A stretch of DNA of 64,000 nucleotides from the human T2T-CHM13v2.0 reference genome, Homo sapiens: NCBI RefSeq assembly GCF_009914755.1, contig NC_060931.1. One strand, 5' to 3'. Positions 1-64,000 of this stretch are shown here, piece after piece. A model generated the notes under the pieces. The model was given only the letters and a program-made list of their open reading frames with translations. It made no database searches and was not told the DNA's origin. The translations under genes were made by a program, and so were the position numbers. Positions within the stretch are counted from its first letter, which is position 1; each line of letters opens with the position of its first letter.

Positions 1-17
1 ATACCAAAAAAAATCTT

Positions 18-160
18 AGGGATGATGGATGATCTTGCTTCTGATTATTATTTCACAGGAGTATTCCTATGTCAAAACTGATGAAATTGTACACTTCAAA
101 CATTGGAAAGTTACTATATGTTAGTTGTACCTCAATAAAGATGTTCAAAATAAATACTAA
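18..160 (+). mobile_element. Ancient L1 (L1M-type) 3' end fragment
   Basis: GTCAAAACTGATGAAATTGTACACTTCAAA...TACCTCAATAAAG resembles an L1MC/ME 3' terminus with polyA signal. Confidence 0.5.
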
Positions 161-324
161 AAATTTTAAAAATGGAAAAGTAACAGAGACTTCAGGGAAA
201 AACAGGGGATGCTGGGTAATAAAAACCAAAGAGAAACTAGTATCTCAGCAGGGAGAGAGGGGTCAGGAGTTGGCACGCTGAGGTTGTGTCACATGAGGAA
301 AGACAAGGTCCACATGTGTAAAAT

Positions 325-1155
<831 letters not shown>

Positions 1156-1268
1156 AAAGGAAGCCAATGAGCGTATCTCTCTCATAGGGCTGTTGTGAGA
1201 ATTAACTTGGTCTCTATGTAAAATGCAATGATTGTAATAAGCAAGAAAAAAATGTTAGTTACTAGGAT

Positions 1269-1683
1269 TGAGAAGAGAGAAATCGCCCAGAGTATTATGA
1301 GCCAGGTGAGGTATGCAAAATTTACCAGGTCCAGAGAGACAAGAGTATGAAATTTCGGTCATTCCCCGTGCCTGAGGGCAATTGTTTAAAGTGATTTTGT
1401 TCCTAACTAGCTGACTGACCTGTTATCTTCCTGTTTCTGAAATTTGTGATACAAAGAACAATGTTATAGCTTATGTATTTTAAATGTAAATTATTGGTAA
1501 ACAATGTAGAAATTGCCTCTTCTTTTTCTTTAAAAATTCACTTGCAACAGTTGCTAATCAGAGTGTATAATTCAGGTCAACTTGAATCTATGTTCCCCAG
1601 TTGCAATCCTCAAGCTTGCCCCAAATAAACTCTCTACTTATATTAATTTTGCCTCAGTTTTTTTTTTTCCTTTAAGGTTGACA
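1269..1683 (+). mobile_element. Solo LTR (LTR47-like)
   Basis: TGAGAAGAGAGAAAT...GAGGTATGCAAAATTTACCAGG...AATAAACTCTCTAC...GTTGACA. Confidence 0.6.
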
Positions 1684-2044
1684 ATTTAAATGAAAGGTCT
1701 AGGTTAATTCCATAGTAGTATGGGACACAGAATTACTTTCAGCTGGGAAGAAGGTGGAAATCAAGGCTGGCTTCCTGGGGGTGGTGCTGTCCAAGGTGTT
1801 TGAACCAGAGCAACTCCATCTTGAATAGGGGCTGGTAGAAATAAGGCTGAGACCTACTGGGCTGCATTCCTAGGAGGTTAGGCATTCTAGTCACAGAATG
1901 AGATAGGAGGTCAGCACAAAATACAGGTCACAAAGACCTTACTGATGAAACAGGATGCAATAAAAAAAGCTACCCAAAGTCCACCAAAACCAAGATGGTG
2001 ATGAGAGTGACATCTGGTCATCCTCACTGCTCATTAAATATGAA

Positions 2045-3860
<1,816 letters not shown>

Positions 3861-4497
3861 TATTCCTTTACTTTTTTAATAAACTTGCTTTCATTTTATT
3901 CTATGGACTTGCCCTGAATTCTTTCTGGTGAAAGATCCAAGAACCCTCTCTTGCAGGTCTGGATCAGAGCCCTTTCCAGTTAACAGTGCCATTCGATTGA
4001 AACCATGAAGGATACAATACACTGTTATTTAAATGTGTACTTCTCTATGGCATGGACAGTATATTCTCTTTTCACTCCTTCCCTCACCATTACAATGCCA
4101 GCCCCCAGCATAGGGGTTTTAGCCTTTGGTAAAAAAATCCCTTTGGTAAAGTCACAAAGTCATGGAATTTTACATTTGAAAGAGACCTCAGATAGCAGCT
4201 AGTTCAACTTCTTTGTTTTACAAGCAATTAGATTGTACTTCATTTTAAAGGAATTCAAGCATAAAGGAAAGAAGGCAGATTTTTGACCTAGAGGTGTCTT
4301 CAGGCAATCCTGTCAACCTTTGTGGGCCTCAGGTGTTTTATATGTAAAACAAGGGCACAGTTACTGCCTGAGGACAGTGGGTAAACCTGGGAGCCACCCC
4401 TTTTAGGTGACAACGTGGATTCTTGTATCATTCTCCTTTTAAAGTCTGAAGAACATTGGAAGTTTGGACAAAGCTTGCTTAATCTTATAAGTTATCC

Positions 4498-4588
4498 AAA
4501 AAAAAAAAAAAAGGTAGAAAAGAGGGAAGGAAGGAAGGAAGGAAGAAGGAAGGGAAGGAGGGAGGGGGGAGGGAGGGAAGGAAGGAAG
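4498..4588. repeat. A/GA-rich simple repeat (GGAA-type)
   Basis: polyA then GAAG/GGAG repeats. Confidence 0.9.
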
Positions 4589-4638
4589 CTTGTGCGTTAT
4601 GAGAAAAAGTGCACAAACTTGGAGAAACTATGCAAGAG

Positions 4639-5420
4639 CAAGCTTGTCCAACCCACGGCCCAGGGTCTGCATGCAGCCTAGGATGGCTTTGAATGTGGCC
4701 CAACGCAAATTCATAAACTTTCTTAAAACATTATTGTTACAGGAAAGGAGTCCTGATCCAGACCCCAAGAGAGGGTTCTTGGATCCCACACAAGAAAGAA
4801 TTCAGGGCAAGTCCATAGAGTAAAGTGAAAACAAGTTTATTAGGAAAGTAAAGGAATGAAAGACTGGTTACTCCATAGCCAGAGCAGCCCCGAGGGCCGC
4901 TGGTGGCTGATTTTTGTGGTTATTTCTTGATGGTATGCTACACAAGGAGTGGATTATTCATGCTTCTCCTTCTTAGACCATATAGGGTACCTTCCTGACG
5001 TTGCCATGGCATTTGTAAACTGTCATGGCGCTGATGGGAGCGTAGCAGTGAGGACGACCAGAGGTCACTTTCGTCGCCATCTTGGTTTTGGTGGGTTTTG
5101 GCCAGCTTCTTTACTGCAGCCTGTTTTATCAGCAAGGTCTTTATGACCTATATCTTGTGCCAACCTCCTATCTCATCCTGTGACTAAGAATGCCTTAACC
5201 ATCTGGAAACGCAGCGCGGTAGGTTTCAGCCTCATTTTACCCAGCTGTTATTCACGATGGAGTTGCTCTGGTTCAAATGCTTCTGACATTATGAGATTTA
5301 TTTGCGATTTTTTCTTTTTTAGCTCATTAGCTATTGTTAGTGTCAGTTTATTTTATGTGTAATCTAAGACAACTCTTCTTTCAACGTGGCACAGAAAAGC
5401 CAAAAGATTGGACACCCCTG
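4639..5420 (-). mobile_element. MER30 hAT DNA transposon split by MER41A
   Basis: Ends CAAGCTTGTCCAA... and ...TTGGACACCCCTG; body contiguous across the LTR. Confidence 0.8.
4735..5288 (-). mobile_element. MER41A solo LTR
   Basis: 554 bp, TGTTAC...CTGACA, TSD TTAT. Confidence 0.9.
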
Positions 5421-5795
5421 TTCTAGAGTCTTCATTTCAAAACCAGCTCCTGCATGTGAATCTGGGGTGATTCTGAGTATGTCAATGTCAGCTGAATCAC
5501 TTCACTTTTTCACTAGACATCCTCACAAGGAGATCTTGTTATCATTGGATGAGGATCTTGGCTTCACCACCACAGAGAAAATAATCACAAGCTCAGAAAT
5601 TTATTAAAAATTCATTTGTAGCACTTGTGCTCGTGCACTGAATATTACAGTTGATTCTTGTTATTCACAGTGGTTATTGTCTGTAAAATCAACATGAACA
5701 CTGAATGAATAAGTGGATACTGAACCATTGCGCCTACAGGAAATACAGGTACTTATTCCTGTGGGTCTTTGATTATGATATTTTCATAAACCAAT

Positions 5796-6440
5796 TAATA
5801 TAGGAGTTAAGGAGAAATGATTTAGGCAGATAGTGATGGTAAGGAAGTCCTTAGTAGGGTTTTCCTTTTAATGAAAAGCAGCCCTCAAATCATTTCCTTT
5901 TCTAACAAAGAGCAGCCTGTAAACTCGAGCTGCAGACATAGAAAGGCAGGCCAGAAGCTTGCACAGGTGAATGCCAGCAGCTGTACTAGTAGGAAAGGGG
6001 CTACCTGGGACCAGGCATGTCCAACATGGCGGCTTCATCTTCCCTTCTCTTTGCCAACCGCGTGTACAGTAAGGAGCAGACAACATGGCAGCAGGCCAAG
6101 CAAAGACCCTATTTGCATAATAAGATTAGGATGGGGCAGCCAGCTTCCCCACACATTATGTAAACGTCACACCTGGTCCAACCAATCTGTGGGCCCTATG
6201 TAAATCAGACACCACCTCCTCAAGCCTGTCTATAAAATCTGGTGCCCTTCCCCGCAGGCCAGCTTTTCCCTTTTGGATGCCCCTCTCTTTCATAAGAGAG
6301 AGAGCTGTTCTCCTTTCTCTTTCTTTTGCCTATTATACCTCTGTTCCTAAACTCACTCCTTGTGTGTGTCTGTATTCTTGATTTTTTTAGTACAAGACGA
6401 TGAACCCCAGGTATTTACCCCAGGCAACAATGCTGCTTCA
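5796..6440 (+). mobile_element. ERV1 solo LTR (LTR43/MER50-like)
   Basis: TSD CAAT both sides; TATAAAA box at ~6231; ends GCTTCA. Confidence 0.65.
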
Positions 6441-6856
6441 CAATCAGTAAATAGCCTTGTTTTATGTATCCTTCTGTTTCAAAACACCTTATTGACTATA
6501 TTTGTGGATTCATTAACAGCATACCCATGGCCAACAGCACTGTGGCTCATGCCTGAATGAAGCTTATCTAACACACATATTTTCTCCATAAGACTGTCAA
6601 CAGAAGAAAAACAAGGTTTGTAAATTTGAAAAGGAGGGCTTTATTTCTTATAAAGGGTTGCAGCCTGTAGGCTGGGAAGTGTAGCCTTTGGCACAAGCTG
6701 AAAGCAAGCATTTCAAGGGAGGGATACATTTAGGGAATAGGAATCTATGTTGAGCAGGGTGGCCAAATATGCATATTCAATAAGCTAGAGGAAGAGTCAT
6801 GAATATTTATAAAAGGAGAAATATGCACATGTGTGATGGAGCTTTGTGCCTCTTCA

Positions 6857-7199
<343 letters not shown>

Positions 7200-7424
7200 T
7201 CAGCTCTCTGACATCAAAGGTGAAACACAGGATAGGAAAAACCTCACTGTGCATTACCCGTGAGCTGGCCAGACTTGGTCAGATTATACAAAGGGATGAA
7301 TTGTGAAACTGGTGAGCTTCACATCAAAACTGTTAAGAGAGAGAAGGGGGTGGTGGTCTCAACATGGTCTGAGATAATCAGCTAAAGGCCATGAAAGAAT
7401 GAGTTGTCCCTATCTTCATTTCTT

Positions 7425-7731
<307 letters not shown>

Positions 7732-7918
7732 TCATTTCTAAAGCTGGCATCTGCTTACTCTTTAGGGAAAAAAAGAATCTTGATTAAAGGTTAATAAGGA
7801 AGGAGTACACTGAGGTAATCCTGGCTTCTGTCCCATTATGGGTAGGAACTCAGTTTTTAAGGTGTCTCTGAGGTCCCCTTGGCCAAGAGGAGTCTGTTTA
7901 GTCAGATGGGGAGCTTAG

Positions 7919-8222
<304 letters not shown>

Positions 8223-8551
8223 TAGAATTTTATTTTAATTTCTCAAGGCACATCACAGCTTTCTTGTGCTTTGAGACACTAGACAGCCCTTCAACAATGC
8301 ATTCTGGGAGCCATTTTTAAATAAACAAAATCACCCACAAAAATGCAGAAAATGGAGCACTCAGTAGACCTGGAAAAGGACACTTGTTTACAGTATGAGA
8401 GCTGAAACAAAATAAGGCAGAGCATCTCTTTGTTTAATCTCAGCTGGAAACGTGTTACATTATCAGGTGACCTAAATTTTCCTGCTCAGTACATGTGCAC
8501 AAATGACCAAAAAATTATCTTGAATATTACTTTTGCTTACAAATAAATGTT

Positions 8552-8780
<229 letters not shown>

Positions 8781-9230
8781 TAGTGAGTAGGCAAATTCAC
8801 AAACATAAAAAATCTGTAAATACTGATGATCATCTGTAACTCTTGGTACTCCCCACCCTTCCAAGTTCTCCCTGAATTGCAGCTGCTAAGAGCCTGAAGA
8901 CTACATGTCTGAGGCCTCCTTGTCAGTTGGAGTTTTATTTAGATTCTGACAATGACAGAAACTTACATCAGATCAGGAAGGTGGGAGAAAAGTAAGAGCA
9001 ATTATAGTCCCTGAACATAGGTGTGTGGGTGCATAAGCTTCAGCAGAAGGCTATGTCATGTTCTGTGCTATTTTCTAGACATACTCTTGTGAATCACCAA
9101 CTGCCTGGATTCCTGGGATCATTGATGATTTTGCTACCTGAAAAAAACTGGGTTTCATTTGCCTGGCCAGTAACAAACGATTCTCTGGGAGAATGCAAGT
9201 TTTTGATCAATAGGAAGTTTATTACTTGTT

Positions 9231-9470
9231 ACCCTCCCCTCTCTTAAGCTCCTCTCCTCTCTTAAGCCCCTCCTCTCTCTTAAGCCCCACCTGTCTCTTA
9301 GGTTCCTCCCCTCTCTTAAGCCCCTCCCCTCTCTTAAGCTCCCCCCCTCTCTTAAGCTCCCCCTTAGCTCCTCCCCTCACTTAAGCTCCTCTTCTAAGCC
9401 CTCCCTCTCTATTAAGCCCCTCCCCTCTCCTAAGCTCCTCCCTCTCTTAAGCTTCTTCCCTCTTAAATGC
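9231..9470. repeat. 18-bp minisatellite (CTCCTCCCCTCTCTTAAG)n, copy 1
   Basis: Tandem degenerate units with CTTAAG core. Confidence 0.95.
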
Positions 9471-9650
9471 ATGAAAAGGGCATTGCTATGGACTCCCAGT
9501 AAGAAGAGCACTGGGAGTATTCTCCAAAGCAATGTCTCCCAAGGGAAAGTGACAGGAAGGTTTTAAAAGACGATGGAGAGGGAAGAGGGTGCATCGTTGC
9601 ATGTAGAGGAGGGTTCCCATTGGCACACACCCAGTGAGTCATCATGCTAG

Positions 9651-10388
<738 letters not shown>

Positions 10389-11858
10389 TCAGCAATAGGT
10401 CACATGTGATGACAATGCAGCTATAGTGCAGTCTGGAGACTTTAGCACAGTAATAAGGAAAGTTCACTCAGGTTCATTTATATGTGGCTGGGTTCTGTCA
10501 GGAGCTTCTTCTGGCCAACAAGGTGACTGCATTCCACACAGCGTTTGGAAAAAAAAAAACAGGTTGCAAAGCAGGAGGCTGTAAAACAGGCTTATTGCTC
10601 AAGTTGATTAAATTCCTGTAGTCCCTGGAGACCCTCCTTGTCTACTTACAATTTCCTCTGAAGTTTGCACTCCCAGCTTTGCCAAAAATTCTATGAACAC
10701 CTAATTCTCTGCTTTATATCCCCTCCTGATGATAACAGCATTTAGAGTGGTTTCTGTGTTTCTGGCTAAAAATCACAAAAGCAAATATATATCTGACTGT
10801 ATTACTTAGATAGACTGAAACATACTGATTTATTTCCAAATAATATATTTTGGGACCAATGTTCTAAGTGATCATCTAACAAATTGCCCTCCCAGCATCC
10901 CTGTTTGTACTACCTGGATGTCCATGTTCTGAAAAGTGTGTCAAATGATTGGTGTTATTGTACATACAGATAGATCTAAAATTTGTGTGCTGCTTATTAA
11001 GTTCTAGGTGCTGGGGGAAAATGAGCTGATCCTTACCACAGCCTGGGGGGGGAAGGCAATATTGATTTTTACAAAATGAATCTCATAGATGTTTAATTCC
11101 TCGACCAGGGTCATGAAAGTAGTAAATGATGGAACAGTAATTTAATAGAAAGTTTCCCACAACACCCACACTTCTGTTTCCTACAGCTGAATCCTTCCAG
11201 ATAATTTCATTTCTCCTTGTTTCCTCCCACAGCCTCAATCTTTCATTAGCTTTTAACAATCTTCAGGGGGGTGGTGGAGGTGGGGGAGAAACTTGAATGA
11301 AGTCAGGGTTTGATCCTAGGAAAGACTATATTTTATATTTTAATTTTATTTAATGCTAGCAATTAATGGCAGATGACTCATTTTCTCGATCACTGATGCA
11401 AGTATGACATCCACATGCACTGGAGACTATACTTGTACATCCCACCTAGATTAGTCAGAAAAACACTGTCCCTTTTTCCAACTTCCAAAGTGTAGGTGAG
11501 GATTGGAGTGCCTCCACTCCACCACGTAAACCTTTAAAAGGTGTAAGATTTGAAACACTTTTCTATTGCATCTCCAGCCTCTGCAAGCTCCAAGGGTATT
11601 TCAGGACATGGATCTCATTTACCATTTCATTTGAGCCTTAATAGTTTGAGCAATTTTACAGGCTGAATGCCACATCTTCGTTTAATAAACATTTATTAGC
11701 CTCTACTATATGTCAGGCACAATACTTACTACTAGATGTGTTCTTAAGTGGGGAAGGGGGCCTTTTTCATGAACAAGCATGAACAGCTTCTCTATGCTAC
11801 CTGATGTGAACTTTTATGAAACTCACAGTCCTTTAAGAGAGAGATGGTGAATGACGTT

Positions 11859-12150
11859 TTAAGCTCCTGCCTTCTCTTAAGCCCTTCTCCTCTCCTAAGC
11901 TCCTCCCCTCTCTTAAGTCCCTCCCCTCTCTTAAGCTCCTCCCCCTCTTAAACTCCTCTGTCTCTTAAGCTCCCCTTAAGCTCTTCCCCTCTCCTAAGCC
12001 CCTCCCCTCTGTAAAGCTCTCCACTTAAGCTCCTGTTGTCTCTTAAGCTCCTCCCCTCTCTTAAGCCCCTCCTCTCTCTTAAGCACCTCCCCTCTCAAGC
12101 TTCTTCTCTCTCCTAAGCTCCTCCCCTCTCTTAAGCTCCTTCCCTCTTAA
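11859..12150. repeat. 18-bp minisatellite (CTCCTCCCCTCTCTTAAG)n, copy 2
   Basis: Same unit as 9231-9470. Confidence 0.95.
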
Positions 12151-12167
12151 ATGCATGAAGAGGCCAT

Positions 12168-12608
12168 TGTTATGGACTGAATATTTGTGTCCCTCTAAAA
12201 TTGTTAATATGCTTAAGTCCCAACTTGTGGTGTGGCTGTATTTGGAGATGGGGATTCTGATGAAGTAATTAAGTGAGTTGATAAGGGTGGATCCCTCATC
12301 TGGTAGTATTAATATTCTTGTAAGAAGCGACACCTGAGAGCTCATTCCTTTCTCTCCCTCCCTCATTTCTCTCTCTCCATCTCTCCCATCCTCCCTCTCC
12401 TCATATACACATCAAGAAAAGGACATATGGGGACACAGAGAGGAGGCGACCATTTGCAACCCAAGGGGAAATCCTTTGCCAGACATCAATTCTGCTGGCA
12501 TCTTGATCTCGAACTTCCGGCCTCTAAAACTATGAGAAAATAAGTTTCTGTTGTTTAAGACACCGAGTCTGTAGTATTTTGTTATGGCAGCCCAAGCTGA
12601 CTAATACA
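12168..12608 (+). mobile_element. MaLR solo LTR (MLT1A-like)
   Basis: TGTTATGGACTGAAT...TTTGTTATGGCAGCCCAAGCTGACTAATACA. Confidence 0.8.
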
Positions 12609-12853
12609 GCTTTCAATGCTGGAAATGAGCCTGGCCCAACCAGGTAAACTTCCACAGCTTTAAATAGGTTTGGTATTCTTGGTCTACCATGTGCACATTG
12701 GTCTCCTATTTCCCCATTTAAGAATACGTCTAGTTATAAGCATTGTGCCTGACATCGTGGAGCACAGAGGACACCTTTGTACTCTTCCCGTCCCAGGGAA
12801 ATGCCAGCCTTCCTGAGAGTAGAGAGATGAGAACTTCATTAGGAATGCCACTC

Positions 12854-13162
12854 AGACTGGGCACAGTGGCTCACATCTGTAATCTCGGCACTTTGGGAGG
12901 CCGAGGCGGGCGGATCTCCTGAGGTCAGAAGTTCGAGACCAGCTTGGCCAACATGGTAAAACCCTGTCTCTACTAAAAATACAAAAATTAGTTGTGCATG
13001 GTGGCACATGCCTGTAGTCCCAGCTATTGGGGAGGTTGAGGCAGGAGAATCTTTGAACCCAGGAGGCAGAGGCTGCAGTGAGACGAAATCTTGCCACTGC
13101 ACTCCAGCCTGGGTGATAGAAGGAGACTCTGTCTAAAAAAAAAAAAAGAAAAGAAAAAAAAA
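12854..13162 (+). mobile_element. AluS
   Basis: Full Alu, TSD AATGCCA(A)CTCAG. Confidence 0.93.
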
Positions 13163-13379
13163 TGCCAACTCAGAGCCCTAAGGGATACATACAGGAGAAA
13201 ACAGCTAGGATGCTCAAGACAGGAAAAGGTCTAGGTAACCTTTTTTAACTTCCTCAGCTGAGTGCATGCGGTTGGGGTAAACTGGAAGGTGAGAAAATGA
13301 TTGCCAGTTTCTCCCCAGTCCCCAGTATTTCTGTACCTTCAGCCCTGCCTAGGCAAAATCTGCACATTCTGCAGGACAG

Positions 13380-13490
13380 GCTAACCTGTATATCCCCAGT
13401 TCTCCTCACCTACTGAGATGCTTTGCCCACCTCACAGGTTTATCTTGAGAATGAAACGCAATCCTGTATGAGAGGTGCTTTGGAACTGGG
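13380..13490 (+). mobile_element. MIR fragment
   Basis: CCTCACAGGTTTATCTTGAGAATGAAA core-like. Confidence 0.4.
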
Positions 13491-13949
13491 GTCTTTCCCT
13501 CCCCTATCTCCCTGTTCTATCACCATCCTCCCCCTTCCCCACCTCTTGACAAGATTATTTCACCCCGACAAAGACATCAAGGCTGCTTTTTCATCAGAGC
13601 ACTTAGTGTAGATCATGACTTTATATTGATTTGCACAAGTTTTTTCAATCTCTGCATCTGCAACTAAGTAAGTACTCTGATGACAAATACACCAACTCTT
13701 GTTTAATACTTTTGCAAATACTGTTGGTGTATTTAATGTCATCCTCCTTTCTTCCTTGCCAACAGAAGCCTCATCGAGCATGACAGATCAAAGCCAGTCA
13801 TGACAGCCCTGTCCTCTACCCAAGTTCTCTTGCACTTCATGAATGACCAGTAACTTCATCCTGACCGATGATATATAAGGGGACATTTTCTAAAAGTGAG
13901 GGATGTGGGGTAAGCTTATGCTTTCTTGATAGAGACATGCTAACCCAGC

Positions 13950-14210
13950 TGACTCAGACTTTCCTTCTTCCTGCTTGGAAGTGGAAGTTATGGCTGGAGC
14001 TGCTGCAGCCATCTTGAGGACATGAGGCAGAGTCTCAGAGAATGCTGGAAATATAATCCCAGACATCATTTAGTCTATTAGCTAATACCAACAATTACCT
14101 GACACCAGGCTTCTCGATACAGAAGAGAAAGAAAAAAGAAATGTTATTTACTTAACCATCCTGGTTAGGTTTTCTGTTACTTGAAACCAAATACAACCTT
14201 AATTGATGTA
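13950..14210 (+). mobile_element. Old MaLR LTR (MLT1J/K/L-like) fragment
   Basis: GGCTGGAGCTGCTGCAGCCATCTTG...GGTTTTCTGTTACTTG. Confidence 0.55.
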
Positions 14211-15289
14211 CTGTTGTTTTAGCTCCAGCACTGGATGCCATTGGTCCATACTCGGTACTTAGAAATGCCTATTGAGTAAATAACTAGAAGGATGAATGAA
14301 TGACTAAATGGATCATCAATCTTTATGCCCTCTGTGGCACTTAGCTCAGAACCTGACATCTACTGGGAGCATGATAGATATTTGTTGAATTAAACGGAAG
14401 TGCCAAAAGTTATCATTTAGCACATTGAAGAGAGCGGCCAGAAATAATTCTCCAAAAAAACTCAACTGCCCATTGAAATAACATAGCAAAAACTGCCAGA
14501 TATCTGAGTTGAGGAAAATAAGGAATTGAGAACATCTAGTACCCAAAAGCTGTGCTCCAATTTAGAAGGCTTAAAATAATACCACTCATCACTCATGTCT
14601 CCTAGCAAAGTACAAATTAGTGGCTTGGAAAATTCCTCTAAGCTCCAGGGTGAGACAGACATTAGCCTCAATAGGAAAAGCCCTTGTGGCCTGCTAGGCC
14701 TACTTCCCAGGGAGGGTTTGCCCAGGCTCAACAGAGTCCAGAAAATCACAGGGCACCTAATTTAAAACAATCATTGCAAAAGGTCGGATAAAATAGGCTC
14801 AGCGGCAGAGAAATGTTCCCAGCGCCAACAGAGGCAACTGCCTGGCAGCTCCCCAGCTACCGGCACAGAGCGTGAGGGACTCCCTAAGTGAGAGGTTGGT
14901 CTCGCCTTATAATCCATCCCCCAGTCTTCATCCCCACTTTCAGCAGGAAGGAGTCAGGCCCACTAAGTCCTCCGTGTTGACAGCTCTGCAGATGGCCTGG
15001 CCTTCCCTCCAGGGAAGAAGCATCATCTCTGGTCCACTTTGTCCCGCAGCAAGAAATGAGGATGAGAAAAACACAAGGCAGATTACTGAACATAAATTAC
15101 TAATTCTTATTAGCATATGAAATGCTTTCAGTGACAAGTACTGCTGAAATGTTGCTCATGGCAGCTAGACCCATGTGCGTGGAAACTAGCATATGTTCAA
15201 ATACAACAGCGACGATTATGGACTGGCCACTCTGCTCCCAACATAGAATTTGATAATGTGGTTATAGAGACAGCAGGATACAATTGGGA

Positions 15290-15835
15290 AAACACAAGCT
15301 TTTGAGTCAGAGGGGCAGAATTCTGATACCAGCTAAACCATCCATTAACTAAGTTCTTTCTATGGGCCTCAGTTTTTTCATTTATAAAATAGGCTTGGCC
15401 GGGCACAGTGGCTCACACCTATAATACCAGCACATTGGGAGGCCGAGGCAGGCAGATCACTTGAGGTCAGGAGTTCAAGACCAGCCTGGCCAACACGGTG
15501 AAACCCCGTCTCTACAAAAATACAAAAATTAGCCAGACATGATGGTGGGTGCCTGTAATTCCAGCTACTCGGCAGTCTGAGGTGGGAGAATCATTGAACT
15601 TGGGAAGCGGAGGTTGCAGTGAGCTGAGATCGCACCATTGCACTCCAGCCTGGGTGACAGTGCAAACTCTGTCTCAAAAAAACATATAAAATAAAATAAA
15701 ATAAAATAAAATAAAATAAAATAAATAAAATAAATTAGCCTTAATAATATTTAAGCCCAAAAGTTACAAGTGGATATTAAATAAAATCATGTAGATAAAA
15801 CGCTTTGCAGAATGCCTAACTACTTGCATGAATGA
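15290..15835 (+). mobile_element. MIR interrupted by an Alu
   Basis: GGCCTCAGTTTTTTCATTTATAAAAT core before the Alu, continuation after. Confidence 0.55.
15397..15733 (+). mobile_element. AluS (Sz-like) with (AAAAT)n tail
   Basis: Full Alu dimer. Confidence 0.93.
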
Positions 15836-15892
15836 TAAATATGCATGCATGTGCACACCCATACTTATTTAGACACTGTTCTTCTTTTCATT

Positions 15893-16054
15893 TTAACATT
15901 TTTAGAGACAGAGTCTCCCTCTGTTACCTGGGTTGGAGGGAAGAGGCAAGATCATGGCTCACTGCAGCCTCAAACTCCCGGGTTCGAGCGATTCTCCTGC
16001 TCAGCCTCCCGAGTAGCTGTGACCACCGGTGCATACCTGGCTAATTGTTTGTAT

Positions 16055-16093
<39 letters not shown>

Positions 16094-16219
16094 TGTTTTG
16101 TAGAGACAGGGTCTCACTGTGTTGCCCAGGCCGGTCTTGAACTCCTAGACTCAAGCCATCCTCCCACCTCAGCTTCCCAAAATGTTGAGATGACAGGCAT
16201 GAGCCACTGTGCCCGGCCT
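15893..16219 (-). mobile_element. AluJ with (TTTA)n linker expansion
   Basis: Reverse diverged Alu. Confidence 0.85.
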
Positions 16220-16383
16220 CAGACACTATTCTTTATGATACTGTACAGAAGAGGAAACTGGGACTTGGGGGTGAAATAACAAGGGACGGATCTTGAAACC
16301 ACCAGAACTGAACCTGGAGCCAAGGCTTCCCGAAGTCACAGACTGTGCTCCCTCCCCAGTCCTGCTCTCAAGAGGTTGGAGTT

Positions 16384-16386
<3 letters not shown>

Positions 16387-16421
<35 letters not shown>
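16387..16421. repeat. (CA)n microsatellite
   Basis: ~17 CA units. Confidence 0.97.
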
Positions 16422-16423
<2 letters not shown>

Positions 16424-16896
16424 GAAAGGTCTTAGAAATCCAGCCCTGCTGCTCATAGAAGCAATAGGTGAGCTCTCTCCAGTTCTTCCACTCTCCTTCC
16501 TCATCTTTTTTAGCCTGAGCCTTTAGTTCTGGTTCTGACACCCGAGACCAAGAATTGCTCAGCTCTCCAGAGGATTCCACTGAGTAAGGAGCTGGCTAAG
16601 CCGGATCAAGTGGAAATTAAAAAGGACCTCGGGGACTGCAGACCCAAGCTTCATTAAGACCTAATGAAAACCTGCCAGGAGGCTGAACACAGGTGCTCAT
16701 GAGCATTTTTTTTTTTTTCCCCTTTGCAGCTTTTTATATGATTCTATGTCTGGAAAGTCAATAGTGAACTTAGCCAGAAATAGAGGCTGGATCCAGCAGC
16801 CTGGGGTGCCTGTAGCCATACCTTCCAAACTGAAAATGGGGCTGTGTAGTCTGATGCAGGTGCCTGAGATGGGGAAGGCCCTTAAAAGGCAGGGGA

Positions 16897-17228
<332 letters not shown>

Positions 17229-17643
17229 TCATCTCTGAGACGAATGAGGGTGCTTATCACATAGCAGCTAAGGCTGTGGATAGGTAAGCAAATGGGGGAG
17301 AAGAGAGAGGTGGGTGGTAGGAAGGATCTAACATTTCTTATGCCCTGACTAACTCTAAGTTCAAGAGTAATGTTCACTTCCTCCCACCCCTGCCATGCAA
17401 CAACCACTTCCATGTTTACCAGGAGACTTCTGAACATCTTGGGTGTGTTTACACTGAAGAGTCCAGTGCAGTAGATATTTATAGGGTTTTGAGCCATTCA
17501 GTGTCCATTTCACCTTTGATAGCAGCATTTTTATTTTCATTTGGGAAATTCTCTCCCTCAAGAAATAGCCTGGCATAGCCAAGTAGTAGAGATATGGCAT
17601 CCGGGCAGCATTGATTGGCTAATCCTCATTAGAACGTGAATCC

Positions 17644-18093
<450 letters not shown>

Positions 18094-18317
18094 TGAATCT
18101 TATGTGGGGGCAATGAACCCGAAGATGGCAGATGCTCATTTATTCCAGTAGCAGTGCTCTGGCGGGACTATCAAAATGCATGCTACTTTGACCCCTGTAT
18201 TTCCTTTAGTTCTTGTTCCCTCTGTGCCTGTTCCTCAGCATTCCTATCACTTTCGGGAGCTCCTCCCATTCTCCAAAACATAGACAATGGCAAAAGCAGC
18301 TAATCACGTTGTTGCTT

Positions 18318-19101
18318 GTGATTACTGTAGAACCAAACTGGGGTCCATTCATGCTGGGCACAGTAAAACCAGATACTCACACTGAGCTTTTGCAGTGGCA
18401 GAAAAGAAGGCGTTTAGTTGCAGGGCGCCAAGCAAAAGAATACGGGCAGCTCTTGCTAAAGAACTGACCTCCCCCGTGGCTTGCAGGGAAAGGTTTTTAA
18501 AGGCAGGGGTGCATTTCAGGAATGCAGAAGTTACAGACAGTATGTGGAGGTTACACATTGGTTTTGGGTTAGGAGTGGGATATCTTGAAGTGGGGGCTTA
18601 TAGGTCATAGGTGGATTCAAAGATTTTCTGACTTGCAATTGGTTGAGGAAAGGAAGCTTTGCTTAAAAATTTGGATTTAGCAGAAAAAAAATTGTTAATT
18701 AGCTCAGGAATGCGATGCTCTCCAAGCCCCTCAGGAAGAAATTTAGATCAAAGAAAGGTGGTTGGAGATCAGCCTTCAATTTCCCCTATCTGAGGTCTCT
18801 GGGCCAGCAGATCTATTCGATGAGGTTCCTCGGTGGGGCTCTGGGTTTCTGAAAGACAAATCAGTGACATATGTTAAGATGTCATCTTTAGTTTTTATAG
18901 GAAAACCAAACACCCCTGGACTCTAACTTTCCCAGCTATGGTTTTAAGCTCCTATTACCTTCTTGTTTACCAAGTTGCTCATTAACTTCTCAGGGCTAGC
19001 TAGGTGCCTGGAATTTTCCTTGATGCAACTGGAAATTTTCCTTTATTTTCATGCCTGAAAGAGCTCACGGGCCACTAAAAGAGGGTCCCTGTTCTGTCTC
19101 A
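18318..19101 (-). mobile_element. ERV1 MER4-group solo LTR (LTR39-like; family uncertain)
   Basis: ...GGGTCCCTGTTCTGTCTCA terminus; GCAGGGCGCCAAGCAA motif typical of the group. Confidence 0.5.
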
Positions 19102-19137
19102 TGATCACCCAGAATTCTGCAATCACTGTCTGGAACT

Positions 19138-19304
19138 AGCTGGACATGGTGCTCCATGCCTGTTGTCATTGCTAATTGGGAGACTGAGACAGGAGGGTTG
19201 CTTGGGCCCAGGAAGCCAAGGCTGCCATGAGCTATGATGGCACCACTGCACTCCAGCCTGGGCAACAGAGCAAGACCAACTCTCAAACAAACAAAGCAAC
19301 AAAA
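19138..19304 (+). mobile_element. Alu right monomer (FRAM/AluJ fragment)
   Basis: Single monomer with A-rich tail. Confidence 0.8.
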
Positions 19305-19407
19305 GTATTCATGTTCTAGTGAGGAGTAGCCAATCAACGCTGCTTGGATCTCTGCTACTTGGTCATTCCAGATCAATCAGGGTGCTGCGAATACAGACAC
19401 TGTAAAT

Positions 19408-19948
19408 CAGGGGGCCCCAAACCCTGGGCCATGGATCAGTCTGATACTGGCCCACAGCCTGTTAGGAACTGGGCCACACAGCAGGAGGTGAGCAGCGAGT
19501 GTGTGAGCGAAGCTTCATCTGTATTTACGGCCACTCCGCATTGCTGGCATGACCACCTGAGCTCAGCCTCCTGTCAGATCAGTGGCGGCATTAGATTCTC
19601 ATAGGTGTGCAAACCCTACTGTGAACTGCGCATACGAGGGATCTAGGTTGCGAGCTGCTTATGACAATCTATTGTCTGATGATCTGTCACTGTCTCCCAT
19701 CACCCCCAGATGGAGCTGTCTCATAGCAGGCAAACAAGCTCAGGACTCCCACTGATTCTACATGATGGTGAGTTGTATAATTATTTTATTATATGCTGCA
19801 ATGTAATAATAATAGCAATAAAGCAATAAAGTGCATGATAAATGTAATGCATTTGGATCACTGCAAAACCATACCCCCATCCCCAGGTCCATGAAAAATT
19901 GTCTTCCATGAAACCAGTCCCTGGTGCCAAAAATGTTGGGGGCTGCTG
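19408..19948 (+). mobile_element. MER1A hAT-Charlie DNA transposon
   Basis: CAGGGGGCCCCAAACC...GGTGCCAAAAATGTTGGGGGCTGCTG; 8-bp TSD-like CTGTAAAT/CTATAAAA. Confidence 0.85.
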
Positions 19949-20029
19949 CTATAAAACACATGAAGAAATCTGTGACAGTAGGCAAGGGTGGCTAGTGTGG
20001 ACAGGAACTTGGAAGAAGCAAGACCAGGA

Positions 20030-21380
20030 TGTTAATGACAAGGCAGTTTAGTGAAGAATTATACTGGATAGAACCTTGACATTGGACCAGAGTACGGGAA
20101 TATTTGACTCCAGTGTAAATAGTCACCAAAAGGCCCCATCGTTAAGGAACCTCTTAATAGTCAGGTAGTTAGATTGACCCTTTTTTCCGTACTAGTCACC
20201 CTGCTCTACAAATACCCAAGTACTTATGTTAGAATCCAGTGGAAAACATGGCAACTCCGGTACTATGTTTGGAGGTTCAGAATAGGCCCAGCAACATGGA
20301 CTTCCTCTCACCAAGGCCCTCCTGTCACCTGTTGTCACTGTAGATTGACCAGTAGGCTGACATCAGCAGCCAACCTTGGATATGAGCAGGGCTGCTATCA
20401 TAACACGCCTCCAGGAGGTCATCCAGCTACCTGGTGGCAGGTGAATGACACTGGGTCCTTCCTGTTATGGAGGGCTCTGTAATTTGTCCTTGTTGGAGCA
20501 GACCTTTATTCTGGATTTCATTTTCCTTCTGCTTCCTGGCCTGTCAGACCTCTGCTAGCACTGTCATCCGTCAAGTTACTGAATGCATTATTCACTGTCT
20601 CATACAACATTGCTTCTGACCAAAGAATGTACTCCCCAGGCAGAGAAGAAAGGCAATGAGCTGAGGCCCATGAAATCCACTCTGATCATGAATCCTATCA
20701 CCCAGAAGCATCTGACTTTACAGATTGGCAGAACGGCTCACTGATGGCTCAATTACAGTGCCAGCTGGAAGGCGATACCTCCAAGATTGGGTGCTATCTT
20801 GCAGGAGGCTGTGTGCTGGGGTCCCGGGGAGGGTCTTTGTCCCCCCTTAGCTAGAACACATGGATCTAATACCAAGGATAGGGGAGTGGAGTGAGAAGGG
20901 CATTGCTTGTCAACTTTCCTAAAGACCTGCTTATAAATGGTTTATCTCCTATACCCATGATTCTGACTCTTGCAGGAGAGGGAGTGGAGTTGGAAGCTGA
21001 GACCTCCACCCAGATATTTCCTGCTGTTCATTTTACTAAGAAAAGAGAGGTTACTATGTTGGTTGGGATGATTACCTAAATTATCACAGGGAAATTAGGC
21101 TGCTATTACACAATAGGGAGTAGGAAAAATACAGACGGAACTCAGGGGATCCCTGGAATAGTCATACCACTATGACTTGATATAAAGGTTAACGGAAGAC
21201 CACAGAAACCCTGCACTGGCAGGCAGGTGCACTGAGAGGTCAGCACCCTCCAGATGAAGACTGGGCTTTCCTAACCTGCCTGGGAGCTCCGCCATTCCAT
21301 CAGCTGACATCCTGGGGAAAAGGCAAGGGAAAGCTGGAAGAGAGGTGTCGCCAACACCAGCTATGGCCTCATGGATACTT
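20030..21380 (+). mobile_element. Decayed ERVL/MaLR internal (pol/integrase-region) remnant
   Basis: GGCCCAGCAACATGGACTTCCTCTCACCAAGGC and CCAGCTACCTGGTGGCAGGT (PATWWQV) motifs; no intact ORF. Confidence 0.6.
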
Positions 21381-22387
21381 CATTCATTCATTCGTTTGAC
21401 AAGTATTTATTGAGTATCTCCTATATGCCTAGCACTGTCTTGGCACAAAGGACAAAGCAATGAATGAAACAGACCAAGTTCCCTTTTTTTGTGGAGTTTG
21501 TGTTTTAATGGAGAGGCAGATCCTAGACCATATCAATACATAAAGTATCTATTTTGCTAGAAGGCGATGACAGGTTCAGGGGAAAATAAAGGGAGAGAAG
21601 GAGAATCAGGTGTCAGAGGATGCTTGTGATATTAAACTGTGTGGTCAGGGAGGCCTCCCTGAGAGGTGACATTTGAATGAAGATATAAAAGATGTGAGGG
21701 AGCAGGCTGTGTGGGTGTTTCCAAGCAGAGGGACAGCCAGTGCATACATCCTGCGGTGGGGAAATGCCAGCCTCTTGTGTTTGAGGATTAATACAGAGGC
21801 CAGGCTAGCTGGTGAAGAGTGAGTGAGGGGGATACAGCTGGGGACACCAGATCAGTAAGTCATGGGCACCACTTCCCAGGGACTCTGCTTTCATGGGAAG
21901 GAGTTTGATTTCTAGTGGCAGAGTGCTGGGGTTAGGGCAGGATGGTGTGTATTGATCTGACAACACTATATCAGTTTCACTCTGGCTGCAGTGTTGAAAC
22001 AGACAGTAGTGGGGCAGGAAAAGCAGAAGGCATGAATTAGCAGGCTACATCGGCAACCCCAGATCAGCCAGCAGTGTTTGCATCAGGGCTGTAACGGTAA
22101 AGAGGTGTAGAGCTGTTGGATCCTGGATTTATTTTGAAAGTAAAACCCAGCACTTTGGGAGGCTGAGGCGGGCGGATCACGAGGTCAAGAGATTGAGACC
22201 ATCCTGGCCAACATGGCGAAACACTGTCTCTACTAAAAAAACAAACAAACAAACAAATTAGCTGGGCATGGTCGCATGCGCCTGTGATCCCAGCTACTCA
22301 TGAGGCTGAGGCAGGAGAATCTCTTGAACCTGGGAGGCGGAGGTTGCAGTGAGCCGAGATCGCTGGAGATAGAGTGAGGCTCCGTCT

Positions 22388-22423
<36 letters not shown>

Positions 22424-22610
22424 AAACCAATGATACTTGCTGAAAAAATTTGACATACCATGAGAACAAGAGGGGTCGGGGTGTCCCCAGGGTTTCTGGA
22501 CTAAGCCACAGTGATGGGGGAGAGGGTGCAGGTTTTAGGGGGAGACTAGGAACGCATGTTGGGTATGTGAAAAGGTAGACATACAGGTAGAGACAGAGAG
22601 GGGCTGGTGG
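21380..22610 (-). mobile_element. L2a 3' region, interrupted by an Alu
   Basis: TTCATTCATTCA...AAGTATTTATTGAGTATCTCCTATATGCC L2 terminus. Confidence 0.75.
22146..22419 (+). mobile_element. AluSc-like, 5'-truncated with a small internal deletion
   Basis: GAGGTCAAGAGATTGAGACCATCC; long polyA. Confidence 0.9.
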
Positions 22611-22871
22611 TTATAAACAAGGTGTGTGGTTTATGTCAGGTATGCATTTTTGGATTTTAATGATCCCTTTGTCTCACACTAGGCTGGATGGGTCATAGTT
22701 AAATTAGCCATTTACTTCAGAAACTGCAGAATATCCAGGTGAGCTCACGCAAAAAGTGGAGGGGAAGGAAGAGATTCTGGATGTGGAGTGGGAGGCGTGA
22801 TTGATAATTTAATTTGCTCTTTTTGGTGAAGAGGTGGGAGTATTTTCAGTAGTACCTGGAATATTGCATTA

Positions 22872-23270
<399 letters not shown>

Positions 23271-24673
23271 TCAGCACCCATTCCGCTTTCCTTTGTGCTT
23301 CCTTCTCAGGGACTGCCTTGATAAGTTACGAACCTCAGGTTTCTCTTCTGTGTAATGAGGATAACGATTGTGCCGGGTGCCACACCCCAGATCTGCTAAC
23401 TCCAGCTCTGGGACCCTTGAACTAGCTTCTCAATCTGCCTCTTGAACATGGGGATTGCGATCCTCGGGTAAGATTCAGTCTGCAGCCCACCCAACCATGG
23501 TCTAGGCATGGAGCATTTATCTGGCTTCCCATTTGCCCTGGACCTAATTCATCCTTTAGATCTCCCAAAGGACAAAGCTCTCCATCCTGAACAGACTCTA
23601 GTTGACTGTGATCTTGCCCTTTCATCCTAGTTCCAATTAAGCATTTCCACCCAACTGACATAGTACGAAACCCTGGCTCTGCTATCCTTTGTTGGAATTC
23701 ACTCGCTTGGAAGGGTCTCAAAGGATTAGGGTGAATGGAAACAGGGAGACAAAAGTGTATGCCAGGAAAGAGTCAGGCTTGGCAGAGAAATCCGGGTCTA
23801 TCATGAACACAAAGTAAGCCTGAACTGGTTGTCAGGAGCCATTGGATGGCCAAAGGGATCAGAGATCGGGGGACAGTGGATTTGGAGATCCCCAGGATAA
23901 CAGGTTCCTGGGAAAGCGATGAGGATGTATGCCAGAAGCAGAGGGAGGAGAGACTGCTCCTGGCTGGCCTTCTTGTTGCTCTCTAATGGTGAGTTTCATG
24001 CTGTGTCAAGGCCTGGAAGCCACACAGCCCCTGCTCAGCTATTTCAGATACTGTCACCTCGACTGTAATTAGCCACAGTCTTTGTACATGGAACTTTGGA
24101 ATCTTGGCACCTGCTGCCAATGGGACCAGTTTCTCCCTGTCCCAGTGTTATTCTGGCCATAGCTCAGTGCCACATTTACTGTCCCCTCCCTTCCCACCTT
24201 GGAAATGAACCATTGCTGTCAATTTCCTGTCCAGAGTGACTTTCAGAGACGCACCGAGGAGCATTTTATTGAAGTTGGGAAATTGGAAAGCATCTCAATT
24301 TCTCTTGCACCAAGATTTTATTATTTCCTTTGAAGTGAAATTTCAAATACACCAGAGAAGTCTACGCTCAAATGGAGGTATGAAAATGCATGTAAAAATC
24401 AAAGAGAAGAGGATTTTGGTTGTCTCCTATTTTGTATCCTGCCTGTCCTTGCTTGCCTACCTTGCATTTATTAATGAAGAGATCACCTCTGCACATCCAC
24501 AAGCAGATAACCACACACTGCTTCAAAATCCCAGGGGAAAAAAAAATATTCTAAGATGTTTAAAGTCTTATTTCAGACACTCATTTTTGCTATTTTTACT
24601 TTGGAGACAGTCATCACCCTAATAAAAATACTGCTTATTTCTGTATGTTCTATGAAAGTATGTGTTACATTAA

Positions 24674-25040
24674 TAATATAGTTTGACATGTCCCCACCCA
24701 AATCTCATCTTGACTTGTAGTTCCCATAATCCCCACATGTGGTGGGAGGGACCTGGTGGGAGGTAACCGAACCCTGGGGGTGGCTACCTCCATGCTGTTC
24801 TCATGATAGTGAGTTCTCATGAGAGCTGATGGTTTTATATGGGCCTTTCCATCAGCTTCACTCTGCATTTCTCCTTCCTGCCGCCATGTGGAGGATATGT
24901 TGGCTTCCCCTTCCACCATGATTATAAGTTTCCTGAGGCCTCCCAGCCCTGTGGAACCGTGAGTCAATTAAATCTCTTTCCTTTATAAATTACCCAGTCT
25001 TGGGTATGACTTCATAGCAGTGTGAGAATGAACTAATACA
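24674..25040 (+). mobile_element. THE1 (B/C) MaLR solo LTR
   Basis: CCCCACCCAAATCTCATCTTG...ACTAATACA; TSD ATTAA. Confidence 0.9.
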
Positions 25041-25110
25041 ATTAATAATCCAATATAACAACGTATTTTAATCACATATTACAGGCTTCAGATACATAGA
25101 ATTAAATAAG

Positions 25111-25412
25111 TTTTTTTTTTTTTTTTTTTTTTTGAGACGGAGTCTCACTCTGTCGCCAGGCTGTAGTACAGTGGCACTATCTTGGCTCACTGCAACCTCC
25201 GCCTCCTGGGTTCAAGTGATTCTTCTGTCTCAGCCTCCCGAGAAGCTGCGACTACAGGCATGCGCCACCACACCCAACTAATTTTTGTGTTTTTAGTAGA
25301 GACGGGGTTTCATCATGTTGGCCAGGATGGTCTCAATCTCTTGACCTCATGATCTGCCCACCTCGGCCTCCCAAAGTGCTGGGATTACAGGTGTGAGCCA
25401 CTGTGCCTGGCC
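25111..25412 (-). mobile_element. AluSc-like
   Basis: poly(T), GTCGCCAGGCT, GGATGGTCTCAATCTCTTGACC. Confidence 0.93.
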
Positions 25413-25624
25413 AAAATAAATATTTTTTTAAAAAATGACCTTGGACTTGGACTTGGAAGTGACATTATAGGTTATCAAATTTTACCTTCTACCTAAGAAT
25501 CCTTCTGTGGCTCTTGTGACAAATGTGGATCCTTTTGAGGGAAAAACTAGTGGTCAGATAGAGCCTTCATTTGCCCTTATCAACCTTCTGGATCTAGATA
25601 CAGGTCCCATCTGTAAAAAAAAAT

Positions 25625-25910
25625 TATTAGAGATTAGGTCTTATTCTGTCACCCAGGCTGGAGCACAATGGCATGATCATAGCTCACTATAGCCTTGGTC
25701 TCTTAGGCTCAAGTAATCCTTCTGCCTCAGTCTCCTGAGTAGCTGGGACCACAGGTGCATGCCACCTCTCCAGCTATTTTTTTTTTTAATTATTTTTGTA
25801 GAGACAAGGGTCTCACTATGTTGCCCAAGCTACTCTTGAACTCTTGGTCTTAATTGATCCCCTGGCTCAGCCTCCCCTGGAGTTACAAATGTGAGCCGCC
25901 ACATCCAGCC
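25625..25910 (-). mobile_element. AluJ
   Basis: Diverged reverse Alu. Confidence 0.85.
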
Positions 25911-27086
25911 AGTAAATGTCTTTTTCACTGGGTAAACACAAAGGCATTCCCTTGCATTGGTCTTCTCTAGCCCTTTACTGCCTGCTACACAGGGGAGTCA
26001 AGGTCGATCCAAGTCTGATCAAGATAGAATGTCACTCAACAGCCTCTGTCTCAATGTTCAGTGGGACTTGGGACAAAATCCCCTGAACTTCAACCTAGGA
26101 TGAAGTGAGTTCTTGTTACCTGAATAGCCTGGAAGCCATGGCTGCTTCTACCCACCTGCCCTGCCCAGCAATAGCTGGCCAAAGCTCCTGCCTCTGCCTT
26201 GAATCGCACTCTATTCCCCCAGTTTCCCTACCTTGTGCCTCCATCTTTGCCTGGGGTTCACGCCTTCCCCTGAATTCCAACCCACTGACACGAGATCTTG
26301 ATACCTACTTGGCGCTTAGAGTCTTTGTATTGCCCAATCCTGGTCCATTCCTGGAAGTTTGCTGAATCTTGCAGTAAACGGGGAGAACTCACCTAATTTA
26401 GAACAACTCCACGGTTGTTCAATGAACATTATGCCTTCCTCTCCTGGACGCTGCTACAGATGTTTCTGGTGCAGGTATTTTTGTCAGCCATACCTGAACC
26501 TACAATCACCTTCAAATACCATGTCTCAAACATCTACCACTGAATCAGTCTCTGCAACCTCTCCTCTGCAGTCTAGTGATCAGTGTGAACTGGGTCCTCC
26601 TGTCTATGGACCCTCTGTGGTCCTCTGTGCCAAGTCTGCCTTGCACAAACATGATGCTTTTCAGATATTTGGAGGCAAAATTCCAACCCAACCTCATCAG
26701 TAACTATCTAGTACTTGCCCCAGATATCGGCATTAAATATATCTCATGTTCCATCAACATACACCCAGACAGTCATCACTTGACGATCACATGAAGGGCT
26801 CACTCCTAGCTCTTTCCAGGACTAATCCCAGCCTTTGCTCTGATGGAGTGGGAACTATTCATTCTCCAGCAGAGACATTGCAAGCAAGTGCTTATTTGAG
26901 GCCTTTGGCAAGGATAACTGGCCCTCTTTCTAGCTCATTTGTTGCTATCAAATTCCTGACTCAGCCCACTTGTCATCGCCTCTTGACAAGTCAGCATTTC
27001 AGAGCTGGGTTTGTTTCTCTTCCCTCGCAAGCAGTAAACACCATCCTATGCAAGAAATGAAGCTACCCTTCAATGCAAGAACCAGG

Positions 27087-27633
27087 TGTGATGGTGACTA
27101 TTGAGTGTCAACTTGATTGGATTAAAGATGCAAAGTATTGTTCCTGGGTGTGTCTGTGAGGGAGTTGCCAAAGGAAGTTAACATTTGAGTCGGTGGACTG
27201 GGAGAGGCAGATCTCCCCTCAATCTGGGTGGGCACCATCTAATCAGCTTCCAGCATGGCTAGAATAAAGGAGGCAGAAGAACGTGGAAAGACTTGACTTG
27301 CTGAGTCTTCTGACCCTCATCTTCCCTTGTGCTGGATGCTTCCTGTCCTTGAACATTAGACTCCAAGTTCTTCAGCTTTTGGACTCTTGGACTGACACCA
27401 GTGGTTTGCCAGGGGCTCTTGGGCCTTTGGCCACAGACTGAAGTCTGCACTGTCAGCTTCCCTACTTTTGAGATTTTGGGACTTGGACTGGCTTCCTTGT
27501 TCCTCAGCTTGCAGATAGCCTATTGTGGGACCTCGTCTTGTGATCAGGTGAGTCAATACTTTTTAGTAAACTCCCCTTTGTATACACATCTGTCCTATTA
27601 GTTCTGTCCCTTTAGAGAACCCTGGCTAATACA
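27087..27633 (+). mobile_element. MLT2A (ERVL) solo LTR
   Basis: TGTGATGG...GAGTGTCAACTTGATTGG...GAGAACCCTGGCTAATACA; TSD C(C/T)AGG. Confidence 0.88.
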
Positions 27634-28819
27634 CTAGGGTTCTTTGGTCCCCTAGTAAGTACATCCAGCTCAAATAAAATTAGTGAAAAAATGGCAGGGG
27701 AAAACTTCAAAATCCTTAGTCACTGAAAATGATGCAAATAATGCTTTTCCTTTAGATAAAGCAGTTTAGGTGGCAAAATGTCAGGAAATTGCACAAGGTC
27801 TTCTCCAACTCTAATGCTAGAGGAATTATGATGTTCTTGGGGGAGGTGAAGAGTTTATGTTCATTTTTTTAAAAGAAAACTACAATTAAAGTCCTCAGGG
27901 AGTCAACATTTTTCACATTCTCCGCAGCAGGCATATTTTACTAAAAGAGAACTAGAACTCGGCTGTCAGCTGAATTAATATACAGGCTGAGAAGCTCAGG
28001 TTCACTAAGCTATATGTGATAAACTGGTCCTGTGGGGTCCGGAGACCAACAGGGTATATTTCAGGGAAATAGAAGCCATTAAACACCATCATCTCAGTGT
28101 CTTGTACGTCTTATGTACAAAGGCACTCATAATTAAAATTAGCCATTAGCTTGTAAATAAAATGCTTTCAAAGCAAAAGTGTTATGTTATTATCTCTATC
28201 CTACCCGGTTTATCTGCCTGGCCTCTATTTGTGATAATATTTCCATCTTTATTTCCATCTAATAGGTCTCCTTTAATCTAATCAGCACTGGTTTGATTTA
28301 ATGGAGAGCTATGGAAAAGCCAGGTAAAATGATAGAATGAAAAACATCTACTCAAAACTCTCCAGGGCTAAATGTTGTCTCCAGCACAAAGATCATACTT
28401 GAAGGCTAGTATTTAACATGCTCCATGACCTGGATCTAACCAGGATTTCCAACCCCTTTCCATGACTTGTACTTTGAGGCATTTATCATTTTATCAGCCT
28501 GCACTCTTCTTCCTTTCCGATGGGAAACTGGCTCCAAATTTTATCTCACCACCCCTCCCATTACTTCCAACAAATGTCCCTTCCCCAAGACCAAACATGT
28601 GGTTTTAGAATTGACATTCATGTTCTTGCGAGTTCCATGTTTTTACAGGTTCCCTCCTCTCTGCTCATAGCTGGTGGTCTGAGATGGGCTACCAGTCTGG
28701 ACAGGATTGCAGAACCGAAACCAGCATTCAAGTTCCTCCTTGGTGGCAAATCTGGAAGATATGCTAACAGGAGAGCCAGTGCCTTGTTTCCTGCCAGGAA
28801 GCGATAGACACTCTTAAGA

Positions 28820-29346
28820 CAGCGGCCCCCAACCTTTTTGGCACCAGGTACCGGTTTCATGGAAGACAATTTTTCCACGGACTGGGGGTTGGGGGTGGTT
28901 TTGGGATGATTCAAGCACATTACATTCATTACGCACTTTACTTCTATACTACTACATCGTAATATATAATAAAATAATTCTACAACTCACCATTATGTAG
29001 AATCAGTGGGAGCCCTGAGCTTGCTTTCTTGCAACAAGAAAGTCCCATCTGAAGGTGATGGGAGACATGACAGATTATGATGCGTTAGATTCTCACAAGG
29101 AGCGCACAACCTAGATCCCTCGCATGCGCAGTTCACAATAGGGTTCGTGCTCCTATGAGACTCTAACGCCGCCGCTGATCTGACAGGAGGCGGAGTCCAG
29201 GCGGGAATGTGGGTGACGAGTAGCAGCTGTAAATACAGAGGAAGCTTTGCTCCCTGACCTGTCACTCACCTCTTGCTGCATGGCACACACTTCCTAACAG
29301 ACCACAGACGGATACAGGCCCGTGGCCCAAGGGTTGGGGACTCCTG
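28820..29346 (-). mobile_element. MER1A DNA transposon
   Basis: CAGCGGCCCCCAACCTTTTTGGCACC...GGTTGGGGACTCCTG. Confidence 0.88.
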
Positions 29347-29755
29347 GTCTAAGAGACTGAAAATAACAAACTGAGAAAATCAAAGATAAGGGGTGGTGAG
29401 ACTGAGTCCTGGAGATTTTCAAGCCACTTGTCTCATTTGTCATTGGAACTAGCTATGCCTGTCACAATTTTGTGAGCCTTCCTATTAATTTCCATTTTTA
29501 CCTAAGCTATGGCAAGATGATGTTTCTGTCACTGGCATTCAGAGTAATTTCAGTGAACACATACGGTATGTGCTCTTTCACCCATCGGCTTGCTTTTGTA
29601 GATGCTATTTCCTTTCTGGGAATTCATTTCCTCATCTCTGATCCGCCTTCTTTTCAACATTGAGTTTACATGCCAAAGCCTTCATTAAAAATGGTAACCA
29701 GTATTCCCAGCTAAAGTGGCTATGCTGTCTTCTGTTCTATAGCACACACTTTTAA

Positions 29756-30080
<325 letters not shown>

Positions 30081-30082
30081 AA

Positions 30083-30085
30083 TTT

Positions 30086-30140
<55 letters not shown>

Positions 30141-30428
30141 TTTTAAGACAGAGTCTCGCTCTGTCACCCAGGCTGGAGTGCAGTGGTGCAGTCTCAGCTC
30201 ACTGAAACCTCTCCCTCTCAGGTTTAGCAATTATCCTGCCTCAGCCTCCAGAGTAGCTGGAATTACAGGCATGTGCCACCACACCCAGCTGATTTCTGTA
30301 TTTTTTCAGTAGAGATGGGGTTTCACCATGTTGCCCAGGCTGGTCTCCAACTCCTGGACTTGAATGATCTTTTCACCTTGGCCTCCCAAAGTGCTGGGAT
30401 TACAAGCATGAGCCACTGCACCCGGCCC
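30083..30428 (-). mobile_element. AluS, tandem to previous
   Basis: Reverse Alu with (TTTA)n tail. Confidence 0.92.
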
Positions 30429-30704
30429 ACACTGCTTCTTGATGGCAGTCATATTTTCCCTTCTGGTAAAGCTATATATGTACTTGTCTGATCTTATCTC
30501 TGATCTCCCAGTAATGGTAGGGTTTCATAAGGACAGGGATTGTGTGATCATTGGTTTACTTCATCTCCCGTATGGGACTGTCATGTGAAAAGGAACATTC
30601 ACTTCACTTTCTTTTGAGTTTCTCCTAGTTCCTCTGAGCACTGGGAGCAGAGTTCTGGAAGTAGTTACATATCTTAATCAGCAAATTTTATCTAACAATG
30701 CTGT

Positions 30705-31138
30705 CCCCTCCCCTCCCCTTTCCTCCCCTCCCCTCCTCTTCCGTCCCCTCCCCTCCCCTCCTCTCCCCTCCTTTCTTCTCCTCTCTTCTCTCCTCTTCTC
30801 TCCTCTCCTCTCCTCTCCTCTCCTCTCCTCTCCTCTCCTCTTCTCTTTTTGAGACAAGATCTTGCTCTGATGCCCAGGCTGAAAGGCAGTGGCTCAATCA
30901 TAGCTGACTGAAGCCTTGACTTCCTGGACTCAAAGAATTCTTCCACTTCAGTCTCCCAGGTAGCTGGGACTACAGGCATGCGTCACCATGCCCAGCTGAT
31001 TTTTGCTTTAATTTTTTTGTAGAGATGAGGGTCTCACTATGTTGCCCAGGATGGTCTCAAACTCCTGGCTTCACGTCATCCTCCCACCTCACCCTTTCAA
31101 CACATTGGGATTACAGGCATGACAGACTACACCTGGCC
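30705..31138 (-). mobile_element. AluJ with expanded CT-rich tail (30705-30850)
   Basis: (CTCCT)n followed by reverse AluJ. Confidence 0.85.
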
Positions 31139-31590
31139 ACAACAGTCCTGTAAGCCTGAGTTTAGAGTTTAGTTTGGGCCCTTGGGATAGGCACTTTTAC
31201 CCACATCGAGGTTGCTTGATAGACAACCTCTCTTTTCAGGGATGTAAATACATCATTTCTCAACATGATGCAAAAACATCATTTCTGCAAAGGGGCAATA
31301 CCCTTGGGGACTTCCCTTTAGTTTGAGCCACTGTGAGGTCATGGAATGATGTTGCTGGAAAGCCAGGAAAATGGTACTCCTCACTGAATTTTGAGCCAGA
31401 ATCAGAACACATCAGCCTCAGGATATGGAAACTAATGAAACCAATATCCTGCAACTTACAGAAGGTGCTACCTTAAGGGATCATCAGCACTCCACAGCCT
31501 GAAAGATCAGTGGTGCAAATTAAACAACTTCCATAGTTCTACTCATACGATTACTTCCTCTTGGAATAGCCCATTACTTCTCTTTTTCCT

Positions 31591-31968
31591 TGATGTGGTT
31601 TGGCTGTGTCCCCACTCAAAAGTCATCTTGAATTGTAGCTCCCATAATTCCTATGTGTTGTGGGAGGGACCTGGTGGAAGATAATTGAATTGTGGGGGTA
31701 TTTCCCCCACAATATGGGTTTTTCCCATATTGTTCTCATGGTAATGAATAAGTCTCACGAGATGTGGCGGTTATATAAGGGGAAACCCCTTTTGCTTTGT
31801 TCTCATTCTCTCTTGTCTGCCACCATGTAAGACGTGCCTTTTGCCTGCTGCCATTATTGTGAGGCCTCCCAGCCACGTGGAACTGTGAGTCCATTAAACT
31901 TCTTTTTCTTTATAAATTACCCAGTCTCAGGTATGTCTTTATTAGCAGCATGAAAACGGATTCATACA
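31591..31968 (+). mobile_element. THE1B-like solo LTR
   Basis: TGATGTGGTTTGGCTGTGTCCCC...AATTACCCAGTCTCAGGTATGTC...ATACA. Confidence 0.9.
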
Positions 31969-33466
31969 CTCCCTGACTATTGAATCTTTCTTATCTTTCA
32001 GGGTATTCCTCAAAACCCAAGTCTCTCTTAAGCATTGCCTCTGCCCACACCATTGGAATTATTTCCACCCTCTTCCACCCCTCTGCTATAGTTCCTCTGA
32101 TCCTCTCTTGTAGCTCTCCACATATTGTTTTGTTTTATAATTGTCCTACCCAAGTCTGTCTTCCCAATCAATGCACAGGCTGGAGTTGGTTCTTTTTGGT
32201 GTCCTATTTCCCTGAATAGAGCCTGGCACAGATTAGGTGCTCAGTCAATATTTACTGTAAGCATCATCCCATAATTAGATAGTGACAACAGGAAATATTT
32301 ATCTTCTTGCATCTAGGTGAGACTGAACCTGATTAAGCAAAGCAGATCAGTGTCCAGGAAACTCCTGTGGCATTCCAACGGAGGAAAAATTCATAACTTA
32401 TCTCAGCAAACACTTATAACACTGCTGTGGTTTGTTCAGTGATGATAAATATCTTTGCCTTGTCATTTCATCTTTCATCTGCTGTTTGTTCCACTTTCCT
32501 GGAACAAAATCCTTGAGCATGAAGATACTGTTACCTTTCTTTATAACCTTCACCGAGGGTAGCATAAGATAATGAAGATAGTGGACAAGTCATAAATGAT
32601 TGATTAATTGATTGACTCAGTTAATAAACATTTTCTCAGCTTTATGTATCTGCCTGCTGCAGGTATATAAGCCACAATACTTTTAAGGGCTCTCAGTTCA
32701 GTTGGAGAGACATTGCATTTCATTATAGTGTGTTATTGATGAATCTGAGTTACCAAGCCAATAGGAGAACAAAACAAGAGGTATGAAAATGTGCTCGACA
32801 TCATTGATCATCAGAGAAATGCAAATCAAAACTACAGTAAGATACCATCTCTACCACAGTTAAAATGGCTTTTATCCAAAAGACAGGCAATGACAAATGT
32901 TGGTTAGGATGGGGAGAAAAGGGAACCCTCATACACTGTTAGAATGTAAATTAGTACAGCCACTTCGGAGAAGAGTTTGAAGGTTCCTAAAAAAACCAAA
33001 AGTCAAGCTACAGTATGATCCTGCAATCCTACTCCTAGATATATACCAAAAAGAAAGAAAATCAGTATAGTAAAGAGATATCTGCACTCCCTTGTTTATT
33101 GCAACACTGTTCACAATAACCAAGATTAGGAAGCAACCTAAGTGCCCATCAACAGATAAATGCATAAAGAAAATGTGGTACATATAGGCAATGGAGCACT
33201 ATTCAGCCATGAAAAAGAATGAGATCCTGTCATTTGCAACAACATGGATGGAACTGAAGGTCACTATGTTAAGTGAAAATAGTCAGGCACAAAAAGACAA
33301 ACTTTGCATGTTCTCACTTATTTGTGGGATCCAAAAATTAAAACAATTGAACTCATGGAGATAGAGTAGCAGGATGGTTACCAGTGGCTGGAAAGTGGGG
33401 GATGGCAGGTGGGGAGGGAATGGAGATGGCTAATAGGTACAGCAAAATAGTTAGAAAGAATAAATA

Positions 33467-33771
33467 GGCCAGGCGCGGTGGCTGATGCCTGTAATCCCAG
33501 CACTTTGGGAAGCCGAGGCGGACAGATCACAAGGTCAGGACATGGAGACCATCCTGGCTAACAGGGTGAAACCCCATCTCTACTAAAAATACAAAAAATT
33601 AGCTGGGCGTGGTGGCCAGCGCCTGTAGTCCCAGCTACTCTGGAGGCTGAGGCAGGAGAACGGCATGAACCTGGGAGGGAGGAGCTTGCAGTGAGCCGAG
33701 ATGGCGCCACTGCACTCCAGCCTGGGTGACAGAGTGAGACTCCATATAAAAATAAATAAATAAATAAATAA
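33467..33771 (+). mobile_element. AluY
   Basis: ACCATCCTGGCTAAC, GGCATGAACC, GGAGCTTGCAG diagnostics. Confidence 0.9.
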
Positions 33772-33979
33772 GACCTCATATTTGCTAGCACAAAAGTGTG
33801 ACTGTAGTCAAAAATAATTTATACATCTAAAAATAGCTAAAGGAGTATAATTGGATTTTTTGTTACACAAATGATAAATGCTTGAGGGGATAGATACCCC
33901 ATATACCCTGGTGCAATTATTATGCATTGCATGCCTCTATAAAAATATCTCATGTACCCCATTAGTATATAAGTGTAAC

Positions 33980-34267
33980 CCACTGGGCATGGTGGCTCAT
34001 GCCTGTAATCCGAGCACTTTGGGATGCTGAAGCAGGAGGATCCCTTAAGCCTGGGAATTTCAGGCAAGCCTATGCAACATGGTGAAACCCAGTCTCTACA
34101 AAAAAAACAAAAATTAGCTGGATGTGGTGGTATACATCTGTAGTCCCAGCTACTCGGGAGGTGGAGACAGGAGGATTGCTTCAGCCCAGTAAGTTATAGC
34201 TGCAGTGAACTGTGATCATGCCACTGCACTTCAGCCTGGGCAGCAGAGTGAGATCATGCCTCAAAAA
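33980..34267 (+). mobile_element. AluJ
   Basis: GGAGGATCCCTTAAGCC, GCTGCAGTGAACTGTGATCATG. Confidence 0.85.
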
Positions 34268-34985
34268 TATATATGTTATTTATATTAATTAATATATATT
34301 TATATTATTTATAATATTTATATATATAATATATAATATAATTATATTATATAATATATTATATATCATATAATATATTATATAATTATATATTATATTA
34401 TATAATTATTAATTAATATAAATTATTATTTATCATGTATACATTATATGTAATATCATTTATATAATATACATGTATTATTTATAACATATAAATATAT
34501 ATTATTATATTATAAAAATATACACAAATATGTTTATATATAAATATATAATATTTTATATATATTATGTAAAATATTTTATATATTATATATATAATAT
34601 TTTATATAATATATATAAAATATTTTATATATTATATATAATATTTTATATATTATATTATAATTTTATATATTTATATATAAATTTATATATTTATAAT
34701 TTTATATATTTATATATTATATTATATATTATATATATAATATATATATAATATATAAAATATTTTTTATATATAATATTTTATATTTATATATAATATA
34801 TAAAATATATAAAAATATATATAATATATAAAATATATAAAAATATATATAATATATATTATATATAAAAATATATATAATATATATTATTTATATATGT
34901 AAATATAGATTATGAATCATATTATTTTTATATTTTTATATAATATATAAAACATATATATTATGTTACATATTTATATATATCT
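34268..34985. repeat. (TA)-rich low-complexity tract
   Basis: ~700 bp nearly pure A/T grown from the Alu tail. Confidence 0.95.
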
Positions 34986-35356
34986 CATAAATATATACAC
35001 CGAATATGCACCCACAAAAGCTTAAAATAAAAAACTATTTTAAAAAAGCAAGAGGTAACAAATTCTTCCCCAGAAAAGGCTTCACAAAAGAGAGGATGTT
35101 TGAGATTCATTTTGCAGACACTTTGGCCAGCCAGAGAAGACAAGGCTTTAGGCTGATGGGCTCCTATGCAGATGCCATAATGTTATGCCCATCTGCATCA
35201 TGGCTGTGTTTTCCTGGCAAAAGCCACTCATATAATTCCTTATGTGCTGCTGAACGGGTCTCGCTGACACAATACAGCCTGACAGAGTGGAGACAGCCAG
35301 CTACAAAGCATCAGAATGCTGGCTTCTAGCCCCAGGAGTACAACTGCGAGCATGTC

Positions 35357-35830
<474 letters not shown>

Positions 35831-37700
35831 GCGAGTATATCTTATCCTCTTTCCGAGCCTTAATTACTCCGTCTGTAAAACAGGCACGATGATCCCATTC
35901 AAATGAAAATTCGAGTATGACAGTATGACAGTATTTTGAAACTCTATTGTAGTCCCTCTACCAGGGTTTTTCTTTTCTTGGCTCTGGTCCAAATTCTCTA
36001 CTGTTACTTAAGGTTTATCGTGATCTATTGCTTGAGTCCCTCTTTCTCTCCTTCAAAGAGATTATTGCTTTCATGTTGAAAGAAAAACTGCAACCCCACT
36101 GCTAACCCAAAGGGGAGTGGACAGAGCCATGTGTGGGAGAAGCAGTTAAATCATAAAATAATAGCAGGGGGCTGAAATTGCCCCTGACTGCCCATTGCTG
36201 CTCTCATTTTTATAGTCCATTAAAACCTACAATCACTGTAATGTTTATGCATTATTGGGGAGATAAATTGCATAATTTTCATTTTGCAATTTAAATGTAA
36301 TTATGATCTTACTAATGACTAAAACCTGAATTTGCTAGGCTATCAGTTTTTCTAACCCTTGCCAAAATTATAGGTAATTACTTAAGGCTTACAATAATTA
36401 TAAGTCCATCTCTTAAATAATTAATGTGCACTTTCATGGTACAAAACAGCTAGTAATCAAACGACCTCTGCTTACACTGCAAACTCAAGCAATTAAGCCT
36501 ATTGTGTAGAACTATGGAAATATACCCATTTGCAAGAGTCCTTCCATTGGCAAGCTAAAACATGAGGTTGCTGTGTTTTATAGTATCAAATAAGGACGAA
36601 TTCCCCTGCTGCCAAAAGGCCAGAAAAAGAAAGTGATCCACAAAATTGTAGGAAATGTAATCTGAATCTACACAACACTATTGTAGCTGGTGGGAGACAG
36701 GCTGAGGAGCAGGAGGAAAACAGAGAATGCTTCCGGCTATGGACTTGAAATAAATGTGAAATGGATCTAGTTTTCACAAAAGAGCTAAGAGTGGGGTGTG
36801 ACTAGAACTTATCACCTGCCTTTTCGTCTTTATTTTCTTCTTGAGGGGACATGCAATTCCTTCCCTAACAAACATATAGCATGGAGCTGAACTTCTGTGA
36901 CACAGGGATAAATAAGGTCGAGTTTTTGCCCTTGAGAAATTAACCTACTAGTGTATGTTATGAGATAGGCAAGCAGAAAATCAGAATAAACCCTGATAAG
37001 TGCTGCAATTTCCCACAGAGGGGTGGTGGCAGATATGCAAGCACTGAGCCACAAATAGTGTTTCTTAATATTTGTTATTCTGCTCACAAAGAGTCTCTAA
37101 AGGTTCCTGAGAGTGGAACTGGCCAGTAAGGGATATTCCAAGGACCTGAGCTGCTCCTGCCCTGGGGTTTTGGCTCACAGTGACTTAGCACAATGAGTAT
37201 CACATCCAGATCAGAACACCAGATATTCTTGATGTAGGAAACGTTCCAAAATGAATTCCTGGAGTCATCTCCTTCTCACTGCTTTGTGTTCATTTTTTGC
37301 CTGCTCAGCTCTTTCTATCCTGATCACACCCATTAGCCAAGATTCAGCACCACTACCTTCTCCTCCAAGAAGCCTGCTCCAATACTACAGAGCTCTTCAA
37401 AAGTTCCCCTCTTTATACATAAACTTATCTGAAGGGTGTTGTGATGAGTCACTTTATATCGCACCGTGGCAGGCTCACAGTGCCCAGATATATGGTCAGA
37501 CATTATTCTGGATGTCTCTGTGAGGGTGTTTGTGGATGAGATTAACATTTAAACAGTGGACTTTTGAGTGAAGTTGATTACATGCCATAATGTGGGTGGG
37601 CCTCATCCAATCAGTTGAAGGCACTCATAGAACAAAGGTTGATTGCTCTCAAGCAAGAAGGACTTCTGCTAGCAGGTAGATATTGATCAAGCCAAATTGT

Positions 37701-38124
37701 TGATATTGCTTGGATTTGTGTCCCTGCCCAAATCTCATGTCGAATTGTAATCCCGTGCTAGAGGTGAGGCCTGATGGGAGGTGATTCGATCATGGGGGTG
37801 AAGTTCTCCTGAATGGTTTCACACCATTCCCCTTTGGTACTGTACAGTGAGTAAATTCCAATGAGCTCTAATTGTTTAAAAGTGTGTAACACCTCCTTCT
37901 GCCGTCTCTTGGTCCAGTTCCTTGGTCTAGCTCCTGCCATGTAAGACACCTGCTCCTACTTTGCCTTCCTCCATGAATAAAAGCTTCCTAAGCCCTCCCT
38001 GGAAGCAGATACTGCCATGCTTTCTTTACAGCCTGCAGAACCATGAGCCAATTTAACCTCTTTTCTCTGTAAATTACCGCGTCTCAGGTATTTCTTTATA
38101 GCCCTGAAAGAACAGACTAATGCA
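37701..38124 (+). mobile_element. MSTA MaLR solo LTR
   Basis: GGATTTGTGTCCCTGCCCAAATCTCATGTCGAATTG...ACAGACTAATGCA. Confidence 0.85.
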
Positions 38125-38230
38125 AATATCCTTCTCTGGGTCTCCAGCCCACCAGCCCACTCTTCAGATTTTGGGCTTGCCAGCCTCCATAATCACATGA
38201 CCAATCCCTTAAAATCTCTCCTCTCTCTCT

Positions 38231-38238
38231 TGATAGAT

Positions 38239-38286
<48 letters not shown>

Positions 38287-38395
38287 TAGTAGAGATGATA
38301 CAGACAGATATGTAGGTAGATAGGTAGAGATCGATAGGTGATTGAGATAGGTAGGTAGAGAGGATAGAGATAGTAGGTCGATAGATAGATAGATG

Positions 38396-38434
<39 letters not shown>

Positions 38435-38603
38435 TAGATAGATAATTGATAGAGACAGATGGGTAGATACTAGGTATGTAGATATAGATAAATATGTAAA
38501 TAGAGATAGGTAGATAGATAGATAGATAGACATAGCTAGATGATAGCTTGCTAGCTAGCTAGATAATTGATAGAGGTAAGTAGGTAGGTAGAGATAGATA
38601 GAT

Positions 38604-38647
<44 letters not shown>

Positions 38648-38980
38648 TACATAGATGGATAATAGCTTGTTAGCTAGCTAGCTAGATAATTGATAGAGAT
38701 AAGTAGGTAGGTAGATAGATAGATAATTGATATAGATAGATGATAGATAAATGGATAGTAGGTAGTACATAGATATTGATAATTTAGATACATAGATGAT
38801 AGATAAATACATGATAGACAGATACATATTGACAGAGATAGATGATGATCAATAAATATAGATAGATGATAGGTGATAGTAAAGAGAGAGAGATAGATAG
38901 TAGATATATATAGATAGATTAGATAGATACATACATACATATAGAGAGATAAATAGATAGAGAGATGGATGGATAGACAG
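38231..38980. repeat. Complex (GATA)n/(TAGA)n microsatellite
   Basis: ~750 bp of perfect and degenerate GATA arrays. Confidence 0.95.
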
Positions 38981-39513
38981 ACGCAAACACACATACACAT
39001 CCTATTAGTCATGTTTCTCTAGGGAACCCTGACTACACTACACAGGTGTCTTGGTTTAATGTTACCTGACTTAACTGTAGTCTCCCATGCTCCAAGAAGA
39101 ATTTGGACCCTGCAGCCCTAAGATCTTGTCCTTATCCATCTGAATCCTTGTCCCTTCAGTAATAATTCTAATATGGGCTTAAAATAATCTCATCCCAGGG
39201 GTGTACACTCTGGAAAACCAAAATACCTTTAGGATTCAAAGCTTGGGTAGAAGTTATTTGAGAAAATAGTGGACAAACACCGAAGCAGAAATCCCTGCCA
39301 AATTCCTTGTCTCCATGAGGTCAGGCTTCATGGACATGTGCTCTTGCAGAACTATATTTTCTTGTTGAAGCACTTATCTCAATGAATTGATTTTTAAATG
39401 TAATATTTGTCTTTTATGTGCCTCCCCGTGAGACTGCAAAACTCCAAGTGCATAGGGACCAACCGTATCTGCAGTAAGCTCAATGGTTCAATAAATATAT
39501 GCTGTCTAAATGA

Positions 39514-39865
<352 letters not shown>

Positions 39866-40937
39866 AACATTTCTTTTTAATGACCTGATTCAAGCCATCA
39901 ACCTCTCCACCACCACCACCACCGTTTCTCTCCACACAAACCATTAAAATTACAGCCAATCTAGAATTATAAAGAAACTCCCAGAATTTCGTATTAGAAA
40001 GGGACCACCCTCTTCACAAAGCCCATCTTCTCTGCCTTATCATCTGCTCATCCCACTCCCATCTCTCACCAATGGGCCACGTGGATTCCACTCCACGGAA
40101 GATTTATTCGTCGGGCAGCTGTAATCTGGGTCACTGACCCAATAGGTGGAGGATACTCTTGCTGAACCATTGCAGCTCAGATCGTCCCCACAGAATGTGG
40201 ACTTCCTTACAAAGAAGCAGCAGGAGGAACTCTCCAGTGAGTTGAGATTTAAGGATCTGGATCCAGTTATTTCTCCTTTACCTCCATGACAAAAAAGTTT
40301 CCAGATGCATCTCTTCTACCTGCCAGAGTGGAAAGGAAGACTATCTGCTCATTTCCTCTTTTTAGAACTTTCTATCTTTCCATCTATGCCTCTAGTCGCA
40401 TCGTATGTGCCAAAGGGTTTTCTGGTGTATTATTAGTTCTCCCTGCCTTTGGATTTCTGTTAGAATTTGTTCTTTTAAGTCCCGTACTTATCTGATTCCA
40501 GAGCAGAGTGTGGTCAACAAAGGGCAGCTGTAAAAGGAGTGCTATTTCCTGCTGTTTCTTGTGATCCCCGCGATGCTTTCTCCAAGGACAAGAAAGGCAT
40601 CTGTTCAGAAAGCGAACGCGGTCAAGAGCAGGCAGGGTCAATCCGTAGGAGTCCTCTCCTCAGGCGCTTGGACTTGACTTTGGCCTGACATTTAAGAGGA
40701 GCCTGTGCTTAGCTCTGGGAGGTAAAGGATAAAACCAAGAAGCCTCTGTCTTGAGATGTCTGAGTGAAGAGGCAACCATTTCATCTTGAAGCAAAGACAA
40801 TAAAACCTAGGACTGTGGATAGGAGTAACCCATTGTGGGACCCTTGAAAATGGACTTCATGCCCTTGTTTCAGCTTTCTCCCTTGGTGAATTTATAGAGT
40901 TCCTGATGGAATGCATTGTGATATGGTAGACCCTATC

Positions 40938-41066
40938 TTTTTTTAAATTTTTTTTTTCAGAATGGGGTCTCACTGTGTTGCCCAGGCTGGTCTCAAGCTC
41001 CTGGGCTCAAGTAATTCTCCCATCTTGGCCTCCCAAAGTGCCGGGATTACAGCCCATGGCTGGCCT
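40938..41066 (-). mobile_element. FLAM/Alu left monomer
   Basis: Single reverse monomer; TSD ~GACCC(T/C)ATCTTTT. Confidence 0.8.
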
Positions 41067-42153
41067 GACCCCATCTTTTCTGCAGAGATACTCAGGCAGT
41101 TAAGAGATTGAATTCCAACCCCAACTCCTCCACCTACTGCTGTATCCTTTTAAGGGAAGTCACTTTTCCTCTCTAGGCCTCACTTTTGCAAAGATAAGTG
41201 TTAAAAGGCTCTATTTCTGGCAAACTTTGATTCAAAGATCTGACTTCTCCCACCAGGACCTCCAGTGAATGGCAAGAGACTTACATTTCTTAATTATAAT
41301 CAGCAGGCTATCGAAAATGGTATATTTTTGCAGCAAAGAGAGATTGTATTGTCCCCACCCTTCCATGTGAAAGATTCGTTGGATGTCAGCATGTAGGATT
41401 GCCTGAAATCTGAAGTTTCTGAAGAAGCCATCCAATAATTTCTCAAAATCCCCCAAAGCACCTTTGGTTGTATCCCCAGTCTCTTCTTCACAGATGGGAG
41501 CCCTATGCCAGTTCTCAAAGTGGTGCTTGACAGATTCCACCTCTTCTGACGATCAGACTGTGCGTTGGCCTCATGGAAGCTTGGGAGTCTGTGGTTAGAC
41601 ACCGTATCCAAGCCGTTAGCTTCACACCTCCTCACCCTTAAGCAGAGGATCTGACTCAAAGGATAGTGCAGACTCTGTTGCCATTTGGCAAGATATTGTC
41701 TTCCAAGACAAGCTGAAATTCTCATTCTGCAGCATGGGATGGGAATCATCCCTCACGAATCCAAAAGATCAAAACTCGTGGAGCTTCTCCTTCCCAAGTT
41801 AGAGGCATGCAACCAATCAGTTCCTGGTTGCCCCAGCCCCACCCAAATTCATACCAAAGACTTGAAAATCCACTAGTTTGGTCCACATGATTCTTGAGCC
41901 AATGGGAATCTGTCTTGAGATTAAGCAGGTGGGGTCTGGGAACAGATAGTAGACCCTAAGCTGCAGAAGGCCTTGCCAGTGCTTACTGCTTTCTTATGTC
42001 CCAATTTCTGGTATAGATGATTATCTTGCATTGTCAAAACTGGAGCATCACTCTTGACTGTGGGCAGGGCCACAGACTTCTACATGAAGAGAAAATATGA
42101 CCATAAGCAATAAACTTCAGAATCCAATGGATTTGGTTCCAATTCCACCTGTA

Positions 42154-42457
42154 GGCTGGATGCGGTGGCTTACATCTAGAATCCCAGCGCTTTGGGAGGC
42201 CAAGGCAGGTCGATTACTTGAGGTCAGGAATTCAAGACCAGCCTGGTCAACACAGTGAAACCCCATCTCTACTAAAAATACAAATATTAGCTGAGTGTGG
42301 TGGTGTGTGCCTGTAATCCCAGCTACTTGGGAGGCTGAGGCAGGAGAATTGCTTGAACTGGGAGGCGGAGATTGCAGTGAGCCAGGATTGTGCCACTACA
42401 CTCCAGCCTGGGCAACAAGAGCGACACTCCATCTCAAAAAAAAAAAAAAAAAAAAAG
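42154..42457 (+). mobile_element. AluS
   Basis: Full Alu plus polyA. Confidence 0.93.
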
Positions 42458-43125
42458 GTGCAGGTGCAGTGTCTAGCACATGGTAGGTACTTAATACATG
42501 AGAGGTATTATAACAATTACTATTAGGTACTGGCACTTTAGGGACTGTTTTCAAGTTCTACTTCCTATCCACCAAACGGAGATCCCATGCCCGTCTTGAT
42601 TTCCTCTGAGGAATTTGCCATTGCTTTCTACATAACATTACTTCTCCCTAACCAACGCTTTGGTTAACTTAGTCTTATTGCATCTCAACTCCAGGTTCAC
42701 CCTTCAACTTTCCCCTGACTCCAGCTCTAAAACTGGCAGGCCAAGTGCTCTCACCTTCCCAGGCTTGGCTTCCAGAGCCCCAAGTCATCAAGAAACTGGC
42801 CCCCAGTCAGGTTCCCTCTTCCTGGCTGGGTTTTGTAGCAGTCCCCTGACTAAGATGAGCCCAGATCTGAACCTCAGTCCTCTGCTTGGATTTGGTCATA
42901 CTACCTTTTACCAAGCCTTTTCTCTAGGAGAGTCTATTGTCTCTACTCTCAGCCATGTCTCTTGGCCCAAACTAGATACTGCCTGTTGCCTCTCAGCTAT
43001 CTGTAAGGCCAGGAGGACTGTCTCAAAGGCTCACTGACTACAGCAGAGCTGATGCCAACATGGACACTATTTAGTACCAAGCCTACACTGACCATAGTTC
43101 TTCAAACACTGATATGGACCATTGG

Positions 43126-43799
43126 TCTCTCTCTCTCTCCTTTCTCTCTACCTCTCTCTCTTTCTCTCTATACTCTTTCTTTCCTTCTTTCTTTCTTTTT
43201 CTTCCTTCCTTCCTTTCTTTTCTTTTCTTTCTTTCTTCTTTCTCTTTCGTCCTTTCTTTTTTCTTTCTCTTCTTTCTTTTCTTTTCTTTCTTTCTTTCTT
43301 TCTTCTTTCTCTTTCATCCTTTCTCTCTCTTTCTTTCTTTCTCCCTCTCTTCCTGTTTCTCTGTCTCTCTTTTGTTCTTTCTTCCTTCCTTTCTTTTCTT
43401 TCTTTCTTCTTTCTCTTTCCTCCTTTCTTTCTTTCTCCCTCTCTCCTCTTCTTTCTCTGTCTCTCTTTCTCTTCCTTCCTTTCTTTCTTTTCTCTTTCTT
43501 TCTTTCCTCTTTCTCTTTCTTCCTTTCATCCTATCTTTCTTTCTTTCTTTCTCCCTCTCTGTTCCTCTTTTTCTGTCGCTCTCTTTTTTCTCTTTCTTTC
43601 TTTCTTTCTTTCTTTCTTCTTTCTTTCTTTTTCTCTCTTTGTTGCTCTCTCTTCCTCTTTCTTTTCCTCCTCTCCATTTTTCTGTCTCTTTCTCTCTCTC
43701 CTTGTCCCCCTGCCTTCTCTCACCCTTTCTTTCTCTCTTTGTTGCTTTCTCTTTCTCTCTCTTTCCTTCCCTCTTTCTTTTTCTGTTTATCTCTTTCTC
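43126..43799. repeat. CT-rich (TTTC/TC) low-complexity tract
   Basis: ~670 bp polypyrimidine. Confidence 0.95.
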
Positions 43800-44472
43800 A
43801 GGGACCCTCTGACCAGGTTTGCCTCTGTCTTTCTCCCCTTTCCTCAAACCCAGAGCTCTGGATTTGTTATTTACAAGCCCAACAGAAAAAGGGCATCTCT
43901 AGGCTGTATAACTTTCCCAGTGTAGTAGCACAAGAAGGCAGCCATGATTTCTTACCAAGGAGAGACCAATTTTAAATCTCCGCTGGGTTTTGCATGAAGG
44001 AGCTGATGATTTCATGATACACTTCTATTTATTTTATAAAAGAAGACATAGTGGACCGACTGGGGAAATCTCATGGAATAGAATACTATTCATTGATATA
44101 AATGGATGAGATTATTCTCGTGCATAAGGCTGGAAAACATGTCTCTTCTGTTCTCTGGGTCTGTTACAAAAATTGTAATCCAAGTCACAACATTCCCTGA
44201 CAAATCCTGGCGTGGGTATTCATAGAATAAGGAAACATTTCCAGGGACATTTAACTCCAGAGCCTGTGCAAGTGAACCAATCATTTTAAAGAGTGTCTTT
44301 GGCTAGCAAAAATAAAGAAATCGCTTCTTCTGTCACCCAGCCTCCTTTTTCTTCTCACGGATAGTGGTGCAAAGAGAATCAAAAACCCCTTTTACTCTTA
44401 ATTAAAGGTAACTGGGCCACTTAAGATCATATACAGAGTACCTTTTAAAAATAAATGTATTATCTGCATTGA

Positions 44473-45269
<797 letters not shown>

Positions 45270-45633
45270 GATGCTAACAGGCCTGCAACCTGCATTTTTG
45301 CCTCACTGTGATAACGTCTGGTGACCTTGGCCAAGTCAAACACCTCCAGCACCAGTTTTCCTTTTGTGGGGCTAAAAAAGCAATCCCTATTCCACTTTTC
45401 CAGAAGAAAAATCTTTAGGCCCATGATGGTTACCCTAATGGACTCCCCAAGAATGCTGACTGTCAGTAGCAGGTGCAGAGACTCCCAGAGTTCCTAGAAG
45501 ACCAAAAGATGGTTTCCAAAGAGCTGGCTGTAGTAACACCTGTACAGTTGCCCCCCACTTATTCGTACAGAATACTTTCTAAAACCGCCCAGGGGATTTC
45601 TCAAACCATAGATAGTACTGAACCCCATCTATA

Positions 45634-45961
45634 CAGTCATGCATCACTTAACCACGGGGATGCATTATGAGAAATGTGTCATTTGGTGAATTGGTTACTG
45701 TGTGAACATCATGGAGTGTACTTACACAAGCCTTGATTGTACAGCCCACCATACACCTAGGCTATATGGTCTCACCTATTGTTCCTAGGCTACAAACCTG
45801 TAAAGCATGTTACTGTATTTAATACTGTAGGCAATTGTAACACGATGGTAAGTATTTGTGTATCTAAACTTATCTAACATAGGAAAGCTACAGTAACAAT
45901 ACAGTATCATAATCTTTTGAGACTGTCATTGATTAAAATTCTGTTATTCAGCACATAACTG
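45634..45961 (+). mobile_element. Tigger3a/MER7A-like MITE
   Basis: CAGTCATGCATCACTTAAC...GGCTACAAACCTGTA...GCACATAACTG. Confidence 0.75.
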
Positions 45962-46107
45962 TTCTATGTTTTTTCTATGCAGACATACCTATGATAAAGT
46001 TTAATTTATAAATTAAGCACAGTAAGAGATGAACAACAATAACTAATAAGAAAATCAAACAATTATAGCAATATACTGCAATACAACATACAAAATACTG
46101 TCATATT

Positions 46108-46407
46108 GGCCAGGCATGGTGGCTCACGCCTGTAATTCCAGCACTTTGGGAGGCCGAGGCAGGCGGATCACAAGGTCAGGAGTTCGAGACCAGCCTGACC
46201 AACATGGTGAAACCCTGTCTCTACTACAAATACAAAAATTAGCCAGGCATGGTGGCACATGCCTGTAATCCCAGCTACTCAGGAGGCCAAGGCAAGAGAA
46301 TCACTTGAAACCAGGAGGCAGAGGTTGCAGTGAGCCAAGATTGCGCCACTGCACTCCAGCCTGGGTGACAGAGTGAGACTCCATCTCAAAAAACAAACAA
46401 AAAAAAA
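46108..46407 (+). mobile_element. AluS (Sg-like)
   Basis: TSD AAAATACTGTCATATT. Confidence 0.95.
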
Positions 46408-46878
46408 TACTGTCATATTTTCAGACTGTGAGTAACTGCTGGTAACTGAAACTGCAAAAAGCGAATAAATAAATAAATGTATTTCACCACAAATAAAGCT
46501 GGGCTACAATACTGAGTTTCGTGTTGGTGTTGCCCTGAACCAAGCCATTTCACAAGCACCTTTCCCTTCCTTCTTCTGCGCAAGAATTTCCATCTTCCTG
46601 CCTACTGTCCAATGAGTAGCTCTTTATCCAGTGAAAACGAGCATTCCTTCATAGACATTTAATAATGATTAGATTGGCTTGGATTAGCAAACCAAGCCAT
46701 TCATTTCCATTTATGAATGTGACTGACAGTCTTTATGTCTTCCAAAGTTGAAATGTAGCTACTGCTTGATGAATATAGTCTACCATTTCAGCCCACACTG
46801 TGTTCTCACACTAAGGAGTGGAAGGCTGGGGGGTGTGGGGCGGCGGGCGTGGGGGGCGGGATGGGCAGTGGTGATTAA

Positions 46879-47193
<315 letters not shown>

Positions 47194-47291
47194 TATTCTA
47201 TCTATTTTTATTGTGCTCTCTGATGTGGGGTATGCATTGTGTACAGAGGGTGAGGGGAGAGTGTCATTCACACAGGCTCCATGTTGACCAC

Positions 47292-48900
47292 TGCCATCAC
47301 CCAAGGGGTTCTTCCTGCCAGCTGCTTAAAGACCACCTCATTGTACTAGAGAAAGAGTTAATAGACACGAGGCTGGCCATGCCACACTGGGAGATGGAAT
47401 TGGTACTCTAATCATCTCTTTCAAAGCTCCTAGGTTAGGGGTGTTTCAAAGGCCGTTTGGGGGAAGAGGTGGGGGTGGCCAGGTAACGGGTGCCTGCTGC
47501 TCATTGGTTGGGGCAGAAATGAAATCATAGTGGGTAGAAGCTGTTCTTCTGAGGACTGAATCACTTCTGGATGACGCCACAGCAGCAGGATTGGTGGTCC
47601 AGTTGGAGCCATTAGGTTTAGGTAGAACCATGGATATCAGACATGCAAAAAAAGGAAAGAGGTCCTGATTCAGACCCCAAGAGAGGGTTCTTGGATCTCA
47701 CACAAGAAAGAAATCAGGGCAAGACCACAGATGCAAAGCAAAATATATCTCAAAAGACCAGTCTACCATAGTGGTATTATTTGCAGGAGCAATTGGGGAA
47801 GCTGTGTCTGATAACCTCCAGAATCACGGCTGACAATCATTCATTTCTGAGCCTTAGCAGGACTCAGGTTCCTCTTCTCTGACTAGCCTGATGGGCTGCA
47901 ATTAGCTTTCCAAAAGCAGTTGAGTTCTGGACAAGGCCTATTATCCTTTAAGCTATAGCCTAATAGTCTTTCAAAGTTAGCCTGACCGGATAGCCCAGGG
48001 ATAATTAAGACAAAGGCAAGATGTGGGGGTGGGTTAACTTAGCTTTCTCTTATACTTTTTCTCATCTACGGAATTTTTGCAAAGGTGGTTTTTTGTCAGA
48101 GGTGTTCGAACCAGAGTGACTCCATCTTGAGTGAGGGCTAGGAAAATGAGGCTGAGACTTGCTGGGCTGAATTCCCAAGAAGTGAGGTATTCCTAGTCTC
48201 TAGATGTTTACAGTTAAGGGAACAGATTGATAATGTTTATTAAACAGAACCAGACTTGGGAATGTCCAGATATCCCAATATCTTGAGAACAAATGCATTC
48301 CTAATTTTGCTTTAAAGATAATAATATTGATTCTTGCAAAATTTAGTAATTAAGAAAATTAATCCTTTATCACAAACCCTTGTAGCAGAGAACATCCTCT
48401 CATAATCTTTTTTTAACATATATATGATAAAATATCATATATATGAGATATATATATATCAATCATATATATAAATCCCACCTTCAACCAAAGGGAGGGT
48501 GTCACATTATATTGCATTTAATTAAACTTAGCTCTCCATTCTGTTTCTAATTGTGATATTTAAAATTTTAAACTAGACATAAAATGTTTTCATTTTGTCA
48601 AAAAAAGTGTCAATCTTCATAAGGAATCTTTTATCATATATATGATATATATATATTTTATCATATATATGATAAAATAAATATATATATATTCAAGCAT
48701 TGTACCTTGTACCTAGGGTGGACGTGTTCCTCCTCTTACTTTCGGGAACCTCCTACTCTGTCTATGGAGTAGCTGTATTTTTACCATTTTACTTTCTTAA
48801 TAAACTTGCTTTGCAGACTTGCCCTTAATTCTTTCTTGCACAAGATCCAAGAACCCTCTCTTGGGGTCTGAATCAGGACCCCTTTCTTGTAACAGTTTCA
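47292..48900 (-). mobile_element. ERV1 solo LTR (LTR26-like) with MER41 inserted at its very end
   Basis: TSD CCAC at 47288-47291 and 48901-48904; TTTTGCAAAGGTGGTTT..CA terminus. Confidence 0.65.
48094..48894 (+). mobile_element. MER41C/D-like solo LTR with internal insertion
   Basis: TGTCAGAGGTGTTCGAACCAGAG...GACCCCTTTCTTGTAACA. Confidence 0.85.
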
Positions 48901-50036
48901 CCACCATGAGCACCCAGCATTTTCCAGAGCTTCAGATGCAAGCCTCCACTTTAGTACAGGAAAAAGTCATTTGTTTCAGAGTTGGATTACCAGGGCCATG
49001 TGAGATTTAAAAAAATATATATCAGTGGGGCTTCTTGTGAGGGAGGCTTGGGGGGAACTGAGACAGAAAGACCCGCAGACCCCACCTTCAACCAGGAAGA
49101 GGGTGTCACATTCTATTGCATTTGATTAAACCTAACTCTTCATTTGGTTTCTAATTGCGATATTTAAAATTTTAAACCAGATATAAAACGTTTCCATTTT
49201 GTCATAAAAAGTGTCAATCTTTATAAAGAATAGAAGCAACCCCCCCCCACCAAGAACTCCGTAACTGTCCCTTTAATTAGGCACTCATTAATAAATCTAT
49301 CTTGTTCTCAAATCCCCACACACTTGGTACAGTAGTTCATTAGCACAGGAAGAGGCAATTTAGATTTCCTCAGATAATAGCATCTGCCACTAATCAAATT
49401 AAGGCAGGATGTGCAAATGTATCTAAAGCCGGACAAGCTTTGGGTGAGGTGAGGCAGAGGGTCAGGACAAAAAAGATTATCTCTAAAATTACCATCCCGC
49501 ATCCCCAGTATATGAGACAGTTCCTGGTCACCTTATTTTCCTTATGAAAAAAATCTTCAGTGGTCAGAATATTTATGTTGAGATAGGTCTTGTCAAATCT
49601 TGTCACCATACCTCAAAGCCTTAGAAAGTCACTACCAGTGAACTCTCTGAAATCCATTCATTCATTTAATCATGTAATTAATATTGATTCCATTGCCCTG
49701 TACCAGACCTTGGGGAGACAGAAGGAGAAGACAGAGGAAAGGCATTCTTAACTCTGTGTCCCTCGACACATGGAGGCAGGTGAAACCATACACCTGCCCA
49801 ATCCCAAATGCTGTCACAGCCACCACCACACGCACACACATTCAGTTATTCATGCCTGCATTCATTGATTTATGGATTGAGCAAGTTCTGAGCCCAGCAC
49901 TATGGTGGGTACTAGAGATACAGCTGTAAACGAACGGAGCATTCTGGAGAGGAGACCGGCTATCCACTGTAAGGTAGTTCAGGTGATATGAAGACAATAC
50001 ACTAAGATTGCTCTATTGAGAGGGGTACAGGACAAT

Positions 50037-50587
50037 TGTTACTGGAAAGGGCTCTGATCTAGACCCCAAGAGAGGCTTCTTGGATTTCTCGCAAGAAAGA
50101 ATTCAGGGCAAGTCCATAGAGTAAAGTGAAAGCAAGTTATTAGGAAAGCAAAGAAATAAAAGAATAGCTACTCCATAGACAGAACAGCCCCAAGGGCTTC
50201 TGGTTGCCCATTTTTATGGTTATTTCTTGATGATATGCTAAACAAGGGGTGTATTATTCATGCCTCCCCTTTTTAGACCATATAGGGTAACTTCTTGATG
50301 TTGCCATGGCATTTGTAAACTGTCATGGCGCTGGTGGGAGTGTAGCAGTGAGGATGACCAGAGGTCACTCTGGTTGCCATCTTGATTTTGGTGGGTTTTG
50401 GCCAGCTCCTTTACTGCAATCTGTTTCATGAGCAAGGTCTTTATGACTGGTATCTTATGCTGACCTCCTATCCCATCCTGTGACTTAGAATGACTTAACT
50501 GTCTGGGAATGCAGCCCAGTAGGTCTCAGCCTCATTTTACCCAGCCCCATTCAAGATGGCGTTGCTCTGGTTCAAATGCCTCTGACA
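50037..50587 (-). mobile_element. MER41A solo LTR
   Basis: TGTTAC...CTCTGACA; TSD CAAT. Confidence 0.9.
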
Positions 50588-50651
50588 CAATGAGAGCACT
50601 TTTCTAGTTTGGGTGGTCAGGAAAGGTCTCTGAGAAGGTGACTTTTGAGAA

Positions 50652-51198
50652 TTAAACAGAGAATTACCATTTGACCCAGCAATCCCATTACTAGGTAATA
50701 TACCCAAAGTAAAACAAATCATTCTCCCCAAAAGAGACCTGCAGTAGCATGTTTATTGTGGCACTATTCACAATAGCAAAGAAATGGAATCAGCTTAGAT
50801 GCCCATCAACAGTTGATTGGATAAAGAAAATGTGGTACATATACACCATGGAATACTACACAGCCATGAAAAAGAGTGAAACCATGTCCTTTGTAGCAAC
50901 ATGGATGCAGCTGGAGGCCATTATCCTCATTGAATTAAAAACAGAAACAGAAAGCCAAATACCACCTGTTTTCAGCTGTAAGTGGAAGCTAAACATTGGG
51001 TACACATGAACATAAAGATGGGAACAACAGACAATGGAGACTCCAAAATGGGGGAGGGATAGAGAGGGGCAAGGGTTGAAATGCTACCTATTGGGTACTA
51101 TATTCATTATTTGAGTTATGTGTTCAATTGGAGTCCAAATCTCAGCATCATGAAATCTATCCATGTAACAAACTTGCACATGTATCCCCAAATCTATC
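50652..51198 (+). mobile_element. L1PB-type 3' fragment
   Basis: CCATTTGACCCAGCAATCCCATTACT...; ORF2 C-terminal-like peptide (WIKKMWYIYTMEYY). Confidence 0.85.
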
Positions 51199-51464
51199 TT
51201 TTTTTTTTTTTTAAAGCAGGTGACCATTGAGCAGAGAGCATAATCAGGTGAAGGAGTGAGCCACAAGAGCTGAGAACCATGCGAAGACCTGCAGAAAGAC
51301 CATCTAAAAACCAAAGGAAGAGACTAAGCAAATCCAGCCTAGTTTTGAAGACCACACCCTTACCCAGCAGTCAGGGAACCAAGGAGCCACGCTGAGGTCA
51401 GTGCAAAACCAGGAGCACGGTGACCCAGGGCCTCTGTGATGACAGCCTTTAAAGACAGAAGGAG

Positions 51465-51763
51465 GACTGGATGTGGTGGCTCACTCCTGTAATCCCAGCA
51501 GTTTGGGAGGCTGAGGAGGGCAGATCACTTGAGGTCAGGAGTTTGAGACCAGCCTGGCCAATATGGCAAAAGCCTGTCTCTATTAAAAATACAAAAATTA
51601 GCCGGGCGTGGTGGCGCACGCCTGTAATCTCAGCTACTCAGGAGGCTGAGGCAGGAGAATTGCTTGAACCTGGAAGGTGGAGGCTGCCGTGAGCCGAGAT
51701 TGTGCCACTGCACTCCAGCCTGGGTGACAGAGCAAGACCTTGACTCAAAAAAAAAAAAAAAAA
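51465..51763 (+). mobile_element. AluS
   Basis: Full Alu plus polyA. Confidence 0.93.
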
Positions 51764-52286
51764 AGATGGAAGGTGGGAGAGATTGGGCCTCCTGCTGCTC
51801 AGCTTTGAGTGAGATGAGCAAAGGGAATTTACCGCAGGATTTGGGAGAATGCAGATGGTTGCTGATTTTGGCAAGAGCAGTCTCTATCAGTGATGCAGAC
51901 AAGAACCTGACTGTTGTGGGTTTAAGGGAGACTGTGAGGCAAGTAAGTGGAGATGGCAAAGGCAGACAACTTTGCGGAGGAATAAGGAGCAGAGAAATGG
52001 GGTGATGGCCGGAGGGGATCCCAGGCCTTAGGATGGGCATTGTTTTTAAAGATGTAAGCTGTGTAACACCAGCATCTTCATCAGTGGACAGTAATGGCTC
52101 TGGAAAGAGTGAGAAAGCCCAGAGTGAAGAGGAAATAGTCATTGCAGGAAGGGCTGTGGTCTAGTGGTGGTTCTCCTTCCCTCTTTACAGAGGGGATGGA
52201 GCAGTCTTGCACCTGACTAAGACATTTGTCTTAGAGATCTTAGAGGTATGAGAGAGGATGTTGAGCTGGAAACAATGGGTGATGGA

Positions 52287-52447
52287 TGTTTTAGTCCGTT
52301 TTCACACTGCTATAAAGAACTACCTAAGACTGGGTAATTTATGAAGACAAGTGGTTTCATTGATTCACAGTTCCACAGGCTTAACAGGAGGCATGACTGG
52401 GGGACTCGGGAAATTTACAATCATGGCAGAAGGCAAAGAGGAAGCAA
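52287..52447 (-). mobile_element. THE1 fragment (duplicated copy of the 53163 element junction)
   Basis: Shares ~45 bp of non-LTR flank with the 53163 LTR. Confidence 0.8.
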
Positions 52448-53162
52448 GCTGACAGGACATCAGCTTCTGTTTGGATACAACCAGTGATGGCGAGCTCACT
52501 AGCTACCCAGGCAGTCCTTTTCATTATCGGGTAGCTCTAACAGACACATCAGCTGCATAGGCATCCTTGCAATTTTCCACATTTGCCTTTGAGAGGTGCA
52601 TGAGTAGGATCCTCTCTGTAAAGAGGGAAGGCAGAGAACATGTGTAAAATGCAGCAAGGCAAGTAGATTAGATGGTGCCAAGATGGTGTGATCCTTCCAC
52701 TGCTTTTATTTTCTCAGTAAAATATAAATTCAGGACATTCTGAGAAGAGGCAGGATATGAGAAGTTGGAGGATGTGAGAAAATTGACTCTGGAAATGTAA
52801 GAGGACCCCTTGGTATTGCTGAGGTTTGACGTGGGAATTGTAGTCATCCATTTAAAGTGAGATTTGTCAACACTGTGGTGGGTTGTCTTCAGCTATATTC
52901 AACTGCTGGGGCACAGGGCAGAGGTTGAAAGTTTAGTTGTTTTCCCAGGAAATTAAGATGGAAGGAAAGAGAAACAGGCTAGTGAAGAATGTGAGCAAGA
53001 GAGTGATGACAAGCCTGGAGGGTGGAATCTAAACAGCACCAGGAAGGAAGGGAGGACACTGGAGGTATAACAGAAAAGTGGCAAAGTCAATGGATTGGAG
53101 GGCTCAATGGTGTCAAAATAGAGGTATGAGAGGACATTGAGCTGGAAATAATGGGTGGTGGG

Positions 53163-53535
53163 TGTTTAGTCCGTTTTCAGGCTGCTATAAAGAACTACCT
53201 GAGACTGGGTAATTTATGAAGAAAAGAGGTTTAATTGACTCACAGTTTCACGTGGCTGGAGAGGCCTCAGGAAACTTACAATCATGGCAGAAAGCAAAAG
53301 GGAAGCAAACATGTCCTTCGTCACATGGCAGCAGGAGAGAGACAGAGAGCAAAGGGGGAAGTGCCACCTGCTTTTAAACAACCAGATCTCATGAGAACTC
53401 ACTCCCTATCATGAGAACAGCAAGGGGGATGTTTACCCCAATGATCCAATCACCTCCCACCAGGCCCCTCCTCGACAGATGAAGATTACAATTCCACATG
53501 AGATTTGGGTGGGGACACTGAGCCAAACCATACCG
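53163..53535 (-). mobile_element. THE1C/D solo LTR
   Basis: TAGTCCGTTTTCA..GCTATAAAGAAC...GAGCCAAACCATA; TSD (G/A)TGGG. Confidence 0.88.
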
Positions 53536-54212
53536 ATGGGTGATAGTTGCCATGGTGATTGTTACCACAGTAATAGTTGCCTTCTGCAGGAAGTCTTCAT
53601 GGCATGCGGGTGGTAACACTGAGGCCTGTCATTGTCTTGTTCACATACCAGGGCGAGTTGAAGATGAAGGATGGGACCAAGACAAATGGAGTCCTGAGAA
53701 GTTACTGGATAATGTAGGGAAACTAACAAGTCAGCTTTGCACAACCTCCTCTGAGGATGGAGGATGGAGACTAAATTAAGTTGAACCAGAAATAATGAGG
53801 TAAAGCTGGGGGAAAGATGTTAATCCAAATGGGAATCAAAAGTGGAATCAGATCTGGGAGTGTGAAGCCAGAAGTGAGATGGAAGTCAGAGGGGATAGGA
53901 AGACTATACAGTGTAGATAGAAGTTCAGGCAGAGTCTTCTGAATTCACTGTTGTCCTTGCCAGTTCCATACTCAGGAGTCTCTGTCCTTGGGTCTTAAAA
54001 GCTCATGGTGTGTCTTTTGATGGCAGTAGGGTGTCAATGTCCCATGTATGGGAAACAATATGGTGGGGTGGAGGATAGTGGAGCAGCACCAGGTCAACAC
54101 CCCGGGGCAGGAGCCGCACTGGGCTAAGTAGGACAGGGATCATTTCTGAGGGTGCAATTTAGAAAAAGCCACATTTACCACTTCGCCCTTAATTCAATAT
54201 TTATAGAGTGTT

Positions 54213-54547
54213 GATAAAGACATACCCGAGACTGGGAAGAAAAAGAGGTTTAATTGGACTTACAGTTCCGCATGGCTGGAGAGGCCTCAGAATCATGGCG
54301 GGAGGCAAAAGGCACTTCTTACATCGTGGCTGCAAGAGAAAATGAAGAAAGTGCTAAAGCAGAAACCCCTGATAAAACCATCAGGTCTTATAAGGCTTAT
54401 TCACTACCATGAGAACAATACACAGTATGAGGGAAACTGTCCCCATGACTCAAATTATCTCCCACCGGGTCCCTCTCACAACACGTGGGAATTATGGGAG
54501 TACAATTCAAGATGATATTTGGGTGGGGACACAGCCAAACCACATCA
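54213..54547 (-). mobile_element. THE1B solo LTR (one end truncated)
   Basis: GATAAAGACATACCCGAGACTGGG...GGGGACACAGCCAAACCACATCA. Confidence 0.88.
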
Positions 54548-54700
54548 CAGGGCAATGAGATAGTCAAAGTGATTAAGCAAACTAAATGCAGTTAGAAACA
54601 GTGAGTTCTAGACTCAGTTCTGCCATTAAATAATTATTAATTTAACTTTTGACAGCAGATCAAATAACTGCAACAGAATGTTGGGAGATGTTATAGTTGA

Positions 54701-55008
<308 letters not shown>

Positions 55009-55112
55009 GAGAACAGTGTTTTTCTAATATTAGTGTGTGTAAGACTTACTGGGTAAACTTACAAAGTACAGAATCTTAGGTCTCATGATGGAATGTGCCA
55101 GGAATTTCATTT

Positions 55113-55408
55113 CATTTCTTTCTTTCTTCTTTTTTTTTTTGGGAGACAGAGTCTCACTCTATTGCCCAGGCTGGAGTGCAGTGGTGTGATCACAGCTCAC
55201 TGCAGGCTCAACCTCCCCACCTCAGCCTCCCAAGCAGCTGAGACTGCAGATACATGCCACCATGCCCAGCTAATTTTTTATACTTTTTGTGGAGAGGGGG
55301 TTTCTCCGTGTTGCCTAGGCTGGTCTTGAACTCCTGAGTTTAAGCAACCCACCTGCCTTGGCTTCCCAAAGTGCTGGGATTACAGGCATGAGCTACCATG
55401 CCCGGCCA
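55113..55408 (-). mobile_element. AluJ inside a MER5-like hAT remnant (55020-55475)
   Basis: Reverse AluJ; flanks resemble MER5 (CATTTCTAACCAGCTCCCA...CCACACTT). Confidence 0.8.
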
Positions 55409-56830
55409 GAAATTTCATTTCTAACCAGCTCCCAAATGATGTTGGTGCCTCTAAACCCCAAACCACACTTAGAATAGCCCCAATCAAGGAGGCATGATGG
55501 GGGTGGGGGCGGGGGGAAGAAGAATCAAAAACACAAGTGGTCAAAGAATACAAAAAGGACAGAGAGAGGTTAAAGATAATTACCATGAACTTCAAAGTTT
55601 ATTTCTCAAGTTGGTCTTTGTGTAGGTAGCCATTCTGTTGGAATTTGAAGCAAGGCTGGATCAGGAAGACCATGCATACTACGGTGATAAGTCTGGACTG
55701 CTTCCTGCCAGCAATAATTTTTGAAAGCAGTGATGGCAATGAGAATCATGCTTTAGGAATATTATTTTGGCAGCAGTTTGCAGGAAAGACTGTTTGGAGT
55801 CATCAGGAGAGAGACTGTAATGAAGGTTATTACTCACTGGGAAATGAGGGGATTATAAAAAGTCATACAGCAGAGGCAGGGCAAAGGAAACAGGAAAATA
55901 AAGTTGAATCCTGGAAATGATGAAAAAGAATAACTGGGCTGAATGACAGATTAGCTGTTTAGATAAAAGTGAGGGCAGAACCTACAATGAATGACTCAGA
56001 GGTTTATTGACCTTCTGAATCTTTTCTCTCTGGGTCAGGATTGGAGAAAAGTCACCAGAAACACACTTTCTTCTATTTGGGCATGAAATGAAGTTTGATG
56101 GATTCTAACTCTGAAAGGAAGAATCAGAGGCAAGCATTAAGAAAATAAATTAATTTGTAAAGAACTTCTGGCTTATCAAATAAAAACATAACAGTTACTT
56201 AAAGTAAAGCCCTCCAAAATGACCAATTTGACAGTTAGTTTGTGGAAAATGATTTTCTTACATAATTCTCATCCCGACAAATGGCGGAACATATATATCC
56301 TTAGATACCAGCATTGTGAAAGTCAGAGATAAGCTTGTTTTGCGGGGAGTCTGCAACATGCTGGAAGTGCTCAAGGTGACCTTAACATGTTGGGTTCTCT
56401 TGGGTTGCAAAGGGATCTGGTTTGCTTTTTGGTTGTGTTTAGATTTTGCTTTCTGATGGTGGGGCTTGAGGTATGACAACTCACACTGGTGCAGACAGTG
56501 TCTTTTCTTTGCTCTTCTCTGATATTCTTGTTCTAAGGAGATGGTTACATAGAATGGAAACACCACTGGGATGGGTCAGGAGACCTTGCTTGGGGACATA
56601 GCAAGTCATTAACTATGGGTTTAGGTTCCTCGTAACAAGGAAATTCTCTTCACAGGCTCCCAGGGGGCTTCCAGAGCTGACACAAGTGTATACATAGAGC
56701 TAGAACTATGTAGAACTGCCGTTGACATCTAAGTGGATAACTACCTTCAAAATATACCGTTTTTTTTACCCAAAATATATCAACCTCATCATGAGCTATA
56801 CAGGATTAATAGTGAATGCCAAAATCCACT

Positions 56831-57630
56831 GTCTCCTCTCCCCTCCCCTCCTCTTTCCCCAGCTTCTCTTACCTCCCCTTCCCTTCCTTCCCCTCCCCTT
56901 CTCTCACCTCCTGTTCTTTCCCTCCCCTCCCCTTCCCTCCCCTCCCATTCCTTCACCTCCACTTCCTTTCCTCCCTCCCCTTCCTTCACCTCCTCTTCCT
57001 TTCCCTCCCCTTCCCTTTCCTCCCTTTCTCTCCCCTCTCCTTCCCTCCCCTCCCTTCCCTCTCCTCCCCTCCCATTCCCTCCCCTTCTGCTCTTCCCCTC
57101 CCCTTCCTTCTCCTCCCCTTCCTTTCCCTCCCCTTCCCTCCCCTCCTGTTCTTCCCCTCCCCTCCCCTTCCTTCCCCATCCCCTTCCCTCCTTTCCCCTC
57201 CCATCCTGTTCTTCCCCTCCCCTTTCCTCCCCTCCTGTTCTTCCCCTCCCCTTTCCTCCCCTCCTGTTCTTCCCCTTCCCTCTCCTTCCTTTCCCTTCCT
57301 TTCCCTCCCATCCCCTCTTCTCCCCTCCTGTTCTTCTCCTCCCCTTCCCTTCCTTCACCCTCCCCTTCCCTCTCTTCCCCTCCCCCCTCCTGTTCTTTCC
57401 CTCCCCTTTCCTCCCCTCCTGTTCTTTTCCTCCCCGCCCCTTCCATCCCCTACCCTTTTGTTCTTCCCCTCCTCTTTCCTTCTCTCTCCTCTTCTTCCCT
57501 CTCCTTCCCTCTTCTCCTCTTCTCTCTCCTTTCCTCCTCCTCACCCTTTCTCTCCTCTCCTCTTCTTTCTCCACTCCCCTTCTCTTCTCCTCTTTTCCCT
57601 TTCCCTCTCTTCTCCCTTCCTTTCCTTTCC
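56831..57630. repeat. C/T-rich polypyrimidine tract (CCCCT/CCTT with recurring CCTGTTCTT)
   Basis: ~800 bp. Confidence 0.95.
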
Positions 57631-58207
57631 ATTCATTCATTATTGTACCCTACTTTTTCCCCCTCCCACCCCCATGACGCACTCCTAGGCTCTCTTTCTC
57701 TCTCTCTCTTGCTCTTACCTTCTGCAGGGGAATAATATAAATTCACCTACATGCATGCCCCAGTATGTCTTCCTATATCTAAATATTTTCTTAATAAATC
57801 TGCTACAAGTAGGTAGCTACCTATTGTACCAATGTCAACATGCAAGGACCACCCTTTTGCATGGAGACACAATCTACAGAAGCCCCTGATGAACCTGTGA
57901 GGTGTTCCAGAAAGGGCTATGCTGTGATAGCATTAGCCAATTCATCAGATGCTCATCAATCATTCTCACAGAGCGCCAAGGCATCCGGAGGCAGGTGAGA
58001 GCAGAGGCCCATCTGAACTTGCCATGAGCTGGGCTCAGTGGGCAGGTAATGCTGGACTCTGACCACTCATGACCATGATGAGCACCTCTGCTTTCTTCTG
58101 GAAAGAGAAAGTAAGTTCTAACCTTGCCTCCATGTTTCTGTGTAACCAATAATCACCTCTTTCTGAGTTCTTAGCTTCCCCAATTATAAAATAAGACATG
58201 GAGAAAG

Positions 58208-58693
<486 letters not shown>

Positions 58694-58754
58694 TTAAGAT
58701 GTGGGGAAAGTTTCCCCCAAGTCCCAGAATGATGATGTTCTGAGTACAAGGTAG

Positions 58755-59219
<465 letters not shown>

Positions 59220-60282
59220 CCCAGCTTAATTATTAATAATGTCTCATTTACTCTCAAAAGTGCCAGGTTTGGATCAAAAATTATGTACTCACCCTATTCA
59301 GGGTGAATGTTTCCTAGGAACATAGAAAAACAGGAACACTCCTGCCTCTACCAAGCATGGGTCTTTCGCAGTGTGTTCTTTTAAAATTTCTTTCTTTCAC
59401 TGAAATTAATCAAATGCAGTCCACCCAATTTGACCACGATAGACAAGCAAGATGCAGTTAGGCAGCAATGCAGAGCAGTGTTCTTCATTCTCTCGGATCA
59501 GAAATCTCAAATGCATTCTTGCATCCAGAACCTCATATTTAGCGAGCTGACATTCACCTTTAGCCATTGCCTAAGGGCGCCATATATTCTAAAATGTTCA
59601 AAGCCAAAAAGCCTTATGCATGCTTTGAAGCCAATATGGATAACATCAGGTTCTGATAAAAATGCTTAAAATAGAATGTGATGGAAAGGTTTTCAATGCA
59701 AGGTATCGCTGTGGAAAAACTTGATGAATGTTTGGGGATTTTTTTTTTTAACTGGGCACTTATGACCAATCTACAATGATGGCTGTCATCCGTAAGGTTG
59801 CAGGTGGGGAAGTGCCAATTCCCTTTCCTGCAGTAAGAGACATAATATTCAGTCTTGTCATTGGTCAGTGAACAGGCATGCTCCCTCTTCCTTCTCACTC
59901 TGAAGAATTCTTTTTCCCAATAGGGCCATAATTTCTTCATCTCAGCTCTGCAACACCTCCATTTTATGAGATTTTGGAGGCTCAAAGCAGCTATCTGCCA
60001 TCCAAAACAGCCTGCCCTTTCATCTTCACCAGAGGGTCTTCTACCCCTTTTCAAACAAGCATTATTACAACAGTTTTATAAAACCCTGACAGAGAGTGCT
60101 CCCTGGTGCCTCTTTGGAAGTCTTCTCAGCAAGCCACACACAGGAATTTCTCCTCTCCTCCTCCCTACTCACCCCCACTCATGGAAGGAGCCAGATATCA
60201 GAAAGAAGGACCAGGAGCCCAGTGCTTGAAAGCCATAAACCACAGGGGAAGCAGAGTGGTAGGCTAATTAATGGCCCCCAAA

Positions 60283-60726
60283 GCTAAGCATCATGGTTCA
60301 CACCTGTAGTCCCAGCATTTTGGGAGGCTGAGGCAGGAGGATTGCTTGAGACCAGGAGCTCGAGAATAGCCTGGACAACAGACAAAGACCCCCATCTCTA
60401 TATATAAAAAAAATTAAACATTAGCTGGGCATGGTGGTGGGTGCCTATAGTCCTAGCTACTCAGGAGGATAAGATGGGAGGATCACTGGAGGCCAGGAAT
60501 TCAAGATCAGCCTAGGCAACATAGTGAGACCCTATCTCTACAAAAATAAAAATATAATTAGCTGGGCATAGTGGTGTGCCCCTATACCCGTAGCTACTAG
60601 GGAGGCTGACAGAGGAGGATCACTTGAGCCCAGCAGTTCAAGGCTGCCGTAAGCTATAATCCAATGATTGTGCCACTGCACTCCATTTGCGCAACAGAGC
60701 AAGACCGTGTCTCAAGGAAAAGAAAA
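60283..60726 (+). mobile_element. AluJ, three-monomer
   Basis: Two A-rich linkers; TSD AATGG(C/A)CCCCAAAG split by LTR8. Confidence 0.8.
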
Positions 60727-60727
60727 T

Positions 60728-61799
<1,072 letters not shown>

Positions 61800-62127
61800 T
61801 GAACCAAGGATCTTAACATGGGGAGATGACCCTGAATTTTCCAGGTGGGTCCTAAATGCAATCACGTGTACCCTTATAGGAGGGAAGCAGAGAGAGATTT
61901 GGCACCTACAAGAAGAAGGGAAAGCCATGTGGCCACAGTAGCAGAGATTGGAGCCATGTGTCCATAAGCCAAGGAGTGCCAGCTGCCACCAGAAACTGGA
62001 AGAGGGAAGGAATGGATGCTTTCCGAGATTGATAGAGAGAGCACTGCCTGGCTGACAACTTGACTTTGACCAGAGATACTGAATTTGGAAATTTGACCTC
62101 TGGAACTGTACGAGAATAAATATGTGG

Positions 62128-62427
62128 TTTTGTTATTGTTGTTGTTTGAGACGGAGTCTTGCTCTGTCACCCAGGCCACAGTGCAGTGGCGTGAACTCGG
62201 CTCACTGCAACCTCTGCCTCCTGGGTTCAAGTGATTCTCCCTGCCTCAGCCTCCCGAGTATCTGGGACTACAGGCATCTGCACCACTCCTGGCTAATTTT
62301 TGTATTTTTAGTAGAGATGGGGTTTCACCATGTTGGCCAGAATGGTCTCGATCTCTTGACCTTGTGATCCGCCTACCTCAGCCTCCCAAAGTGATGGGAT
62401 TACAGACATAAGTCACCACGCCTGGCC
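62128..62427 (-). mobile_element. AluS (Sc-like)
   Basis: Reverse Alu with (TTG)n tail. Confidence 0.92.
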
Positions 62428-62818
62428 TGTTTTAAGCTACCTGATTTGCAGGGATTTGTTGCAACAGCCACAGGGACTTCATTCAGTGCTGAGATGTGCC
62501 ACCAAGGGGCATGAGGCTGGAGAACCAGTGGGCAGTAGTGCCGAAGAAGGACAGGGTCAGGCCAGAGGTGGCAGAGATGGAACCAGGACATCTTAGACAG
62601 ACCGGCTTTGACTACATGGCTATGAATTCTGTTCCTGGCTCTCCACAGCCATGTGATGTTAGCCTTAGTCTGTGCCCCAGATCTTTGAAAAGACAACAAC
62701 AATATCTGTTTTTCAGGGTTGTGGTGAGAAAATCAAGAAATGATCAAAAGGAAAATATCTCACATGTAGTAGGTGGTGATTAAGTAGTAATGGATGGAAA
62801 AATAAACTTATTTTAAAA

Positions 62819-63135
62819 GGCCAATGCCCAGTATGGTGGTTAACATCTGTAATCCCAGCATTTTGGGAGGCTGAGGTGGGAGGAGAGGACTGCTTGAAGC
62901 CAGGAGTTCGAGACCAGCCTGAGCCACAAAGCGAGACCCTATCTCTACAAAAAAAAATTCTTTAAAACAATAGTTGTTCATGGTGGTGCATGCCTATTAG
63001 TCAGAGTAGCTGAGACTTCAGCTACTCAGGAGGCTGAGGCAGGAGGATTGCTTGAGGCCAGGAGTTGGAGGCTACAGTGAACTATGATCATGCTACTGTG
63101 CTACAGCGTGGGTGACAGAGCCAGCCAGCCTGAAA
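62819..63135 (+). mobile_element. AluJ
   Basis: Diverged Alu running into a GA-rich tail. Confidence 0.85.
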
Positions 63136-63165
63136 AGAAAGAAGAGAAAGAGAAAGAGAGAAAGG

Positions 63166-63220
<55 letters not shown>

Positions 63221-63540
63221 AGAGAGGGAGGGAGGAAGGAAAGGAGAAAGAGAAAGAGAAAGATGAAAGAAAGAGAGAGAGAGAGAGAAAAGAGAGAGAG
63301 AAGGAAAGAAGAAAAGAAAGAGAGAGAGAAAAGAGAGGAAGAGAGAAAGAGAGAGAGAAGGAAAGAAGAAAAGAAAGAGAGAGAAAAGAGAGGAAGAGAG
63401 AAAGAGAGGGAGAAGGAAAGAAGAAAAAGAGAGAGGGAGGGAGGGAGGAAGGAAGGAAGGAAGGAGGGAAGGAAGGAAGGAAGGAAGGAGGGAAGGAAGG
63501 AAGGAAGGAAGGAAGGTAGGAAGGAGGAAAGGAAGGAAGG
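63133..63540. repeat. (GAAA)n/(GGAA)n purine-rich tract
   Basis: ~400 bp. Confidence 0.95.
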
Positions 63541-63781
63541 GCAGTGGTAGAACCCATTATAGAGAGAGAAGTGGTTTTGTTTGGTAAAACAGTTTGATGC
63601 TTTCTTTGGATGTCACTAGGGAAGATACTTCTTCTTGGTTACCTGTCCCTTTCCCTGCCCCATCCCCTATGACCACCTCATACTCTATATAACGGGTTAG
63701 AACAAAAAACCCAGAAAATTGAACATCTCAGCCCAGTAAGGATAAGGAAGAGGAAATTTAAAGTTCCCATAAATGAAGACG

Positions 63782-64000
63782 TGTTCTGGGTTTGACTGTG
63801 TCCCACAAAAAAAAATACATGTTCAGGGCCTAATGCCCAGTACCTCTGAATACGGTCTGATTGGAAAATAGGGTCTTTTAAGATGAAGTTAATTTCAAAT
63901 GAGCGTGGGCCCTAATTCAGGTGACTAGCTTCCTTATAAGACAAGGGAAATCTGGGCACACAGACACATACAGAGGGAAGTTGTCCAGGTGAAGATAGAG
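63782..64000 (+). mobile_element. MLT1B/C-like LTR, cut by window end
   Basis: TGTGTCCC..AAAA..CCCAGTACCTCTGAAT..GGAAAATAGGGTCTTT. Confidence 0.7.

What the first reader, a model, noticed from the sequence alone, without database searches (positions are those of the whole stretch)
48415..49231. 151-bp unique sequence copied into the TATA region of a MER41 LTR, wrapped in palindromic AT filler
48477-48627 matches 49081-49231 without gaps (about 19 mismatches in 151 by my count, ~87%). It is flanked by ATCATATATATGAT-type filler, including a perfect 26-bp palindrome TATTTTATCATATATATGATAAAATA (48654-48679), and re-enters LTR-like sequence at AATCTTTT. The architecture matches 1961-3597: an AT-rich site in a MER41 gives filler plus a locally templated piece. 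The copied DNA is motif-rich (ATTGCAT, ATTAA, TAATTG), so candidate enhancer sequence was placed in an LTR promoter (inference).
Basis: partly seen in the sequence, partly recalled or inferred. Interest (0 to 1): 0.7.

Follow-up and report, generated by a model that had tools for sequence, protein, structure and literature searches.

The report
Local DNA copy inside old LTR
A 151-base piece of nearby unique DNA was copied tens of millions of years ago into the TATA box of an old retroviral solo LTR, between hairpin-forming AT repeats; it looks like an ordinary scar of faulty DNA copying or repair.

Summary
48477-48627 and 49081-49231 match ungapped with 19 mismatches in 151. A whole-genome search finds only these two places.

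The host is a solo LTR at 48094-48894 (+). Its first ~110 and last ~140 nt resemble LTRs that print calls MER41A, B or E. Its middle differs, so I file it as MER41 group, subfamily not named.

In 18 of 18 other copies of this LTR type examined, the two LTR pieces are contiguous. The break lies exactly at the LTR's TATA box, so the copy inside the LTR is the derived one.

The AT "filler" is not random. It repeats the LTR's own TATA-flank motif, which occurs on both sides of the insert (48404-48428 and 48625-48646). It folds far better than shuffles (z -5.4).

The pair's divergence (K2P 0.14) is about that between LTR copies (0.12-0.19), so the event is old, roughly 25-60 My.

Best reading: a replication or repair template switch at a hairpin-prone AT array. 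It is probably neutral. Nothing supports the "enhancer placed in a promoter" idea. This is an ordinary kind of event and of low interest.

The parts
48094..48894 (+). Solo LTR of the MER41 group (class I, gammaretrovirus-like; subfamily not named), 801 nt as it stands, split by a net insert of about 275 nt
   Evidence: It starts TGTCAG and ends GTAACA. The flanks are TTTT and GTTT, a 3 of 4 match for a 4-nt target duplication. The 5' piece matches other genome copies at 88-90% and the 3' piece at 83-86%. The subfamily-specific middle has 444 first-look candidates. The right flank is unique DNA, so no provirus interior adjoins it.
48094..48403 (+). LTR 5' piece (U3) up to the duplicated TATA-flank motif
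   Evidence: It is contiguous with the 3' piece in the other copies. Only about the first 110 nt resemble MER41A-type LTRs.
48404..48428 (+). First copy of the LTR's TATA-flank motif (AATC, a T run, then A.CATATATATGAT)
   Evidence: Read. It corresponds to the stretch just before the TATA box in single copies L003, L010 and L012.
48429..48476 (.). Left AT-rich block with ATCATATATATGAT-like units
   Evidence: family D2; inverted pairs I4-I16. It forms hairpins in the DNA fold.
48477..48627 (+). Derived 151-nt copy of 49081-49231
   Evidence: 151 nt ungapped, 19 mismatches. Absent from 18 of 18 other LTR copies examined at this site.
48625..48646 (+). Second copy of the TATA-flank motif. Its first three bases (AAT) are also the last three of the 151-nt copy, giving a 3-nt overlap at the right junction.
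   Evidence: The donor also ends in AAT at 49229-49231.
48647..48693 (.). Right AT-rich block, holding the perfect 26-nt palindrome at 48654-48679
   Evidence: A 19-bp stem pairs 48629-48647 with 48659-48677 (I10).
48694..48894 (+). LTR 3' piece: the rest of the TATA region, R and U5. AATAAA is at 48799-48804 and a 7-nt tandem TTGTACC at 48702-48715.
   Evidence: It matches other copies from 48707 onward. The last ~140 nt resemble MER41A-type LTRs at 76-78%.
48895..49080 (.). Unique spacer between the LTR end and the donor
   Evidence: A whole-genome search of 48891-50033 finds only itself and the 151-nt copy.
49081..49231 (+). Donor: the original 151 nt, lying in 1.1 kb of unique DNA

Best explanation
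A retrovirus of the MER41 group left a solo LTR at 48094-48894. Its TATA box and the T run before it are self-complementary AT sequence. This stretch grew into a short array of palindromic units that can fold into hairpins. During replication or break repair at this array, a growing DNA end left its template. It copied 151 nt from unique DNA 604 nt downstream on the same strand. It then returned to the LTR just upstream of where it had left, at a 3-nt AAT overlap, and went on. The result is: LTR-left, TATA-flank motif, AT block, 151-nt copy, TATA-flank motif again, AT block, LTR-right.

Shown here: the copy, its direction, its exact site, the duplicated motif, the hairpin potential, and the age relative to the LTR. 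Inferred: the template-switch mechanism (FoSTeS/MMBIR-like or synthesis-dependent repair), the order of array growth and insertion, and neutrality.
For: (1) The copy is real and has only two places in the genome.

(2) 0 of 18 other LTR copies examined hold the insert. Eleven were read base by base (L002-L012). Seven were judged from the match coordinates of both halves, which lie 9-21 nt apart where this LTR has about 300 nt.

(3) The site is the TATA box. It is unstable in other copies too: 3 of the 11 copies read carry extra material there. L006 has a 49-nt insert that again duplicates the motif before the TATA box. L008 and L012 show microsatellite growth.

(4) The motif with its C and G letters stands on both sides of the insert, with an AAT overlap at the right junction.

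(5) 48396-48705 folded as single-stranded DNA gives -38.7 kcal/mol against -21.2 +/- 3.2 for 100 shuffles (z -5.44; 0 of 100 shuffles fold as well).

(6) The donor is in cis, in the same orientation, 604 nt away, as local template switches are. Print describes hairpin or cruciform stalling, microhomology and inserted nearby segments as marks of FoSTeS/MMBIR (PMC9199198, passages read).

(7) The 16:3 transition:transversion ratio and the even spread of mismatches fit neutral decay.
Against: The left junction shows no microhomology. After about 13% divergence, a 3-nt overlap on the right is weak evidence.

Beyond its first ~22 nt, the likeness of the two AT blocks (alignment score 28 direct, 20 inverted) is no better than that of other AT arrays of this window (87 tiles: mean 21.9, max 31). 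So the length of the duplicated target is uncertain.

No orthologous genome was available. The pre-insertion allele, the order of events and the age therefore rest on paralogues only. A two-step path gives the same end product.
Confidence: 0.65

Rival explanations
1. Two steps. First, a tandem duplication of about 560 nt running from the TATA-flank motif to 49231 (junction at AAT). Later, a deletion in the first copy removed the LTR 3' piece and the spacer, leaving only the AT block and the 151 nt.
For: It gives exactly the observed order: motif, AT block, 151, motif, AT block, LTR-right, spacer, 151. AT arrays are prone to deletions, and 3 of 11 other copies (L004, L005, L009) lack about 20 nt at this site.
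Against: It needs two independent events with a precise deletion end at 49080/49081. No remnant of the deleted LTR 3' piece or spacer is left beside the copy (no further hits between the flanks).
Confidence: 0.2
2. Reverse-transcriptase route. A short antisense transcript of 49231-49081 was inserted by LINE-1 machinery at the T-rich site, with a target duplication of about 20 nt. Its A tail later decayed into the left AT block.
For: A duplicated target of about 22 nt next to a run of T followed by A is what LINE-1 insertions show (established knowledge, recalled). Another AT array of this window starts right after an Alu-like sequence ending in a run of A (34267-34997).
Against: There is no A or T homopolymer at either end of the copy. 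The left block is made of the LTR's own palindromic unit, not of a tail. A retrocopy landing 600 nt from its source in the same orientation would be a coincidence. No transcript is annotated here.
Confidence: 0.04
3. One reading: the copied piece is regulatory DNA, and its placement between the LTR's U3 and TATA box made or changed a promoter or enhancer that selection then kept.
For: The piece does lie between U3 and a retained TATA-like stretch with native spacing to R. One ATTGCAT is kept in both copies. A human embryonic stem cell enhancer is annotated beside another MER41A LTR 44 kb away (3853-4628).
Against: RefSeq lists no functional element at 47220-50197. The motifs are at AT-matched background. 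The 19 mismatches are spread evenly: the longest identical run is 19, against a random mean of 24.9, and 86% of random placements do as well. There is no Rfam match. The locus lies in a gene desert: the nearest annotated genes are a lncRNA about 86 kb upstream and a pseudogene about 171 kb downstream of the window.
Confidence: 0.04
4. Chance likeness, a dispersed repeat, or an assembly artefact.
For: None found.
Against: E 1e-48 within the window. Only two places in the genome. 13% divergence with a 16:3 transition bias is not what a collapsed or doubled assembly gives.
Confidence: 0.01

Closest known systems
MER41 LTRs (MER41A-G; class I, gammaretrovirus-like ERV of simian primates)
   Same: TG...CA ends, a TATA box, AATAAA, and hundreds of dispersed solo copies. 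The first ~110 and last ~140 nt are 73-82% identical to LTRs that print labels MER41A (upstream of BBS10), MER41B (CEP290) and MER41B;E (GCSH) (labels from PMC6473030 Table 3, passage read).
   Different: The middle ~300 nt has no likeness to those LTRs. There is no GAS (STAT1) motif. It is not MER41A, and it does not match the LTRs that print labels MER41B or E. C, D and G could not be tested properly.
Replicative template switching (FoSTeS / MMBIR) and templated insertions at breaks
   Same: An inserted stretch copied from nearby DNA in cis, a short overlap at one junction, duplication of the sequence at the point of return, and a hairpin-forming repeat at the site (features as described in PMC9199198, passages read).
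   Different: This is an old, fixed germ-line event inferred from one genome. One junction lacks microhomology. The mechanism cannot be told apart from synthesis-dependent repair or from a two-step path.
Palindromic AT-rich repeats (PATRRs) and other fragile DNA palindromes
   Same: AT-rich, self-complementary, predicted to form hairpins or cruciforms, and a site of rearrangement (PMC4255720 and PMC7999016, search listing and start of abstract only).
   Different: Much shorter: a 26-nt perfect palindrome and arms of about 46 nt at 89%, against the several hundred nt recalled for the named PATRRs. It has no known role in translocations.
The other split LTR of this window (1788-3987)
   Same: A MER41-type LTR interrupted by an AT-rich array that carries a locally templated piece.
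   Different: The array is 1.5 kb. The templated piece is an inverted copy of the adjoining LTR sequence (125 nt, 94%), so it is younger and of fold-back type. The break is not at the TATA box.

Membership tests
MER41-group solo LTR | LTR ends TG...CA, with an internal TATA box and polyadenylation signal | tested here: met
   TGTCAG at 48094 and GTAACA ending at 48894. The TATA stretch is at the split. AATAAA is at 48799-48804.
MER41-group solo LTR | Full-length likeness to an LTR named MER41 in print | tested here: not met
   Only the ends match: query 1-114 of the 5' piece and 57-194 of the 3' piece, at 73-82%, to the BBS10, CEP290 and GCSH upstream LTRs. By contrast the neighbours 50034-50595 and 4733-5296 match the BBS10 (MER41A) LTR over 7-559 of 562 nt at 87%.
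MER41-group solo LTR | Likeness to subfamilies C, D or G | tested here: inconclusive
   The AP1S1 upstream element (MER41D in PMC6473030) is only a ~90-nt U5 fragment; LTR_B matches 70 nt of it at 81%. The APOL4 region, said to hold MER41G traces (PMC8557400), gives no hit to any of the three LTRs. A repeat library (Dfam / RepeatMasker) would settle this; none is on hand.
MER41-group solo LTR | 4-nt target-site duplication (class I ERVs; Frith 2025 table, PMC11905727) | tested here: inconclusive
   TTTT before the LTR and GTTT after it, a 3 of 4 match next to a T run.
MER41-group solo LTR | Solo state: no provirus interior on either side | tested here: met
   The right flank is unique in the genome. 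The left flank is a different, older repeat, 72-81% identical to its own copies, and is not found beside 11 of 11 other LTR copies.
Template-switch / templated insertion | Inserted segment is a copy of nearby sequence in cis | tested here: met
   Donor 604 nt downstream, same strand, the only other copy in the genome.
Template-switch / templated insertion | Microhomology at the junctions | tested here: inconclusive
   A 3-nt AAT overlap on the right and none on the left. The junctions are blurred by about 13% divergence.
Template-switch / templated insertion | Structure-forming sequence at the site | tested here: met
   DNA fold z-score -5.44. A perfect 26-nt palindrome.
LINE-1-mediated insertion | A tail at the 3' end of the inserted copy, next to the target duplication | tested here: not met
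   There is no homopolymer at either junction.
DNA transposon / MITE | Many copies sharing the terminal inverted repeats and the inner sequence | tested here: not met
   The inner 151 nt has only two places, both at this locus. The inverted AT arms (46 nt, 89%) are what any array of palindromic units gives.

The most novel reading that the evidence does not exclude
The TATA box with its preceding T run in this LTR subfamily may be a recurrent seed of palindromic AT arrays that break and take up nearby DNA. If so, old LTR promoters would be a predictable class of small fragile sites that shuffle flanking sequence into LTRs. In its favour: 4 of the 12 copies read (this one plus L006, L008 and L012) have grown at exactly this site, two of them with a duplicated motif. 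A second LTR in the same window also carries an AT array with a templated piece.
Probability: 0.25. Interest if true: 0.4.

Novelty: new member of a known kind. Interest (0 to 1): 0.15.

Why it matters
It matters little by itself. It is a clean, datable example of how a hairpin-prone AT stretch (here an LTR's own TATA box) can take up a copy of neighbouring DNA. It also shows that "filler" at such junctions can be traced to the target itself.

It carries a caution for reading LTRs as regulatory modules: an LTR may hold non-viral local DNA. It also corrects the family label. The host LTR is not of the MER41A/B type that carries the known STAT1 and SRF sites.

Tried and rejected
Dispersed repeat: rejected. 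Two places only.

Wider duplication: rejected. Similarity stops at the 151 nt.

Provirus: rejected. The left neighbour (47298-47660 plus 47740-48092) is an older, unrelated repeat, and the right flank is unique.

Known RNA: none (Rfam, 47000-51000).

Naming by the AIM2 'MER41' enhancer: failed. I fetched 78 kb around AIM2 and found no likeness to any of the three LTRs, though a tandem GAS site is there (L014 1340-1369). Frith 2025 (PMC11905727, passages read) explains this: that element is an ERV-Saru LTR, not MER41.

Naming by the Schmid & Bucher motif: a 15-mer of their MER41B-like motif M2 (PMC2897888, passages read) is exact in 50234-50248 and has 2 mismatches in 4934-4948, but is absent from the host LTR and from the 21 loci held at that time.

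Naming by MER41D and MER41G: inconclusive.

Further papers read for gene-anchored examples gave none.

Whole AT blocks as a long duplicated target or as true terminal inverted repeats: not distinguishable from low complexity.

The fuzzy-anchor measure misplaced its anchors for the host LTR and for L002, and found none in L004. For those three I rely on the reading and on my own count (308 nt between anchors here, against 14-75 nt in the others).

Biases:
- The 11 copies and the 40-row lists are the best-scoring hits out of 444 to about 1,800 candidates, so LTR distances are on the low side.
- In one search the 3' pieces of L003, L005 and L004 are partial (95, 102 and 158 nt).

Supplements are closed. 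Frith's Figs S20-S21 and the supplementary tables of the MER41 papers may bear on subfamily names and ages.
Full report
WHAT IS THERE

The reported repeat is real. 48477-48627 and 49081-49231 align without gaps over 151 nt at 87% (blastn 87.4%, E 1e-48). There are 19 mismatches: 16 transitions and 3 transversions, 2 of them at CpG. The likeness stops sharply at both ends. A search of the whole reference genome with either copy returns only these two places. A search with the whole 1.1 kb between the two nearest LTRs (48891-50033) returns only itself and the 151-nt copy. These searches skip very common words and hide closed regions, so 'two copies' is a strong finding but not an absolute one.

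THE HOST ELEMENT

48094-48894 (+) is an LTR. It starts TGTCAG and ends GTAACA. It has a TATA stretch at the point of the split and AATAAA at 48799-48804. Its flanks, TTTT and GTTT, are a 3 of 4 match for a 4-nt target duplication.

- The 5' piece (48093-48414) matches other genome copies over its full length at 88-90% (top 40 of 1,796 first-look candidates).
- The 3' piece matches from 48707 to its end at 83-86% (top 40 of 2,162 candidates).
- The part specific to this LTR type (48207-48404) has 444 first-look candidates, the top 40 at 89-93%.

It is a solo LTR. The right flank is unique DNA. The left flank is a different and older repeat, 72-81% identical to its own copies, and does not accompany any of 11 other copies of the LTR.

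FAMILY

Two other LTRs of the window, 50034-50595 (-) and 4733-5296 (-), are 87% identical to each other. Both align over 7-559 of 562 nt at 87% to the LTR upstream of BBS10, which PMC6473030 (Table 3, passage read) lists as MER41A. One of them holds an exact 15-mer of the MER41B-like motif printed in PMC2897888. So those two are MER41A-type.

The host LTR shares only its first ~110 nt and last ~140 nt with them (73-82% across the window's LTRs and the print-labelled LTRs). It shares the same ends with the LTRs upstream of CEP290 (MER41B) and GCSH (MER41B;E). Its middle ~300 nt is unrelated. It has no GAS motif.

I therefore file it under the MER41 group on the strength of its ends, and exclude A-type and the print-labelled B and E elements. 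D and G were tested without a clear result. C was not tested, because the only gene-anchored example I found in print lies together with interior ERV sequence, which I did not fetch. Naming the subfamily needs a repeat library, not inner genes.

Print places MER41 in class I (gammaretrovirus-like) and dates its entry:
- 45-60 My ago (Chuong et al. 2016, as quoted in PMC9963469 and PMC6473030; passages read).
- In the common ancestor of simians, after about 69 My and before about 43 My ago (PMC11905727, passages read).

WHERE THE INSERT SITS

In other copies of this LTR the two pieces are contiguous. I read eleven copies base by base (L002-L012). Seven more could be judged from the coordinates of their two half-matches, which lie 9-21 nt apart. 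Here the corresponding points are about 300 nt apart. 0 of 18 copies hold the 151 nt or any insert longer than 49 nt.

Single copies such as L010, L007 and L003 read through a T run, a short ATC-containing stretch and a TATA box at this point. The distance between two conserved anchors is:
- 14 nt in L005 and L009. L004 likewise lacks the stretch by my reading; one search found no anchors in it.
- 32-35 nt in L003, L007, L010 and L011. L002 is in this range by my reading; its anchors were misplaced.
- 40 nt in L012, 55 nt in L008 and 75 nt in L006.
- 308 nt here (my count).

The net insert is thus about 275 nt: the 151-nt copy plus about 125 nt of AT-rich sequence.

THE 'FILLER'

It is not random filler. 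The LTR's own motif just before the TATA box (AATC, a T run, then an ATC-like triplet and alternating TA) stands at 48404-48428 and again at 48625-48646, one on each side of the insert. The AT blocks are made of the palindromic unit ATCATATATATGAT, which is this motif joined to its own reverse complement. The perfect 26-nt palindrome at 48654-48679 is one such unit with its T/A runs.

The last three bases of the copy (AAT) are also the first three of the second motif, and the donor ends in AAT too. That gives a 3-nt overlap at the right junction. The left junction has none.

Beyond the first ~22 nt, the likeness of the two AT blocks (score 28 direct, 20 inverted) lies within what 87 tiles of other AT arrays of this window give (mean 21.9, max 31). 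So I claim only the short motif as a duplicated target.

As single-stranded DNA, 48396-48705 folds at -38.7 kcal/mol against -21.2 +/- 3.2 for 100 shuffles (z -5.44; none as good). The stems lie within the AT blocks.

DIRECTION AND AGE

The copy inside the LTR must postdate the LTR, and the only other copy lies in unique DNA. So 49081-49231 is the donor.

The pair differs at 12.6% (K2P 0.142; my standard error from 19 of 151 is about 0.03). Copies of the LTR differ from each other as follows (pieces compared apart):
- 5' piece, AT-rich like the 151 nt: K2P 0.132 (55 pairs); 0.120 for this LTR against the 11 copies.
- 3' piece: K2P 0.186 among the copies; 0.168 for this LTR against them.

These copies are top-scoring hits, so the distances are somewhat low. 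The ratio of about 1 means the event followed the LTR's arrival fairly soon. Scaling by the printed 43-69 My for MER41 gives a best estimate of about 40-60 My, with a lower bound near 25 My from the sampling error. This is inference. No orthologue could be examined.

MECHANISM

The anatomy is: a cis donor 604 nt away on the same strand, a duplicated motif at the point of return, a short overlap at one junction, and a hairpin-forming AT array at the site. This fits a replication or repair template switch as described for FoSTeS/MMBIR (PMC9199198, passages read).

Related print seen only as search listing and start of abstract:
- Short-range template switching in great apes (PMC7954356).
- Palindromes as fragile sites (PMC7999016).
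- PATRRs (PMC4255720).

Rivals:
- A tandem duplication followed by a deletion gives the same product in two steps and cannot be excluded.
- A LINE-1-type insertion is unlikely, because there is no A or T tail.
- A mobile element is excluded by the copy number.

The same site is unstable in other copies. L006 carries a 49-nt insert that again duplicates the motif, and L008 and L012 show microsatellite growth.

FUNCTION

I find nothing that supports a captured enhancer.
- RefSeq lists no functional element or gene at the locus. The only one in the window is a stem-cell enhancer at 3853-4628.
- The window lies in a gene desert.
ATTGCAT occurs in 9% of those tiles. The true octamer is absent.
- The 19 mismatches are evenly spread. 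The longest identical run is 19 nt, against a random mean of 24.9.
- There is no Rfam match.

The insert does move the U3 part about 275 nt away from a retained TATA-like stretch. That would more likely weaken than create an LTR promoter; this is inference.

THE COMPARISON WITH 1961-3597

That locus is a MER41A-type LTR (5' part 1788-2031, 3' part 3861-3987) split by a 1.5-kb AT array. The array holds an inverted, 94% identical, 125-nt copy of the adjoining LTR sequence and its AT flank (arms 1963-2087 and 3155-3279). It shares the theme of an AT array plus a locally templated piece. It differs in orientation, source, age and position in the LTR. The break is about 250 nt into the LTR, well before the TATA box.

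VERDICT

This is a real, old, locally templated insertion at the TATA box of a MER41-group solo LTR. It is a known kind of structural mutation with no sign of function. Interest is low. The boldest reading still open is that this LTR's TATA box is a recurrent small fragile site.

One slip of mine (a short composite string in a note) is told under Tried and rejected.

Noticed in passing
window 1788-3987: A MER41A-type LTR is split by a 1.5-kb AT-rich array. The array carries an inverted 125-nt copy, 94% identical, of the adjoining LTR sequence (arms 1963-2087 and 3155-3279). This makes a large AT-rich palindrome, younger than the 151-nt event.
   Followed up: partly
window 3853-4628: The only RefSeq functional element of the window (OCT4-NANOG-H3K27ac hESC enhancer) overlaps the 3' part of that split MER41A-type LTR (3861-3987) and runs towards the next MER41A LTR at 4733-5296.
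   Followed up: no
window 47653-47743 (-): A ~90-nt fragment of the U5 end of a MER41-type LTR, in reverse orientation, sits exactly between the two halves (47298-47660 and 47740-48092) of an older ~700-nt repeat that is contiguous elsewhere in the genome. It is closer to other LTR copies (89-91%) than to the neighbouring LTR's own U5 (84%). So it is probably a separate truncated insertion rather than a second local copy.
   Followed up: partly
window 34267-34997: A 730-nt complex AT-rich array starts right after an Alu-like sequence ending in a run of A. It shows that such arrays in this window also grow from A tails, and that their likeness to the LTR's AT blocks is compositional.
   Followed up: partly
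L006 (G000:C18:23893516-23894836), about 800-880: Another copy of the same LTR type has an independent 49-nt insert at the same TATA site, again with the motif before the TATA box duplicated on both sides.
   Followed up: partly
L014 1340-1369 (G000:C1, upstream of AIM2): The tandem GAS site of the published AIM2 enhancer is present, but its surroundings do not align to any of the three LTRs of this window. This agrees with Frith 2025, who reassigns that element to ERV-Saru.
   Followed up: yes
window 48702-48715: A 7-nt tandem duplication (TTGTACC twice) lies just after the TATA region of the host LTR. It is single in the other copies read.
   Followed up: no
window 47220-50197: RefSeq's soft-masking marks nothing in this 3-kb stretch, although it holds an 800-nt LTR with hundreds of genomic relatives and a ~700-nt older repeat. 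The mask used there misses old interspersed repeats.
   Followed up: no

What the first reader, a model, noticed from the sequence alone, without database searches (positions are those of the whole stretch)
52160..53308. Multi-segment patchwork insertion in L2: inverted piece, hairpin, duplicated THE1 junction and orphan piece
Between L2-like halves (to ~52160, from ~52583) lie four parts. (a) 52175-52214 is an inverted copy of 52594-52631 (CCTTCCCTCTTTACAGAGGGGAT vs ATCCTCTCTGTAAAGAGGGAAGG). (b) A hairpin CTAAGACA-tt-TGTCTTAG with a TCTTAGAG direct repeat. (c) 52241-52447 is a direct copy of 53119-53308, spanning ~45 bp of flank plus the THE1 end, so it is not an independent LTR insertion. 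(d) ~130 bp (52450-52582, partly L3/CR1-like) has no donor I could find in the window. Serial template switching fits (inference). The copy has a ~14-bp segment (AGGCTTAACAGGAGGC) absent from the donor.
Basis: partly seen in the sequence, partly recalled or inferred. Interest (0 to 1): 0.7.

Follow-up and report, generated by a model that had tools for sequence, protein, structure and literature searches.

The report
Ancient multi-donor DNA repair patch
This 410-base stretch of human chromosome 7 is stitched from copies of its neighbouring DNA and a piece that matches chromosome 17, and is likely the scar of one faulty DNA repair in an early primate ancestor, a known kind of mutation with no sign of function.

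Summary
The patchwork is real and every piece now has a source. About 410 bp (52167-52577) sit between two L2 halves that lie within about 10 nt of each other in related L2 copies. In order: an inverted copy of the first 60 bp of the right flank; a direct copy of its first 16 bp (the hairpin is the fold-back joint between these two); a 207-bp copy of the LTR junction 0.9 kb downstream; and the 'orphan', which matches one locus on chromosome 17 at 112 of 132 bases without gaps (20 family relatives: 71-92 of 132). The family likeness runs on upstream on chr17 but not on chr7, so chr17 is the likely donor. All pieces are about equally diverged from their sources (pooled 13.7%, homogeneity p = 0.65), fitting one event some 35-50 My ago. 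No target-site duplication or poly(A); 1-5 nt overlaps at four joints. The extra LTR segment is the family's usual state (54 of 60 relatives), probably lost later by the local LTR. Best reading: serial template switching at one break (0.6), a known class. Orthologues could not be examined. No function is indicated.

The parts
51900..52166 (+).
   Evidence: Aligns upstream of the anchor above all 40 shuffles in 4 of 15 paralogues; runs to 52166 and 52159 in two of them; alignments
52167..52169 (+). 3-nt filler repeating the last three bases of the left flank (or the flank's true end)
   Evidence: Sequence directly; assignment is inference
52170..52224 (-). Inverted copy of 52639-52584, the first ~60 bp of the right flank
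   Evidence: 10 mismatches in 53 columns; 0 of 500 shuffles reach its score
52217..52234 (.). Perfect 8-bp hairpin: the fold-back joint between the inverted and the direct copy of the right-flank start
   Evidence: both arms trace to 52584-52591 (alignment)
52222..52237 (+). Direct copy of 52579-52594, start of the right flank
   Evidence: 14 of 16, best non-self match in 64 kb on both strands
52238..52245 (+). 8-nt slippage repeat of 52229-52236 carrying the 5-nt overlap into the next piece
   Evidence: Junction J3
52241..52449 (+). Direct copy of 53119-53310: 46 bp of flank, target-site bases and the end of the solo LTR, in the family's long form
52449..52580 (+). 132-bp piece matching G000:C17 (L002 1627 to 1496); L3/CR1-like motif plus ~40 bp of non-family sequence
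   Evidence: 112 of 132 ungapped; 39/44, 38/44, 35/44 inside versus 12/40 and 6/40 just outside; reciprocal only hit
52578..53162 (+). Right host flank, same LINE remnant; template of the inverted, direct and flank copies
   Evidence: Profile of 10 paralogues matches from 52581, E 3e-18
53163..53535 (-). Solo MaLR-type LTR (THE1 label not tested) with 5-bp target-site duplication at 53158-53162 and 53536-53540; short form, lacking the segment that the copy holds

Best explanation
The stretch is an insertion of about 410 bp built from three copies of nearby DNA and one piece that matches chromosome 17, likely laid down in a single germline break-repair event by a DNA end that switched template several times. 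Shown: the four source-copy relations, the adjacency of the flanks in related LINE copies, the equal divergence, the lack of target-site duplication and poly(A). Inferred: a break at about 52166/52578; the right-hand end folded back and copied ~55 nt of itself; the left end annealed to that extension, copied through the fold-back and 16 nt on, slipped, re-primed by a 5-nt overlap 524 bp downstream on the same exposed strand, copied ~200 nt into the LTR, jumped to chr17 (1-nt overlap), copied 132 nt and closed on the right end (3-nt overlap). The same path can be read on the other strand. It likely happened soon after the LTR inserted, some 35-50 My ago; the local LTR likely lost 16 nt afterwards.
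For: Two separate pieces begin and one ends within 6 nt of the same point, the start of the right flank, as expected if that point was a DNA end. Divergences 9-19% are homogeneous (53 of 387, p = 0.65). Flanks adjacent within ~10 nt in L090 and L098. chr17 match is locus-specific: 112/132 ungapped versus 71-92/132 with gaps for 20 relatives, sharp edges and 5 of 23 shared columns rare in relatives, and it includes ~40 nt that resemble no relative. Direction: 34-74 and 64-104 nt upstream of the motif chr17 resembles relatives above all 50 shuffles, chr7 does not. Overlaps of 2-3, 5, 1 and 3 nt at four joints; chance of at least three of four being 2 or more is 0.014. Sources are intact. Fold-back inversions at breaks and multi-fragment distant insertions are seen in yeast (PMC11724301, abstract and passages).
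Against: No orthologue was available (header), so single-event timing rests on wide confidence intervals. Joints were read by eye on sequence 14% decayed; the left joint is ambiguous and the excision scan did not fix it. Only 4 of 15 L2 paralogues were informative, and the third (L092) fits the adjacency more loosely. The direction signal is modest: in the 34-64 nt zone chr17 did not beat every shuffle, and the relatives are no more alike to each other there than shuffles. Within the LTR the copy is no closer to the local LTR (0.826) than relatives are to each other (0.828) and differs from it in form, so a second LTR as template is not excluded. Tract lengths exceed what is described for polymerase theta (PMC7165422, passages), so the enzyme is not identified.
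Confidence: 0.6

Rival explanations
1. Two or more steps: first a 733-bp tandem duplication of 52579-53311 with the chr17 piece at its joint and the inverted piece at its start, later a separate 524-bp deletion inside the first copy.
For: The 16-bp direct piece and the LTR-junction copy are co-linear and in the same orientation as their sources; the local LTR itself seems to have changed later, so later events do occur here; hairpins can be fragile (established knowledge).
Against: An independent deletion would have to start within 16 nt of the fold-back joint, about 2% of 733 positions if uniform (inference); its joint carries a slippage repeat and a 5-nt overlap like the others.
Confidence: 0.2
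2. End-joining capture of ready-made fragments (single-stranded flaps or cDNA of an LTR-driven and a chr17 transcript) instead of copying by one travelling end.
For: Overlap at the chr17 entry is only 1 nt; class 2 templated insertions have been tied to reverse-transcribed RNA (PMC5110952, main text read); yeast fold-backs are captured by end joining (PMC11724301).
Against: No poly(A), polyadenylation signal or target-site duplication, no splice joint seen, and three of four pieces come from within 730 bp of the site on one side, which suits an exposed resected strand (inference).
Confidence: 0.15
3. A small mobile or functional element bounded by 60-bp terminal inverted repeats, or chance and family-level likeness.
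For: The insert does lie between two 60-bp inverted arms.
Against: One arm is part of the host LINE; no second copy of either internal joint was found (2 matches, both local; 0 of 39 non-self scored hits cross the LTR-to-L3 joint, 40 of 1522 candidates scored); no Rfam match at E up to 1; family background is far lower.
Confidence: 0.03

Closest known systems
Class 2 templated sequence insertion polymorphisms (Onozawa and Aplan, PMC5110952; parts 1-3 of 4 read)
   Same: Heritable patch templated from a distant locus, donor intact, no target-site duplication or poly(A), short overlaps, size within the 73-414 bp of their experimental insertions
   Different: Here several donors, three of them local, with a fold-back; 14% diverged from its sources, so ancient and probably fixed rather than polymorphic
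FoSTeS/MMBIR complex insertions; bridges of templated insertions and local-distant clusters (PMC5120786 abstract; PMC7025897 passages)
   Same: String of copied segments that leaves the host chromosome and returns, mixed orientations, microhomology joints
   Different: Segments of 16-207 bp instead of kilobases to megabases; germline fossil instead of patient or tumour event
Fold-back inverted and distant complex templated insertions at yeast breaks (PMC11724301 abstract and passages)
   Same: Inverted duplication of break-adjacent DNA (2 to ~150 bp there, 55 bp here); multi-fragment distant insertions
   Different: Local fold-back, local long-range and interchromosomal pieces are combined in one patch here; enzymes unknown
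Polymerase theta / SD-MMEJ templated insertions (PMC7165422, PMC5728401 passages)
   Same: Direct and inverted copies of break-flanking DNA from repeated aborted synthesis; snap-back repeat motif
   Different: Described tracts are 3-30 bp from within 50 bp of the break; two pieces here are 132 and 207 bp from 540 bp away and from another chromosome
Localized non-tandem duplications in human DNA (Frith and Khan, PMC5829575 passages)
   Same: Same- and opposite-strand non-tandem duplications, including cases with two or three fragments
   Different: That survey covered intrachromosomal recent events only

Membership tests
Class 2 TSIP | Insert templated from a distant, intact locus | tested here: met
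   132 bp matches C17 at 112/132, reciprocal only hit
Class 2 TSIP | No target-site duplication of 5 bp or more, no poly(A), no polyadenylation signal | tested here: met
   Longest shared string across outer joints 4 nt; longest A run 3, T run 4; no signal
Class 2 TSIP | Microhomology, microdeletion or untemplated bases at joints | tested here: met
   1-5 nt overlaps, 3-nt filler, loss of at most ~10 nt; read by eye
Class 2 TSIP | Polymorphic among humans | not testable with these tools
   One genome only; 14% divergence makes fixation likely (inference)
Class 1 TSIP / L1-mediated retroposition | Target-site duplication, poly(A) tail, TTTT/A site | tested here: not met
   flank ends
FoSTeS/MMBIR multi-switch insertion | Several copied segments with sources retained, mixed orientation, return to the start locus | tested here: met
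FoSTeS/MMBIR multi-switch insertion | All joints formed in one event | tested here: inconclusive
   Homogeneous divergence (p = 0.65) and shared breakpoint, but no orthologues
Polymerase theta (TMEJ) templated insertion | Template within 50 bp of the break, tracts of about 3-30 bp | tested here: not met
   Met by the 16-bp piece, borderline for the 55-bp piece, failed by the 207-bp and 132-bp pieces (definition from PMC7165422)
Independent LTR insertion at 52287 | Own target site and own flank | tested here: not met
   Shares flank (41 of 46) and target-site bases with the LTR at 53163
DNA transposon / MITE | Terminal inverted repeats foreign to the host, target-site duplication, several copies | tested here: not met
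   One arm is host LINE; no TSD; no further copy

The most novel reading that the evidence does not exclude
The patch has three donor loci: besides chr17, the travelling end switched by long homology from the local LTR to another copy of the same, then young, LTR family. Patches like this would form an unread fossil record of germline repair and of which loci touched in the early simian nucleus, recoverable from one genome by donor tracing.
Probability: 0.15. Interest if true: 0.55.

Novelty: new member of a known kind. Interest (0 to 1): 0.3.

Why it matters
Multi-donor templated insertions are mostly described in tumours, patients, induced breaks and recent polymorphisms. This is a legible fixed example from deep in primate history in which every piece, including an interchromosomal one, can still be traced, and the copy preserves an older state of its neighbour LTR. 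It is a usable phylogenetic marker and a test case for reading ancient repair scars, but a single locus in a gene desert with no evidence of function changes no view.

Tried and rejected
The right flank as DNA query found only itself; nhmmer found no L2 relative in the window or the loci then held, so relatives were found by a two-motif pattern. The first L2 profile was swamped by Alu in two loci; I rebuilt it from 10 of 15, dropping L091, L093, L095, L096, L100. An excision scan did not fix the breakpoint. My idea that the inverted copy keeps an older L2 state was not supported: closer to relatives in 2 of 11. The first long/short count (37 versus 20 of 57) was biased by the queries; the automatic sorting misfiled several rows and was redone. 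I first thought the local LTR differed from the long form by two independent changes; long forms with the extra base exist, so one deletion suffices. No second LTR donor or other piece in 22 kb around the chr17 site, and none of 5 other LTR relatives in the window is a close long form. The right flank's bottom strand folds no better than shuffles (z -0.39). Rfam: 0 matches. A paper search for this locus by recalled band names gave 0 papers. One paper (PMC4419790) was not held; supplements of no paper were read, and lists of insertions in them were not checked.

Full report
Observation. All four parts are in the sequence. The inverted piece extends to 52170-52229 against 52639-52579; none of 500 dinucleotide shuffles reaches its score, and the 19 of 400 random window places that do are AT tracts (16) or Alu (3). 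52222-52237 is also a direct copy of 52579-52594 (14 of 16, best non-self match in the window). The hairpin at 52217-52234 is thus the joint where an inverted copy of the right flank's start turns into a direct copy of it. 52241-52447 copies 53119-53308 (167 matches, 23 mismatches) with the LTR's target-site bases; the 46-nt flank scores 64 against the local flank and at most 35 in 157 other held loci, and a genome search with 52100-52300 found only these two places.

The orphan. A genome search gave one other match, C17:44457965-44458091 minus, and the reciprocal search returned only the window; these searches score few candidates, so they do not prove uniqueness. Identity is 112 of 132 without gaps, with sharp edges (12/40 before, 6/40 after). 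As background I took 20 of 111 genome matches to the L3-like motif (12 of the 13 exact ones, the donor left out, and 8 with one mismatch): they reach 71-92 of 132 with gaps allowed. The last ~40 shared bases resemble no relative, so the copy is of this locus, not of the family. Upstream of the joint chr17 keeps resembling the relatives (above all 50 shuffles for 34-74 and 64-104 nt, not for 34-64 nt), chr7 does not; the signal is modest but agrees with chr7's piece abutting a younger LTR fragment. In 22 kb around the chr17 site nothing else matches the patch.

The host. All 15 non-self matches of a two-motif pattern from the right flank were fetched. The left flank aligned upstream of the motif above all 40 shuffles in 4 of 15; in L090 and L098 it ends about 10 nt before the place where the right flank starts, in L092 more loosely, and in L097 the alignment stops earlier. 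A profile of 10 of the 15 matches the right flank from 52581 (E 3e-18) and the left only weakly (E 0.018). So the event was an insertion with little or no loss. There is no target-site duplication, poly(A) or polyadenylation signal.

The extra LTR segment. Of 116 genome places sharing an exact 41-mer with the local LTR, the first 60 listed were fetched: 54 hold the segment, 2 lack it like the local LTR by script and one more by eye, one has another deletion, two are interrupted. In a tree of the LTR part beyond the segment (58 rows) the local LTR groups with 12 long and 3 short forms (86/87), while 13 of 20 short forms group elsewhere; support is weak overall and the label needs 8 changes. The likelier reading (about 0.7, inference) is that the copy keeps the original state and the local LTR lost the segment later, by deletion between short repeats or by ectopic conversion, which is reported for human LTRs (PMC4921805, abstract and opening). 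Against: inside the LTR the copy is no closer to the local LTR (0.826) than relatives are to each other (0.828, 1275 pairs), so a switch to a second LTR cannot be excluded.

Timing. Mismatch rates are 10/53, 2/16, 5/46, 8/87, 8/53 and 20/132, homogeneous (p = 0.65), pooled 13.7%, about 0.15 after Kimura correction (hand arithmetic). With a recalled neutral rate of 1.5-2.2 x 10^-9 per site per year this gives 35-50 My. The LTR is an upper bound: MSTA and THE1 families are reported as simian-only, after the tarsier split and over 40 My old (PMC10735291, passages). Since copy and source are about as far apart as family members, the event likely followed the LTR insertion closely.

Mechanism. Two pieces start and one ends at the start of the right flank, which suggests a DNA end there. 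A fold-back extension of that end would give one continuous template for the inverted piece, the hairpin and the 16-bp direct piece; the LTR-junction copy lies on the same strand 524 bp on and is entered by a 5-nt overlap after an 8-nt slip; chr17 is entered with 1 nt and left with 3 nt. Three of four joints with 2 nt or more has chance 0.014, but the joints were read by eye on decayed sequence and the fifth is ambiguous. This path is inferred. Rivals: tandem duplication with a later deletion (0.2) and capture of free DNA or cDNA fragments (0.15). A mobile element is rejected: one arm is host sequence and no scored hit crosses the internal joint (0 of 39).

Comparison. It works like a class 2 templated sequence insertion (PMC5110952, parts 1-3 of 4), like bridges of templated insertions and local-distant clusters (PMC7025897, passages), complex chromosomal insertions (PMC5120786, abstract) and yeast fold-back plus distant insertions (PMC11724301, abstract and passages). 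It fails the published length and distance limits of polymerase theta insertions (PMC7165422, passages), though its first two pieces look like snap-back products (PMC5728401, passages). Local multi-fragment duplications are catalogued in humans (PMC5829575, passages) and short template switches in apes (PMC7954356, abstract); PMC7407515 was seen as passages only. One search aimed at this locus found nothing; the other nine were about the class, and most subscription papers are not searched.

Verdict. Real, traceable, ancient, of a known kind; no gene annotated nearby, no RNA family, no sign of function. Orthologues were not available. Interest 0.3.

Noticed in passing
window 52600-52612: The differences between the inverted copy and the right flank cluster here, where the flank holds an 8-bp palindrome; possibly a later short template switch. 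Neither version was clearly closer to L2 relatives.
   Followed up: partly
window 52217-52234 versus 52584-52591: Both hairpin arms share two bases that the present right flank lacks, so one arm may have been copied from the other or the flank changed later.
   Followed up: partly
L145 (G000:C5:93259838-93260037): An LTR relative with its own small internal re-copying: a segment repeated, then apparently reversed.
   Followed up: no
window 2068-3530, 34281-34950, 48422-48676, 58335-58375: Long AT-rich tracts dense in perfect hairpins; they account for nearly all of 177 hairpin hits in the window.
   Followed up: no
window 24680-25060, 31580-31980, 37690-38140, 44520-45290, 54190-54560: Five more MaLR-type LTR relatives in the window, 72-86% identical to the copy over aligned columns; none is a close long form.
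   Followed up: partly
L081/L082, L095/L096, L163/L164: Pairs of fetched relatives that look like near-duplicates of each other, so the background sets are slightly less independent than their counts.
   Followed up: no
LTR relatives L007-L067: Long and short forms are scattered over the family tree (8 changes), suggesting repeated loss or recombination of the same segment.
   Followed up: partly
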